Program-made: the position numbers and the translations under genes
In this document: positions 1 to 54,576 of the stretch, in pieces
Numbering within the stretch: the stretch's first letter is position 1
How the letters are laid out: every line of letters starts with the position of its first letter
The notes under the pieces: generated by a model
What the model was told of the DNA's origin: nothing
Seen by the model: the letters and a program-made list of their open reading frames with translations, nothing else
Databases searched by the model: none
From: an uncultured Candidatus Saccharibacteria bacterium
GTDB taxonomy: Bacteria; Patescibacteriota; JAQUNI01
Length of the DNA stretch: 54,576 nucleotides
Direction: 5' to 3'
Assembly: GCA_964555185.1 (NCBI GenBank)
Contig: CAZKRD010000005.1
Location: 1 to 54,576, forward strand

Positions 1-5
1 AGAAA

Positions 6-33
6 ATAATCGCATAAACAAGCGGTTATTTTT
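6..33 (+). terminator. Terminator-like hairpin plus T-run at window edge
   Basis: ATAATCGC (6-13) pairs with GCGGTTAT (22-29, one G-U) and is followed by TTTTT. It would end a + strand gene lying upstream of the window. Confidence 0.4.
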
Positions 34-206
34 GGTTACCCCGAATCGGATTCGAGTTTTTCTAGTAAAAAATGAATAGGGGCTTACAATCTTTCATTTA
101 TGATCTGGCTGTGCTAAAGTGATTTGTTATGTTTTTCTTGCTGTATGTTAAATAGACTTTGATTAGTGAGATTATCTTGGGACATTTCAGTCTAAGGAGG
201 AGGGTT

Positions 207-914
207 ATGGAATGGCGAGAGGAGGATGTGCAGAGAGTCCTTGAATATTTAAAGAATAAGGTTAACCTATTCTATTATGTCCGAGAACGGTTTCAGATTG
301 GTAATATCTTAGGCTTAGTTAGTTGTCCAGAGGTCCACGAGTATTTTCAAGGGGCAGTTTTCAAAGTGTTTGGTCGGGCAGGAGGTGAAATCATCAGGTA
401 TCGTTCTGTTCTTTTTAATGAATCTCTTTCGCTCAGTCTGAATACCGACGGAACATTAGTAAACCGAGTAGCAGTGCACCCCACTTTTTGTCAAGGTTCA
501 GCCTATGTTATGTCTATTTACTTCTCGCCAGGGTTAATGGAGAATCTGAGAAGAACCTGCTTTCTTGATGAGGAGTTTTTTTCTGCTCCTGATGATGTAT
601 TAATTGGGCTCTACGCGCACGAATGTGCGGAACATCTTCTGCATTATGCAGAGAAAAAGATACCCGCCGATAAAAAAGCAACTATAGAATGTAGGACAGA
701 GGGTTTGGAATTTGAATCACAATGTCGCGCTGATTTGTTAGCTTGTCTATTCGGCTTCGCAGAGGAGTTGAAAGCCTTTTTAGTTTTTCGCAAAGAAAGA
801 CTTCTTGAGCAGGAAGACTTTCCTGGAGGAATATATAGACCTCCTAGCAGGATGGCAGAAGAATTACAAACCAGGATAGACTTTCTTTGTCGAAATAATG
901 ACCTAGATTTTTAA
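207..914 (+). CDS. Hypothetical protein (235 aa)
   Basis: ORF 159-914. The SD AAGGAGG (194-200) lies 6 nt before ATG 207, which favours this start over TTG 159. No family recognised. The HECAEH stretch is not a canonical HExxH. Confidence 0.6.
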   Translation: MEWREEDVQRVLEYLKNKVNLFYYVRERFQIGNILGLVSCPEVHEYFQGAVFKVFGRAGGEIIRYRSVLFNESLSLSLNTDGTLVNRVAVHPTFCQGSAYVMSIYFSPGLMENLRRTCFLDEEFFSAPDDVLIGLYAHECAEHLLHYAEKKIPADKKATIECRTEGLEFESQCRADLLACLFGFAEELKAFLVFRKERLLEQEDFPGGIYRPPSRMAEELQTRIDFLCRNNDLDF

Positions 915-930
915 GCTAGGTCTTTTTTTT
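900..930 (+). terminator. Rho-independent terminator
   Basis: GACCTAG (900-906) and CTAGGTC (916-922) form a 7-bp stem spanning the stop codon, followed by T8 (923-930). Confidence 0.75.
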
Positions 931-1006
931 ATTCCTAAACTTCCCCAAAACAGGTTCTAACCCTTCGGCAGGCTCAGCAGGGCAGGCACCCAGGGAAACT
1001 CGCCCC
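922..1006 (+). repeat. Intergenic repeat family G copy 1 plus GC-rich tail
   Basis: The 24-nt core TAAACTTCCCCAAAACAGGTTCTA (936-959) is identical at 7136-7159. A diverged copy lies at 1774-1791. The core is followed by GC-rich CCCTTCGGCAGGCTCAGCAGGGCAGGC. Confidence 0.7.
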
Positions 1007-1036
1007 AATAGCAGTCTTTTGTTATAATGGGAGTAT

Positions 1037-1198
1037 ATGAAAATCATTCCATTCATCCTGCTCATCGTTGGAACCATCGGCCTTTTGGCCTCTGAATTGT
1101 TTCCTGTTTTCGATTCCCGTTACCTTACTCTGACTTTCGCTGGTTTGAATGTGCTTGGGTTGATTGTGTTGATTTTGACATACAAGAGGGTTGAATAA
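1037..1198 (+). CDS. Small two-TM membrane protein (53 aa), not in ORF track
   Basis: ATG 1037 to TAA 1196-1198 gives MKIIPFILLIVGTIGLLASELFPVFDSRYLTLTFAGLNVLGLIVLILTYKRVE, with two hydrophobic helices. TATAAT lies at 1023-1028. The ORF is antisense to listed ORF 1022-1243. Confidence 0.45.
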   Translation: MKIIPFILLIVGTIGLLASELFPVFDSRYLTLTFAGLNVLGLIVLILTYKRVE

Positions 1199-1273
1199 AT
1201 TAACCTTCAGTAGACGGTCTTCAGGGACAGATTTGCCATCCAAGAAGGCGGTTTTTTGTTAGAATTATTTAAT

Positions 1274-1768
1274 ATGCAAAAAGTCAAACTATTTTCTTAC
1301 AATAAAAAGTTTCCTGAGATTTTTCAAAAAGAAAAAGAGAATATTTTAAAAACTCTTTTTGATGTTGAAGTTCATCATATCGGCAGTACGGCTGTTCCTG
1401 GGTTGGGCGGCAAGGGAATAATTGACATCATGATTGCAATAAAAGATTGGAGAAAAAAGAAAAGCACTGTAAATTTACTAAAAGAGTTGGGATTTATTCA
1501 TATTCATCCAGAAGAAAAAGAAAGAATATTTTTAAGTAGAATTGGACCTACCAAATATGGGGATACTCATATTCATCTTGTGAAAAAGAATAGCAAAAGA
1601 TACAAAGAGATGCTGTTTTTTAGAGATTATATGAGAACTCATAAAAAAGAAGCTCAAGAATATTTAAAAATAAAACAGCTATCTTTTAAAAGATATCACA
1701 AAGATAGAAATCAATACGCTACTGCTAAAGAAAAATATATAAAAGAGATTCTAAAACGGGTTAAGTGA
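1274..1768 (+). CDS. GrpB-family protein (UPF0157, nucleotidyltransferase fold)
   Basis: The HHIGSTAVPGLGGKGIIDIMI motif is typical of GrpB. ATG 1274 (MQKVKLF) is more likely than the TTG at 1256. Confidence 0.8.
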   Translation: MQKVKLFSYNKKFPEIFQKEKENILKTLFDVEVHHIGSTAVPGLGGKGIIDIMIAIKDWRKKKSTVNLLKELGFIHIHPEEKERIFLSRIGPTKYGDTHIHLVKKNSKRYKEMLFFRDYMRTHKKEAQEYLKIKQLSFKRYHKDRNQYATAKEKYIKEILKRVK

Positions 1769-1773
1769 TTTTG

Positions 1774-1879
1774 CCAAACAGGCTCTAACCCGCGCACCAC
1801 CCTGAACCACACAGGATTCAGGGCAGGCTAATCTTAAAAATGGCTTACCCGCCTTGCGTTGCCTAAAGGCGAGGCAGGC
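1774..1879 (+). repeat. Family G variant plus GC-rich hairpin island
   Basis: CCAAACAGGCTCTAACCC (1774-1791) resembles the family G core. Hairpins: CCCTGAA/TTCAGGG (1800-1806/1817-1823) and CGCCTT/AAGGCG (1850-1855/1866-1871). Ends in GAGGCAGGC. Confidence 0.55.
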
Positions 1880-1945
1880 TTAAGCTATTTTCGATTTCTA
1901 TTGACTTTATATTATAAAAGGTATATGCTATAAGTACTATGAGCA

Positions 1946-1978
1946 CTACCCCTGTCCTTGGACAAGGGTAGTTTTTTT
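1946..1978 (+). terminator. Strong hairpin plus T7
   Basis: CTACCCCTGTCC (1946-1957) pairs with GGACAAGGGTAG (1960-1971) with one mismatch, then T7 (1972-1978). It overlaps the listed TTG start at 1958 of the next ORF. Confidence 0.6.
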
Positions 1979-2569
1979 ATGCTACAATTAATCAAAAGTA
2001 GTTATCAATACATGAAAATTCCAAAAGTGCAAAAGGACAAAGTAGCAATTTACATCGATGGAAGTAACTTTTTTAAATATTTAAAGGATAAACAGGTCGC
2101 ATTTCCTAAGAATAAAATTTTTGATTATAAAAAATTTTGTAATTACCTCATAAATCATAGGGAATGCGAATCTATGAGATATTATGTAGGAATTGTAAGA
2201 AATTTTAATGACAGCTCAAAAAGCAAAAAGATGGTGCGTAGTCAGCAAAAATTCCTTGCTATATTGCAGAATGATGGATTTGCCGTAAAAAGGGGTAAAG
2301 TCATGTACGACAAGGGTCGCATTAGAGAAAAGGGAACTGATGTTAAAATAGCAGTGGATTTAATTGTTGGGGCCATAGAAAATAAATATGACACAGCTAT
2401 TATTGTCAGTTCTGACACAGATTTAATTCCTGCGATTCAATATATAAAACACAAAGGTAAAAATATAGAATATGTTGGATTTTCCCATGCACCATCCTTT
2501 GGCATGCAAAAACATGCCGACCTCTCCATATTATTAAGGCCGCAAGACATCAAAAACTTTATAAAGTAA
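1979..2569 (+). CDS. NYN-domain (LabA/DUF88-like) protein
   Basis: Motifs VAIYIDGSNFF, GTDVKIAVDLI and AIIVSSDTDLIPAIQYIKHKG match the NYN/LabA PIN-like fold. The start is ATG 1979 or ATG 2012. TTG 1958 is unlikely because it lies inside the terminator hairpin. Confidence 0.8.
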   Translation: MLQLIKSSYQYMKIPKVQKDKVAIYIDGSNFFKYLKDKQVAFPKNKIFDYKKFCNYLINHRECESMRYYVGIVRNFNDSSKSKKMVRSQQKFLAILQNDGFAVKRGKVMYDKGRIREKGTDVKIAVDLIVGAIENKYDTAIIVSSDTDLIPAIQYIKHKGKNIEYVGFSHAPSFGMQKHADLSILLRPQDIKNFIK

Positions 2570-2582
2570 TTAACTTGGAAAG

Positions 2583-3572
2583 ATGAAAAAGATTTCGATA
2601 ATTGGATTGATTATAGGTATTTTAGTAATTGGAGCTATTGCTTTTTTCTTGTTAAATCTTTCTTCAGGAGAGGAGAATAATGTGGGCCAAGAATCAGAAA
2701 TTTTTTGTCCAGCTTATGATGGTAATCAGGAAGAATGTTTGTCCCATTCAGAATGTGAGTGGAGTTCAGATATGAATGAATGTGATTCAACAGATATGGT
2801 TGAGGAAGATGATGAAGGACTTAATCAAGAATTAGAAGCAATTGAAGTACCAGACAATCCTTCAAATGAATTATGCAAAAAAATCCCTTTGTCAAATCAA
2901 CCCCCTTATGGTGAAAGATATCATTGTCTTGCCCTTGTAAATCATGATGAAAGATTCTGTGAAGGCATGGACGAAGAAAATGAGAAATTAATGTGTTTGG
3001 CTTTTACAAAAAAAGACTCTTCTTATTGTAAATCAGTTTTGACTAAAGAAGCAAAACATGTTTGTTATCTGCAACTTTCAGTATCAAGTAAAAATATTAA
3101 ATTTTGTGATGATATTGATTATCTAGAAACAGCAGAAAAAAATGAAGATGAAAAATTAAAATGTTATATGAATTATATCACTAATTTGTATGCCTGGGAT
3201 AAATCTGATGAAATAAAAACAGAATACTGCAACGAGTTTCCTGTTGATTGGGAGGATAGCGATGCTTGTTTTGCGTTGAAAGCAAGGGACGTTTCTCTTT
3301 GCAATAATATTGTAAATTGTTTAACTTTTTTTGAGCAAGATATTGCTTTTTGTGATCAGCATCCTGAATTGCCTTGCTGTATAAAAGACAGAGCCAAAAC
3401 AAGCAGAGATGTTTCAATTTGTGAATTACTTCCTCAACCAGAAAGAGATGATTGTGTTGGAAGTTATTGCACTCACACAGAGCTTGATGTTAATATTTGT
3501 GACACGATTGAAGATATTAAAGAAAGGCAAGATAGATATTTAGAACTTGCAATGAATTTAGCTAATTGGTAA
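2583..3572 (+). CDS. Membrane-anchored Cys-rich extracytoplasmic protein
   Basis: N-terminal TM IIGLIIGILVIGAIAFFLL. The ectodomain has 23 Cys in recurring spacing (for example D.S.C...C) and an acidic linker. No named family recognised. Confidence 0.6.
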   Translation: MKKISIIGLIIGILVIGAIAFFLLNLSSGEENNVGQESEIFCPAYDGNQEECLSHSECEWSSDMNECDSTDMVEEDDEGLNQELEAIEVPDNPSNELCKKIPLSNQPPYGERYHCLALVNHDERFCEGMDEENEKLMCLAFTKKDSSYCKSVLTKEAKHVCYLQLSVSSKNIKFCDDIDYLETAEKNEDEKLKCYMNYITNLYAWDKSDEIKTEYCNEFPVDWEDSDACFALKARDVSLCNNIVNCLTFFEQDIAFCDQHPELPCCIKDRAKTSRDVSICELLPQPERDDCVGSYCTHTELDVNICDTIEDIKERQDRYLELAMNLANW

Positions 3573-3588
3573 AAGATTTAGTAATTAG

Positions 3589-3616
3589 GGTCAAGTCTTG
3601 TATCTTGACCTTTTTT
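3589..3616 (+). terminator. Rho-independent terminator
   Basis: GGTCAAG (3589-3595) and CTTGACC (3604-3610) form the stem, followed by T6 (3611-3616). Confidence 0.75.
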
Positions 3617-3735
3617 GTTGTATGCTCAATCTAGAGGTCAAGGGGGAATTGGGGTCAGCTCTGTTTTTTTAAGTAAATTAGAAAAAGGGAGTTGACCTCA
3701 TTTTCTCTCATTTTTTCCCATTTTCTCAAAGAATT

Positions 3736-5019
3736 ATGCAAAATCAACGTATTATGGTCATTTCTGATCATGCTGATCCTCTCGCTCCTGTGGGTGGTTT
3801 AGAAAGTGGAGGGCAAAACATTTATGTTTTGGAATTAGCTAAAAATCTTAGTAAATACAATTGGGGTATTGATGTCTTCACCCGTTGGAATAATCCACGT
3901 AAAAAGCAGGTGAGCCGCATCAACCGGAGAGCCAGGGTTATCAGAATTAAAGCTGGCCCCTTGAAAAAAATACCTCGTGATGAAATTGCTGATCATTTAA
4001 CAGAATTTGCCGAAAACATCATTGAATTTAAGTCTCGGGAAAATCTTGATTATTCCTTAATCCATGCTAATTATTGGATGTCTGGTTGGATAGGTTTACG
4101 GCTTCGAGAAATTTATAATCTTCCCTTAATTCAAATTTTTCATTCCCTCGGTCGCATTAAATATCAAGCCTTAAAAAACATTGATGAGCAAAAAGTAAGC
4201 AGTGGCTATTTTAATTCCGATTTTATTAAAAACAGACTAAGAACAGAAAAAGCAATACTTCAAAAAGCCGATATTATCCTAGCTTCTAGCCCCCTTGAAA
4301 AGCAAGATATGCTAAAACACTACCGAGCAAACGGGACAAATATTAGAATTATTCCCCTGGGAATTGACCCTAAGATCTTCAAGCCCATCAATCATGATAA
4401 AGCTCATAAATATACTGGCTGGCCTCAAAAACAGACCATTGTTCTTTATGTAGGCCGCATTGAATGGCGCAAGGGCTTAGGTACCCTGCTTTATGCTTTC
4501 AAGAATCTAATCAAAAAAGGGCAGTTTGTTCCCAAAAAACTTAGTTTGAAAATAATTGGTGGCCATCCTCGCAGCCGCACCCACAATGCCGAATATTATG
4601 AACTTCAGAGATTAAGAAAAATTATTGACGAATTAAAACTCGAACCCTATGTGAATTTTCTAGGCTCAATCAAAAGAGAAAAATTGCCCTATTATTATTC
4701 AGCAGCAAGTGTGGTATGCGCGCCTTCTTACTATGAACCCTTCGGTTTAGTTCCAATAGAAGCTATGGCCTGCGGTACCCCAGTTATTGGATCTCGCGTA
4801 GGCGGTATTCAATTTACTGTCCAAAATAAAAAGACTGGCTTTCTCACTCCCCCTAGAAGATACCGCAGCTTGACCAATAGAATCTTGACCTTAATCTCGG
4901 ATTCTGCTTTAAGAAGAAGAATGAGTAAACAAGCGGTTGAAAGAGTCAAACACAAATTTAACAATAACCTGCTGGGACGCGAAATAAATAGTCTTTTTAA
5001 AAAATTGATTGCGAAGTGA
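3736..5019 (+). CDS. GT4-family glycosyltransferase (MshA / sucrose-phosphate-synthase-like N-terminus)
   Basis: N-terminal SDHADPLAPVGGLESGGQNIYVLELAKNL and C-terminal EPFGLVPIEAMACGTPVIGSRVGGI (GT-B E-x7-E region). Confidence 0.85.
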   Translation: MQNQRIMVISDHADPLAPVGGLESGGQNIYVLELAKNLSKYNWGIDVFTRWNNPRKKQVSRINRRARVIRIKAGPLKKIPRDEIADHLTEFAENIIEFKSRENLDYSLIHANYWMSGWIGLRLREIYNLPLIQIFHSLGRIKYQALKNIDEQKVSSGYFNSDFIKNRLRTEKAILQKADIILASSPLEKQDMLKHYRANGTNIRIIPLGIDPKIFKPINHDKAHKYTGWPQKQTIVLYVGRIEWRKGLGTLLYAFKNLIKKGQFVPKKLSLKIIGGHPRSRTHNAEYYELQRLRKIIDELKLEPYVNFLGSIKREKLPYYYSAASVVCAPSYYEPFGLVPIEAMACGTPVIGSRVGGIQFTVQNKKTGFLTPPRRYRSLTNRILTLISDSALRRRMSKQAVERVKHKFNNNLLGREINSLFKKLIAK

Positions 5020-5076
5020 TTATTTTGAGTGTTAATAAAGAAACCTCCCAAAAACCTAAATAAGGGATATTCTTCT

Positions 5077-5110
5077 GTGCCCCGTGGCAGAGCTTAGCTC
5101 TGCAATAGGG
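5077..5110 (+). repeat. GC-rich hairpin island
   Basis: GCAGAGC (5087-5093), loop TTA, GCTCTGC (5097-5103), embedded in GTGCCCCGTGGCAGAGC...GCAATAGGG within an AT-rich spacer. Confidence 0.5.
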
Positions 5111-5144
5111 TTTCATTCGGAATGATAATCTTCGTTTCCATCTT

Positions 5145-6203
5145 ATGAAAATTTTAATGCTTTCTCCTGCTGAAGAACGAGTACCGCCGCGAAAATATGG
5201 AGGAACGGAACTGGTTATTTACAATTTAGTTGAAGGTTTGGTAAAAAGAGGGCATCAAGTGACTTTAGCCGCTTCGGGTGATTCAATTACGTCGGCTAAA
5301 CTTTATCCTTTAGCTGAAAAGGCTTTAAGAGTAAGATTCAATGATCAAAACAGTGATTTAAAGCTAAGAGAAGCTTTTAAATACATTGCCGTTGCCCGTG
5401 CTTTGAAATTAGCTTCTTCTAAAGACTTTGATATTGTCCATAATCATATTGGCTGGCGAATTCTTCCTTTCTCATTTTTGATGAAAAGACCTATAGTTAC
5501 TACCCTGCATGGTCCGCTTACTGATCATTATCAAAAAACCGTCTACAGTCAATTTAAAAAGGCTAATTTAATCTCCATCTCAAGAAGCCAACGTGAGCCA
5601 GCCCCAGACCTTCATTATGTAGCTACGGTTTATAACGGTATTGAGATAGATAAATTCTCTTTTGATGATAAACCTCGGGATTATTTTGCTTTCTTGGGGC
5701 GCATTTCTCCGGAAAAAGGGCTTTATTTTGCAATTTGCGCAGCAAAAAAAGCAAAAGTAAGGCTTTTAATCGGAGCAAAGATTGATCTGGTTGACCGAAA
5801 ATTTTACCAGAATAAAATTAAACCTTTAATTGACGGCAAGCAAATTGAATATCTGGGTGAATTGACTCATAAACAAAAGGTTGCATTATTAAAAAATGCT
5901 CGGGGCCTCATCAACCCTATTAATTGGCAAGAACCTTTTGGTTTAGTAATGACTGAAGCCATGGCTTGCGGCACACCGGTTATTGCTACGCGTCGCGCTT
6001 CTGCGCCTGAGATTATTGTACATAATAAAACAGGCTTTCTAGTGGATCCTAAAAATCCTATCCCTGGAATAGTTGAATCTATAAAAAAGATTGATCAGAT
6101 AAAAAGAGAGGACTGTCGCGGCCGGGTAGAAGAGAAATTTACAGCTCCCCACATGGTCGAGGGATATGAGAAGGCCTATCAAAGGGTGATCAAAGCATCG
6201 TAA
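5145..6203 (+). CDS. GT4-family glycosyltransferase
   Basis: MKILMLSPAEERVPPRKYGGTELVIYNLVEGLVKRGHQV and EPFGLVMTEAMACGTPVIATR. Confidence 0.85.
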   Translation: MKILMLSPAEERVPPRKYGGTELVIYNLVEGLVKRGHQVTLAASGDSITSAKLYPLAEKALRVRFNDQNSDLKLREAFKYIAVARALKLASSKDFDIVHNHIGWRILPFSFLMKRPIVTTLHGPLTDHYQKTVYSQFKKANLISISRSQREPAPDLHYVATVYNGIEIDKFSFDDKPRDYFAFLGRISPEKGLYFAICAAKKAKVRLLIGAKIDLVDRKFYQNKIKPLIDGKQIEYLGELTHKQKVALLKNARGLINPINWQEPFGLVMTEAMACGTPVIATRRASAPEIIVHNKTGFLVDPKNPIPGIVESIKKIDQIKREDCRGRVEEKFTAPHMVEGYEKAYQRVIKAS

Positions 6204-6244
6204 AATAGAGTCGATCCCATTTTCCCTTTGAATTAATCAAAAAA

Positions 6245-7036
6245 ATGAAAACAAAATTGTTCTTTCTGGTTGCGCTGCTTATTATTGTTTTTATGGCAGC
6301 GGGGTGTGGGGATGTGATTGAGTTTTTCTTTCCTTTTATGCAGGATTCTGAAGAGAAGGAGATTGAGGAACGAGAGAGATTAATGAGCAGTGATACAGAC
6401 AATGATGGTTTGACGTATTGGGAAGAAACCCAGCAATATAGTACTGACCCTGATGATCCAGATACTGATGATGACGGCATGTCAGATGGCGATGAAGTGG
6501 CTTTAGGGCGTGATCCCTTGGTTCCGGATAGTGATGCGTCAGAGACGACTACGCGCGGCAACGCAGAGGAAGAAACTGAAGACGAGGAAGAGCCAGAACT
6601 GCCCGCGGATCCGGTACAGCCCGAGGAAGACAAATATGTCAGCGTCGAGTGCGGATTTTCTTTTACTCTGCCCGAAGGCTGGGTGATTCAAAGCGAGGAT
6701 TTTTATGAAACTTCTGGCGGAAGCAAGGCAAAACGGCCAATGATTGTTATCGTGAAAAGCAATGATCCGCAAAAAGTTATATCAATCAATGTACCTCAAA
6801 CGCACTGTATGCAAGTCGATCCTTATACGACTAAAAATGAACCGGCAGGCAGTCAGACAATGATGGTATATACTTATCTTAACGCGACAGACAATTCGGA
6901 GATCGGCGGTTGTTTGACAGCGGAAGTGCCGGGTAAAGATATCGATGGTAATGCAACGACTTATAGATTCGTGAGTCAATTCAAAGATCAAGCAACCTAC
7001 AGCGCTTTTGGGCAGATTGTGGGTTCATTTAGATGA
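6245..7036 (+). CDS. Lipoprotein with thrombospondin-type-3-like acidic Ca-binding repeats
   Basis: Signal peptide with lipobox (FMAAGC). Repeats DTDNDGLTYWEE and DPDDPDTDDDGMSDGDE. Confidence 0.7.
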   Translation: MKTKLFFLVALLIIVFMAAGCGDVIEFFFPFMQDSEEKEIEERERLMSSDTDNDGLTYWEETQQYSTDPDDPDTDDDGMSDGDEVALGRDPLVPDSDASETTTRGNAEEETEDEEEPELPADPVQPEEDKYVSVECGFSFTLPEGWVIQSEDFYETSGGSKAKRPMIVIVKSNDPQKVISINVPQTHCMQVDPYTTKNEPAGSQTMMVYTYLNATDNSEIGGCLTAEVPGKDIDGNATTYRFVSQFKDQATYSAFGQIVGSFR

Positions 7037-7123
7037 TTTTGATTGCCCAAAAGACTTAAATTTTGAAATCGGAAATCAGGGGCAGATTTTAAATAGCGGC
7101 GCTAGGGTTTTAAATCTTGATTT

Positions 7124-7160
7124 CTTTTTTATTTTTAAACTTCCCCAAAACAGGTTCTAG
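7124..7160 (+). repeat. Intergenic repeat family G copy 2
   Basis: CTTTTTTATTTTTAAACTTCCCCAAAACAGGTTCTAG. The core at 7136-7159 is identical to 936-959. Confidence 0.7.
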
Positions 7161-7172
7161 CATGACTCAAGA

Positions 7173-7196
7173 AATCGCCAAATGGGCGATTTTTTG
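7173..7196 (+). terminator. Rho-independent terminator
   Basis: ATCGCC (7174-7179) and GGCGAT (7185-7190) form the stem, followed by a T-run. Confidence 0.65.
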
Positions 7197-7239
7197 TTAA
7201 AATTGAATCAGAGCAACTAGTCACCTTGATTATTTTGAT

Positions 7240-8781
7240 ATGAGGGATGAACAAATTCAGATCATTTTGATTTGTATTTTAGGAATAGTGGTTCTTGTTG
7301 GATTATTTTTAGATACAGGGAGTTTTGATTTCCGTTTTATCCAGGGCAGTGTAGTCAAAATTACAGCAATTCCCAGTGATACGGAGGTGAGGTTGGGGGA
7401 TTATTATCAGGCGATTGAAAGATTGTTATTAGATGGTCTGAAGCCCGGGGTTTATCGATTAGAAGCTTCAAGGCAAGGATTTTTAATTTACCATGAAGAG
7501 ATTGAACTCAAAGAAGGTGAAACTTTGACAAAAAATATTTTTTTTGAGCCCTTGGCTTTTAAATTTGGATTTGATTCAGAACCAAAAAATGCTGATTATC
7601 TTTTGACTTTGTTTGATGGAACAAAGAGAACAGGAAAAACACCTTTTGGCGAGAAGATTCCTGCTGGCAATTTGGAGATCCAACTTTCCTCTCCGGGTTA
7701 TAATACTTTAGAGCGGGAATTTTTTTTAGAAAGCGATTACACCACAGTTTATTATCTTGATTCTGCGGGCCAGCTTGCGCATCATCTTTTAGAGATTGAT
7801 TCTGTCCCTTCGCCGAAAGGTGTCGTTTTTACCCCTGATGGCCAGGAGATCTGGACGACCTTGCTTTTAAACAAAAAGAGGGGAGTCAGTGTTTTCAATG
7901 CTTCAGATGGTAGAAAAATCAAAGATATTGATTTGGCTTCTGGCGGCGGGGTAGAGATCATCTTCTCTTCTGACGGGAGTAGGGCCTATGTCAGCCAGAT
8001 GGAAACAGCCAAGATTTTTGAAATTGATACGGATTCAAAAAAGATTCTGCGGGTTTTTGAAACGGGAAGCGCTTGGACTAAGGTTTTAGAGTTTTTTTTT
8101 GACGGCAAAAGCTTGTTCGCCTCCAATTGGTCTGGGAATGATGTTTCCGAGATTGATTTTGAAACTGGAAAGCTCTATCGGAGGATACCAACTGTTAATA
8201 CTCCCCGGGGACTTTATGCAACTAAAGACGGCAATACTCTTTATGTCGCTGGTTTTGATCAAGGTGAGATTCAGAAAATAGATTTAAAAACTGGGCAAGG
8301 CAAAGTGATTTACAAAAGCGGCGGCGCAATGCGGCATATTGCGGTCAACGAAGATCAGGGAGTACTTTATATTTCCGATATGGCGAAGAATATTATTTGG
8401 CAGGTTTCCTTAAAAAATGATCAAGTTAAAAAATTTGTTGCTACCGATAACAATCCGAATACAATCGTTTTGAGCCCGGATAAGAAAATTCTTTTTGTTT
8501 CCTGCCGGGGTCAGAACGCTTCGGCAACTGATTATTATCATCCAGGGCCGGAATGGGGTTCGATTTTGCTTTTTGATGCTGAAACCGGCGCAATGCTTGA
8601 CGCAATTATCGCTGGAAACCAGCCGACTGCCTTAGATGTCTCGCGAGACGGTAAATTTCTTGTTTTTTCCAATTTTTTAGATGCCAACTTAGAGGTTTTT
8701 GAAATTCCTTCTTATGATTTATTAAAACAGGGCAAAGGCGGAAGGGCCGGGGTTTATAAGAGTGAATTGAGGAAGTTTTAG
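7240..8781 (+). CDS. PEGA-domain plus YVTN-type beta-propeller surface protein
   Basis: N-terminal TM. Two PEGA-like segments (PGVYRLEASRQGF and IPAGNLEIQLSSPGYNTLEREF). Then repeated DG..lyv blocks (DGSRAYVSQ, DGNTLYVAG, DQGVLYISD, DKKILFVSC, DGKFLVFSN). Confidence 0.7.
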   Translation: MRDEQIQIILICILGIVVLVGLFLDTGSFDFRFIQGSVVKITAIPSDTEVRLGDYYQAIERLLLDGLKPGVYRLEASRQGFLIYHEEIELKEGETLTKNIFFEPLAFKFGFDSEPKNADYLLTLFDGTKRTGKTPFGEKIPAGNLEIQLSSPGYNTLEREFFLESDYTTVYYLDSAGQLAHHLLEIDSVPSPKGVVFTPDGQEIWTTLLLNKKRGVSVFNASDGRKIKDIDLASGGGVEIIFSSDGSRAYVSQMETAKIFEIDTDSKKILRVFETGSAWTKVLEFFFDGKSLFASNWSGNDVSEIDFETGKLYRRIPTVNTPRGLYATKDGNTLYVAGFDQGEIQKIDLKTGQGKVIYKSGGAMRHIAVNEDQGVLYISDMAKNIIWQVSLKNDQVKKFVATDNNPNTIVLSPDKKILFVSCRGQNASATDYYHPGPEWGSILLFDAETGAMLDAIIAGNQPTALDVSRDGKFLVFSNFLDANLEVFEIPSYDLLKQGKGGRAGVYKSELRKF

Positions 8782-8860
8782 AAAATTTGAGAGCAACAAT
8801 TATTTTTGTTCTCAAGAGGGGTGAGTGGTATAATAAAGTAAAGATCTAAAAACAAACCAT

Positions 8861-9133
8861 ATGAACAGAAGAACCCTTTACATTATTATCACAGCCATTA
8901 TTGTTGTTGGCTGTGGTCTTGTTTGGTATTTAACAACCCAGAGAGTTAAGGTCACTTTTATTAATTCGGATACGGTTATTGATGAAGATTATACAATTGA
9001 AAAGAAGCAAAAGATCGTGATCCGCAATGATTCCAAGTTGACGATTAAGGGGAATCTGGCGACCCAAGGAGAAGTCTCCTGCGAGAATGGAGGATTAAAC
9101 ATAGTTATTGAAGGAGACGGCAGAAATTGCTAG
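8861..9133 (+). CDS. Membrane-anchor fragment of a probable split surface protein
   Basis: TM LYIIITAIIVVGCGLVWYL followed by a short beta-rich segment. It stops at TAG 9131-9133 and overlaps the next ORF by 26 nt. Confidence 0.5.
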   Translation: MNRRTLYIIITAIIVVGCGLVWYLTTQRVKVTFINSDTVIDEDYTIEKKQKIVIRNDSKLTIKGNLATQGEVSCENGGLNIVIEGDGRNC

Positions 9134-10325
9134 TAGATTAGCCTGTGATCGTTTAGAAACAGGGGAGACGGGAATTTCCCTGGTAGTTGAGGGTTCGCTG
9201 GATTTGAATCAAGACGGCAGCCTTGTTTCCAATAGCCCTATTCAGATTGTTGATAGCCAAGAATATCTCGCTAAAACCAAAGAAGAAATCGACGAGCTTT
9301 ATCAAGAAGCAGGGCAGGACACGGGCGAGGGCTTAAGGATTGGTCCCTTGTTATCAGAAGGAGAAATTCAATCGCGCATTTTTTCGCCCTCTCTTTGGAT
9401 TGCAAAACAGATTGTCGCTTCTCTGGAAGCAGTACGGAACAGGATTGCCTTGTTTCCATTGGTTCCCAAAGCCCAAGCCCAAGGTCCGGGCCCGATCGTT
9501 AATATCGGAGGCAAGATAGAGGTTGAAACCCCTCCGCCGGGCGTAAAGGTTCTTGTTCTGTTTCATTTTCCAAAAGCCAGCGCGTTTAATATTCAAAACT
9601 TTGAATTGATTGGTCCAGACGGCCGCGCGGGTGAGAGTGACGCGGAAGAAAGTTGTGATGCCAAAGGAGCCGATGGCGGAGACGCGTTTCGTTTCTTTGC
9701 GCGGGCGTCGAACATCACTGTCAATAATTTTATCTTAAGGCTCGGTTATGGCGGGAGAGGGGGAGATGTTTTAATTGCTTTAGCAGGCAATGTCGGCCGG
9801 ACAGGTACTGCCATGGACCTTGGCGGCGATGGCGGCAACGTTAAAACAAACGGCGGCAATGGCTGTTACGAGGGATTTGGAGGCGAAGGCGGAAACGGCA
9901 ATCCTTCTGGCCAAGATGGGAGCAAGGGTGAAAATGTTTGCAAACTCCCCGAGAAGGAACCAAAGGTCACCCCAGAAACAGAACCCGGACCAGACGGGCA
10001 AGGCCTTTCCTTTACCTGCGGCGCAACCGCTGAAACAGTAGAGGGATTCGCGATGAACTATTTGACCGTGAAGGTAGCTGGTAATACCTACAGATTTCCT
10101 GAATTTACCTGCGCTGACAGTCAGAATTACAAGGTAGCCTGGTGCGATAAGGTGGAATCAATCCCGGCAGACAGAGCTCATGCCGAGGATTATGTAATAA
10201 ATTTGTTTTATGAAAATTCAGTGCCTTGCGAACCCTTGGCAGGATACGAAGCGAGCTGTGATCAGATGAAAGGAGCGTCGGGCATTATTTATGGCAACTG
10301 CTCGTATTTATCCACTGCTCCGTAA
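9108..10325 (+). CDS. Gly-rich extracytoplasmic protein, probably the continuation of 8861-9133 in the +1 frame
   Basis: Only a TTG start with no ATG for a long distance, and no signal peptide of its own. Gly-rich tract GGDGGNVKTNGGNGCYEGFGGEGGNGNPSGQDG. ISLVVEGSLD echoes LNIVIEGDG of the upstream ORF. Confidence 0.5.
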   Translation: MKETAEIASRLACDRLETGETGISLVVEGSLDLNQDGSLVSNSPIQIVDSQEYLAKTKEEIDELYQEAGQDTGEGLRIGPLLSEGEIQSRIFSPSLWIAKQIVASLEAVRNRIALFPLVPKAQAQGPGPIVNIGGKIEVETPPPGVKVLVLFHFPKASAFNIQNFELIGPDGRAGESDAEESCDAKGADGGDAFRFFARASNITVNNFILRLGYGGRGGDVLIALAGNVGRTGTAMDLGGDGGNVKTNGGNGCYEGFGGEGGNGNPSGQDGSKGENVCKLPEKEPKVTPETEPGPDGQGLSFTCGATAETVEGFAMNYLTVKVAGNTYRFPEFTCADSQNYKVAWCDKVESIPADRAHAEDYVINLFYENSVPCEPLAGYEASCDQMKGASGIIYGNCSYLSTAP

Positions 10326-10413
10326 TTTCAGTTTCAAACTTGTTGGTTTTTAGCAACAAATAAAAAGTTGCATAAATTAGTTTTAAAATATTTTTCAAAG
10401 AGTCAGTAAATTT

Positions 10414-10926
10414 ATGGATATAGAAAAAGTGATTAAGGAAAGGCGCAGTGTGCGCAGCTATCAAGATCGGGATCTAGAGAAAGAAAAGCTTGAGAAGGTT
10501 TTGGAGGCAGGGCGTTTAGCGCCTTCGGCTAAAAACCAGCAGGCCTGGAAATTCGTGGTGGTCCAAGATAAAGCTACCCGTCAGGCCCTAGCCGAGGCCG
10601 CAGCCGGCCAAGATTTTGTCTGCGAAGCACCGGTGGTAATCGCGGCTGTTGCCCTCGATCCGGAAAGGATAATGAGCTGCGGAGTTCCCGCTTACGCGGT
10701 TGATCTCGCGATCGCGGTTGACCATATGAGCCTGCAGGCAGCGGCTTTGGGTTTGGGCACTTGCTGGATCGGCGCTTTCGAGCAGGAAAGAGTGAAGGAG
10801 ATTTTAAGGATTCCTGTTCAAGCGAAGGTAGTTTCGCTTTTGCCTTTGGGTTATCCCGCGGATTCTCCCAGGCCCAAAAACCGCAAAGCCTTAGGAGAAA
10901 TTGTTTGTTTTGACAGTTTTAAATAA
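10414..10926 (+). CDS. Nitroreductase-family protein
   Basis: RRSVRSYQDRDL...LEAGRLAPSAKNQQAWKFVVV and GTCWIGAF. The gene is visibly more GC-rich than its neighbours. Confidence 0.85.
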   Translation: MDIEKVIKERRSVRSYQDRDLEKEKLEKVLEAGRLAPSAKNQQAWKFVVVQDKATRQALAEAAAGQDFVCEAPVVIAAVALDPERIMSCGVPAYAVDLAIAVDHMSLQAAALGLGTCWIGAFEQERVKEILRIPVQAKVVSLLPLGYPADSPRPKNRKALGEIVCFDSFK

Positions 10927-10940
10927 AAATAAAAGATCAA

Positions 10941-10970
10941 GACCGGCTTCGAAGCCCTCGGGACCTGGCC
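10941..10970. repeat. GC-rich island with a 12-nt perfect palindrome
   Basis: GACCGGCTTCGAAGCCCTCGGGACCTGGCC. GGCTTCGAAGCC (10945-10956) is self-complementary. Confidence 0.5.
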
Positions 10971-10976
10971 AATAAA

Positions 10977-11005
10977 ATAATCGCTAAATTTAGCGATTAT
11001 TTTTT
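10977..11005. terminator. Bidirectional terminator
   Basis: ATAATCGCTA (10977-10986) and TAGCGATTAT (10991-11000) form a 10-bp stem flanked by an A-run and a T-run, between convergent genes. Confidence 0.75.
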
Positions 11006-11038
11006 AATACCTTGGATTGGAATCGAACTTCTGAACTT

Positions 11039-13039
11039 TTAATCTCCGGCACTGCAATCTTTTGGGCAATTACTTTTATTCTCTCCCAAATCCGGCTCGC
11101 AGAGATTATTTCCACAGACAACTTCTCCCGAGGGCGGGAGTTCGCGATCAGAATTATCTAAGTCAGAAGAGTCTTCTGGGATTTGACCCTGATCAACAGC
11201 AGGTATGAGGTTTTTTTGAAAATTCACAAAAATCATTACTCCGCTCGCGATAATGCCAATTAATATTATTCCCCCAATCAGCCAAATCCATCGTTTCTTA
11301 AATTTCCAAAATAAGATTAGAGTTAAGATCAAAATCGCTCCAAACCCAATTGAAAGCCAGATTCCTTTTCTTTGGAAGAATAAGAATAGAATGTTTTGAG
11401 AACCAATCTCGTCTTTTCTTTCTGCTCGGTTCATCATCTCTTCCTGGGGCGGCGGTTCAATAATTTGATCACAGGAGAAAACATAGTTCTCGTCCTTTCC
11501 AACAAGAGTTTCAAAGAAATAGACTGAACCACTGGTTCCAGCGGCAAGGTATTGGCTGTTTCCGGAAATATCTAATTCTCCGACGTATTCATTCAACTCA
11601 ATTTCTGCTCTGGGGGCTAAAGAATTTTTTTCAAAGATATGGACTTTTTTATCTGTTCCGCCAACCGCAATAAAAGAGCCGTCGTCCGCAATGTCCATTG
11701 TCCCCAGGGACGCGCTGACTTGCCAAGAGGAAATTGGCTGATTCGAATCTTTGGAAAAGATGTAGGCATGACCCCCAAAGGTAGCAGCGCCGATAAATCT
11801 GCCGTCAGGAGTAAGGCCCAAGGCGCGGAAAGATTGTTCTTGAGGCGCGCTAAATTTCCAGAGGGGTTGATTGGATTCTCGACTAAAGAGAAACACTGCG
11901 CCGCCGTCAGACTCCGCGCCAAAGGAAGCTAAACTGCCATCGGCAGAGATCTTCGCCTGGTGCACGGGAGAATCTCGGGTCAGCATTTCACTGCGCATTA
12001 GAGGGTTATTGGAGTTTTTAGCAAAGATATAGGCCCTGCGATCCGGACAGCCAGTAGCGCCCGTGATAAAGCTGCCGTCAGAAGACAAAGAAACATCATG
12101 AAAATTTCCTGAAGCATGATATTGCCACAAGGGCTCCTTGCTTTCCACGCTCCAGAGGATCAGGAGGTTAGAGTTGAGATTGTCTGCTTCGCCGGCCGTG
12201 GCCGCAGCCACATATTCTCCACCCGGGGCAATGGCAACATTATAGGCATTCTCGCCGCCATCGTACTGCCAGATTGGTTTATTGGAATTTTTATTAAACA
12301 GAATTTTTTGATCACCAAAAGCGGCAAAGATTAAGCCCCCATCTTGCGAAATGTCTATGCCGCCCTTCACATCGCCTTGGGCCATTCTGATTCCAGACTG
12401 ATAGATCCATTTGGGCTCTCTGCTTTTTGTCTCAAATAAATAGATCCCGCCAGAGGTCTGTACTGCAAGATGCTGACCGTCTTGAGATAAAGCCACGCCC
12501 CCGACCCATTCTTTTTCTACGGAGTATCGCCAGATGACATTCCCCGAAGCAGGGTCAATCAAGACAATTTCGTTTTGATCAAAAGCAGATTCAAAAAGGA
12601 CAGGTCCGTTATCAGGCGAGTCAATGATGCTGTCTCGGGCTTTGCCTTGGCCGTTTGAAGCCTCGAAAAAATAAAAATTGGAGCCTAATTTTTGAGGAAC
12701 AAATTTGTAGATATATTTTACCCCTTTCTTGTAGTTGTTGTCCTCGGGGTTTTCTTTTTCGATATCGATCCAATCGCCATTAAAATAGATCCGCACATAT
12801 TCAGGCGGCTGGCCTTCCTTGTCTTGGTAAATAACAGAGTAGGTGTAACGTTGACAAACCGGGCCCCAGAAGGGATAAACATGACCCTCGTACAGAATTG
12901 GATCGTCGGGAGTCGGAGTAATTTTCGGAATTGTTCGGCCGGGAGCGTCATCCCATAATGGCTTTGCTTCTGCTAAAGCAAAAGACGGTAGCAATAACAC
13001 AAAAACAGCGGCCAAGATAGTCAAAGCTATTTTTTTCAT
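11039..13039 (-). CDS. Secreted beta-propeller (WD40/PQQ-like) protein with two C-terminal TMs and a Cys-rich tail
   Basis: Signal peptide MKKIALTILAAVFVLLLPSFALA. Repeated ...DGs.ia.g....v.if... blades. TMs IWLSIGFGAILILTLILFW and WLIGGIILIGIIASGVMIFV. Tail VCGNNLCEPDLGENKSNCPKDCSAGD. Confidence 0.7.
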   Translation of the reverse strand: MKKIALTILAAVFVLLLPSFALAEAKPLWDDAPGRTIPKITPTPDDPILYEGHVYPFWGPVCQRYTYSVIYQDKEGQPPEYVRIYFNGDWIDIEKENPEDNNYKKGVKYIYKFVPQKLGSNFYFFEASNGQGKARDSIIDSPDNGPVLFESAFDQNEIVLIDPASGNVIWRYSVEKEWVGGVALSQDGQHLAVQTSGGIYLFETKSREPKWIYQSGIRMAQGDVKGGIDISQDGGLIFAAFGDQKILFNKNSNKPIWQYDGGENAYNVAIAPGGEYVAAATAGEADNLNSNLLILWSVESKEPLWQYHASGNFHDVSLSSDGSFITGATGCPDRRAYIFAKNSNNPLMRSEMLTRDSPVHQAKISADGSLASFGAESDGGAVFLFSRESNQPLWKFSAPQEQSFRALGLTPDGRFIGAATFGGHAYIFSKDSNQPISSWQVSASLGTMDIADDGSFIAVGGTDKKVHIFEKNSLAPRAEIELNEYVGELDISGNSQYLAAGTSGSVYFFETLVGKDENYVFSCDQIIEPPPQEEMMNRAERKDEIGSQNILFLFFQRKGIWLSIGFGAILILTLILFWKFKKRWIWLIGGIILIGIIASGVMIFVNFQKNLIPAVDQGQIPEDSSDLDNSDRELPPSGEVVCGNNLCEPDLGENKSNCPKDCSAGD

Positions 13040-13140
13040 TTTAAATGTTGTGATTTTTATTTATTTTTCAATTTATCTTCTTTTAGGGTATTATAACAGA
13101 ATGGATGCGGACTAACCAGAAAACAACAGCAAGTTTTTAA

Positions 13141-13162
13141 GAGTTGTCTTCCAAGACAACTC
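13141..13162. promoter_or_regulatory. Perfect 22-bp palindrome (candidate operator)
   Basis: GAGTTGTCTTCCAAGACAACTC lies in the divergent spacer, 18 nt upstream of a predicted -35 box. Confidence 0.4.
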
Positions 13163-13179
13163 ATTTTTGATTTATTCGG

Positions 13180-13208
13180 TTTACAATTAGATCTAATTCG
13201 AGTAGAAT
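13180..13208 (+). promoter_or_regulatory. Sigma70-like promoter, apparently leaderless
   Basis: TTTACA (13180-13185), 17-nt spacer, TAGAAT (13203-13208). ATG 13215 begins 6 nt after the -10 box and there is no SD. Confidence 0.4.
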
Positions 13209-13214
13209 GAGTTA

Positions 13215-13814
13215 ATGCAGCAAAAACAGGTTCAAAAATTAGTTTCTTTCTTTTTTGAGATCGGGAATCTGCGCAAGATAATCAGAGCCCACCAGCAGAC
13301 CCTGCTTTCTTTTGATCTTTCGGATACAATCGCTTCCCATTCATTTCGGGTTACCTTTATCGGCTATTTTTTAGCTAAAGAGATGAAGGCTGATGTTGAT
13401 CGGGTTTTGAAGATGTGCCTTTTACATGATCTTGAGGAAGCAAGATCATCTGATCATAATTGGGTTCACAAGAAGTATGTGAAGGTTTTTGACGAAGAGA
13501 TCAGGCGTGATCAATTCCGAGGCCTTCCTGGTTTTCATGAACTAACTAAGCTTGGCAGGGAATATGAAGCAAGAAAGACCCTGGAGGCCAAGATTGCCAA
13601 AGACGCTGATCTCCTGGATGAAATTTTTCTTTTGAGAGAATATGCCTGGCAGGGGAATAAGGAAGCCCAAACCTGGCTTAAAGGATCGAAGATAGAAAAT
13701 GAGCAGGAAAAGATGATGTCAACAAAGCTTGCCAAGAAGCTTGCCCGCGAGGCAAAAAAACAAGCCCCGAGTTTTTGGTGGCGAAACATCTGGACAGCGA
13801 AAAGAAGAAAATAA
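13215..13814 (+). CDS. HD-domain phosphohydrolase (YfbR-like 5'-nucleotidase family)
   Basis: HSFRVTFIGYFLA ... CLLHDLEEARSSD (H...HD...D metal motif). Confidence 0.75.
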   Translation: MQQKQVQKLVSFFFEIGNLRKIIRAHQQTLLSFDLSDTIASHSFRVTFIGYFLAKEMKADVDRVLKMCLLHDLEEARSSDHNWVHKKYVKVFDEEIRRDQFRGLPGFHELTKLGREYEARKTLEAKIAKDADLLDEIFLLREYAWQGNKEAQTWLKGSKIENEQEKMMSTKLAKKLAREAKKQAPSFWWRNIWTAKRRK

Positions 13815-13953
13815 AAGAGAGAGTTGATTTTTTTATTGCGACATTTTATAATATACGAGAGGAGGGTTAACTCCTTATTTTTTATTGTGGCGAAAGCGGT
13901 TGTGAACTGGGTTTGCATTCAGGTGGTAGCAAAGAAAGAACCAGAAAGGAGAG

Positions 13954-15027
13954 ATGATAAGGATGGGTCTTAAACAGGAGAATGGTATTTGGCTTTTTTT
14001 GGATAACGAAGGGCCGCAGACAAAAAACGACAATGCTCAAGAAAATACGGTAGCACTGGCAAAACGATGTGGCCTGGGAGAGAAGGTTGGCATTGCTTTT
14101 TACCAAAGATTAAGCGTTATCGACGACATCTGGGGAGATTATGGTAAACTTGCCGATATAGACCCGGAGTACTCGGCTGGCCATACCCTCAAGGTAGTCT
14201 TGCCTTTTTATAAGGCGATGGATGCAACATCCCTTTGGCTGTCTGGGTTCGCAAAGCAGAGCCTTCGGGTCGTGCCCCACATCGAAACTGTATTGGCTAG
14301 CCTGACTGCCCAATACAATGTCTGGCAGATCTCCACCAGTTACGAGTTTTTTATCCGGGCATTCTGTGAGGCGGTTGGTTTTGATTTCAACCGGGCGCGT
14401 TGTACTTTTGTGAAAGGATTTGACGAGATCCCGATCACGCCAGGAGAGAAAAAGTTACTTCTTGATTTTATGCGAGAGGTTGCTCAAATGCCTCTGATTG
14501 AATATGATCAGGAAACTGGTGAAGTGGCCGAAGAGCACCGAGACAATTATAATCGTTTCACAAGCTTCATCTGGGAGATGGTCTATCATATGTCGGTGGG
14601 GAAGTTGTTGCGAACAGTTCATCCAGTAGGCCAGGCCCAAAAAAAGGAGGCAGTTGAAAAGATTAGTCAGGAAGGCAGGGCAGAGGAGAGAGGAATAATG
14701 TATGTCGGTGACAGCCAAACCGACGTCGAGGTTGTCAAATGGGTTGCCCAAGAGGGCCTAACGATGATGTTTAATGGCAAGGGTCCAGTTTTCGGCTTAT
14801 CTGACATCGCTTATATCGGGACGAGCGCTCAGGCGATTTTAGAGGTTGCCGCGGTCTTTGCGATGGGCGGTCGAAGAGCAGTGCTTGAACATTATCGCAT
14901 TCCCAGAGAACCAGTATATGGTGGTTGGCTGGCCGCGATCACGCCAGAGAACAAAGAAGAGCTCGAGAAGAAGAGCGTGGCAATGCGGAGGCAATTTCGC
15001 GGTGTCGCAATCGGAGAACTGACTTGA
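13954..15027 (+). CDS. Hypothetical protein with HAD-like motifs
   Basis: N-terminal FLDNEGPQTKNDNAQE (atypical motif I, D-x-E) and MYVGDSQTDVE (GDxxxD motif IV). From memory it resembles archaeal EhaR-type HAD-like proteins. Not verified. Confidence 0.5.
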   Translation: MIRMGLKQENGIWLFLDNEGPQTKNDNAQENTVALAKRCGLGEKVGIAFYQRLSVIDDIWGDYGKLADIDPEYSAGHTLKVVLPFYKAMDATSLWLSGFAKQSLRVVPHIETVLASLTAQYNVWQISTSYEFFIRAFCEAVGFDFNRARCTFVKGFDEIPITPGEKKLLLDFMREVAQMPLIEYDQETGEVAEEHRDNYNRFTSFIWEMVYHMSVGKLLRTVHPVGQAQKKEAVEKISQEGRAEERGIMYVGDSQTDVEVVKWVAQEGLTMMFNGKGPVFGLSDIAYIGTSAQAILEVAAVFAMGGRRAVLEHYRIPREPVYGGWLAAITPENKEELEKKSVAMRRQFRGVAIGELT

Positions 15028-15054
15028 GAGAGACATAATCGCTTATAGAGTTAG

Positions 15055-15086
15055 ACCAGCATCATAAATTTTTGCTGGTTTTTTTA
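15055..15086 (+). terminator. Rho-independent terminator
   Basis: ACCAGCA (15055-15061) and TGCTGGT (15073-15079) form the stem, followed by a T-run. Confidence 0.75.
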
Positions 15087-15139
15087 TTTCTTGGATTTGG
15101 ATTCGAGATCCATGTTATAATGAAAGAAAGATCAAAATT

Positions 15140-15715
15140 ATGCAAATAGAATACGAAGCTACATTTACAGATATTAATAAAGAAGAGGTTAGGAAGAAGC
15201 TGAAGAAGGTGGAGGCTCGGCTTGTCCGCCCAGAATTTTTACAAAAGAGAATTACTTTTAATCTGCCAAAAGGTTATAGCGCGCCTGACCGCTGGGTGCG
15301 GGTCAGGGAAGAGTATGATAAGGTAACCATGAGCCTCAAAATTGTTGATGGAAAAAAAATTGAGAACCAAAAAGAAATTTGCTTTGAAGTGGGTGATTTG
15401 AAGCGGGCAGAAGAGTTTTTAGCCATCTTGGGTTGTCAAAGAAAATCTTATCAGGAAAATAAGCGAGAGATTTGGCAGGCGGATAAAGTGGAAATTACGA
15501 TTGATGAGTGGCCGTTTTTAGAACCTTTTGTTGAGATTGAGGGGAGGTCAGAGCGAGAGGTCAAAGCGGTCGCTGTAAAACCCGGGTTTGATTACGGGAA
15601 GGCAAGATTTTGCTCGATCACAACCTTATACGCGGAAAAGTACAATTTATCCGAAGATTTTATTAACAATAAAGTGCCTAAGATAATTTTTGAGATGGAG
15701 AATCCTTTCTTATGA
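15140..15715 (+). CDS. CYTH-domain protein (CyaB/ThTPase-like triphosphate tunnel enzyme)
   Basis: N-terminal IEYEATF (the ExExK-type start of CYTH). Size about 190 aa. Alternating charged beta strands. Confidence 0.7.
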   Translation: MQIEYEATFTDINKEEVRKKLKKVEARLVRPEFLQKRITFNLPKGYSAPDRWVRVREEYDKVTMSLKIVDGKKIENQKEICFEVGDLKRAEEFLAILGCQRKSYQENKREIWQADKVEITIDEWPFLEPFVEIEGRSEREVKAVAVKPGFDYGKARFCSITTLYAEKYNLSEDFINNKVPKIIFEMENPFL

Positions 15716-16539
15716 ATTTTGATTATCCGATTATTGACCTACATACTCATCTGCGGAATGACATTGCTCAATATACCAAAGTCGCTCAACAAAGCGGCAT
15801 TAATCTAGTTGTTTACATGGCTAATTCTGATCCTCCCTTAGACAGTCTTAGAAGAATTAAAGATTCATTAAAAAAGAAAAGACATTGTCAGGCATTACCA
15901 GTGAGCGCAATCACGAAAGGATTGAAGGGTAAGGAGTTGGTGGATATAGATAAGATCAAACCTTTCGTAGTGGGTTTTAGTGATGATGGTAGTTATTTAG
16001 AAAACATGGGGTTGTTACGGGAAATATTGAAGAAAAAAGTTCTAGTGATCGCCCATTGCAGTCCTTCTTATCAAGAAGGACTTAAAGATTCGACTCTTGA
16101 AACAGAACTGATTAAAAAATACCTTAATGTTTTAAAAGAAACAGGAGGCAGATTGCATATTCAGCATGTGAGCAAGAAGAGCAGTATTGCTTTAATTAGA
16201 AAAGCAAAAAGACAAAAAATGGAAGTGACCTGTGAGACTTGTCCGCATTATTTTTCTTATACTAAACAAGATCTGGAGGTTAAGGTTAATCCTCCTCTAG
16301 GTTTGGAGCAAGATGTTACGGCCTTAAAGCAAGGCTTAGCTGATGGTACGATTGATGTGATTGCGAGTGATTATGCTCCACTTCCTCGCAAGACAGGCAT
16401 TGCTGGTTTTAAGTCTTTTTTGCCTCTTGCCTATGGCTTAGTTCTTCTTGGGGTATTGAATAGAAAACAGCTCAGAGAGAAACTATACACAAATCCTAAA
16501 AAGATTATTGAGAGTGGGGGTTATAAGATTAAAATTTAA
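15712..16539 (+). CDS. Short dihydroorotase-like amidohydrolase
   Basis: IIDLHTHLR, FSDDGS, VIAHCSP, LHIQHVSKK, CETCPHYF, VNPPLG and IDVIASDYAP follow the type I DHOase motif order. The protein is only 275 aa, and DYAP replaces DHAP. The start overlaps the CYTH stop (ATGA). Confidence 0.7.
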   Translation: MNFDYPIIDLHTHLRNDIAQYTKVAQQSGINLVVYMANSDPPLDSLRRIKDSLKKKRHCQALPVSAITKGLKGKELVDIDKIKPFVVGFSDDGSYLENMGLLREILKKKVLVIAHCSPSYQEGLKDSTLETELIKKYLNVLKETGGRLHIQHVSKKSSIALIRKAKRQKMEVTCETCPHYFSYTKQDLEVKVNPPLGLEQDVTALKQGLADGTIDVIASDYAPLPRKTGIAGFKSFLPLAYGLVLLGVLNRKQLREKLYTNPKKIIESGGYKIKI

Positions 16540-16544
16540 ATCAT

Positions 16545-17132
16545 ATGGCTAAAATCAAAATTTTAGTTCAAGGTTATGCACGGGAACAAAAGGGGGTTGA
16601 ATTTGCGTCTTCTACTGCTATTTTGATTCGAGAAGGCGGGTTGAATATTATTGTTGATCCGGGTATGGATCGAAAATTATTATTAAAGAATTTGAAGAAA
16701 GAGGGCTTGTCTCCAGATCAAATAGATTATGTTGTTTTAAGCCATTATCATCTTGATCATTCTCTTTTAACAGGAATTTTTACCAATGCAAAGGTTTTCG
16801 ATGATAATGAGGTATATTCTTTTGATGGGAGAATAAAAGAATACGGTGGAAAAGTTCCCGGGACTGATATTAAAATATTCAAGACTCCAGGCCATGATCC
16901 TTTTCACTGTTCTGTTTTAATTGAGACCGAAAAGTTTGGCAGAGTGGTGATTGCCGGCGATGTTTTTTGGTGGAGAGATCAAGAAGAGCAAAAATTTGAC
17001 CAAAATAGTCTAATTGAGCATCAAGATCCATATGTTAAGGATTGGGATGCATTAAAGCAAAGCAGAAAAAAGGTTTTGAGTCTTGCAGACTATATTATCC
17101 CAGGGCATGGGAAGGTGTTTAAAGTGAAATGA
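16545..17132 (+). CDS. MBL-fold metallo-hydrolase
   Basis: VVLSHYHLDHS (HxHxDH) and a later PGHD/PGHG. Confidence 0.8.
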   Translation: MAKIKILVQGYAREQKGVEFASSTAILIREGGLNIIVDPGMDRKLLLKNLKKEGLSPDQIDYVVLSHYHLDHSLLTGIFTNAKVFDDNEVYSFDGRIKEYGGKVPGTDIKIFKTPGHDPFHCSVLIETEKFGRVVIAGDVFWWRDQEEQKFDQNSLIEHQDPYVKDWDALKQSRKKVLSLADYIIPGHGKVFKVK

Positions 17133-17195
17133 ATAGAAGATTGTCACAAAAAATCCCCCAAATGTTTTTTGGAGGATTTTTGTTTGTGAGCGAAA

Positions 17196-17381
17196 CTATT
17201 TTTTTTGGAAATAGTCGCAGTGACCATTCGGGGCGGCTTCGCCAAAGGCCTCTAGAGCTTGCTTAAAGGTTTTGTCTGGCGGGACGCAAGCTGTTTTGCC
17301 CTCTTTTTTTTGGAAGGATTTGCAGTTTTTGCACCGGGTCGCTTCCTCTTTCCAATCCGTGACATAGTTAACATCAGCCAT
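17196..17381 (-). CDS. Small Cys4 protein, HiPIP-like
   Basis: Spacing C17-x2-C20-x11-C32-x22-C55. RCKNCKSFQ and NGHCDYFQKK resemble the HiPIP cluster-binding segments (CANCQF ... GWCxxW). No signal peptide. Confidence 0.4.
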   Translation of the reverse strand: MADVNYVTDWKEEATRCKNCKSFQKKEGKTACVPPDKTFKQALEAFGEAAPNGHCDYFQKK

Positions 17382-17402
17382 AGATTTTTGTTAATTCTAG
17401 AA

Positions 17403-17618
17403 TTAATCTTTGGTTAACTTTTCAAGAAAACCATTAATCGCGTCTGCTTTGAGCAGATTGATTCCTTGTCCGTCGTTTCTCTTTAAGACAATCAGTTTAT
17501 CGCCCTGTTTGATTTGAAGTTCGCGGCGGAGCTCAATCGGGATCGCGATTTGGCCTTTGTTGGTGACCGTAATCAGGCCAAAGAATTTTTTTCTCTTTTT
17601 ACAGATTCCTTTCTCCAT
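17403..17618 (-). CDS. AbrB/SpoVT/MazE-type DNA-binding protein
   Basis: ITVTNKGQIAIPIELRRELQIKQGDKLIVL matches the swapped-hairpin AbrB domain. Confidence 0.8.
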   Translation of the reverse strand: MEKGICKKRKKFFGLITVTNKGQIAIPIELRRELQIKQGDKLIVLKRNDGQGINLLKADAINGFLEKLTKD

Positions 17619-17635
17619 GATTTTAATTTAAGATA

Positions 17636-17662
17636 AGTAAGATATTACATTCTTATCTTACT
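17636..17662. promoter_or_regulatory. 9-bp perfect inverted repeat (candidate AbrB-type operator)
   Basis: AGTAAGATA (17636-17644), 9-nt spacer, TATCTTACT (17654-17662). It lies 18-44 nt upstream of the AbrB-like start codon. Confidence 0.45.
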
Positions 17663-17715
17663 ATAGGTAAAAAAGATGTCAAGTTTAAAATTTCTTTAGG
17701 GTCTTGTAATTTATT

Positions 17716-17765
17716 TTGACAAGGTAATGATATTTGTTTTATACTAAAATATTCATAGTAAGATA
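17716..17765 (+). promoter_or_regulatory. Sigma70-like promoter followed by a third operator half-site
   Basis: TTGACA (17716-17721), 18-nt spacer, TATACT (17740-17745). AGTAAGATA recurs at 17757-17765, just downstream of the -10 box. Confidence 0.4.
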
Positions 17766-17879
17766 ATTAAATTGTCCTTTATATATACCTAAAACCTATA
17801 CAAAGGAGGTTGAGTAAGTTGTTGGACTAAGGCTTGGCACAAAACATATTATTTAGAAGTGAGAAAGGAGAGATGGATT

Positions 17880-19418
17880 GTGAATAAAGTATTTTTCATG
17901 ACCCCTGGCGATGCTCGACCAACCGCAAATGTTTTTTGGATGGGAAAGCACCAAAGCATTATTCCAAAGGTGGAGGGCATCTTTCGGGATTTAGGGTTTG
18001 AGCCGGTGTGGCTACACAATAATGAAGTTGCTATCAGCTCACCTTTTATGGCCAAAGCCTGCGGAGAAGCACTGTTAAGAAAGGCAGGAAATGGAGACAT
18101 CCTCGTTCCATTGACTACGGGCTGGAATTTTCCTGAGTACTGCGGAATAGTTTTAACCATGGCTCAAGACATGATCAAAAGCGGCCAGTTAAAAGTGATC
18201 CATGTTTGTAACATGGAAGAAACGGCGCCAGGTTATGTTGGACAAAGGGCGAATGTGTTAATCTGCGAGATTATGGAATTGCCTTATCATAGTCTTACTG
18301 TGCTTGGGCAAACCTCTGAATGGTGGGAAGAATTCAAAGAAGATCTCAGAGCTGTGATAGATGATACTTATACTCTAGAGATTCCTAAGGCAAAGGTAGT
18401 GGTAGAGTCGGAACATCGTAAGATAGCAGAGGAGGCAATCAAATTTTTGCGAAAATCAGGCGGCATTGTCCCTCTGTTTAATGTTGCAAGTATGACCATG
18501 GCGCAGGGCTGGCCAAACTATCCCTTGTTCAAATTACTGGGCCTGACTCCAATATTTATTGGTTCCAATCAGTTCTCTTCAGATATGAATGCTGTGGCGG
18601 GAGCGGATGTACAATGGGCTTATAGTTGGCTCAAAGATCATGGCCTTAATTTCGTCTATGAGTCTGGTGGTTTGTGCGAGGATGAAATATTTAGTGCTCT
18701 GCAAATGTATTTAGCCAAGCTCGCATATTGGAAGCTTGGCGCAATTGGTATGGGCACGCAAGGCCAGATGGATATGACCAAGTTTGGAGTTGCGACTGAT
18801 CTTTCCGAGGCTCTAATGATGACAAGCTTGAGCCCTGGAAAGATTGTACCCGTTATTGATGTTACGGAAGCAGACTGCGAGGCCTTATGGACGTCGCTCT
18901 TGATGCAGGCGATCATTTATATAAAGACCGGCAAGTGGGTGGCGATTGGCTTCCATGACATGCGCCACTATGATGTGTTAAGAGATCTACTGATTCTACT
19001 TAACTCAGGCGCTCTAGCTTTTGATTTCCTTTGCGATGAGCCAGGGGATTACTCTGATATCTTCATCGTTTCCCAAGATAGAGAAGTCTATTTTCTAAAC
19101 GGTGGTGGTTGTGTTAAAGGGAATATGCGTCCAGTTGAAAGAGCTAACCTTCTCCGAGTTCATGGTAGAGGAGCAGGCTACAAAATGCTTGCAAGCGTGT
19201 TTGACATCTTAAGCCTTACCTGGGCAGAACGTGAAAATCGTTATAGTAAACTTGATGCTTGGCCTATGGGCACATCTCGAGTTCCTGGTGACAAGACTAG
19301 GATTGTCACTCTTAAGTGGGTTCCTAATCACGGCCAACACTGCAACGAGTATATCCTTCCTGAGATTGCGGCAGCTTGTGAGATTCTAGGCGTACCATTC
19401 CATTGCTTCTCTGCCTGA
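17880..19418 (+). CDS. Hypothetical protein, possibly an L-fucose/L-arabinose-isomerase-like sugar isomerase
   Basis: SD AAGGAG (17865-17870) lies 9 nt before GTG 17880. There is weak resemblance to the fucose/arabinose isomerase family (EADCEAL segment, C-terminal HG...NH...LGVP pattern). The function call has low confidence. Confidence 0.4.
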   Translation: MNKVFFMTPGDARPTANVFWMGKHQSIIPKVEGIFRDLGFEPVWLHNNEVAISSPFMAKACGEALLRKAGNGDILVPLTTGWNFPEYCGIVLTMAQDMIKSGQLKVIHVCNMEETAPGYVGQRANVLICEIMELPYHSLTVLGQTSEWWEEFKEDLRAVIDDTYTLEIPKAKVVVESEHRKIAEEAIKFLRKSGGIVPLFNVASMTMAQGWPNYPLFKLLGLTPIFIGSNQFSSDMNAVAGADVQWAYSWLKDHGLNFVYESGGLCEDEIFSALQMYLAKLAYWKLGAIGMGTQGQMDMTKFGVATDLSEALMMTSLSPGKIVPVIDVTEADCEALWTSLLMQAIIYIKTGKWVAIGFHDMRHYDVLRDLLILLNSGALAFDFLCDEPGDYSDIFIVSQDREVYFLNGGGCVKGNMRPVERANLLRVHGRGAGYKMLASVFDILSLTWAERENRYSKLDAWPMGTSRVPGDKTRIVTLKWVPNHGQHCNEYILPEIAAACEILGVPFHCFSA

Positions 19419-19447
19419 AAAACTCTTCACTAAAAGTTGTATTTTAT

Positions 19448-19477
19448 GCCAGGACAGTTTAATTCCTGGCTTTTTTT
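19448..19477 (+). terminator. Rho-independent terminator
   Basis: GCCAGGA (19448-19454) and TCCTGGC (19464-19470) form the stem, followed by T7. Confidence 0.75.
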
Positions 19478-19546
19478 ATTTCTTTTTTCAGAATAATGTG
19501 TTAAAATAGAAGAAAGTTAAGTTTTTCAAAAAATCAAAACCAAAAT

Positions 19547-20809
19547 ATGCCAGCGCAAAATTATCAACAAGCCGCTCCCAAGAAAAAGAGAACTTGGAAA
19601 TTTTGGACCTGCTTGGGCTGTTCTATTCCAGTCGTCCTAATTATCCTCACCCTTGTTACTTTGGTTGTGATTGGTATTTTTAATTCCCAGGATCCTCCTA
19701 CAAAAGACCCTCCCACTAAGAAAACCCCTATTCCTCAAGGAAACAAAGAGGAAGTAGAGCAGGAGATTGGTGGAGCAAGAAGGTTTTCAATAGAGGGGAG
19801 CTATACACTGACAAACTATGGGTCATACGGCGCTTCGCCAGTTTTAGCCTGGATGGCTATAATTCAGGATCATGAGCCTTATCAAAGAATTATTTCCCAA
19901 AGCATTAGTCCAGCCGGTTATGAGATTGTTACGGATGAGCATGGCAATAAATACGCCGCGTTTGAAATTGAGAGCTTGCCTCCGGGAGGCGCGATGGAAT
20001 TTAAAACCACTTATGAAGTAGAAACCAACGAGGTAAGGAATTATTATGGCAACTGTCTGGGCGAGTCAATTGCCTATTATTTAGCGCCAGAGGTGCATCT
20101 TGAATCAGATAATGCAGGGATCAAGACTGTGGCCCAAAATACTGCTCAAAGCGCGACTAATGATTGCGAGAAGGCGTTTGCTTTGTATAATTATGTCGCG
20201 GAGAATATTACCTATGTGGGAGATTTAGGCGAGGGCCGGGGTGCTTTGACTACTTTGGCAGAGAAACAGGGGGACTGCACAGACTATTCGGATTTGTACG
20301 TGGCTTTGATGCGCGCGGAAGGGGTTCCGGCACGTTTTGTCGAAGGAGTTACCTACAATTCAGACCCCGAAAATGTTCAGGACTTAAAGCATGATTGGAG
20401 TGAAATTTATCTGCCGAGCACAGGTTGGACGCCGGTTGATCCTACTTGGGGCAAGGAGAAATATAATCGGGCGATGCAGTTCTCCCGCGCGGACGGGATC
20501 CATATTATTTTAACCCGCGGCAGGAATCTGGAAATTTTAAATAATGCCCACTATTTTTCCAGCAAGTGGTGGGGCCAGGGAGGACAAGCTGATATTGATT
20601 TAGGAGAGTATTGGCACGTGATTGCCGCAGAACAAGCATACCGAGATCACGATTGGGATTTTGACTGGTTTGCTTTGCATTGGCTGGCAATCGAGAAAAC
20701 AGAAGAAGGTTTGGCGAACCTAAGGGAGAGCATTTCCTCGAAAGGCTTAATTGATTTTTTGATCTCGCGGCCGGCAATTGAGGAGCTGAGAGAACATTTG
20801 TTAAAATAA
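19547..20809 (+). CDS. Transglutaminase-like (Cys-His-Asp) domain membrane protein
   Basis: N-terminal TM. QGDCTDYSDLYVALMRAEGVPARFVEG ... HDWSEIYLPSTGWTPVDPT. Confidence 0.8.
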   Translation: MPAQNYQQAAPKKKRTWKFWTCLGCSIPVVLIILTLVTLVVIGIFNSQDPPTKDPPTKKTPIPQGNKEEVEQEIGGARRFSIEGSYTLTNYGSYGASPVLAWMAIIQDHEPYQRIISQSISPAGYEIVTDEHGNKYAAFEIESLPPGGAMEFKTTYEVETNEVRNYYGNCLGESIAYYLAPEVHLESDNAGIKTVAQNTAQSATNDCEKAFALYNYVAENITYVGDLGEGRGALTTLAEKQGDCTDYSDLYVALMRAEGVPARFVEGVTYNSDPENVQDLKHDWSEIYLPSTGWTPVDPTWGKEKYNRAMQFSRADGIHIILTRGRNLEILNNAHYFSSKWWGQGGQADIDLGEYWHVIAAEQAYRDHDWDFDWFALHWLAIEKTEEGLANLRESISSKGLIDFLISRPAIEELREHLLK

Positions 20810-20821
20810 ATTTTAGTCGAC

Positions 20822-20858
20822 AAAAAAATACCCTAAAATTATCTTTCGGGTATTTTTG
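20822..20858. terminator. Bidirectional terminator
   Basis: ATACCC (20828-20833) and GGGTAT (20848-20853) form the stem, flanked by an A-run and a T-run between convergent genes. Confidence 0.6.
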
Positions 20859-20885
20859 TTTTCTGAAAATTTTCCGGTTTTGATT

Positions 20886-21434
20886 TTAAGGCCGGTAGGG
20901 ATAGCGCCTGCCTTTTGCATAGTTTACGTATTCAGCAATAATTTTTTTTATTCTCTGGGGACGGGGGAGATATTTGAAGTGAAAGATGTTGGTTGCGCCC
21001 GCGCTTTGAATTTCGATGTTGCCGTAGTGCAGGAAGGTGGCCAGAAGCCCAAAGATCCGCACCGAACTGTCCTCAATGTTTCTAAGGGCGATCTCGTCGG
21101 TGTTGTGGCGGAAAAAGCCCTTTTGTTCGTTTTCAATAATTCTTTTGGTTGTTATTGCTACTGTGTTTAAGGTATAGATCAGAATATTGTAAAAAGCGGC
21201 ATTCCATAAGATTAAGAAATAGACAGCGCTGCCAAAACGATACAGGGCGGCAAAACCGGGATACCAGTCTGCGCCTTTGATCAAGAAATAAACGACAAAA
21301 GGGGCGAGGGCAAAGAGGGCAACAAAAAACATCGGGACGAACAGCCTGATCCAGTGCTTGCGCGTGATCAGGATTGTTTGTTCATCCGGCCTTTGGTTGG
21401 GGAAAGTGTTTCCTGAACTTGTAAAGATAGACAT
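20886..21434 (-). CDS. Membrane protein with YdbS/YdbT-like bacterial PH domain
   Basis: DEQTILITRKHWIRLFVPMFF, then two TMs, then a C-terminal beta-rich domain (IEIQSAGATNIFHFKYLPRPQ). Confidence 0.5.
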   Translation of the reverse strand: MSIFTSSGNTFPNQRPDEQTILITRKHWIRLFVPMFFVALFALAPFVVYFLIKGADWYPGFAALYRFGSAVYFLILWNAAFYNILIYTLNTVAITTKRIIENEQKGFFRHNTDEIALRNIEDSSVRIFGLLATFLHYGNIEIQSAGATNIFHFKYLPRPQRIKKIIAEYVNYAKGRRYPYRP

Positions 21435-21436
21435 TT

Positions 21437-21691
21437 TTAGTAGGGCAGCGAGCCGTTAGAAAAGACTTCCTTCCAGTTGACTTGGGCATAGGTGCTGATC
21501 GCGATCGCGAAAAGCACGATTGAGCCGATAAAGAAAACTAGAGCCAAAGTCTTGGGCTTGGTCCCGATTCCAAAACGGATCAAGTGGTAAATAATCGAGA
21601 AGGCATACCAAAGATAGAGGACAAGGATCACAAAAAACACGACCAAGACTACGCCCGAACTATTATTGAAAAATAATGAAATGCCGTTCAT
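21437..21691 (-). CDS. Small membrane protein (84 aa)
   Basis: Two or three hydrophobic helices. It ends 3 nt upstream of the next gene on the same strand. Confidence 0.5.
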   Translation of the reverse strand: MNGISLFFNNSSGVVLVVFFVILVLYLWYAFSIIYHLIRFGIGTKPKTLALVFFIGSIVLFAIAISTYAQVNWKEVFSNGSLPY

Positions 21692-21825
21692 AAGGTTTTT
21701 ATCACTTGATTTTATATTATAAGATTTTTCAAGATTTCACAAGGAAGGTGTCGATTTTACAAAAATGTGTTAAAATAAAATTGGGCTTTTAAGAGATTTT
21801 AGATTAAGAAGGGAAATGAGAATTT

Positions 21826-21880
21826 GTAGGGGCGCGCTCCACCTTCGCTCATGAGCTTTAGCGGACAGGCATGGCGCGCC
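21826..21880 (+). repeat. GC-rich element (family B start plus family C core)
   Basis: It starts GTAGGGGC, as does the truB insert. GGCGCGC (21831-21837) and GCGCGCC (21874-21880) form a stem. The enclosed CCACCTTCGCTCATGAGCTTTAGCGGACAGGC (21839-21870) matches 47215-47246 at 28/32 positions. Confidence 0.65.
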
Positions 21881-21902
21881 TGATTGTGGGGACTATAATT
21901 TT

Positions 21903-22208
21903 ATGTTTGATTTCAAAGAGCTTCAAAAGGAAATTTACAAAAATAAAGTTGCCAAGAAATTTAATGTTACGGATGTTCCTTTAGAGTTTTCCTATACCTA
22001 CGGTGAATTGGCCGAAGCCTTTGATGCTTATCTTCAGAAGAAACCAGATCTAGGCGAGGAATTAGCTGATGTTGTAATCTATATTTTAGGTTTAGCTGAG
22101 ATTTTAAAGATTGATTTAGAAAAAGAAATTTTAAAGAAAGTTGATAAGAATAAAAGGAGAAAATTTCAAATAGTGAAAGGAGTGCGGGTTTGTGTTAAAG
22201 GGAAATGA
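21903..22208 (+). CDS. MazG-like nucleotide pyrophosphohydrolase
   Basis: YGELAEAFDAY...LGEELADVVIYILGLAEILKIDLEKEILKKVDKNKRR. Confidence 0.8.
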   Translation: MFDFKELQKEIYKNKVAKKFNVTDVPLEFSYTYGELAEAFDAYLQKKPDLGEELADVVIYILGLAEILKIDLEKEILKKVDKNKRRKFQIVKGVRVCVKGK

Positions 22209-22276
22209 GAAGAATAGTATTATGAAGATTTAATCTATCACTTATATTTTAAGTAATAAAAAAAGGACGCTTAATT

Positions 22277-22630
22277 TTAGGCGTCCGTTTGAGTCTTTTT
22301 AAGGAACCATTCTATCGCTTCGCGCGCAAGCTCAATAGCCTTTCCTATATATTCAGAAGCTTTATCATATTCTTTGCTTTGAATATATGCTTTTGCGAGG
22401 CTTATAGCGCCTAGTATGCTACTGATTTTGTTGTTGAAATCATTGAGGTCCATATCCTCTGGCTTGAATTTCAACATTCCATTTTCAGCAAAAGGCTCCA
22501 TAGCCTCATTGAGGCTTGCGATCGCTTTGTCATATTCTTCAGCTTGAATATGTAGCTTAGCCGAAGTCAAGTGACCTACGATAAAAGTTACTTGTTCTTC
22601 GAATGTTTGAGGCTCTGACATTTTTGACAT
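22277..22630 (-). CDS. Hypothetical helical protein with an internal duplication
   Basis: AKLHIQAEEYDKAIASLNEAME and AKAYIQSKEYDKASEYIGKAIE are related repeats. Confidence 0.55.
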   Translation of the reverse strand: MSKMSEPQTFEEQVTFIVGHLTSAKLHIQAEEYDKAIASLNEAMEPFAENGMLKFKPEDMDLNDFNNKISSILGAISLAKAYIQSKEYDKASEYIGKAIELAREAIEWFLKKTQTDA

Positions 22631-22803
22631 TTTTTCTCCTCTGCCGCCATTTCCTTTTTTTGTTTGGGGTTAATGAAAAGGTGCCACCCCTTGCCCCAAG
22701 ATTTATACTTTATCACATTTATGGAAATAAGTCAAGGATAGGATTTTGCGCCTTTTTTTGGTTTAGTTTATACTGAAGATAAGATATTATAATTATTTGA
22801 GTC

Positions 22804-23463
22804 ATGCAAAAAATCGTTCCTGTTAGGAAAATACCCGGCTTTTCTACTTATGATCTAATTCGGATTTTTAAGAAAAGAACTGGTTTTTCGGGAAAGATTG
22901 GTCACGGCGGCACATTAGACCCTTTTGCTTCTGGGGTTGTTTTGTTATTATTAGGAGAGGCAACCAGGAAGTTTGAAACAATTAAAGGATGGGAAAAGAC
23001 ATATTTAGCCGGCATCAGACTTGGCGCTTCTTCTTCCACGCAAGACGTGGAGGGCGAGATCGTAGGGGCAGGTCTTGTGCCTGCCCGATTACGGGCGACC
23101 ACAAGGGTCGCCCCTACAGAAATCACGATAGGGAAGATCAAAAAAATCCTAAAACAATTTCAAGGCGAGATTAATCAAAAAGTTCCTCCTTATTCTGCGG
23201 CAAAGCACCACGGCCAGCCGCTTTACAAATTAGCTAGAAAAGGTAAAATGATTAGTAAAACTAAAAAGGTAACAATTAAGGAAATAAAACTAGTTGCTTA
23301 CAAGTGGCCGCTTTTAACAATCAGGGTTACGACCTTAGGTGGAACCTACATCCGTCAATTAGCTTTAGATATATCTCAAAAACTTGGCACATCTGGTTTT
23401 CTATATTTTTTGGAAAGAGAAAGAGTAGGGAAGTACAAAATTTCTGACTGTTCTTTGAAATAA
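22804..23463 (+). CDS. truB: tRNA pseudouridine-55 synthase, short form without PUA domain
   Basis: GHGGTLDPFASGVVLLLLGEATR (catalytic Asp motif) and QKVPPYSAAKHHGQPLYKLARKG. Confidence 0.9.
   Translation: MQKIVPVRKIPGFSTYDLIRIFKKRTGFSGKIGHGGTLDPFASGVVLLLLGEATRKFETIKGWEKTYLAGIRLGASSSTQDVEGEIVGAGLVPARLRATTRVAPTEITIGKIKKILKQFQGEINQKVPPYSAAKHHGQPLYKLARKGKMISKTKKVTIKEIKLVAYKWPLLTIRVTTLGGTYIRQLALDISQKLGTSGFLYFLERERVGKYKISDCSLK
23062..23118 (+). repeat. 57-nt GC-rich nested-palindrome element in frame inside truB (family B)
   Basis: GTAGGGG...CCCCTAC outer arms. Hairpins GGGCAGG/CCTGCCC (23066-23072/23080-23086) and GGGCGACC/GGTCGCCC (23093-23100/23106-23113). Encodes VGAGLVPARLRATTRVAPT. Confidence 0.65.
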
Positions 23464-23512
23464 TTTTGAAAGTCTTTGATTTTAAACTTGCAACCTTGAG
23501 GAGGTGAGAACA

Positions 23513-25060
23513 TTGGGTGGGGTGGTTGTAACAAAAGTTGTTGTTAAAGAAGATACAGGGCAGGACAGGGGGAAAGAAAAGAAACCCAGACTTTCCTGTA
23601 ATTTTCATGGGTTGGATGATGATAGGGTACCAAGAAGTTTAAAACAGAAAATAGCGGCTGTGTGTGACGATATCATCGAATTTGCTGGTTTAAACTTATC
23701 CCAGATAGAGGAGATGGGCATACCTATAGATGATGTCAGGGCTCTTGGGCAGATTAGTTTATGTTTATACAGGATGGGCAAACGGGGGATTAGTTTTATC
23801 AGAAATTCCGGAAGATTATCAACCAATAGAGAGGAAGTTAATAGAGGAGAAGGCGCGGCGGCGATAAGAACGCAAGTACTGCGTAGAAAAAGGAGAGATC
23901 AGCCAGTAAGCGTATATTTTAAGCCGTCTTCTGATGATGGAGAGGGGGAATTGCCGCAGGATGAATTATTAAGCGTGAGAGAGGCTCTCGGAGAATCTAC
24001 TATTAGTCCAGAAGAGCTTGGGTTAGTGAATACATCCTCATTAAAACTTTCTGCACCAGAAGAAGTGACGGTTCTGGATAAGTCTTTATTATTAGTATCA
24101 GATTCGGATCCAGATCATTTGGGAGAAGATGAAGCCGTTAATTTGCCAAAAGAAGAGACTTTGCCGCCAGAGGCGAGTCTTCCGGTTTATGAGCAACCAG
24201 TATGTGTTGAAATCAATCAAAGAGAGGTGGATATAATGGAGGCAACAGAAGAGGAAGGAGAAGAGACGGTTGCGGGAGATAAATATTCTTTGGATAATGT
24301 AAGTGGTAATAGAACCAAAGAGCTATTGAGAATCGCCCTCGGAGCAGATATAAGTCTTTGGGATCTTGCTGAAATGATTGATCAAGGCAGATCAGCAGAG
24401 ATTCTAAAAGCACTCAAGGGATCAAGCAAGGTTGTGTCCGGCCAGTCTGTTGCATCGTTGAATAATGCATTAAAATCTGCTGGGTTGAGTGTCATACCGA
24501 GTACTAAGATTTTAAGGAGAAGCGAAATCAGCACAGCAGAAGATCCGATATCAGCGCTTGATTCAAGAATTCAGGCAGGACTACATCATGAGTTTACTGA
24601 TAACGTGACCCTTAAGCAGATTTCAGATGCTGGTCAAAACCTTGAGAGTGCCCAGAAGATTTGGGGTGCGTTCACAGTGGATCATCATTTTCGGGCTGGT
24701 GCATTCAGAGCTTTCAACCAAGCATTAGACAATGCTGATTTAGCTAAGATCCGCTCCAAGAAGGAGCTTTTGGCCGAAGTTTCAACTCCGTCTTCGTCTG
24801 GCGAACCTCAAGCTAATGATGATATTATGAAGAATGTAGCAGGAATGGTTGCTAATATTGTGAGGAAGGCACAAGAGCAGACAAGAGAGATGGTTGAGGA
24901 AACAATCAAAAGCATGCTTGATCCTGTGGTTTCAGAGCTGAGGGATGCATTGGAACGAGCGCAGAGAGTTGGCGATCTCACAAAAGAGCTTGTCGAGATT
25001 TCAGTCGAGATTCATGCCATATTAGAGAAGCTTGGTCCAGCTGCAGAAGCGGCAGAGTGA
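23513..25060 (+). CDS. Hypothetical acidic protein (about 515 aa)
   Basis: GGAGG (23500-23504) lies 8 nt before TTG 23513. The listed GTG 23504 overlaps the SD. No family recognised. The gene is more GC-rich than the flanks. Confidence 0.55.
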   Translation: MGGVVVTKVVVKEDTGQDRGKEKKPRLSCNFHGLDDDRVPRSLKQKIAAVCDDIIEFAGLNLSQIEEMGIPIDDVRALGQISLCLYRMGKRGISFIRNSGRLSTNREEVNRGEGAAAIRTQVLRRKRRDQPVSVYFKPSSDDGEGELPQDELLSVREALGESTISPEELGLVNTSSLKLSAPEEVTVLDKSLLLVSDSDPDHLGEDEAVNLPKEETLPPEASLPVYEQPVCVEINQREVDIMEATEEEGEETVAGDKYSLDNVSGNRTKELLRIALGADISLWDLAEMIDQGRSAEILKALKGSSKVVSGQSVASLNNALKSAGLSVIPSTKILRRSEISTAEDPISALDSRIQAGLHHEFTDNVTLKQISDAGQNLESAQKIWGAFTVDHHFRAGAFRAFNQALDNADLAKIRSKKELLAEVSTPSSSGEPQANDDIMKNVAGMVANIVRKAQEQTREMVEETIKSMLDPVVSELRDALERAQRVGDLTKELVEISVEIHAILEKLGPAAEAAE

Positions 25061-25119
25061 CGGCGAAAGGTCGCAAATTACAGAGAGGCTTTAAAGGATC
25101 TTGACATGTAATAATCTCC

Positions 25120-25152
25120 GGCGGCAAGAAATATAAAAATGCCGCCTTTTTT
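25120..25152 (+). terminator. Rho-independent terminator
   Basis: GGCGGCA (25120-25126) and TGCCGCC (25140-25146) form the stem, followed by T6. Confidence 0.7.
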
Positions 25153-25175
25153 AATTCAACCTGTCACTTATTGAC

Positions 25176-25231
25176 GAGATTGCTTCGTCGGCTCTCTCTC
25201 GATGAACTCGGGATCGCTCCTCGCAATGACA
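25176..25231 (-). repeat. GC-rich repeat family A, intergenic copy
   Basis: The minus strand reads TGTCATTGCGAGGAGCGATCCCGAGTTCATCGAGAGAGAGCCGACGAAGCAATCTC. It shares both termini with 50141-50215. Confidence 0.65.
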
Positions 25232-25242
25232 TTGAATCTTTT

Positions 25243-25270
25243 TTGACGGATCTATATTTTGTGCTATGAT
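25243..25270 (+). promoter_or_regulatory. Sigma70-like promoter
   Basis: TTGACG (25243-25248), 16-nt spacer, TATGAT (25265-25270). This implies a leader of about 105 nt before ATG 25383. Confidence 0.35.
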
Positions 25271-25382
25271 TATAAGCTGTTCTTTGTGATTATATATATC
25301 TAGAAATGAGGAGGTGATGCAGTTCTCAGGTTCCCTTATAAGGAAGATTACAGAATAACCATTGAATAGAGGGAGGCAAAAG

Positions 25383-26315
25383 ATGAATGTACATGGCTAT
25401 AGCGAGAATGGTCTTGATTTCAAAACGGTCCTAACTGGAAATATTGTCATAGACATGTCAACAAATATGGGGCCAAGAATGTTGCGTCTATATTTTGATG
25501 GACGGGAGTATAATCCTCTTTTCGAGGACAAACGAGACGATGACCAGTGGCGGATTATGCGTGGACCGTGGCCAATTATCGGTGGCGGTCGGGTCTGGGT
25601 GCATCAGGGAGAAGAGACAGAAATTTGTTATGCTCCCGATACAGAGCCTTGCGATGTTAATGTCGCGGATGGAAGGATTGAAATTATTGGCGCTCCAGAC
25701 CCAATTTACAATATTCACAGGGGATTTCGAATAGCTGAGCGGGCAGGAGCGGAGAATGTTATTGACATCACCTTGTTTGCGAGAAATATTGGTGATATGG
25801 TTGCATATATGGGCCTTTGGGTTCTGACTTGCTTCAAGCAACCAGAGAATATATTCTTGATTCCTATTGGCGGTGGAACTGGCTTTCAGAAATTTGCATC
25901 CACAGTTTATACTAGGTGGGCGGGCCACAGCTCAAGGGTTGTTGATGATCAGTTTGGTCAAACAGATGATTTCGTGATTGTTAGCCCTCAAGGCCAAGAG
26001 GCAAAGCGTGCTTATACCGTTCCACAACGTTTTATGGTTTGTCAGTTTCGTAAAGGAGATTTCACAATCGTGAGAATATTTCCCTGGAAACCTGAACGTT
26101 GGGCAGATTACCCTGGTGGTCACAATGCGGCCGTCTATATCTCTCCAGGAGATGTGGGAGGGTCTGATGGTGGATTTGTCGAGTCAGAGATAATGGGTCC
26201 GGCTAGCCTAGTTCAGCCTGGCCAAGAAATTACACTCGATGAGACATGGGTGTTTCTAGATGGTGGCTTCAAAGGTAAAGATGATATTTTATCGGCGATA
26301 GAACCTTATCTCTAG
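25383..26315 (+). CDS. Hypothetical protein (310 aa), possibly mutarotase-like/DUF4380-like
   Basis: SD AGGGAGG lies 7 nt before ATG 25383. The composition is beta-rich. The family guess has low confidence. Confidence 0.5.
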   Translation: MNVHGYSENGLDFKTVLTGNIVIDMSTNMGPRMLRLYFDGREYNPLFEDKRDDDQWRIMRGPWPIIGGGRVWVHQGEETEICYAPDTEPCDVNVADGRIEIIGAPDPIYNIHRGFRIAERAGAENVIDITLFARNIGDMVAYMGLWVLTCFKQPENIFLIPIGGGTGFQKFASTVYTRWAGHSSRVVDDQFGQTDDFVIVSPQGQEAKRAYTVPQRFMVCQFRKGDFTIVRIFPWKPERWADYPGGHNAAVYISPGDVGGSDGGFVESEIMGPASLVQPGQEITLDETWVFLDGGFKGKDDILSAIEPYL

Positions 26316-26405
26316 ATTCTGTTTCCCCCAGTAGAAATACATAAAAACTGGGGATTTTTATTTTACCAAAGTTTAGGATATAATAAAGGTAAGAAAAGGA
26401 ACAAT

Positions 26406-26894
26406 ATGAATTCAAAAAAGTTTTTAAAAAAATATCGCGCAAAAAGAGATTTTAAGAAGACCAAAGAGCCGAAAGGGGGAACAAGAGAGGTTTCGGGAGA
26501 GCCGATTTTTGTGATCCAGAAACATAATGCGCGCAATCTCCATTATGACTTTCGGATTGAGATTGAGGGAGTTTTGAAGTCTTGGGCTGTGCCTAAAGGG
26601 CCGTCTCAAGATTCTGCTGACAAGAGATTAGCCGTGCCAACCGAAGACCACCCTTTAGAATACGCGAAATTTGAGGGTAGAATTCCAGAGGGTGAATACG
26701 GTGCAGGTACAGTGGAGATTTGGGATCAAGGTACTTTCCAGAATCTACGGGATGTTGATTTGAAAGAGAGTTTAAAAGAAGGTCAGATTGAAATCACTCT
26801 TTTTGGTACTAGATTAAAAGGCGCCTATGTTCTACGCCGCTTTCGGGGAAAACCAAAACCGCTTTGGCTTTTAATTAAAATGAAAAAGAAATAA
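26406..26894 (+). CDS. Stand-alone LigD-type 3'-phosphoesterase domain protein
   Basis: FVIQKHNARNLHYDFRIE...LKSWAVPKGPS...DHPLEYAKFEGRIPEGEYGAGTVEIWDQGTF. Confidence 0.85.
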   Translation: MNSKKFLKKYRAKRDFKKTKEPKGGTREVSGEPIFVIQKHNARNLHYDFRIEIEGVLKSWAVPKGPSQDSADKRLAVPTEDHPLEYAKFEGRIPEGEYGAGTVEIWDQGTFQNLRDVDLKESLKEGQIEITLFGTRLKGAYVLRRFRGKPKPLWLLIKMKKK

Positions 26895-26905
26895 TATTAT
26901 TTTTT

Positions 26906-27123
26906 ATGGAAGATAATGTTAAAAAAATCTTTGATTTTTTGCATCAAATTGAGAAACTAAAATCTACTTTTAGATACCTTAAAACAGCACTTATGATAAG
27001 CCGGAATTTATCGCTGATTATGCAGATCAGGCAGTAGGGAACTTTCCTGAACTGATTCCTCTGTTGAAAATGGTTAAGCAGCAATTGAAGAGAGAATTTG
27101 AGAGAGGCGGTATTCCTTGGTAG
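26906..27123 (+). pseudogene. Remnant of an HD_3-type HD-domain hydrolase gene
   Basis: Frame a (26906-27037) gives MEDNVKKIFDFLHQIEKLKSTFRY, an N-terminal signature, followed by a premature stop. Frame b (26983-27123) gives ...PEFIADYADQAVGNFPELIPLLKMVKQQLKREFERGGIPW, which is C-terminal-like. The HD core is missing. Confidence 0.4.
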
Positions 27124-27254
27124 AACATATACAATTTAAGTAGGGGCTTGATATTCTGGACCCTGCTTGTTTTTTTTCGAAATATTTGCTAAATTAGACT
27201 GTTAGATATAAAAGTGATCCATAAGGCTCTTTACTAATTAGAAGGAGGTGCGCG

Positions 27255-29570
27255 GTGGAAAAGTTTCCGGATAATGACCTGAATCAGAATAGTTTTTTGC
27301 CAGGAGCGATTCTGTTGCTCCGGGTAAAGAATGTGTACGGCAAGTTAACCTGGGAGAAGTTTCGGGTAAAAGGAGAAAAATTAGGCTCTGGCTTCGCGGC
27401 TCGGGTTTATCATCTGGTTCACCTTGAGTCAGGTGAACATCTTGCGGTTAAGATTTTGAAGCCTGGGTTTTTGAAATTCGTGATTGCTCTTTTAGCCCGT
27501 TTCCTTGCTACTTTTGACATTGCTTGGTCAGAGGTGGAAGTAAGGCTGGGGATTCTGGCGCGGGAGTTTTTGGCTTACGCGACCAAGAGAAAGTTTGGCC
27601 GGGAGCGGATTGTGCCTACCTGGCGAAAAAGTTACACCTGGATTAATGGGTCTTTTGCTCTCCTGCTTAAGTTTCATGATTCGCGAAAAGCGCGCTTGGG
27701 CACACTTTCTGAGGCTGGTGATCGCGAGGTAGTAGGGCGGTCTAACTTCGCAAGAGAGTTAATCACTTTCTTAAAAAAGATTGGTGCGGGGGCCTATACT
27801 TGGCAGTTTAATCACACCAGGTTTGAACCTTGGGGTAAGTGGTATATTGTTCTGACCATTGTCGGCGCAATTATTGTCCTGGGTGCTTCTATGCTTTTTG
27901 ATCTGCCTTATGATCCCAAAGTCAATGTGATGAGCTGGCTTGTCTTGTGTTTGACTTTTGCCGGCGCTTCATGGATGTCTGCGGATAACTTGCGCTTTAA
28001 TAAAAGGACGCGCGAATTTGATGCTTTGGATGCTGAATTTGGTATGCCCCATATCGCCCTCATTATCCCGACAGCTGGCATTGTAGGAGGGATATTATAT
28101 ATATTCCATGCCTACCTCGGGATGTCTTGGTCCTGGGTCATCTTTTTGGCTTTATGCGCATCACCGGGCTATTTTTTCCTTTGCGAGATCCCGAGATTGA
28201 TTGCGAATATCCGGGCGGGTTATCCAGTCTCTTTCGGGCATATTGACATTTGTGAGTTTGAGGATATTTATGGTGATGATCCTGAAGTGCAGGATGATAT
28301 TGCCCTATATAAAGAGTTGTGGCTGCAGTTTGAATCGGGGCGGTTGAATTTCTTAAACTGGGGTTTTATTCGGCTGATGTGGCTTTTCGGCGCGAATAAA
28401 TATGCGCCTCTGCCTTTCTCTTTTAAAGAAATGCGATTGCGGATGATCGAGCGCTGGGCATTGAAAGGGATTATTTCTCCGCTTTATGCTTTGCGGATGA
28501 GAAATTATCTAATCCATTACTGGATTTTTTTCATCTTTAGCATAGTTGGAATATTGCCTTGGCGCTTTATTTTCCGAATCCAATATTGCAGACAAAGGAT
28601 GGTAAGATGGAAGGCGAGGCGGCAGGAAAAGATGTTAGAACACAAACAAATTTCCTATCACACTGCCTTAAGAATCGCAAGCGGTAAGGTTGTCATCAGG
28701 CCATTGCAATTGATGATTAGCTTGTTTCTCTGGCGCAGTCTGCATCGCTTTGTTTTTGATCGTCATTATCGCCGGCTCTTGATTAGAAACTGTACTAAGG
28801 TTTTTTACAGCAGAACCTTCATTCGTCGGTTAGCAGTTAAGAGATTCCGTCGATACATTGACGAACAAAGAAACAAAGGCCGGATTTCCCAAAGGAATTT
28901 CGAACGGGTCCTCGTTTTGCAAAGCGAGGAGCAAGTTCACTCGTGGTTGGTTATCTATTATGCTCTAATGGCGCCAAAACCAATCACTTTGGGCTTTAAG
29001 ATTCTGGTCGCCGCGGGCTTTGTGGGTACGCGCGCGGTTGCCGAAGCAATGCCTGGCTTGCCAATGTTTCTGAAAGGGGCTATTGAACGGGACTTAGCTC
29101 CGCATCTGCCTGGCTTTGTTGTTGGCTTTTTGCTGGGCATGGGCTTGACCGCGATCTATGAAGTGGTTGCGACTCTGGTTTTGGGATTTGCCTTTTGGCC
29201 GAGGATTATTCCTCGGACAAGAATAGAGAAGACCAAGATTCTGCAGATTCCCATTTTCAGAATTATCATCGCGGTATTCAATATTCTCCTTTATCCGCCG
29301 CTTGCGATTATAAACGGTGTACCTATCTTTGGTTCGTTCACTGCGATTCCTGGGGTAGTATCACTTTCTAAACACCGTTTTAATTTCTGGATTTTAATTT
29401 TGGTCAGATTGCGATCCTTAGTCGTCCGATTCCTTGAATCAGTGAGCTTGGGGATGTGGGAAGAGGGTGGCTTGGGAGATTTCTACTTTGAGAAGTTTAC
29501 GATTGGCTCCCTGGCCTTTTTGCCGCGCAAGCTCATTGTTCTCAAACGGAGAAGGGCCCTGGCTGCTTAA
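27255..29570 (+). CDS. Polytopic membrane protein with a kinase-N-lobe-like N-terminus
   Basis: SD AAGGAGG lies 6 nt before GTG 27255. GEKLGSGFAARVYHLVHLESGEHLAVKILKP looks like a Gly-loop plus VAIK Lys. I found no HRD/DFG. At least 8 hydrophobic segments and Arg-rich loops follow. Confidence 0.6.
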   Translation: MEKFPDNDLNQNSFLPGAILLLRVKNVYGKLTWEKFRVKGEKLGSGFAARVYHLVHLESGEHLAVKILKPGFLKFVIALLARFLATFDIAWSEVEVRLGILAREFLAYATKRKFGRERIVPTWRKSYTWINGSFALLLKFHDSRKARLGTLSEAGDREVVGRSNFARELITFLKKIGAGAYTWQFNHTRFEPWGKWYIVLTIVGAIIVLGASMLFDLPYDPKVNVMSWLVLCLTFAGASWMSADNLRFNKRTREFDALDAEFGMPHIALIIPTAGIVGGILYIFHAYLGMSWSWVIFLALCASPGYFFLCEIPRLIANIRAGYPVSFGHIDICEFEDIYGDDPEVQDDIALYKELWLQFESGRLNFLNWGFIRLMWLFGANKYAPLPFSFKEMRLRMIERWALKGIISPLYALRMRNYLIHYWIFFIFSIVGILPWRFIFRIQYCRQRMVRWKARRQEKMLEHKQISYHTALRIASGKVVIRPLQLMISLFLWRSLHRFVFDRHYRRLLIRNCTKVFYSRTFIRRLAVKRFRRYIDEQRNKGRISQRNFERVLVLQSEEQVHSWLVIYYALMAPKPITLGFKILVAAGFVGTRAVAEAMPGLPMFLKGAIERDLAPHLPGFVVGFLLGMGLTAIYEVVATLVLGFAFWPRIIPRTRIEKTKILQIPIFRIIIAVFNILLYPPLAIINGVPIFGSFTAIPGVVSLSKHRFNFWILILVRLRSLVVRFLESVSLGMWEEGGLGDFYFEKFTIGSLAFLPRKLIVLKRRRALAA

Positions 29571-29668
29571 AAAACAGTACAGGGTTTTTATTTTTGGATC
29601 AGATCTAAACTAGATTTGATAAATTAGATATATACTATTATAATAATCCTAGAGGGAGGTTTTAATTC

Positions 29669-30199
29669 ATGCCAATTTTTAAAAATAAACATTTAGGCGG
29701 CTTTACCTTGATAGAGATTTTGGTTGTGATCGCGATTATTGGTATTTTGGCAGGAGCAGTTATGGTTTCGATTGTCGGAGCAAGAAGGAAAGCCAAGATC
29801 GCGGCGGCGAAAGCCCAAGTCCGGGAGATCTATAACGCGATTGCTTTACTTGAAAATGACACCGAGTGCTGGCCGAAAAAGCCGGAAGAGGCAGAGTGCA
29901 AAGAGGTGGCTTTGGTGGAAGCCGGTGATCCGGATAATGAGGTTTGGGATTTAAACAGCGCGGAAGCTGGTCTTACTGGTGATCTGGATAATGCTTTTTT
30001 TAATTGGGATGGTCCTTATCTAGATGAAGTGCCGTCAGACCCTTGGGGTAATCCTTATTTTTTCGATACAGATTACAATCTTGATGCTGGCATAGGAGGG
30101 ACAAGATGGGCGGTGGTTATCGGTTCCTTTGGTCCGAATGGCGAGGGACCGAATGTTTATGATGACGATGATGTGATTTATGTCATCGCGTCGGAATGA
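29669..30199 (+). CDS. Type II secretion / type IV pilus pseudopilin, GspG-like
   Basis: Prepilin signal GGFTLIEILVVIAIIGILAGAV and DPWGNPYFF (the GspG signature). Confidence 0.85.
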   Translation: MPIFKNKHLGGFTLIEILVVIAIIGILAGAVMVSIVGARRKAKIAAAKAQVREIYNAIALLENDTECWPKKPEEAECKEVALVEAGDPDNEVWDLNSAEAGLTGDLDNAFFNWDGPYLDEVPSDPWGNPYFFDTDYNLDAGIGGTRWAVVIGSFGPNGEGPNVYDDDDVIYVIASE

Positions 30200-30253
30200 A
30201 TTTTTTGTTTTGGGAGATTTTTGGTATAATAAACTATACTCTTATTCTGTTTT

Positions 30254-30520
30254 ATGAAAAAAATTCTATTATTTTTTCTGACTTTGATGTTCGTTCCCGG
30301 CTTTTCCGGCTGCCAGAGGCGGATTGTGCCTTTGGAAGAAATTCCGAATACCGGGCCGGCTACTGTTCAAAAAGAAGACCTGCCTGAAGAGACCAAGAGA
30401 GAAGAAGAAATTGACGGTTTAATTTTAGAAGCCGAGGGAGCGGAAGATGAATTTAATCGAGAATTAAAAGGATTTGATTATTTGGATAGTTTAGAAGATA
30501 ATTTAGAATTACAATTGTGA
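30254..30520 (+). CDS. Small acidic lipoprotein
   Basis: MKKILLFFLTLMFVPGFSGC lipobox. Confidence 0.55.
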   Translation: MKKILLFFLTLMFVPGFSGCQRRIVPLEEIPNTGPATVQKEDLPEETKREEEIDGLILEAEGAEDEFNRELKGFDYLDSLEDNLELQL

Positions 30521-31278
30521 AAAAAATAGCCCTCACAATCATTCTGTTTTTTGTGCCGGCGGTGATTTTAGCTCAAAACACAACTCCGGGGACAAGTTCT
30601 GGACTTACCATCGAAGAGGCCCTGCGGCAGTACAAAAGAGCGGCAAGCTTGCCAAAAAAGATGGAGGGACTGATCACTTTAGGCCAGAAGATGATTGGGA
30701 AGAGAGTGGCTGATCTGGAGAAGGTTCAAACAAGGCTTCAGGCAGTAGAAAGAATTTCAGAAGAGACAAAAACAGAGCTTTTAAACCGTGTGGCCCAAAA
30801 CACAATAGACCTTCAGGCGCTTGAAATTGAGATTGAAGACACAGAGGATTTAGAAGCAATGAAAGAAAAGGTGCGCTCAATTGTGTTTGACTATCATATT
30901 TATCTTGTTTTTATTCCCCAAATCAGGGGGTTGGCGGTCGTGGATCGCCTGAAATATTTCGCGGAAAAAATTGCGGAGGTTAAGGATAAAATAGAAGAAG
31001 AACTTGCCGCTTTAGAGGAAAAGGGAGAGGATCTTAGCGCGATTTGGGATTTAGCAGAGTCAGCCGAAGAACAACTAGCAGAGGGCTTGGAATTTACTCA
31101 AAGAGCTGAAGATAAGTTTAGTAGCATGAAGGTAGGCGATATTGAAGCTGCCCAGGACTTGAAGGCCGGGGCGCGGAAAGATTTGGCTTCTGGCCGATCG
31201 TCTCTGCGCAAAGCGCTCCAGAGTCTGCGGCAGGCCTGGCAGGAGATAAAAAAATTAGAAACGCAAGGAGTTAAGTAA
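30517..31278 (+). CDS. Secreted coiled-coil protein
   Basis: GTG start overlapping the upstream stop. Signal peptide ...FFVPAVILAQ. Long heptad-like Glu/Lys/Leu-rich sequence. Confidence 0.6.
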   Translation: MKKIALTIILFFVPAVILAQNTTPGTSSGLTIEEALRQYKRAASLPKKMEGLITLGQKMIGKRVADLEKVQTRLQAVERISEETKTELLNRVAQNTIDLQALEIEIEDTEDLEAMKEKVRSIVFDYHIYLVFIPQIRGLAVVDRLKYFAEKIAEVKDKIEEELAALEEKGEDLSAIWDLAESAEEQLAEGLEFTQRAEDKFSSMKVGDIEAAQDLKAGARKDLASGRSSLRKALQSLRQAWQEIKKLETQGVK

Positions 31279-31313
31279 AATTATTTCATTTAAATAATTA
31301 AAAACAAAAACTT

Positions 31314-31865
31314 ATGAAAAAACTAGGATTGGTTTTGCTTGCGGGAGGGCTTTTGCTTTTGATCGGCGCGGGAAATGGTTGTAAAGATAACGGCACTATT
31401 CCTCCGATTCCCACCAAGCCCCCAGGCAACCAGCCGTCTTATCCTGATCTGGATCAGATTCCCGATGACTCCGTGGGCCAGGTCTTACAAAACTTGATTG
31501 ACAACACCGGCGTTGCTTTTGAAAGCCAAGGTTCGACGCAGTTTGCCTGGCATACTGATGATGGAGAAGAGGAAGTAGCCGGTTCGCGACTTGAAGCTAA
31601 GGAGCTGGATGATGAAGACGTGGCAGCGGTTGACACCTTCTTCAATCAGTATGATGTCTCGATGAACAATGTGTCTGATGGTACCGTGGTTGGCCTGGTT
31701 GGTTACGAGGTTAATGATGAAGTGGTCTGTGTGGTGATTAAGTCAGTGAGTGAAGCCGACTTAGAAGCATTGGAAGATGAGGAAGATCTGGATCTTATGG
31801 ATCTAGGAGACACAAGTACTGATCTGGTTGTGGAGTGCGGCGAATTGTCTTCTCTTTTGCGTTAA
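31314..31865 (+). CDS. Secreted acidic protein, possible lipoprotein
   Basis: Signal peptide ending LLLIGAGNGC (non-canonical lipobox). Asp/Glu-rich C-terminal half. Confidence 0.55.
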   Translation: MKKLGLVLLAGGLLLLIGAGNGCKDNGTIPPIPTKPPGNQPSYPDLDQIPDDSVGQVLQNLIDNTGVAFESQGSTQFAWHTDDGEEEVAGSRLEAKELDDEDVAAVDTFFNQYDVSMNNVSDGTVVGLVGYEVNDEVVCVVIKSVSEADLEALEDEEDLDLMDLGDTSTDLVVECGELSSLLR

Positions 31866-31966
31866 ATTATCTGATTTAAGTCAATGTACCAGACCATTAT
31901 TTTGTAGTTTGTATTGGTTTTGTGTTATAATAAAAATAGAATATTTTTAAAAATCAAAACAAAAAT

Positions 31967-32368
31967 ATGCATTGTGGAAAATGCGGCGCAAAATTAGCCG
32001 ATAATGTTAAATTTTGCGGCGGTTGCGGCACAAAAATGGAAGCTCCACCTCCTGCTCCACCACCACCATCTCCTCCACCTCCCAAACCACCACCAAAAGA
32101 GGTCCCGCCTCCACCTCCTATTCCCAAAAAAGCTCCTGCGCCACCTCCACCTCCTAAACCACCTCCACCACCTCCTGCCCCTGCCCCTCCATCTCCACCA
32201 GGAGCCTATGCTCCACCACCTCCCAAGAAAAAAAGCCCCTGCTGTCTGATTGCTTTAATCATTGGCTTGGTCGGAATAATCTTTTTGGTGATTGTTGGGA
32301 TTGTGCTTTGGTTTAAATTTGGCAATCTGATTCAGTCCTGGTTTAGCGGTACTGTACCCATTCAATAG
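31967..32368 (+). CDS. Zinc-ribbon / Pro-rich linker / single-TM protein
   Basis: MHCGKCGAKLADNVKFCGGCGTKM, then a linker of about 65 aa that is mostly Pro, then TM CCLIALIIGLVGIIFLVIVGIVLWF. Confidence 0.7.
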   Translation: MHCGKCGAKLADNVKFCGGCGTKMEAPPPAPPPPSPPPPKPPPKEVPPPPPIPKKAPAPPPPPKPPPPPPAPAPPSPPGAYAPPPPKKKSPCCLIALIIGLVGIIFLVIVGIVLWFKFGNLIQSWFSGTVPIQ

Positions 32369-32398
32369 CAGATATTTTTACCAAATTAATTTTTATCT

Positions 32399-33892
32399 AT
32401 GTATCGAATACAAAAAGCCTTAAGAATTCTGTCTGTGGTCTTTTTATTGATTGCGGTCGCGAGTTTTTATGTCGCTTGGAACGCGGAAGCGGCTAATGAC
32501 CGTCAGTTCACAGAGAATGATAAGATGGGCAATACCTATGACTTTACCCATCATTATGACAGCAAGCAGGTGTATTGGAATATTACGGCCTATTCAGGCC
32601 GGCCGGTAAATGATGGGACTATTTACAATTTGGCCCAAGACAATATTATTACTGGCCAGGGAGATAATAATATTGTTACTGTCTATGTCCAGACTGACGG
32701 CACTCTCCATGCCAGGATTCTGCCGGCGACCTGGGTTTTTGGCGGCTGCGCTTATAAAGACATTCCTTTGGATCGCGATATTGAATCAATCGCGGCAAAC
32801 CAGGTCCAGATTTTCTGGATGCATAAGTTTGGGGCGCGGGTGGCCTGGCTGGACAAAAACGGCAAAGCAAAATACGCGATTTTTGAACTCTGGCACTGTA
32901 AAATTGAAGAAGGGGATTTAGAAGATTACGAGGGCAATGATGCCCCGGTTTTTAACCAACAAGGAGGACAGATCTCTGGTAAATCAGTGGTTTTGGTTTT
33001 GGATTCTTCTGGATCAATGAGTGGAGATAAGATCAGCAAGGCAAAGAGTCAGATTAAAAGCCGGGTTAAGAAGCTGTCCAAAGACGATGAAGTTGCTTTA
33101 TTTATTTTCAAGGGTTGTGGCGACGTCCCATTGATCCAGGGTTTTACACAAGATCATAATTTAGTGATCCAGGGTCTTGACGAAGCTAAGGCGGATGGCG
33201 GTTCTTCGCCAGTTGCCGAATCTATCCAGGAAGGGATGGAATATTTAATTCAGAGTCGTCGGGGTACGTCTGGGGAGCTTTCTATTTACACTGATGGCGG
33301 TGAGAATTGCAGCGGCGACCCGGTCGCGGCCGCTTCCCAGGTTAAGGTTTCTACTTTCCCGATAGATTTTTTGATTGTTGGCTATAATGTTTCCGATGCA
33401 GACAAGAAGCAGCTCAAGGAGATTACCGAGGCGGCCGGCGGCGAGTTTGATAAGGAAAAGGTCTGGGAGTCACGGGTCCAGAAAGCGAAAGCCAATCAGG
33501 CCCAGAAGCAGGCCGCAACCGTTAGTTTGACCGCGCTTTTGGCTGCGATTTCTTCCTATGTTACCGGTGGAGGACTGAATCTGCCCCAGATGTACAGCAG
33601 TGTTTTTGGCGGTCAAGGATTCTTTGTCAGTATGTTCCAAGGCGGCTCGGGCAGTGCTGCCGGCGCTGCTTCTGCCGCGGCTTCGCCTGGACTTCCGCCT
33701 GTCCCGACGCCGTCAGCTCCGTTGCGAAAGACAAAGGCCCCTTCTACTCCTAAACTGACAAAGCCAAAAGCAAAGAAGCTCAAAAAACAGGAAACGGTAA
33801 GGCGAAAAGGTCCTTCTTTCTGTACCCGCTGCGGTTCTCCTTTGGCTTCCGGAAATCAATTTTGCACGCGTTGTGGGACAAAGTTGAGTTAA
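32399..33892 (+). CDS. vWA-domain membrane protein with a C-terminal zinc ribbon
   Basis: N-terminal TM. MIDAS VVLVLDSSGSMSGDKI. A later hydrophobic segment and a basic linker. C-terminal CTRCGSPLASGNQFCTRCGTKL. Confidence 0.8.
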   Translation: MYRIQKALRILSVVFLLIAVASFYVAWNAEAANDRQFTENDKMGNTYDFTHHYDSKQVYWNITAYSGRPVNDGTIYNLAQDNIITGQGDNNIVTVYVQTDGTLHARILPATWVFGGCAYKDIPLDRDIESIAANQVQIFWMHKFGARVAWLDKNGKAKYAIFELWHCKIEEGDLEDYEGNDAPVFNQQGGQISGKSVVLVLDSSGSMSGDKISKAKSQIKSRVKKLSKDDEVALFIFKGCGDVPLIQGFTQDHNLVIQGLDEAKADGGSSPVAESIQEGMEYLIQSRRGTSGELSIYTDGGENCSGDPVAAASQVKVSTFPIDFLIVGYNVSDADKKQLKEITEAAGGEFDKEKVWESRVQKAKANQAQKQAATVSLTALLAAISSYVTGGGLNLPQMYSSVFGGQGFFVSMFQGGSGSAAGAASAAASPGLPPVPTPSAPLRKTKAPSTPKLTKPKAKKLKKQETVRRKGPSFCTRCGSPLASGNQFCTRCGTKLS

Positions 33893-33993
33893 AAATTTAA
33901 AGTTAAAAATTCAAAGTTGCATTCAAAGTCCAAAGATAGGAGTTCAATTTCATCTGAATTGTAACTTTTAACTTTGCACTTTGCACTTTGTAC
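33893..33993. repeat. AT-rich CAAAG/CTTTG strand-switch repeat block
   Basis: The left half is rich in AAAGT/CAAAG units (AAAGTTAAAAATTCAAAGTTGCATTCAAAGTCCAAAG). The right half carries their complements (AACTTTTAACTTTGCACTTTGCACTTTG). Confidence 0.65.
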
Positions 33994-34000
33994 TAACTAT

Positions 34001-34570
34001 ATGGGTTTAATCTTATCCATCCTCTACTTCCTTGGTTCCTGGATTCTGCGCCTTTTTGCTCTCGGCGCTTTGTTTCTCTTTGCTTTATCCGTGTTCTACG
34101 AGATTGCTACCTACAAGAAAAAGAAAGAGATTAAGACAAAGTCTCTTTTGATTTCGATTGGCGCTTCGGTGGTGATTTTACTGATTGTCCGTTTCTTAGC
34201 TCTCCGCGGGTCTGCTGCTTTTGCTACCCGCTTTTGGTGGTTTTGGTCGATTATCGTGCCCTTGATCGGTTTGGGCCTGGGCGTTTTTTTGGGCTTCTCG
34301 CGCAAACTGGAGAAACAAGGAGACAAAGTCTATACTCAAGGCACGTTTTGGCATACCTTGATCTGGGCAGTGACCGTGATTGTCCTGCAGCTTGCTTATA
34401 TCTTGAACCTTTTCCGCATTTCCGGTCCGGTTTTCGCTTTTATGTTTGCCGGTACGGCTCTCCTCGTCGGGACGAATATAATATTGATCTTGAAAGCTAA
34501 TAAACTAAAAAAGCCGCCCGCACCGGCACCTCAAGCGCCGCCAGTCCAAGCGCCAGCACCACAAGCTTAA
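34001..34570 (+). CDS. Polytopic membrane protein with an Ala/Pro-rich tail
   Basis: ATG 34001 is preferred because the listed TTG 33974 lies inside the repeat block. There are 5-6 hydrophobic helices. Tail PPAPAPQAPPVQAPAPQA. Confidence 0.6.
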   Translation: MGLILSILYFLGSWILRLFALGALFLFALSVFYEIATYKKKKEIKTKSLLISIGASVVILLIVRFLALRGSAAFATRFWWFWSIIVPLIGLGLGVFLGFSRKLEKQGDKVYTQGTFWHTLIWAVTVIVLQLAYILNLFRISGPVFAFMFAGTALLVGTNIILILKANKLKKPPAPAPQAPPVQAPAPQA

Positions 34571-34605
34571 TTCTTTTAAGTTTTAAATCCTAATATTTTA
34601 GAATA

Positions 34606-36279
34606 ATGAATGGGCACAGAGTCCTAAAGTTTTTAGTATTAGTTTTCTTTTTGTTGTTTTTGCCTTCTCTGGTTTTTGCTAAATCCTGGCATTTTGAAAG
34701 CTGGGTTTCTGACATTACGATTAATCCTGACTCTACTTTTTTAGTCCGGGAAACCCAGACGGTAAATTTTGAAGGTTCTTTCAGCTGGCTCAAGAGAGAT
34801 ATTGCCTTGAAAAGGATCAAAAAAATTTCAGGGATCAAGGTTTATGACGAATCTGGCAACGAGCTTAAGTCTCCCGCGATAGAGACCAAGCGCGAGATAG
34901 GCCAGGCCAGCATCAAGGTTAATTTTAAGGCCCAGGATGAACAGAAGACCTGGACCTTTGAATATCTTGTCCACGGCGGGATTGGTTTTTTTGACGATTA
35001 TGACGAGCTTTATTGGAATGCTGTCTCTTCCGAGCGCGATGTCCCTATTTCTAGAGTAGAGGTTTTAGTCCACCTGCCGACAGAGACCCGCGAGGAAGAA
35101 TTAAAACAGAGAATGTTTATTGGGAGCACGGGTTCGCAAGACGAAGCCGATACATTTGAAGTCGTAGACGGCAAGACTCTGCGCTACTGGGGAGAGAGTA
35201 TTGATCCCTATCAAGAATTTACGATCGTCGCCGGATGGCCCAAAGGGATTGTTAAGAAAGACTGGTGGCTGGTTATTTCTCCTTTCTTGTGGTTTTTGAT
35301 TCCGTTTTTCGCGCTGATTTTTCTCCTTTGGAAATGGGCAAGACAAGGCAGGGATCCGAAAGCAAAAGGGACGATTATTGCCCAATACGAGCCGCCGGAA
35401 AAAATGGCTCCCGCCGAAATGGGGGGCTTGGTCTACGAAAAATCGCGGGTCCAGGATATTTCTGCCACTCTCATTGATTTAGCTTACCGAGGATATTTGC
35501 AGATTATTGAAGAGGAGAAAAAGGGAATTTTGAGTAAATCGAAAACTTACAGGTTTGTTCGCAAAAAAGAGTTTAGACAGGACACTGATTTAAAAGAGCA
35601 CGAACGTCTTGTTTTGGACGGGGTTTTTGGTTATAGCAAAGAGGCCTCTTTAGATGCTCTAAAGAACAAATTTTATCGCAAGATCCCGGGAATCAAGAAG
35701 CAGGTTTTTTTAGAAGTTACTAAAGACGGCTACTTTGTTCAGAATCCAGAAAGGGTTGTGAAGAAGTATGTGACTGTAGGTATTCTGATTCTTGCTTTTG
35801 GCGGCGGGGCTTCCTTCTTTTTTTCAGGACAAATCACGGCTGGGATTGCGGTTGGTTTAGCCGGGCTTTTGACGATCATTTTCGGCCGCGCGATGCCGGC
35901 CAAAACCAAAAAAGGCGCAGATGCCCGCTGGCATTCCTTGGGTTTTAAAGAATACCTCTATGTGGCCGAGCGGTTTCGCTTGAAAGCGAACATAGATCCC
36001 AAGACCTTTGAAAAATATCTCTCCTATGCTATGGTGTTTGGCGTGGAAAAGCAGTGGGCGAACCGGTTTGTGGATATCTATAAAGAGCCGCCCGACTGGT
36101 ATGTGCCAAGCCAAGCTTGGGGCGTTTTTACCTTGACTAATTTCACAACCAATCTGGGAACAATGTCTACTAGTTTTTCTTCGGTGGCCTCTTCTTCTCC
36201 TTCATCTTCTTCTGGCTTTTCCGGCGGCGGCGGCTTTTCCGGCGGCGGCGGCGGCGGAGGAGGGAGCTCTGCTGGATAG
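34606..36279 (+). CDS. DUF2207-family membrane protein
   Basis: Signal peptide. N-terminal beta domain (WHFESWVSDITINPDSTFLVRETQTVNFEG). Central TMs. Characteristic Gly-rich tail SSSGFSGGGGFSGGGGGGGGSSAG. Confidence 0.8.
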   Translation: MNGHRVLKFLVLVFFLLFLPSLVFAKSWHFESWVSDITINPDSTFLVRETQTVNFEGSFSWLKRDIALKRIKKISGIKVYDESGNELKSPAIETKREIGQASIKVNFKAQDEQKTWTFEYLVHGGIGFFDDYDELYWNAVSSERDVPISRVEVLVHLPTETREEELKQRMFIGSTGSQDEADTFEVVDGKTLRYWGESIDPYQEFTIVAGWPKGIVKKDWWLVISPFLWFLIPFFALIFLLWKWARQGRDPKAKGTIIAQYEPPEKMAPAEMGGLVYEKSRVQDISATLIDLAYRGYLQIIEEEKKGILSKSKTYRFVRKKEFRQDTDLKEHERLVLDGVFGYSKEASLDALKNKFYRKIPGIKKQVFLEVTKDGYFVQNPERVVKKYVTVGILILAFGGGASFFFSGQITAGIAVGLAGLLTIIFGRAMPAKTKKGADARWHSLGFKEYLYVAERFRLKANIDPKTFEKYLSYAMVFGVEKQWANRFVDIYKEPPDWYVPSQAWGVFTLTNFTTNLGTMSTSFSSVASSSPSSSSGFSGGGGFSGGGGGGGGSSAG

Positions 36280-36285
36280 CGGGAG

Positions 36286-36343
36286 AATTTTCAATTTCCA
36301 ATGCCCAATTTCCAAATAATTTTCAATGACCAAATTTTCAAAC
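36286..36343 (+). repeat. AT-rich AATTTCCAAT repeat, left arm
   Basis: AATTTCCAATGCCCAATTTCCAAAT (36293-36317). The block also contains the ATG (36326) of the next gene. Confidence 0.7.
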
Positions 36344-36697
36344 AAGAACGGCTATGATTTGGAAGAAAGAACAGCTCGGTTTGCTGAAGAGATCATTGGC
36401 TTAGCCCGAAAAGTTCCCAAGGACACGATCAACAGTCCCATATTAAGTCAATTAATAAAGTCAGCAACCTCGATTGGTGTCAATTATTGCGAAGCCAACG
36501 ATGCGAGTTCGAAGAGAGATTTTAGGAACAAGATTTACATTTGCAAGAAAGAAGCAAATGAAACTAAATATTGGTTAAGATTATCAGCTAAGATAGCTCC
36601 TTCTTTTAAGAAGGAAGCGAGGAAATTATGGAAAGAAACTCAAGAATTAAATTTGATATTCCAAAAAATAGTTAGTTCCCTTGATAGAAAAAAGTAG
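36326..36697 (+). CDS. Four-helix-bundle protein (23S rRNA intervening-sequence protein / Avd-like family)
   Basis: Size 123 aa. LSQLIKSATSIGVNYCEANDASSKRDFRNKIYICKKEANETKYWLRL matches the family pattern Ql.rAa.Si..N..Eg.....kdf...l.ia.gs..E....l. Confidence 0.85.
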   Translation: MTKFSNKNGYDLEERTARFAEEIIGLARKVPKDTINSPILSQLIKSATSIGVNYCEANDASSKRDFRNKIYICKKEANETKYWLRLSAKIAPSFKKEARKLWKETQELNLIFQKIVSSLDRKK

Positions 36698-36703
36698 TTT
36701 CTA

Positions 36704-36747
36704 GAATTGGAAATTGGAAATTCAATGGACATTGGACATTGGAAATT
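36704..36747 (-). repeat. AT-rich AATTTCCAAT repeat, right arm (inverted)
   Basis: The minus strand reads AATTTCCAATGTCCAATGTCCATTGAATTTCCAATTTCCAATTC. Its first 21 nt match 36293-36313 at 19/21 positions. Confidence 0.7.
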
Positions 36748-36832
36748 ATTATCCGCAATGATATAATAATGATATCTTAAACATTAACTCTATTTTGACC
36801 GAATCCCAAAAAAACGTCAAAATTAAAAAACC

Positions 36833-37387
36833 ATGGTCGTTTTATGGATTATCTTAGGCCTGGTGGGCGCTTTTATTCTTTTTGTGATTGTCGCCTACAA
36901 CGGCCTAATTCGTCTTAAAAACAGAACCAAAGAGGCTTGGTCTGACATTGAGGTGCAGCTCAAGCGGCGCTATAACCTGATTCCCAACCTGGTCAATACG
37001 GTAAAAGGGTATGCTGCCCATGAAAAAGAGGTTTTCCAGAAGGTAACCGAAGCGAGGGCGCGGGCAGTGGGAGCGAAAGGACCAGAAGAGGCAGGAAAAG
37101 CGGAAAGAGGTCTGGCTGGCGCCTTGAAGACCCTGTTTGCGGTCGCGGAGAATTACCCGGACTTAAAGGCCAATCAGAATTTTATTAAGCTGCAGGAAGA
37201 TTTGACAGACACGGAAAACAAGGTTGAGGCCTCGCGCCGGTTCTATAACGGCAATGTGCGGGATTTCAACACCAAACAAGAGGTCTTTCCTTATAACATC
37301 ATTGCCAAGCTGTTCGGTTTCAACAAACAGGAATTCTTCAAAACGGAAACAGAAGAAGAAAGGAAAGCGCCAGAGGTTAAGTTTTAA
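36833..37387 (+). CDS. LemA-family protein
   Basis: N-terminal TM, then YNGLIRLKNRTKEAWSDIEVQLKRRYNLIPNLVNTVKGYAAHEKEVF and RRFYNGNVRDFN. Confidence 0.9.
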   Translation: MVVLWIILGLVGAFILFVIVAYNGLIRLKNRTKEAWSDIEVQLKRRYNLIPNLVNTVKGYAAHEKEVFQKVTEARARAVGAKGPEEAGKAERGLAGALKTLFAVAENYPDLKANQNFIKLQEDLTDTENKVEASRRFYNGNVRDFNTKQEVFPYNIIAKLFGFNKQEFFKTETEEERKAPEVKF

Positions 37388-37417
37388 TAGACGAAAGATT
37401 ATTAAAGATAAAAAGAC

Positions 37418-37460
37418 GACCCCCGGATATTATTTTTGCCGAGGGTCGCTTTTGTTTTTC
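37418..37460. terminator. Bidirectional terminator
   Basis: GACCCCCGG (37418-37426) and CCGAGGGTC (37439-37447) form a stem with one mismatch, followed by T-rich sequence, between convergent genes. Confidence 0.6.
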
Positions 37461-37506
37461 TTTTCTTTTGTTTTTTTACTCCAAAGCTTTGGTGGGTAAT
37501 ATTTTA

Positions 37507-38697
37507 TTATTCAGAATAATATCTGCCAAAAGCGGTAACAGTGGAGCCCGTGTCGGTATGAGAAACGACAATGATCATTCCGGTTGAGGCCGCTGCTGCC
37601 GCTGTGATTTCGCCTTCAACTTGCTTTTTCCAGATCAAGCCCCCGCCGCGGTCAATACAATAGAAGTAGCCGTTCTTGGCGCCAAAGCAGATTTTCTTTT
37701 CCGCGACGATCGGCGAGCCTTCTGCTCGGCTTCCCGCGCGGTAGCGCCAGTAAACATGGCCTGTGTTTTTCTCAAGTGAGAGCAGTTGTCCGTCCCAGTT
37801 GGTAACATAGACGCGGTCATAGGCAATTGCCGGCGTGCTGGTCATTTCATGGTTGGTGTTTTTGCTCCAGAATTCGTCGCCAGAAGCGTATTCAAAGGCA
37901 TAGACCTTACTGTCCGCACCGCCGATATAGACGAGATTGGCAAAGACAGACGGGGAAGCGGTGAATTTGTTGCCTGATTCCGCTTCTACTTCCCAGATGC
38001 TTTCGCCGTTTGCTGCCGAGAGACAATGCAGTGCGTAAGTGCCGTTATTGGGCGAATCTACGCCAACATAAATTTTATCTTTATAGGCGGCTGGCGAGGA
38101 GTAGATTTTTTCTCCCAAGCTTTGTTTCCAGGCAAGGGCGCCGGTCGTTTCGTTTAAAGCATAGAGAAAGCCGTCTTCCGAGCCGATATAGACCTTATTA
38201 TCATAGACAACCGGAGAAGAGGAGCTGATCGCGCCGCCGGTTAGATAACGCCAAGCCTGTTCGCCGGTTTCAAGATCAATCGCGTAGACATACTTATCTT
38301 GAGAGCCAATAAAGACCCTGCCGTTATGGACCGCTGGCGAGGATTCCCAAAAGGATTTCTGGCCCGTGAAGGTCCAGAGTTCTGCGCCGGTTTTAAGGTC
38401 AAGGGCATGGACTTTGCCGTCTAGAGCCCCAAAGAAAACTTTATCGTTAGAAACAGCCGGTGAACCGAGGATCACTCCCTTTTGACTGCCGATTTGAGGG
38501 AGTGTGTGGGTCCAGGCGACCCTTGATTCTCCCGGGGAATGGACTTCTGAAAATCCGGTCCGGCCGGGATCGCGAAGCAGGGTTGGCCAGGTGCTTCCTG
38601 ATATGCCGAATAAGTCAGGCTTGACTGTAACCAAACAGAAGATTAGAAGCCCTCCTGCTCCTAGACACATAATTAGCGTAAGAATTTTTTTAGCCAT
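37507..38697 (-). CDS. PQQ-like (BamB-type) beta-propeller repeat protein, secreted
   Basis: Signal/TM at the N-terminus. Repeated blades such as VHALDLKTGAELW, VYAIDLETGEQAW, LYALNETTGALAW and ALHCLSAANGESIW. Confidence 0.8.
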   Translation of the reverse strand: MAKKILTLIMCLGAGGLLIFCLVTVKPDLFGISGSTWPTLLRDPGRTGFSEVHSPGESRVAWTHTLPQIGSQKGVILGSPAVSNDKVFFGALDGKVHALDLKTGAELWTFTGQKSFWESSPAVHNGRVFIGSQDKYVYAIDLETGEQAWRYLTGGAISSSSPVVYDNKVYIGSEDGFLYALNETTGALAWKQSLGEKIYSSPAAYKDKIYVGVDSPNNGTYALHCLSAANGESIWEVEAESGNKFTASPSVFANLVYIGGADSKVYAFEYASGDEFWSKNTNHEMTSTPAIAYDRVYVTNWDGQLLSLEKNTGHVYWRYRAGSRAEGSPIVAEKKICFGAKNGYFYCIDRGGGLIWKKQVEGEITAAAAASTGMIIVVSHTDTGSTVTAFGRYYSE

Positions 38698-38822
38698 ATT
38701 TTTGTTTTTTATTTAATTATCAACAGTAGATGTATTATAACATACTTTTAAATATGGGGGCAAATTTTTTGGTATTGTTTAATGGTTTTGATATGGTACA
38801 ATGGTGATATAGAAACAAATTT

Positions 38823-39047
38823 ATGATTTTTGGATTAATCTTGGCGGCAATAGGGATCATTTTCTTATTGCAAAATCTCAACGTTATCACCGGTCGCGCC
38901 TGGGAGATTATTTGGCCGATTATTGTGATCTTGATCGGTGTGGGCTTCTTTGTGCGCCACCTGCAAGGAAAGGGACCCAGAAGAGAGGACAGAAGGAGAA
39001 TGTTTAGGGAGAAAGTGAAAAAATCAATGGAAAGTCCGGAGGAGTAG
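38823..39047 (+). CDS. Small membrane protein, LiaF-N/DUF5668-like
   Basis: IFGLILAAIGIIFLLQNLNVI....WPIIVILIGVGFF followed by a basic tail. Preferred over the overlapping minus-strand ORF 38735-39061. Confidence 0.5.
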   Translation: MIFGLILAAIGIIFLLQNLNVITGRAWEIIWPIIVILIGVGFFVRHLQGKGPRREDRRRMFREKVKKSMESPEE

Positions 39048-39111
39048 ACCCTTGCGTCCAATTGTTATCCTGATTAATAGGGTTCTGTAATTATTTTATA
39101 TTTCTTATTTT

Positions 39112-39789
39112 TTATTTTTCATTGAGCAGACGGCGCATTTTTTGGGCGTTGCGGAAATAATTGGAATCTGCGAATACACTGGAACTGCCGCCGACAAAGA
39201 TATCAGCTCCCGCGTTTTTTAAGAGGGGAATATTGTGTTTTCCGATATTGCCGTCTACTTGGATTTCTATTTTAAGATTTTTATCGTGAAGGATTTGTGA
39301 GAGTTTCTTCACCTTGTCCGAGACAGCCGGGATCCATTTTTGACCGGCAAAGCCCGGATTAACCGTCATCAGTAAAACAAAATCCAAGCCCTGGAGTAAA
39401 TAAGCAATCGAATTCAGGGGAGTGGCTGGGTTTAAAGCGATACCGGCGCGGGAATTACGAGCCTTGATCTGTTGGATCACCCTCCCGGGATGATCTGTGG
39501 TCTCAATGTGAAAGGAGATCAGATCATCCTTTTTTGTTTGCCAGAGATCAATATGCTTTTCGGGATTTTCAACCATCAGGTGAATATCCAGAGGCAGTTT
39601 GGTTAGTTCTTTTACCTTTTTGACCAGATCAGGACCAAAAGTCAGGTTGGGAACAAAATGACCGTCCATAATGTCAATGTGAAAAAAATCAATACCCGCT
39701 CTTTCTAGTTTTTTGATCTCGCGCTCTAGATTGCCAAGATCAGCGCACATCAGAGAGGCGGAGATTAAGTTTTTGGGCTTGGAAGACAT
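39112..39789 (-). CDS. rpe: Ribulose-phosphate 3-epimerase
   Basis: ISASLMCADLGNLEREI...DFFHIDIMDGHFVPNLTFGP...LDIHLMVENP. Start set at Met21 (39789) because the first 20 listed codons translate the AATTTCCAAT repeat. Confidence 0.9.
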   Translation of the reverse strand: MSSKPKNLISASLMCADLGNLEREIKKLERAGIDFFHIDIMDGHFVPNLTFGPDLVKKVKELTKLPLDIHLMVENPEKHIDLWQTKKDDLISFHIETTDHPGRVIQQIKARNSRAGIALNPATPLNSIAYLLQGLDFVLLMTVNPGFAGQKWIPAVSDKVKKLSQILHDKNLKIEIQVDGNIGKHNIPLLKNAGADIFVGGSSSVFADSNYFRNAQKMRRLLNEK

Positions 39790-39800
39790 AGAGGGTTTTT

Positions 39801-39850
39801 TAATTTCCAATGACCAATTTCCAATTTCCATCGAATTCTCAATTTCCAAA
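39801..39850 (+). repeat. AT-rich AATTTCCAAT repeat, solo copy
   Basis: AATTTCCAATGACCAATTTCCAAT matches 36293-36316 at 23/24 positions. Confidence 0.7.
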
Positions 39851-39870
39851 CATTTATTGTTTAAAAATTA

Positions 39871-39928
39871 AACCTTCGTCCCGAGGGCGTTCGACTGAGC
39901 TCAGCCGAAGTCCTCAGGTCGAGGGAAA
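39871..39928 (-). repeat. GC-rich repeat family D, long copy
   Basis: The minus strand reads TTTCCCTCGACCTGAGGACTTCGGCTGAGCTCAGTCGAACGCCCTCGGGACGAAGGTT. It lies just 3' of the minus-strand GT4 gene. Confidence 0.65.
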
Positions 39929-39949
39929 TTCATTCATTAAGAATTGAAT

Positions 39950-39976
39950 AAAAATTAAAAATTAAAAATTAAAATT
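39950..39976. repeat. Heptamer tandem repeat
   Basis: (AAAAATT)x3 plus AAAATT, abutting the GT4 stop codon. Confidence 0.8.
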
Positions 39977-41183
39977 AGTGCTCTCTTGGGGCATAACCTT
40001 TATTATCCAACACGGCTTTAATCAGTTCTTCCCATTCGTGGGCAAGGGTTTGCCAAGAAAAACCGGCAAGCGCCCGTTTGCGGCCCCGCTGTCCCATTTT
40101 TTTAATTTTTTTTGGGTTTTGGAGCATTTTAACAGCCCAAGGAGCGAGATTTTCTTGCTTTTTAAAAACAATGCCGGTCTTTTTATGCTGGATCGTTTCG
40201 CAAAGCGCGGAAGCGCCGCCGCCTAAGACAGCCGTGCCCGCCGCTTGCGCCTCTAAAGCGCCGATACAGGAGGATTCTTGATTGCCTACTTTGGGATTGA
40301 CAACAACAAGAGAGGCGGAGATCATCTCATAAGCTAAACGTTCTGGCGCTAAGCCTCCTCGCAGATAAACCCCCGGCCGCATTCCTCCTTCCTTATTATA
40401 GATATAGGTTTTGATCCTCTCAAAAAAGTCATCGCCGTCAAAATAACCGGTTGTTTTATCCCCTCCCTCTTTTTTGTACTGTTTGATTGAACCGCACATA
40501 TAGAGTTCGGCGTGCGGCAGTCTTTTTTTGATTTCCGGGAAGGCGGCTAGAATCTTATCCGGGTTCTTCTGCTGATTAAACACGCCGACATAAAGGATTT
40601 TAAAGGATTTTTTCGCGATTTGGCCGTATTTTTCAAACAGTTTAAGATTGACGCCGTTATAGATAAAGCTGAATTTGCTTTTCAGATCACTCTGTAATTT
40701 CTTGCTGAAAAAATGTTTTATTTTCGGCTTTGGGGGCAGCCGTTTGATTGTATTATCTAAAACCGCGTCGCGGGCGTATTTGGTCATACAGACCACTTGA
40801 TCAATTTTGTTTTCCAAAAGATGTTTAATTGTATTCGGTTTTAGACTCACACCATTGGCCCACAAGATGGTTTTTTTAACTTTGGGTTGCAAAGCATCCA
40901 AGGGATTAGAGAGGCCGCCGACCAGAATTAAAAGATCGGCTGGACCGACCTCGCGGAAGGCGTTTTTGAGGTTTGAGCTTTTTGGTTTTTTAATCGGGAC
41001 CCAGTGAATCTTGTCTATTTTCGCCTGTTTTGGCGTTTGACAGATAAAATAGACATTATGTTTTTTCGCCAACTCTTTGGCTAAATAACCGGCAGCGAAT
41101 TCAGTGCCGCCAACAGGGTCAGACTTAAAAGTTTCGGTATTGAATTGTTTGGGATAGTCACCGCGGTAGAAGATGATTTTCAT
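39975..41183 (-). CDS. GT4-family glycosyltransferase
   Basis: GGTEFAAGYLAKELAKKHNV at the N-terminus. C-terminal ESSCIGALEAQAAGTAVLGGGASALCETIQHKKTG. Confidence 0.8.
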   Translation of the reverse strand: MKIIFYRGDYPKQFNTETFKSDPVGGTEFAAGYLAKELAKKHNVYFICQTPKQAKIDKIHWVPIKKPKSSNLKNAFREVGPADLLILVGGLSNPLDALQPKVKKTILWANGVSLKPNTIKHLLENKIDQVVCMTKYARDAVLDNTIKRLPPKPKIKHFFSKKLQSDLKSKFSFIYNGVNLKLFEKYGQIAKKSFKILYVGVFNQQKNPDKILAAFPEIKKRLPHAELYMCGSIKQYKKEGGDKTTGYFDGDDFFERIKTYIYNKEGGMRPGVYLRGGLAPERLAYEMISASLVVVNPKVGNQESSCIGALEAQAAGTAVLGGGASALCETIQHKKTGIVFKKQENLAPWAVKMLQNPKKIKKMGQRGRKRALAGFSWQTLAHEWEELIKAVLDNKGYAPREH

Positions 41184-41286
41184 TTTTTCAGGATGTTACA
41201 AAATTGAGCGATCGTCCAGTTTTGTAACAACTAAATTTCCACTTTTATTTGTTCCAGATCTAATCTATGATACAATAATATAAAGT

Positions 41287-43431
41287 ATGGCGCAAGCAAA
41301 AACAAAAAACAAAAACAAAGCCCAGGCTGGTTTTTGGGCCAGAAAGCACAAATACATCCTCAAGCTTGTTTTAGCCACGATTATTTTTATTGTCCTCGTG
41401 GTCTGCGTCCGGGTTTTTTTGTTGAACAGAACTGTTTTTAAAGACAAGACCCCGGAGGATGTTTTCGAGGCGCCTCTGCAGAGCGAGGTTCCAGAGGAGC
41501 AAGTGCGGGTAACCAAGAATCGCAATGCGGCGAGGGAGGAGTTTTCTCGTTTTTCTAATTTCCAAGATCCGAGAGAAATCCTTTTTGATAATGATACACT
41601 TTGGGTCGCGACCGGCAATGGCCTGGTTAAGTACAATAAAAGCAGGAAAGAGATCATTAAAATTTACACAGAAGCAGACGGCCTGCCGGATAACATCCTG
41701 ACCAGCTTGGCCAAGTATAAGGATAAGATTTTTTTGGGCACCCAAGGCGGTTTGAGTATTTTTGATCCAGCCGAGGAAACCTTTGTTAATTATTTGAATA
41801 AAGAGGAATGGCGATATAACAATAATCTTAACGATTTCATTATCCGTGACGATAACCTCTGGATCAGTACTTTTGGCGGTTTCCGCCGGTATGATATTGA
41901 GCAGAATAAGTGGTATAATTTTTCCCGCTCGGATGTGGAATTGACTCTTTATCAAGATTCTCTATTTTTCATTGAGTCTGGAATGCCGGAAAACAGCAGG
42001 ATTTTCAAGGTCCCCTTGGAGGCCAAGGGCCCCGGGGATGTCTCAATCGCTTTTCAAGATCCAGAATGCAGCTTTGCGGATTTGGATGCCAGCGAGAACT
42101 TGGTTCTCGCCTGTTGTAATTTGAGAGAGGTGGGAGGGAGCAAGGTTTACCGTTTCAAGTCAGAAGAAGAAGGGTGGACGGAGATCCCGAAATTGGTTTT
42201 GGGCCAGGGCGAGTACTATGGTTTTGGCAGTATGCATTTGGCCGGAGACGAAGTTTTTTTGACTGAAATTCAAGCCGACGGTTCTGCCTATTTTGTCAGT
42301 TATCATTTGCAAACAGAGGATAAGATCTATCTTGACCTGCCAGATGAGATTAGAGACCAAGGGGCGCGGCCGATTGCTTTTTTCGAAGGCTTGATCTGGT
42401 TTGGCAGTGACCGCAACCTAGAAGTTTATGATCCTGCTTCCGGGGATTTTGGGAGCCTGCGAGAAGGCCGAGATTTTCCTCTTTCAATCCACGGCATTTT
42501 GGCTCAAGATCAGGATTTGGTTTTGGCGAACACAGATTTGGGCGTGGGTTTGATTGATTTTAAGAGAGGGGAATGGCAGGTGATTGACGAGGGAGTCAAG
42601 GATCGGGCTTCCGGGGTTTTTAAGGGAGACGATATCTGGTTTGTGAGCTATAATTCGGGCATGGGCAGTTTTGATATTGATCTTATCCATTATAATCTGA
42701 AGCAAGAAACCAAAGAGACTTGGCCCATAGAAGATGATTCAGAACTTGCCGGTCAATTGATTTTGGCGGAAGACCGCAAATTATGGGTTGGTTCGACCGA
42801 GATTCTGCTCTATGACGTTGATCTTAAAAGGTTTGAAGTTTTTGATGATTTTCCAGTAGAGGTTGAGTATCTTTTATTTACTAAACCTCGCCTTTCCGAC
42901 TCTAAAATTTGGTTTGGTTTTGTGAAACCCTATGGCGAGCAGGGGGGCCTGGGCAGTTTTGATCTAAGGGAGAAGGAATATTCTTTTGTTAACCTGCCCC
43001 AGAACTATGACATTGCTCCTCACGGCGGAGTTTTGACTCTGCCAGCCGGCGAAATCTATTTTACCCCTTCGGATTATAAAGAGGAAGGGATCTATGTTTA
43101 TGACTTGGAGACCAAAGGAGTAAGAACAATCAATACCGATAATTCTCAAATCGAGCAAGACGGGATTACCCTCCTTGCTTATCAGGATAACCTGCTCGCT
43201 TTGAAGGTGAAGGGGAAGATTCCTCTGGCCAAAGTGGGCCGCAGTGTGGATACTTTTCTTGAGCAGAATTACCAAGTTGGTCTGGAAATCTACGACCTCC
43301 CCGCTAATCAGTGGTACTTCTTTGACGCCGAAGAGGGTTTGATTGACAATGAGATTGAGGATGTTTTGATTGGCGATCAGTATATCTATATTTTAGCCGG
43401 CGGCGTAACCGTGATCGATAAAGATTTCTAG
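41287..43431 (+). CDS. Membrane-anchored protein with two-component-regulator-propeller-like (Reg_prop) repeats
   Basis: N-terminal TM. Repeats LWVATGNGLVKYN, ADGLPDNILTSLAKYKDKIFLGTQGGLSIFD and DDNLWISTFGGFRRYD. I saw no kinase or output domain. Confidence 0.65.
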   Translation: MAQAKTKNKNKAQAGFWARKHKYILKLVLATIIFIVLVVCVRVFLLNRTVFKDKTPEDVFEAPLQSEVPEEQVRVTKNRNAAREEFSRFSNFQDPREILFDNDTLWVATGNGLVKYNKSRKEIIKIYTEADGLPDNILTSLAKYKDKIFLGTQGGLSIFDPAEETFVNYLNKEEWRYNNNLNDFIIRDDNLWISTFGGFRRYDIEQNKWYNFSRSDVELTLYQDSLFFIESGMPENSRIFKVPLEAKGPGDVSIAFQDPECSFADLDASENLVLACCNLREVGGSKVYRFKSEEEGWTEIPKLVLGQGEYYGFGSMHLAGDEVFLTEIQADGSAYFVSYHLQTEDKIYLDLPDEIRDQGARPIAFFEGLIWFGSDRNLEVYDPASGDFGSLREGRDFPLSIHGILAQDQDLVLANTDLGVGLIDFKRGEWQVIDEGVKDRASGVFKGDDIWFVSYNSGMGSFDIDLIHYNLKQETKETWPIEDDSELAGQLILAEDRKLWVGSTEILLYDVDLKRFEVFDDFPVEVEYLLFTKPRLSDSKIWFGFVKPYGEQGGLGSFDLREKEYSFVNLPQNYDIAPHGGVLTLPAGEIYFTPSDYKEEGIYVYDLETKGVRTINTDNSQIEQDGITLLAYQDNLLALKVKGKIPLAKVGRSVDTFLEQNYQVGLEIYDLPANQWYFFDAEEGLIDNEIEDVLIGDQYIYILAGGVTVIDKDF

Positions 43432-43452
43432 AATCTAATTTGTATTTTTGAT

Positions 43453-43486
43453 TTTCCCTCGACCTGAGGCTCAGGACCCGAAGGTT
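43453..43486 (+). repeat. GC-rich repeat family D, short copy
   Basis: TTTCCCTCGACCTGAGGCTCAGGACCCGAAGGTT, just 3' of the + strand gene. It shares both ends with the minus-strand reading of 39871-39928. Confidence 0.65.
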
Positions 43487-43511
43487 GAGATTTGATTTTT
43501 GATTTTTTATC

Positions 43512-43829
43512 ATGCTTCCTCTCCTCACCATTTCCCTCTATTTAATTATTGTTCTCCTTCTCGTTTTACTCGTTTATATCCTGCGGGGTATTTTTAAATT
43601 AGCGCGCAATAAAAAACAAGGACCACTGCCTAGCCGCTTCAATCGGGCAGTAAAGTTTTTGGAAAAAGAGGGGAGTGTTACCTGTGGGGAATACGGGGAT
43701 TTTTTAGGAATTTCCTCTGACGCGAGCCGCGATGATTTAGAGCGGCTTGAGGCAATGGGCTTTGTCGAGCAGGTGGGAAAGGAGAATAGTTATTATCGCT
43801 TTATTGGACAAGAAGGGAGTAAAAAATGA
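43512..43829 (+). CDS. Small TM protein with a winged-helix-like C-terminus
   Basis: TM LLTISLYLIIVLLLVLLVYIL, then GSVTCGEYGDFLGISSDASRDDLERLEAMGFVEQ. The stop overlaps the lgt start (ATGA). Confidence 0.5.
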   Translation: MLPLLTISLYLIIVLLLVLLVYILRGIFKLARNKKQGPLPSRFNRAVKFLEKEGSVTCGEYGDFLGISSDASRDDLERLEAMGFVEQVGKENSYYRFIGQEGSKK

Positions 43830-44620
43830 TTCCTTATCAAGTGATTGATAAAATCAGTCTTGGTCCGATTACGATTTATACTTGGGGCCTTTTGGTTGGT
43901 CTCGGGTTTTTATTGGCCTGGCTTTGGGCCCTCTATCAGGCAAAGAAATACAAATTTGATCCCGGCAAGATAACGAACTTGGTATTTTTGATTGTTGGCG
44001 GAGCCGTTTTAGGAGCGAGGCTTCTTTTTGTTTTGGAGAATTATGAACTTTTCGTTGGAGATTTTTGGGGCATCTTTAAGTTGTGGCAGGGCGGGATGTC
44101 TTATTACGGCGGTTTTATCGGCGGGGTTTTAGCCGCTCTGATTTATCTCAAACAGGCCAAGCTAGAGATTAAGAAGGTTTTAGACATTTTAGCGCAGAGT
44201 ACCGCTTTGGGGATTGCGGTTGGCCGGATTGGCTGTTTTTTAATTAACGACCACTTGGGAGGAATAACCAGTCTCCCTTGGGGGATTAGACACCTTGACC
44301 AGAGCGTTCGCCATCCGGTTGCCCTCTATCTTTCCCTTTCGGGCTTGCTTTGTTTTATTTTTTTGATTATAATAAAAAGATATATTAAAACAAAGGGTTT
44401 GCTTCTCTGTTTGTTTCTGTTCTGGTATGGCTTGTTGCGTTTCCTGCTTGATTTCACCCGTTCCAAAGAAACCCATCTTCCTTTTACAGACAAGCACTAT
44501 TTAGGGCTTACCTTGTCACAATATATTAGTATCGGGGTATTTCTGGTTGCGATTGGCTTGTTTTTGAGCTGGAAGGCAAAGCGCAAAGTGACAAAGGCAA
44601 AACAACAACTTACATTTTGA
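43826..44620 (+). CDS. lgt: Prolipoprotein diacylglyceryl transferase
   Basis: WQGGMSYYGGFIGGVLA, GRIGCFLINDHLGG and HPVALY. Polytopic. Confidence 0.9.
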   Translation: MIPYQVIDKISLGPITIYTWGLLVGLGFLLAWLWALYQAKKYKFDPGKITNLVFLIVGGAVLGARLLFVLENYELFVGDFWGIFKLWQGGMSYYGGFIGGVLAALIYLKQAKLEIKKVLDILAQSTALGIAVGRIGCFLINDHLGGITSLPWGIRHLDQSVRHPVALYLSLSGLLCFIFLIIIKRYIKTKGLLLCLFLFWYGLLRFLLDFTRSKETHLPFTDKHYLGLTLSQYISIGVFLVAIGLFLSWKAKRKVTKAKQQLTF

Positions 44621-44647
44621 TAGTTGATATTAAATTAAACCAAAAAA

Positions 44648-45487
44648 ATGCTTAAAGAATCTAAAGAATTAAACAAACTTGATAAGCTCCACCGTGAACG
44701 AACCCGCTGGGTTACGACCACTTGGGTCTTCGGGACCCTGTTCGCGATTTCAGTGGTTGCCGTTGTCACCCTGGGTATTTCCGCGTTTAAGCAGGGAACC
44801 TTAAAGGGAGCAAAAACAGCAACAGAGGAGCCACCAAAGGAGGCCCAAGAGGAAGCGGAGCCGGAAAAACAAGAAATTGCAGAGGCGGTCAAAGCAGTTG
44901 CTGACGCCACTGTTGACGATGATGCGATGAAAGGTTCTCCTGACGCTCCGGTAACCATAATAGAGTTTTCTGATTTTCTCTGTCCTTTCTGCGCTGTTTC
45001 TGCTGGGTTTCGGGATGATTTGGCCACTCAAATGAAAACGCGAGACGAGACCTGGGAAGCGGCTGTACCCAAAATTCTGGAGAACTATTTAGAAAGCGGC
45101 GATGTGCGATTTGTTTTCCGAGACTGTCCTTTCCACAGCGGAGGATCAGTGAGGGCTTCGGAAGCGACAGAGTGCGCTCGGGACCAGGACAAATATTGGG
45201 AAATGCATGATTTGTTGTTCTTGCGCCAAGAAGATTTTCCCGAAGAAGAAGCGGCGATCAATGACTTTTTGGCTTCTCTAGCCGAAGAATTAGAATTAGA
45301 GCCGGAAGCTTTCAAGACCTGCCTAGAAGAAGGCAAGTACACGGCCGAAGTACAGCATGATTTAGAGGAAGCCAAGGCCGCGGGCGTTACCGGTACGCCG
45401 ACCTATTTCATCAACGGCCACAAGCTTGTGGGCGCCCAAGGGTTTGCCGCTTTTGCCGAGATCATTGAAGAAGAGTTGAATAAATAA
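44648..45487 (+). CDS. DsbA-family thiol:disulfide oxidoreductase, membrane-anchored
   Basis: TM near the N-terminus. GSPDAPVTIIEFSDFLCPFCA (CPFC active site). GVTGTPTYFINGHKL. Confidence 0.85.
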   Translation: MLKESKELNKLDKLHRERTRWVTTTWVFGTLFAISVVAVVTLGISAFKQGTLKGAKTATEEPPKEAQEEAEPEKQEIAEAVKAVADATVDDDAMKGSPDAPVTIIEFSDFLCPFCAVSAGFRDDLATQMKTRDETWEAAVPKILENYLESGDVRFVFRDCPFHSGGSVRASEATECARDQDKYWEMHDLLFLRQEDFPEEEAAINDFLASLAEELELEPEAFKTCLEEGKYTAEVQHDLEEAKAAGVTGTPTYFINGHKLVGAQGFAAFAEIIEEELNK

Positions 45488-45520
45488 GGGCGAGACGGGG
45501 TAAGGCGATTTAATCCAAAC

Positions 45521-45549
45521 AAAAAATCCCTATTTTTGGGGACTTTTTT
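45521..45549. terminator. Bidirectional terminator
   Basis: TCCCTA (45527-45532) and TGGGGA (45537-45542, one G-U) form the stem, flanked by A6 and T6, between convergent dsbA-like and rplT. Confidence 0.6.
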
Positions 45550-45563
45550 ATTATTCATTTTTT

Positions 45564-45600
45564 CTGCCTTCGCTAAAGCTTCGGTAGATTTTGCCAGAGC
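45564..45600 (+). repeat. GC-rich island related to family C
   Basis: CTGCCTTCGCTAAAGCTTCGGTAGATTTTGCCAGAGC. It shares CCTTCGCT...AGCTTCGG with 47218-47238. Confidence 0.45.
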
Positions 45601-45601
45601 T

Positions 45602-45964
45602 TCATCCTGCGATATCTAATGTCTTCTGGACGATGTGAACGATTTTTTCAAAGGTGGCAGGATTGCTGGTTGTTAGCTTGGCCAGCATTTTGCGGTCCAG
45701 CTCTATTCTCGCCGAGGTCAGTCCATTGACAAAGCGTGAGTAAGAAAGGTCATATTTCTTCAAAGCGCCGTTAATTTGAGTGATCCAGAGTCTCCTAAAA
45801 TCCCGTTTTTTCCTTCTGCGGTCGCGGTAGGAATATTGGCCCGCTTTCAAATACGCTTCCTTGGCCCGTTTGAATTTGCGGGAGCGGGTTTTAAGGTATC
45901 CCTTCGTTTTTTTAGTGATTTTCTTATGGCGCCGGTGGGCGCGGACTCCTTTTTTAACTCTCAT
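45602..45964 (-). CDS. rplT: 50S ribosomal protein L20
   Basis: MRVKKGVRAHRRHKKI...YRDRRRKKRDFRRLWI. Confidence 0.95.
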   Translation of the reverse strand: MRVKKGVRAHRRHKKITKKTKGYLKTRSRKFKRAKEAYLKAGQYSYRDRRRKKRDFRRLWITQINGALKKYDLSYSRFVNGLTSARIELDRKMLAKLTTSNPATFEKIVHIVQKTLDIAG

Positions 45965-45979
45965 TATTTTATAAGCAAT

Positions 45980-46177
45980 TTAAAATGCGTGAGGCAGTAA
46001 TTTCCTAATTTTTTTTCGGGTTGCCCGGCTTACTGTTTTATTTTTTCTCTTTGCTCGCGTTTTTGTTGCCCTTTCTCGCGCGTTAAAATGATCCTGATGA
46101 GTGGTTCGTTGGATAATTTTCTTTTTAGGAGTTACTTTAATGCGCTTTGCGGCCGCTTTGTGTGTTTTAAGTTTCAT
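45980..46177 (-). CDS. rpmI: 50S ribosomal protein L35
   Basis: MKLKTHKAAAKRIKVTPKKKIIQR; 65 aa and basic. Confidence 0.9.
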   Translation of the reverse strand: MKLKTHKAAAKRIKVTPKKKIIQRTTHQDHFNARERATKTRAKRKNKTVSRATRKKIRKLLPHAF

Positions 46178-46206
46178 CTTATCTTTAGTTTCAGCGTTTC
46201 TTTTAC

Positions 46207-46692
46207 TTATTTACTCAAAATCATTATTATTCGGTGTCCCATTTTGCGGGGCCTTTGTTCAATTTTTGTTTTTTCTTCCAGTAGTTTGCGAAATTCATCC
46301 AATTCCCGGAAAGCCAAATCCAGGTGAGCGTGTTCCCGTCCCCGCAGGATTAGCTCTACTTTTATTTTATGTCCCTTTTGCAGGAACTTGTCTGCTTGGT
46401 TGGCCTTGAATTCAAGATCATGCTTTCCGATCCTTGGCGAGAGACGGATTCCTTTGATTCCTGTCTTTTTTTGTTTTTGTTTGGCCTTCTGTTCCTGTTT
46501 TTGCTTGCGGTATTGATATTTGCCGTAATCTAAAACCTTGCATACCGGCGGCTGGGCCCGCGGGGAAACTTCTACCAGATCTAAAGCCCGATCTTGGGCA
46601 ATTTGAAGCGCCCTCCTTGTTTCCACAATGCCGATTTGCTTATTTTTCTCATCAATCAACCTTACTTTAGGAGTTCTTATTTGGCTATTAAT
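46207..46692 (-). CDS. infC: Translation initiation factor IF-3 with a non-AUG start
   Basis: INSQIRTPKVRLIDEKNKQIGIV...LDLVEVSP...PVCKVLDYGKYQY. The listed TTG 46659 would cut the conserved N-terminus. The only upstream in-frame candidates are ATT/ATA (46692, 46728), so the 5' end is uncertain. Confidence 0.85.
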   Translation of the reverse strand: MNSQIRTPKVRLIDEKNKQIGIVETRRALQIAQDRALDLVEVSPRAQPPVCKVLDYGKYQYRKQKQEQKAKQKQKKTGIKGIRLSPRIGKHDLEFKANQADKFLQKGHKIKVELILRGREHAHLDLAFRELDEFRKLLEEKTKIEQRPRKMGHRIIMILSK

Positions 46693-46774
46693 CCTTGGCT
46701 TTCTTTGATAATTAAATCTTTTTTTAATTATTTTTTGTCTCTTAAAAATTATTTTAGGTTTTTCATTTTTTCTG

Positions 46775-47188
46775 TGGACATGATGGGAGTCGAACCCATG
46801 TCTGGAGAGCTAATTTAAAATTACTTTACAGATTTAGTTTGTTTAAAGGATTCGATTTCTGGCTTAAAAACAAACAAAACAGCCAGTAATCTATTTCAGT
46901 ATGGTGTTTTCGGATTATCTCTTCCTGAAAACAAGAAACAACCTATCCTGCAATTTGTGCCTCCGAGATTTACCTAGCAGGAGTTGGTAAAAGGAGGCGC
47001 CCTTAAGCTTTTTTAAGCAAGAGCAAAGGCAGGTGAAAGACGGGGAGCAAAAAGATTTGCTAGCCGTTCTTTGACCCTAGAAAATGTTTTGGCATTTATC
47101 CTTGTTTCGAGTTTTTTATGAGGGAGCACGAAACATTCCTCAATCTGAAAACCTTAAATTTATGCTTCCATCGAAGCCTGGCATGCCC
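46775..47188 (-). ncRNA. ssrA: tmRNA (SsrA)
   Basis: 5' GGGCATG pairs with 3' CATGTCC, giving a G3-U70 pair. GGCTTCGATGG follows the 5' acceptor strand. T-arm ATGGG-TTCGACT-CCCAT. PK1 is GAGG..GTTTCG..CCTC..CGAAAC. The tag frame ends ...PAFALA-TAA (stop 47015-47013). smpB lies immediately upstream. Confidence 0.85.
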
Positions 47189-47214
47189 CTTAATAAAATC
47201 AAAGATCAAAAGTC

Positions 47215-47246
47215 CCACCTTCGCTCACGAGCTTCGGCGGGCAGGC
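47215..47246 (+). repeat. GC-rich repeat family C copy
   Basis: CCACCTTCGCTCACGAGCTTCGGCGGGCAGGC matches 21839-21870 at 28/32 positions. It lies between smpB and ssrA. Confidence 0.65.
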
Positions 47247-47293
47247 AAAAATGCATTTTGGGTCGAGATTTTTGGTTTATGATAAATTTCTGC

Positions 47294-47743
47294 TTAGAGT
47301 GATGTTCTCAAGGTCCGTTCTATTCTTCTCTTCGCTTCTTTTCTCTTAATATCTTGCCGTTTATCTCGTTTCTTTTTGCCGCGCGCTACACCAAATTTCA
47401 GCTTAATGAAACCTCTTTTAGTATACACGCAAATAGGCATTAATGTCAATCCCTTTTGTTTCAGCTTGCCGAGTAAGGATTTGATTTCCTTTTTATGCAA
47501 TAATAGTTTGCGGTCTTTTTTTGGCTTATAATCAGGAATACTCGCTTTTTGATACAAGCCAATATGAGAGCCGACTAGTACAACTTCCTGGTTTTGATCA
47601 ATTCTAATATATGCCCCTTTCAGGCTTAACTGACCTGCTTTTGCCGCTTTTGCTTCATTACCTTTCAATACTAAACCGGCCTCAAAGGTTTCGAGGATCT
47701 CATAGTCTCTTTTTACTTGTCGATTAAAAGCTAGTGTCTTCAT
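47294..47743 (-). CDS. smpB: SsrA-binding protein
   Basis: NRQVKRDYEILETFEAGLVLKGNEAKAAK ... basic C-terminal tail. Confidence 0.95.
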   Translation of the reverse strand: MKTLAFNRQVKRDYEILETFEAGLVLKGNEAKAAKAGQLSLKGAYIRIDQNQEVVLVGSHIGLYQKASIPDYKPKKDRKLLLHKKEIKSLLGKLKQKGLTLMPICVYTKRGFIKLKFGVARGKKKRDKRQDIKRKEAKRRIERTLRTSL

Positions 47744-47827
47744 GTTTTTATTGTATCATATTTGTTGGCATTATTGCCAAGGGGGGCGATTTTGGTTATA
47801 CTATAAATAAAGAGAGATATAATATAT

Positions 47828-49432
47828 ATGAAAGAAGAAATCAAAAAACTAATCGAAGCTTCTTTAAAAGAAGTTAAGGAATTAAAAGACCTCAAAACAC
47901 CAGAGATCAGCTTGGAGCATCCCCGGGAGGAGAAATATGGCGATTGGTCCGCTAACATCGCTCTAAAGATTGCCGCCAAAGCTCAAAAGCCGGCGATGGA
48001 GGTTGGAAAAGAATTAGTCGGAATTATGAACAAGAAAATTGTTCATGATGATTTGGCTAAAATTGACTTAGTTAAGCCAGGTTTCATCAATTTCCATATC
48101 GCGAAGAAACGTTTAGACCAAGAGCTTGCGGACCTCTTAAAGTCCGGCAATCATTATGGAAAAAGCGATCAAGGCAGGGGCAAGAAGGTGATGGTGGAGT
48201 TTATCTCGGCAAATCCAACCGGGCCTTTGACTTTAGGCAATGCCCGCGGCGGTTTTATGGGTGATGTTATCGCAAGGGTTTTGGACTTTGCAGGCCATAA
48301 AGTTTACAGAGAGTATTATTTTAACGATAGCGGCAAGCAGATTGAAGCTTTGGGCCATTCTGTCTTAAAAGACAAGCAGGCATCTTACAAGGGAGAGTAC
48401 ATTGATGATCTCCATAAAAGAAATAAACTAAAAGATCCAGTCAAAGTGGGCGAGTGGGCGAGCAAGATTATTCTTTCCGAGATGATTAAGAAGACAGTTA
48501 AAAGAATGAAGATCAATTTTGACACCTGGTTTTCTGAAAAGAGCCTTTATGACCAGGGTAAACCCCAGGAGATTATAGAAGAATTAGATAAGAAAGGGTT
48601 GCTTAAGGACAAAGACGGCGCGCGCTGGCTTGTTTTATCCAAATTTAATTATGGTCCGAAAAAGAAGGAGAAGAAGGACTGCGTACTCGTCAAAAGCGAT
48701 GGGAAGTTTACTTATCTTGCCGGCGATATTGCCTATCACAAGAACAAGTTTTTTGAGCGAAAGTTCGATCAAGTGATTAATCTCTGGGGTGCTGATCATT
48801 ATGATGATACTTTTCGTCTCCAGGCTGGTGTAGAGGCGATAGGAATCAAACCAGAAGAGAGATTAAAGCTGATTATTTTCCAATTTGTCCGTTTGCTTCG
48901 CGACAAGAAAGAGGTGAGAATGTCTAAACGCAAAGGGACTTATGTCACTATTGACGAGCTTCTAGATGAAATCAGTTTGGATGTTGCCCGGTTTTTCTTT
49001 TTAATGTATGACCCCAATAGTCATATGGATTTTGATTTGAGCCTTGCCCGCGATACTTCAGAGAAAAATCCGGTTTATTATATCCAATACGCCTACGCCC
49101 GGATTCGCAGTATTGTCCGTGAAATAGGCGCGGCGCCCTCCCAAAGGGTCAACCTCACCCGACTAAAGCACAAAACTGAACTTTCTTTAATCCGGCATCT
49201 GATTAAATTCCCCGAACTGATCGCGGAAGTCAGCAGGAGTTATCAGGTCCATCGCCTCCCTTATTATGCTTTGAGTCTTGCCGAGAAATTCCATAGATTT
49301 TACAAACAATGCCGGGTAATCGGGGAGGATAAGGAATTGTCCCAGGCGCGTCTGGCTTTGATTCAAGCAACTCAAACAGTCTTGAGGAATGTTTTGACCT
49401 TAATGGGCATTTCCACCCCAGAGAAGATGTGA
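47828..49432 (+). CDS. argS: Arginine--tRNA ligase
   Basis: EFISANPTGPL.LG.ARGG, RMSKRKGTYV, YIQYAYARIRSI and a C-terminal Met. The HIGH position reads LTLGN. Confidence 0.95.
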   Translation: MKEEIKKLIEASLKEVKELKDLKTPEISLEHPREEKYGDWSANIALKIAAKAQKPAMEVGKELVGIMNKKIVHDDLAKIDLVKPGFINFHIAKKRLDQELADLLKSGNHYGKSDQGRGKKVMVEFISANPTGPLTLGNARGGFMGDVIARVLDFAGHKVYREYYFNDSGKQIEALGHSVLKDKQASYKGEYIDDLHKRNKLKDPVKVGEWASKIILSEMIKKTVKRMKINFDTWFSEKSLYDQGKPQEIIEELDKKGLLKDKDGARWLVLSKFNYGPKKKEKKDCVLVKSDGKFTYLAGDIAYHKNKFFERKFDQVINLWGADHYDDTFRLQAGVEAIGIKPEERLKLIIFQFVRLLRDKKEVRMSKRKGTYVTIDELLDEISLDVARFFFLMYDPNSHMDFDLSLARDTSEKNPVYYIQYAYARIRSIVREIGAAPSQRVNLTRLKHKTELSLIRHLIKFPELIAEVSRSYQVHRLPYYALSLAEKFHRFYKQCRVIGEDKELSQARLALIQATQTVLRNVLTLMGISTPEKM

Positions 49433-49440
49433 TCTATTTA

Positions 49441-49530
49441 ATTTCAAAGCCCAAAGTTCAAATGCTAAATCAAGTTCAAAGTCCAAATGCCAAACTTTCA
49501 GATTTTGGATTTTGATGTTGATTTTCAACC
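49441..49530. repeat. AT-rich CAAAG/TTTTG strand-switch repeat block
   Basis: Left half TTTCAAAGCCCAAAGTTCAAATGCTAAATCAAGTTCAAAGTCCAAATGCCAAAC. Right half GATTTTGGATTTTGATGTTGATTTTC. It shares the 13-mer TTCAAAGTCCAAA (49475-49487) with 33922-33934. Confidence 0.65.
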
Positions 49531-49614
49531 TGAGAAATTTTACGATTTTTAAAGAACCTAATTTGACATTTGCCTCGCCTGCCGGGAGGCAGGGATTTTG
49601 TTATTTGAAATTTC

Positions 49615-50787
49615 ATGCATATTGGTATTGATTGCCGGGCAATGCTGGGCAAGGGAGGGATTGCCCACTACACCTACAATCTAGTTAAGAACCTTCTAAT
49701 TCAGGACAGAAAAAATAATTATGTCCTTTTTTTTGACGCTAAGATGAGCCAAAGTCTAGGAAATACACTTGAACAACTTCATTGTTCAATAAAGTATTTC
49801 CCGGGATCAGATTTTAAAAAAGTCCTTCCTTTCATTTATACTCATTTTGTAATTGGCAATTTTTTGAATAGACAAAAATTAGATTTGTTCCATGCTCCCA
49901 CTGGCTCCCTCCCGCTGACTTACAGAGGCAAGGCAGTGATTACAATTCATGATTTGGCGATTTACAAGCATCCAGAATGGTTTCCTTCGGGTCAATGGTT
50001 TTCCAAAAAAATAGTGGTGCCTCGGTCTTTGAAAAAAGCAGACAAAATCATTGCTGTTTCGGAAAACACCAAGCAAGATATTATTGACTTGTTTCAAATT
50101 CCAGAGCACAAGATTCAAGTAATTTATGAAGCCTCCTCTCTGTCATCGCGAGGAGGAGGGCAAAGCCCGACGAGGCCTGCCTGCCGGAGCCAGGGCTCCG
50201 GCAGGAAGCAATCTCCTTTAGAGACAAAACTGCACAATTTAGATAATTATATTCTATTTATTGGTACCCTAGAGCCCAGAAAGAATCTAACCCGTTTGTT
50301 AAAAGCTTTTGCGTTGTATTGCCGCAAATATCCGAAAAAAACCGAGAAATTAGTCATTATTGGGGGAGAGGGGTGGAAATTTGAGCCAATTTATCAGGCT
50401 GTTGTGGATTTAAAGCTCAAAACCAGGGTAGTTTTCACTGGTTATGTTTCGGAAAAGAGGAAAACAGAGCTCTTAAAGGGGGCGAAAGCCCTTGTTTTTC
50501 CTTCGCTTTATGAGGGTTTTGGCCTGCCGGCCCTAGAGGCAATGAGTTTAGGGGTTCCCGTGATTTGCAGTAATAACAGCGCCTTAGGAGAAATCAGCAA
50601 TCAAGCCGCTTTTCTTGTTAATCCGCGGGACATTAGGTCTATCTTCAGAGGATTGGCAAGAGTTTTACCTGATAAAGCTCTAAGGGAGGAGTTAAAAGAA
50701 AGGGGACTTGCCAGAGCCCGATTGTTTTCTTGGTCAAAATGCGCCCGAGAGACCCTAAAAGTTTTCAAATCAACAATTAAAAGTTAA
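49615..50787 (+). CDS. GT4-family glycosyltransferase carrying an in-frame repeat insertion
   Basis: MHIGIDCR..., ILFIGTLEPRKN and EGFGLPALEAMSLGVPVICSNNSALGEI. Confidence 0.85.
   Translation: MHIGIDCRAMLGKGGIAHYTYNLVKNLLIQDRKNNYVLFFDAKMSQSLGNTLEQLHCSIKYFPGSDFKKVLPFIYTHFVIGNFLNRQKLDLFHAPTGSLPLTYRGKAVITIHDLAIYKHPEWFPSGQWFSKKIVVPRSLKKADKIIAVSENTKQDIIDLFQIPEHKIQVIYEASSLSSRGGGQSPTRPACRSQGSGRKQSPLETKLHNLDNYILFIGTLEPRKNLTRLLKAFALYCRKYPKKTEKLVIIGGEGWKFEPIYQAVVDLKLKTRVVFTGYVSEKRKTELLKGAKALVFPSLYEGFGLPALEAMSLGVPVICSNNSALGEISNQAAFLVNPRDIRSIFRGLARVLPDKALREELKERGLARARLFSWSKCARETLKVFKSTIKS
50141..50215 (+). repeat. GC-rich repeat family A copy inside the GT4 CDS (75 nt)
   Basis: TGTCATCGCGAGGAGG...GGAAGCAATCTC with a perfect 11-bp hairpin CCTGCCGGAGC (50180-50190) / GCTCCGGCAGG (50195-50205). 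Encodes SSRGGGQSPTRPACRSQGSGRKQS. Confidence 0.65.
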
Positions 50788-50832
50788 AAATTCTTCTTGT
50801 CAAGGCCTTTTTTATGGATTTCTGTGGATGAA

Positions 50833-50866
50833 ATTGCTAATTTTGTAAAAAGTTAGCAATTTTTTG
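50833..50866 (+). terminator. Rho-independent terminator
   Basis: ATTGCTAATTTT (50833-50844) pairs with AAAAGTTAGCAAT (50848-60), about 12 bp including one G-U, with a GTAA loop, followed by T5. Confidence 0.75.
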
Positions 50867-50883
50867 ATTGAAATTTGGTATTG

Positions 50884-51095
50884 GGCCTGCCCGCTTCACT
50901 TTGCTTTCCGAAAAGCCGGAGCGGGGCAAGTCCTCGTGAGACAGCAAGCAATTTCCAAACCGTAATGAATAAACCACATGAAGATTTGAATTGTCAATAT
51001 CGGATACCGTAAATCCGGAAATACCCTTTGTGTCTATTAGCGAGGAGCGACCAAAGCCACCCTTCGGGTGGTCACCCGGTATCGGTGGCAATTTC
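50884..51095 (+). repeat. Cluster of GC-rich islands including family-A-like copies
   Basis: 50884-50956 ends in a right-terminus-like GCAAGCAATTTCC. 51031-51095 starts left-terminus-like TGTCTATTAGCGAGGAGCGA and ends GCAATTTC. It contains the CCACCC-TTCG-GGTGG hairpin. Confidence 0.5.
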
Positions 51096-51430
51096 GCGAT
51101 ATTCTGTGAAGTTGTTTTTTTAAAAAGATCCATTTGAGTCTATCCGATACTGTTTTTTTGAACTTTTTTGAACTATTTTTCGTTGTTTATTTTTAGAATT
51201 TTTGAAAGAGTAATTTTTATCCGATTTTGCTAACTTTTTTGATAAAAACCATTTATTTTCTTGTTTAAAACTGTGGATAAACTTAAAGAAAACAGGGCAA
51301 ACAAAAAAATCTTCTTTCTTTGGCTTAAATAGGGGAACATTTAGGGCATTCAATTTAGCTTATTTACCCTTCAAATTTCTCCTTTTTTATGCTATAATTA
51401 ATATCGGATAACCGATCATTGATATCGGGT
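50998..51430. promoter_or_regulatory. Recurrent 9-mer TATCGGATA/TATCCGATA sites
   Basis: Perfect copies at 50998-51006, 51141-51149 (complement) and 51402-51410. Near copies at 51218-51226 (TATCCGATT) and 51422-51430 (TATCGGGTG). ATCGGATAACCGAT at 51403-51416. Confidence 0.4.
51370..51398 (+). promoter_or_regulatory. Sigma70-like promoter for the terminal long ORF
   Basis: TTCAAA (51370-51375), 17-nt spacer, TATAAT (51393-51398). The predicted TSS falls within the 51402-51416 motif pair. Confidence 0.35.
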
Positions 51431-51534
51431 GAAACAAAACTGGATTTCACTCTATCAAAACACGGATTTCCAGATAATTTCAAGTGATTTTCAATGAGTT
51501 TTCTGGAGAGAAAATAAAAAATAAAAAACCCTTA

Positions 51535-54500
51535 ATGCAGGGTCAGAAAAAAACAAAAACAAAGTATATTTCATTGAGTGATGCCACCCAATACTGCGAA
51601 TACTCACAGGAGTATTTGAGTTTGCTCGCCCGTCGCGGCGTTCTGCCTGCTGTAAAGCTCGGCCGCAACTGGTTCACAACCAGAAAAGATGTTTTGACTT
51701 ACGTGAATAAAATAGCGATTAAAAGAGGGGAAGATTTGGTCCCAATCCCAGAAGAGGCTGAAGATGTGCCGGTTAAAGTTTTTAAAGTTTTTAATGTTTT
51801 CGAGAGATCAGAATCAGAGAAAGACAAGCAAGAAGAGGTGCCTGCTAAAGAATCTCTTCATTGGTTGCCTGCTCCTCTGCGTCCGGTTTTAGTCAATACT
51901 TTGGCCTTGGCCGTGATTCTGATTAACATCTTTTTGGTTACGGACGGTGTTTTAGCAAAAAAGGGAAGTGTCAGGGACAAAATCAGGGAAGCGGTGGTTA
52001 TTAGCGCAAAGAAAACAGTGAGCATTGGTCAGGAAATCAATATAGTTACTTCAAAAAAGGCTGGTCAAGCAGGAAAGATTTTAATTTACGGCAGTCGGGA
52101 ATTAAATAACAAGGTTTCAGTGGTGGTGATTACAGGAGGCAGAGAGGGATTTTTAGAAACAGTGGAGAGAGTCAGAAAGATACCGCAGAAGATAAGCACT
52201 TTTTCTGAAGAAGTTTCTGATCAGGCGATTAGTTTCGTAAAGAAGGGGGAAATTGAGGAAAAAACAGCTGATCTTCCTCCAGGTCAAGAAAAAACCCCTG
52301 ATCTCGAAGGAGTGGATCAGGGTGCCCAAGAGAAAGACAAAGAAGCAGAGGAGATTACGGACTTGTCCCAAAGACTAAATGAAATTAAGGATGATTTGCG
52401 GGAAATCGGTGAAGGAATCCCAGGTTTTGACTCATCAGAAGATAGAGATGAGTTTATTGTCGAGACAGCAGAGGATGTTTTCCCTGTTGAAGAGTCTGCT
52501 TCCGAGAGCGCCGTCAGGATCTGGCAGAAAGTATTAGACATACCGCAGATAACAAGCCGGAAATTAAAAGAAATTGCTCTAGGAATCATTGATTCTCCTG
52601 GTGTAATTATTGAAAAGTCCACAGAGATTTCCGTTAAAACCCAAAAAGAGATTTTTTCTTGGCCGGGCGGCCTGGTTAGTCTTGGTAGAAGCAACTGGCA
52701 GAAACTCATCTCGGCCAAGAACCAGATTGCCGGTCTGCCCTCCGATTTCCAAAAAGGGCGTGACAATCTCTATGAACAAGCCAATAATAAGACCGAAGAG
52801 GTGGTCAAGGGCGCTTCCACAACCTTAGAGGATACGCAAGAGAAAGGCAAAGAGCTTGTTGAGAGGACAAAACAGGCTGCTAGCGAAAAGGAAGAGTCCC
52901 TCAACAATACTTTCGGTCTAGCTTGGCGCAAAACCTCCTCGTTTTTAAATAAAGGGGTAGAAACCGTAGTCGAAATCAGCGGTTCTAATGCCGAGAGTTT
53001 ACTTGGTTTTTTCCAGGCTTCCGGAGAAAAAACCTTGAGTTTAGGCCAAAAAGTCAAAAAAGACTATAACGAGACGATTGAAGGCCTTTCTAATCTTTAT
53101 TTAGTCTATGACCACGGCGCGGCCCCAGACAGCCATTCAGTCTGGGGCCGCGTCCCGGGTCGAGCAAAGGGTGATTTAATGGTTAGGGAGAAGGAGACAC
53201 AAGGAGAAGAAACCCCTGTTGAGATTACTGACCATGGAGATTTGCCTCCGCCCTCAACTCCTCCCGCAGAAAGCCCGGATCTGCCTAAAATAACCTTAGA
53301 ATATGTTACCTTAAACGGCGCAAGCACGTCGCAAGTCTTAAGCTTACAAAACGGCGTGTTTTTTAATACCGGTATCCAAGTGGGCGAGCTAGCCGAATTT
53401 AAGAGAAGCGTTGATATCAGAGAACGCTTAACCGTGGGCACGTTCGCTGCTTTTAAAGGCGATGTTTTGATGTATAAATCCTTGACCACTTATGGCAAAA
53501 CCGAGCTTCAAGACGATTTAACCGTAGGAGACGAGGATTTCCATGTAGACACCACTGCCGGCAATGTCGGGATTGGCACCCTTTACCCCCAGGAGAAGCT
53601 GGATGTGGCAGGTAATGTCAAAGTCGGCAAGAACCTTTTAGTGGTAGATGAGGCCCACCTTTTCGATAATTTGTTAGTTGACGGTTATTCCGAATTCATT
53701 GGTATTTTAAACGCTAATGGCGGGATTGAAGTAGATGGCGATAGATTTGTTGTTGACGGTAAGACCGGCAGTGTGGAAACCGCCGGCAGTCTAACTGTGG
53801 AAGACCAAACTTGGCTTAACAGTAATGTTGCATTAGGTGATGCTATAGGAGATACATTAACCGTTAATGCCCGGGTTGGTTCTGATTTGATTCCTAAAAC
53901 CACCACTACTTATAATTTGGGCTCTTCTAGTCTTTATTGGAACAGACTTTATGCGAATAATGTTTATACCGCCGGCAATGTCGGGATCGGCACGGAAACT
54001 CCGGGAGCAGAGTTGGAGGTCGCGGGTCAAGTGAAGATTACAGGCGGCTCCCCCGGTCTCAATAGGATTTTGCGTTCAGATGCCGATGGTTTGGCTACCT
54101 GGGTAACGCTCGGCGCCGCTTCCGTAACTCCTGATTCTTTAGATTACACTGAATTTGAGGATGCAATGGACCTGGATGCCTCCACCACCGTGACTTTTAG
54201 CGACTATGATTATATTTTTAATTTAGACTCTACTGGTGATTTTCGCGTCCAGGATAATGGCGCTGATGTGTTTATTATTGATGATACCGCTAACGTCGGC
54301 ATCGGGACCACAGGCCCAGACCAAAGCTTAGATGTTTTGAATGCAGGAACCCAGCTTAGACTCTCCTATGTTGACAGTAACGCTGTTACTGACTTTGCCA
54401 CTGGTCAAACAGGAGATTTAACTATTGATCCTTCAGGAGGCAATGTCCTTTTAGCCAATGGCGATACTTTAATCATTGGCGGAGCATTGGCCCAAGCCTA

Positions 54501-54576
54501 CAACGTAATCGGAGACACGACCACAAACATGGGCCACAGCCTCGCATCTGATGACGACCTCTACATTGAAGGAGAC
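51535..54576 (+). CDS. Large HTH / single-TM / tail-fibre-like repeat protein, 3'-partial, not in ORF track
   Basis: I read 1014 sense codons from ATG 51535 to the window end with no stop. N-terminal excisionase/MerR-type HTH YISLSDATQYCEYSQEYLSLLARRGVLPAVKLGRNWFTTRKDVLTYV (51565-51705). TM at 51883-51939. Three (A)GNVGIGT...L(D/E)V.G repeats at 53557, 53971 and 54289. Confidence 0.8.
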   Translation, partial: MQGQKKTKTKYISLSDATQYCEYSQEYLSLLARRGVLPAVKLGRNWFTTRKDVLTYVNKIAIKRGEDLVPIPEEAEDVPVKVFKVFNVFERSESEKDKQEEVPAKESLHWLPAPLRPVLVNTLALAVILINIFLVTDGVLAKKGSVRDKIREAVVISAKKTVSIGQEINIVTSKKAGQAGKILIYGSRELNNKVSVVVITGGREGFLETVERVRKIPQKISTFSEEVSDQAISFVKKGEIEEKTADLPPGQEKTPDLEGVDQGAQEKDKEAEEITDLSQRLNEIKDDLREIGEGIPGFDSSEDRDEFIVETAEDVFPVEESASESAVRIWQKVLDIPQITSRKLKEIALGIIDSPGVIIEKSTEISVKTQKEIFSWPGGLVSLGRSNWQKLISAKNQIAGLPSDFQKGRDNLYEQANNKTEEVVKGASTTLEDTQEKGKELVERTKQAASEKEESLNNTFGLAWRKTSSFLNKGVETVVEISGSNAESLLGFFQASGEKTLSLGQKVKKDYNETIEGLSNLYLVYDHGAAPDSHSVWGRVPGRAKGDLMVREKETQGEETPVEITDHGDLPPPSTPPAESPDLPKITLEYVTLNGASTSQVLSLQNGVFFNTGIQVGELAEFKRSVDIRERLTVGTFAAFKGDVLMYKSLTTYGKTELQDDLTVGDEDFHVDTTAGNVGIGTLYPQEKLDVAGNVKVGKNLLVVDEAHLFDNLLVDGYSEFIGILNANGGIEVDGDRFVVDGKTGSVETAGSLTVEDQTWLNSNVALGDAIGDTLTVNARVGSDLIPKTTTTYNLGSSSLYWNRLYANNVYTAGNVGIGTETPGAELEVAGQVKITGGSPGLNRILRSDADGLATWVTLGAASVTPDSLDYTEFEDAMDLDASTTVTFSDYDYIFNLDSTGDFRVQDNGADVFIIDDTANVGIGTTGPDQSLDVLNAGTQLRLSYVDSNAVTDFATGQTGDLTIDPSGGNVLLANGDTLIIGGALAQAYNVIGDTTTNMGHSLASDDDLYIEGD

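Follow-up and report, generated by a model that had tools for sequence, protein, structure and literature searches.

The closest described counterparts of the element reported here are the palindromic elements of Rickettsia (RPEs), the GTAG-tagged REPs and the REPINs with their RAYT transposases. RPE-1 is about 100–150 bp long, and we know of no transposase for RPEs. The GTAG-tagged REP superfamily comprises 24 families from several phyla, among which HH (head-outward) dimers are preferred (Di Nocera, De Gregorio and Rocco 2013, BMC Genomics 14:522, PMC3733652). Many of these REPs lie wholly within open reading frames (ORFs), more than 50% of them as dimers or groups encoding 20–30 residues, with more than 60 cases in Opitutus terrae; the genes concerned include those for tRNA pseudouridine synthase B in S. 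maltophilia, E. litoralis and S. alaskensis (PMC3733652). The same survey refers to RPE-1 in truB of R. conorii, citing Ogata et al. (2000, 2002), and equates the short intragenic elements RPE-4 and RPE-6 with the CGTC superfamily (PMC3733652).

On the side of the transposases, TnpA-REP subclass 2.4 is characterized by long canonical REPs with three G–C pairs at the foot of the stem, by REPs that lie in frame inside the tnpA-REP gene, and by a patchy, multi-phylum distribution ascribed to horizontal transfer and loss (Quentin et al. 2018, PMC6006769). REPIN populations consist of many copies together with a single-copy RAYT in each genome (Bertels and Rainey 2011, PMC3116915; PMC6006769). A literature search on the candidate phyla radiation together with in-frame palindromic or REP elements found no relevant paper among the matches listed. 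The segment described below, in truB of a Patescibacteria-type genome, is an HH dimer of GTAG-tagged REP units, REPIN-like and 56–57 nt long.

A REP dimer in the reading frame of truB

Within the window, by which we mean the whole stretch of DNA analysed (54,576 nt), the palindrome quoted in the preliminary description was found again at 23062–23118 (57 nt, + strand). As proposed there, it starts on a codon boundary, position 23062 being the first base of codon 87 of an intact truB of 219 codons, and it makes up exactly 19 codons without a stop. Its GC content, 64.9% as against 38.1% for the remainder of the gene, is as distinct as was first reported. The lowest-energy fold is a single long imperfect hairpin with the closing pair GTAGGGGC/GCCCCTAC, at −20.8 kcal/mol for DNA (z −4.0) and −40.2 kcal/mol for RNA (z −4.75; none of 200 shuffles equals it). 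Alternatively, each half folds into a separate 8-bp hairpin, the left one formed by seven Watson–Crick pairs and one G–T pair; both foldings put forward earlier were thereby recovered.

The two halves are copies of one 25-nt unit. Its pattern, GTAGGGGC-N4-CTTGTG-N3-GCCC, has two matches in the window, both without mismatch, where 0.02 are expected with three mismatches allowed. The unit consists of an unpaired GTAG, an 8-bp stem that opens with three G–C pairs, and a CTTGT loop. Units A and B (Table 1) have head, loop and outer stem in common and differ at seven inner stem positions, and both stems are still paired. A pyrimidine precedes GTAG at both ends of the element. Several traits of GTAG-tagged REPs are found together here: both units are short (25 nt), GC-rich stem-loops with an unpaired GTAG at one end (the superfamily spans 20–40 bp, with stems of 6–13 bp in the published survey); alternative stem residues are mutually complementary, in the two window units as in the 165-unit set described below; the units form an inverted dimer of the preferred HH kind, with a 6-nt spacer; and the copy is intra-ORF. 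As in REPINs, two inverted REPs and their spacer form one long hairpin in the minimum-free-energy fold of the 57 nt, a likeness that covers folding alone.

Table 1. Coordinates of the truB gene, its element and a neighbouring palindrome in the window
Feature	Position	Strand	Description
truB (tRNA pseudouridine-55 synthase, short form without PUA domain)	22804..23463	+	219 aa; PF01509 E=3.7e-40; ORF intact
REP unit A	23062..23086	+	GTAGGGGCAGGTCTTGTGCCTGCCC; GTAG head, stem GGGCAGGT/GCCTGCCC (7 Watson–Crick + one G–T), loop CTTGT; exact pattern match
Spacer GATTAC, 6 nt	23087..23092	.	sequence reading
REP unit B, inverted	23093..23117	-	GTAGGGGCGACCCTTGTGGTCGCCC; perfect 8-bp stem; exact pattern match
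19 in-frame codons, VGAGLVPARLRATTRVAPT	23062..23118	+	replace native loop of about 6–9 codons between GEI-ending strand and helix 109–118 (alignments)
Possible second GTAG-tagged element, other type	21826..21881	+	GTAG, 7–9-bp stem (GGGCGCGC.. / ..GCGCGCC), loop about 34–38 nt; upstream of MazG-like gene

Three assemblies, the ENA scaffold and two independent Logan assemblies made from other runs, carry the same element and agree over 6.9–20.7 kb without a difference; it is therefore no assembly artefact. A T-run is absent 3′ of the hairpin, which is thus not an intrinsic terminator. With the Rfam 15 covariance models, the sole gathering-level match in the window was tmRNA, and the best value over the element was E 0.89 or worse. 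Classification as a MITE (70–300 bp, with IS terminal inverted repeats and a target-site duplication) was rejected: the element measures 57 nt, and its flanks, GAGATC and AGAAAT, show no duplication.

The host protein retains all 37 invariant columns of a 27-sequence TruB alignment. Its AlphaFold2 model (27 sequences; mean pLDDT 88.8) has TM scores of 0.82–0.84 against the TruB crystal structures 1R3E and 1K8W. Mapped onto this model, the insertion lies in the loop between the GEI strand and helix 109–118, and residues 91–100, in the middle of the insert, are the sole stretch with pLDDT below 50. The truB reading frame continues through both flanks of the segment. Because the insert occupies a peripheral, probably disordered strand–helix loop of the catalytic domain, TruB would still fold and presumably works; the intact frame and predicted fold suggest that the segment is translated and that the enzyme has kept its activity. 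In-frame insertion into a conserved gene at a fold-compatible position (19 codons, no stop, a low-confidence loop) is also a trait of RPEs, and here it describes behaviour, not membership.

The preliminary description had connected the element with an intergenic palindrome at 21826 through its first 8 nt. The shared 8-mer was confirmed: GTAGGGGC recurs at 21826 and 27140, giving four matches in the window where 0.81 are expected (1 of 100 shuffles reaches four). However, the hairpin at 21826 is a different one, the link consists of the 8-mer alone, and the relation between the two elements is uncertain. The 21826 element falls within about 90 nt missing from the orthologous spacer of L001, the locus of the closest relative (a real indel, with a GTAG head), and its fold is indistinguishable from shuffles (z −1.44). 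Scanning the window for GT[AG]G with a stem of at least 7 bp gave 34 hits, many of them redundant; shuffled sequences gave 16.8 on average and up to 40, so there is no enrichment beyond the truB pair and 21826. A GC-rich palindrome at 53109–53171, which had the look of a third in-frame insertion, cannot be demonstrated to be one, since L130 and a homologue of 48% identity both conserve it without gaps.

The repeat unit in other genomes and its association with RAYT

A family scan with 18 specified bases, in which each species was represented by a single genome (its GTDB representative), found the 25-nt unit at no fewer than 120 loci, spread over roughly 19 phylum-level groups and including a few cultured isolates; by our estimate, about 17 chance matches would arise collection-wide under uniform composition, and possibly five times as many where genomes are GC-rich. 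Further copies, for which the preliminary description had proposed a search, are thus plentiful elsewhere, and no other canonical one lies in the window. The loci listed range from 22% to 73% GC and, by their record titles, belong to Acidobacteriota, Chloroflexota, Desulfobacterota, Bacteroidota, Bacillota, Pseudomonadota, Planctomycetota, Verrucomicrobiota, Nitrospirota, Deinococcota, Gemmatimonadota, Armatimonadota, Latescibacterota, Poribacteria, Zixibacteria, Bipolaricaulota, Myxococcota and Fischerbacteria, and to one Parcubacteria genome. A 25-mer identical to unit A occurs in other phyla at L034, L039, L041, L075 and L087, and the stem of unit B (GACC/GTC) is the commonest variant, found in 22 of the 165 units listed.

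The conserved head and loop are a consequence of the search pattern, whereas the variable positions are not. The 165 units comprise 46 distinct ones. Of their 495 variable stem cells 484 are paired, where 500 shuffles gave 278 on average and no more than 316; the base before GTAG is a pyrimidine in 86% of the units. Under a relaxed definition the loci listed hold 232 units, whose adjacent pairs are HH in 51 cases, TT in 19 and HT in 14. The HH spacers elsewhere measure 1–98 nt, and the 6-nt length of the window spacer recurs in five of them. The unit is also repeated within single other genomes (L023, L095, L027 and L082). In-frame genic copies were sought among 148 REP clusters of other genomes, and none was confirmed inside a Pfam-supported gene; long ORFs span 29 of the 148, and in the 10 of these that were scanned, Pfam domains were to one side of the REP or absent. 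With 0 of 148 clusters confirmed as genic, genic insertion appears to be rare for this REP type.

In two genomes, REP units flank or interrupt a RAYT gene. L023 carries ten exact units in 8 kb, with REP clusters on both sides of a Y1_Tnp ORF (PF01797; 33.9 bits, cutoff 23) that has the motifs NHLH, WQ and YIHNNP; several homologues of this protein bear the database name 'REP element-mobilizing transposase RayT'. The RAYT gene of L105 has internal REPs, translated as ...VGAGFTPAL...GQPQGLPLR...RATARVAPT..., which is near the window peptide, and once these REPs are deleted in silico the Y1_Tnp score goes up from 17.8 bits to 26.3.

The association with subclass 2.4 and with REPIN–RAYT systems thus extends to the inverted pair that yields a long hairpin, the three G–C pairs at the foot, a RAYT flanked by REPs (L023), REPs inside the RAYT gene itself (L105) and a patchy occurrence across phyla; assignment to subclass 2.4 is by motifs alone, and the NHLH of L023 departs from the published NH[IFV]H consensus. 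Unlike the published systems, in which each RAYT has its own REP family, nearly the same 25-mer is present here over roughly 19 phylum-level groups.

In the window's own lineage, phmmer with E. coli RayT found no RAYT in the 54.6-kb window or in the 20.7-kb L001. The window's 706,972-bp scaffold and a 93,277-bp contig carry none of the best 120 homologues of the RAYT from L023, in a search that sees word-sharing candidates only. The truB doublet provides the only canonical unit copies in the window (up to three mismatches), and L001 contains no other. As the window and L001 yielded neither a further copy nor a RAYT, the truB copy may be a relic.

Indel status and history of the truB copy

The window TruB was compared with the best 120 of 7,096 homologues. 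The stretch from I86 to L116 spans 16–19 residues in 114 of these 120; it has 29 residues in the window, 40 in P0002, 28 in P0008 and 25 in P0047. The window protein therefore exceeds those 114 by 10–13 residues in this loop, and T. maritima TruB, for which structures have been solved, has a 13-residue gap opposite the insert. Against almost every related sequence the 19-residue segment stands out as an indel, the point that this comparison, proposed in the preliminary description, was meant to decide. The description's placing of the insert in a variable loop was right as to the strand–helix loop but not as to variability, since a loop of such uniform length in 114 of 120 homologues is not freely variable.

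A separate observation concerns the TruB of P0008, whose loop contains an unrelated palindromic doublet, GGAAGGAG-N3-CTCCTTCC; the hairpin of this doublet recurs in low-GC metagenome contigs. With a second kind of doublet in the same place, the TruB loop is permissive at the very least, and it may be a favoured target.

The closest relative, P0002 (81% identical), comes from locus L001 of another JGI metagenome and has an insert. P0003 (79% identical, on three contigs), which represents the L002 lineage, is without one: its DNA has 27 nt, TCAAAAGAAACAAAAGAAACACCCACA, in place of the window's 57 nt, and these show no structure (fold z 0.03). Relative to this nearest insert-free orthologue the net change is only +30 nt, because the native 27-nt loop-coding stretch is gone. 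The native loop codons are absent and do not flank the element, so the event was an insertion plus a loss, or a replacement; simple insertion does not explain the missing 27 nt. To judge from the sequences compared, the element is a lineage-specific indel in truB. Given this indel status and the many copies elsewhere, the view that the segment is one that related TruBs share and that occurs nowhere else fails on both counts.

The truB of L001 carries a diverged, 90-nt version of the element, 33 nt longer than that of the window. Both junctions, GAGATC|GTAGGGGCAGG and GGGTCGCCCCTAC|AGAAAT, are the same in the two loci. The L001 element differs by four substitutions in the left unit, an altered spacer and three indels (1, 1 and 31 nt); the indels jointly restore the frame, so that the internal amino acids are unrelated (VGAG-PCVCSRGGRPPAYAQASAGRLG-VAPT). 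The extra 31 nt, which are about 77% like the window's glycosyltransferase hairpin in a hand alignment, could be a nested second palindrome or, equally, an internal rearrangement of the REPs.

With the insert excluded, truB of the window has diverged by 12.9% from that of L001 and by 17.6% from that of L002, and the genes of L001 and L002 differ by 21.1%, making the two insert-bearing lineages sisters. One insertion after the split of the L002 lineage is the most economical reading. As an explanation of the whole, we consider it probable that a GTAG REP dimer of a RAYT-mobilized type was inserted once, in frame, and is tolerated in the TruB loop. This REP type would be mobilized elsewhere as single-stranded DNA by RAYT (TnpA-REP, an HUH/Y1 transposase), which would recognize the GTAG foot and the hairpin. 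In the last ancestor shared by the window and L001 organisms, once the L002 lineage had branched off, one dimer would have entered the stretch of truB that codes for the loop, presumably by way of a RAYT in this lineage too. It may have survived because its length is a multiple of three, its frame is free of stops and the loop is peripheral. The element would then be transcribed and translated as 19 extra loop residues with no function of their own, and later substitutions and frame-restoring indels would have given rise to the 90-nt version of L001.

A different account of the same history is that the REP was exapted, the hairpin pair being kept by selection at the nucleic-acid level as an mRNA-stabilizing or ribosome-pausing structure or as a protein-binding DNA site. 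In its favour, both window units have no mismatch to the pan-phylum consensus even though truB differs from that of L001 at 29% of four-fold sites, and the outer 11 and 23 nt of the element (34 nt) are identical in the two loci. Two C-to-T changes in the left 3′ arm of the L001 element keep their pairing as G–U, and its fold retains a z of −3.29; frequent G–T pairs have been noted among REPs, many of which are argued to act as RNA (Di Nocera et al., PMC3733652). However, two lineages give no statistical power, and the loop, the spacer and the encoded inner residues are not conserved between them. The L002 lineage and 114 other homologues manage without the element, and the lack of a T-run after the hairpin speaks against a terminator function. 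The conserved outer bases moreover encode VGAG and VAPT, so the 34-nt identity could reflect selection on structure but also coding constraint, a short elapsed time, or younger or independent insertions. We regard exaptation as unlikely.

Independent acquisition by the window and L001 lineages at a preferred target in truB would fit the unrelated doublet in the same loop of a third lineage (P0008, L129). It would also fit the state of the two copies, that of the window being consensus-perfect and that of L001 degenerate and 33 nt longer, as well as the action of RAYT-type enzymes at short signals, with a pyrimidine before GTAG in most units of the family. Yet the two junctions coincide exactly, the same pair of stem variants is present in the same order (CAGG left, CGACC right) although the family has 46 distinct units, and the window and L001 are sisters relative to L002. 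Two separate arrivals therefore seem improbable to us, and a single insertion of the dimer stays the preferred reading. A native, lineage-specific loop expansion that is palindromic by chance, or an assembly chimera at a common repeat, for which a single copy in the window and the capacity of REP-like repeats to confuse assemblers might be adduced, is effectively refuted by halves that are exact 25-nt units of at least 120 unrelated genomes, by the contrast in GC (65% against 38% for the gene), by three identical assemblies together with an orthologous copy in a different metagenome, and by a frame that continues on both flanks.

Place among known elements and significance

In-frame GTAG REP dimers have already been published, truB included, so the analogy with Rickettsia elements drawn in the preliminary description holds for behaviour and not for family membership: an in-frame insertion tolerated in a loop was borne out, and the element itself is a GTAG REP dimer of 56–57 nt. 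Like RPEs, it is palindromic, lies in frame in a conserved gene of a small, reduced host genome and is apparently translated, and truB is itself a target of RPE-1 (R. conorii). It differs in length (57 nt) and in its GTAG tag, RPE-4 and RPE-6 being of the CGTC type, a distinction drawn from published descriptions of length and tag, and in that a RAYT is known for this REP type elsewhere; kinship at the sequence level is not expected. Being of GTAG type and 57 nt long, it is not filed as an RPE.

Some differences also set it apart from the surveyed GTAG-tagged REPs. Among the REP-encoded peptides listed in the survey, none matches this unit (PMC3733652). The host is a Patescibacteria-type small genome, from a group outside that survey, and the local copy number is low. 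The REP in S. maltophilia truB occupies residues 10–16, at the N terminus, and not this loop (PMC3733652).

The kind of event is thus already known, even for truB, and the locus reveals no new kind of element or mechanism. What is new is the host, this REP sequence type with its very wide distribution, and the combination of one insert-free and two diverged insert-bearing lineages. The host is placed as Patescibacteria-type by the names given to homologues of its glycosyltransferase. A broader picture can be drawn, in which Patescibacteria possess Rickettsia-like protein-coding palindromes, unrelated doublets land time and again in the strand–helix loop of TruB, the hairpins are selected as RNA or DNA structure, and the shared 25-mer is the trace of a single RAYT lineage that was repeatedly gained by horizontal transfer, also by reduced genomes, and lost again; that all of this should hold jointly we think unlikely.

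The locus offers a clean, datable case of an in-frame REP dimer in a conserved RNA-modification enzyme, and it comes from a lineage of very small genomes, in which such repeats and transposases are not expected to be common. For annotation, predicted proteins that contain peptides such as VGAGLVPAR, RATTRVAPT or GDHKGRPY should be read as carrying this repeat and not as members of a protein family. Finally, the occurrence of one GTAG REP type, with fixed head and loop and a covarying stem, across many phyla bears on how RAYT–REP systems spread.

Palindromic segments elsewhere in the window

Besides the truB element, the window holds further GC-rich palindromes within coding DNA and hairpin-bearing segments between genes (see table). 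The one in the glycosyltransferase gene forms a hairpin, CCTGCCGGAGCC-AG-GGCTCCGGCAGG, and contributes the peptide ..TRPACRSQGSGRK.. to the encoded protein. At this position, the two closest relatives are 8–9 residues shorter than the window glycosyltransferase, and the DNA of the orthologue in locus L130 cannot be aligned with the window across the stretch. This excess length and lack of alignable DNA indicate a lineage-specific segment that was either replaced or inserted. By hand alignment, the palindrome is ~77% alike to the extra 31 nt nested in the 90-nt truB element of L001, the locus from the sister lineage. At the protein level, a Doudnabacteria glycosyltransferase, P0132, carries a 34-residue insertion close to its N-terminus (..RSLLRLGRNIDNSCGWVSCPARVSNGV..).

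The palindrome in the long ORF folds as RNA at −41 kcal/mol and encodes HGAAPDSHSVWGRVPG. Both L130 and a homologue of 48% identity have this segment conserved and ungapped, so insertion is not demonstrable here. In the L130 version, five transitions yield three wobble pairs and two mismatches.

Between genes, the ~90 nt upstream of the MazG-like gene are missing from the orthologous spacer of L001. The fourth GTAGGGGC copy is probably part of a terminator and not a REP.

Palindromes, related elements and an RNA gene in the window and in other loci
Feature	Location	Strand	Context
~90 nt with GTAG-headed long-loop hairpin (21826)	window 21808-21897		intergenic, upstream of MazG-like gene at 21903
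Fourth GTAGGGGC occurrence	window 27140-27180		directly after TAG stop codon, then T run
tmRNA gene	window 46772-47188	-	Rfam RF00023, 118 bits
GC-rich palindrome, second one in frame in a gene	window 50142-50216	+	glycosyltransferase gene 49615-50787
GC-rich palindrome, 13-bp stem	window 53109-53171	+	long ORF, 51478 to beyond 54576
Palindromic doublet TATGGAAGGAGCGAAGCTCCTTCCAAGAATAAGTGGAAGGAGTTCGACTCCTTCCATA, in frame, unrelated to window truB element	L129 ~487-545		truB of P0008
RAYT gene with three in-frame REP units of this family	L105 2118-2936	-	Bacteroidetes MAG
Single REP GTAGGGGCGGGTCTTGCGCCCGCCC, same family	L131 ~1305-1345		3' end of P0126 glycosyltransferase gene, Patescibacteria-type contig
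HH dimer of same REP family	L037 5265-5370		intergenic, Parcubacteria GW2011_GWA2_38_13

Other changes at the TruB loop

The doublet in L129 (fold z −6.7) occupies the same TruB loop as the window element, in a protein, P0008, that is 62% identical to the window TruB. Its hairpin, TGGAAGGAG-N5-CTCCTTCCA, was found again in 78 metagenome stretches, many of them on low-GC contigs and often with terminator-like flanks; one locus, L136, contains a doublet of this hairpin type with identical 8-nt spacing. In L002, the locus with an insert-free truB, the native loop (1224-1250) has AAAGAAACA two times over, a tandem duplication of 9 nt that encodes KETKET, so ordinary slippage also alters the length of this loop. 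Another TruB homologue, P0047, has a loop of 25 residues at the protein level.

REP units of the family in other genes and genomes

The single REP unit in L131 encodes the final residues (..SVGAGLAPART) of the glycosyltransferase P0126, the stop codon of which, TAG, lies a few bases past the unit. The HH dimer in L037 is enclosed by a longer inverted repeat (CCCAGACTGTACGAGAATTT ... AAATTCGTTCTCGGACAGTCTGGG), an arrangement reminiscent of the REP dimers described in the literature as lying inside long palindromes. In the RAYT gene of L105, the three in-frame units are situated between the gene's HuH motif and its Y motif, and their in silico deletion brings the Y1_Tnp score over the Pfam cutoff. 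The presence of internal REPs in this RAYT agrees with the published peculiarity of subclass 2.4 (Quentin et al. 2018, PMC6006769).
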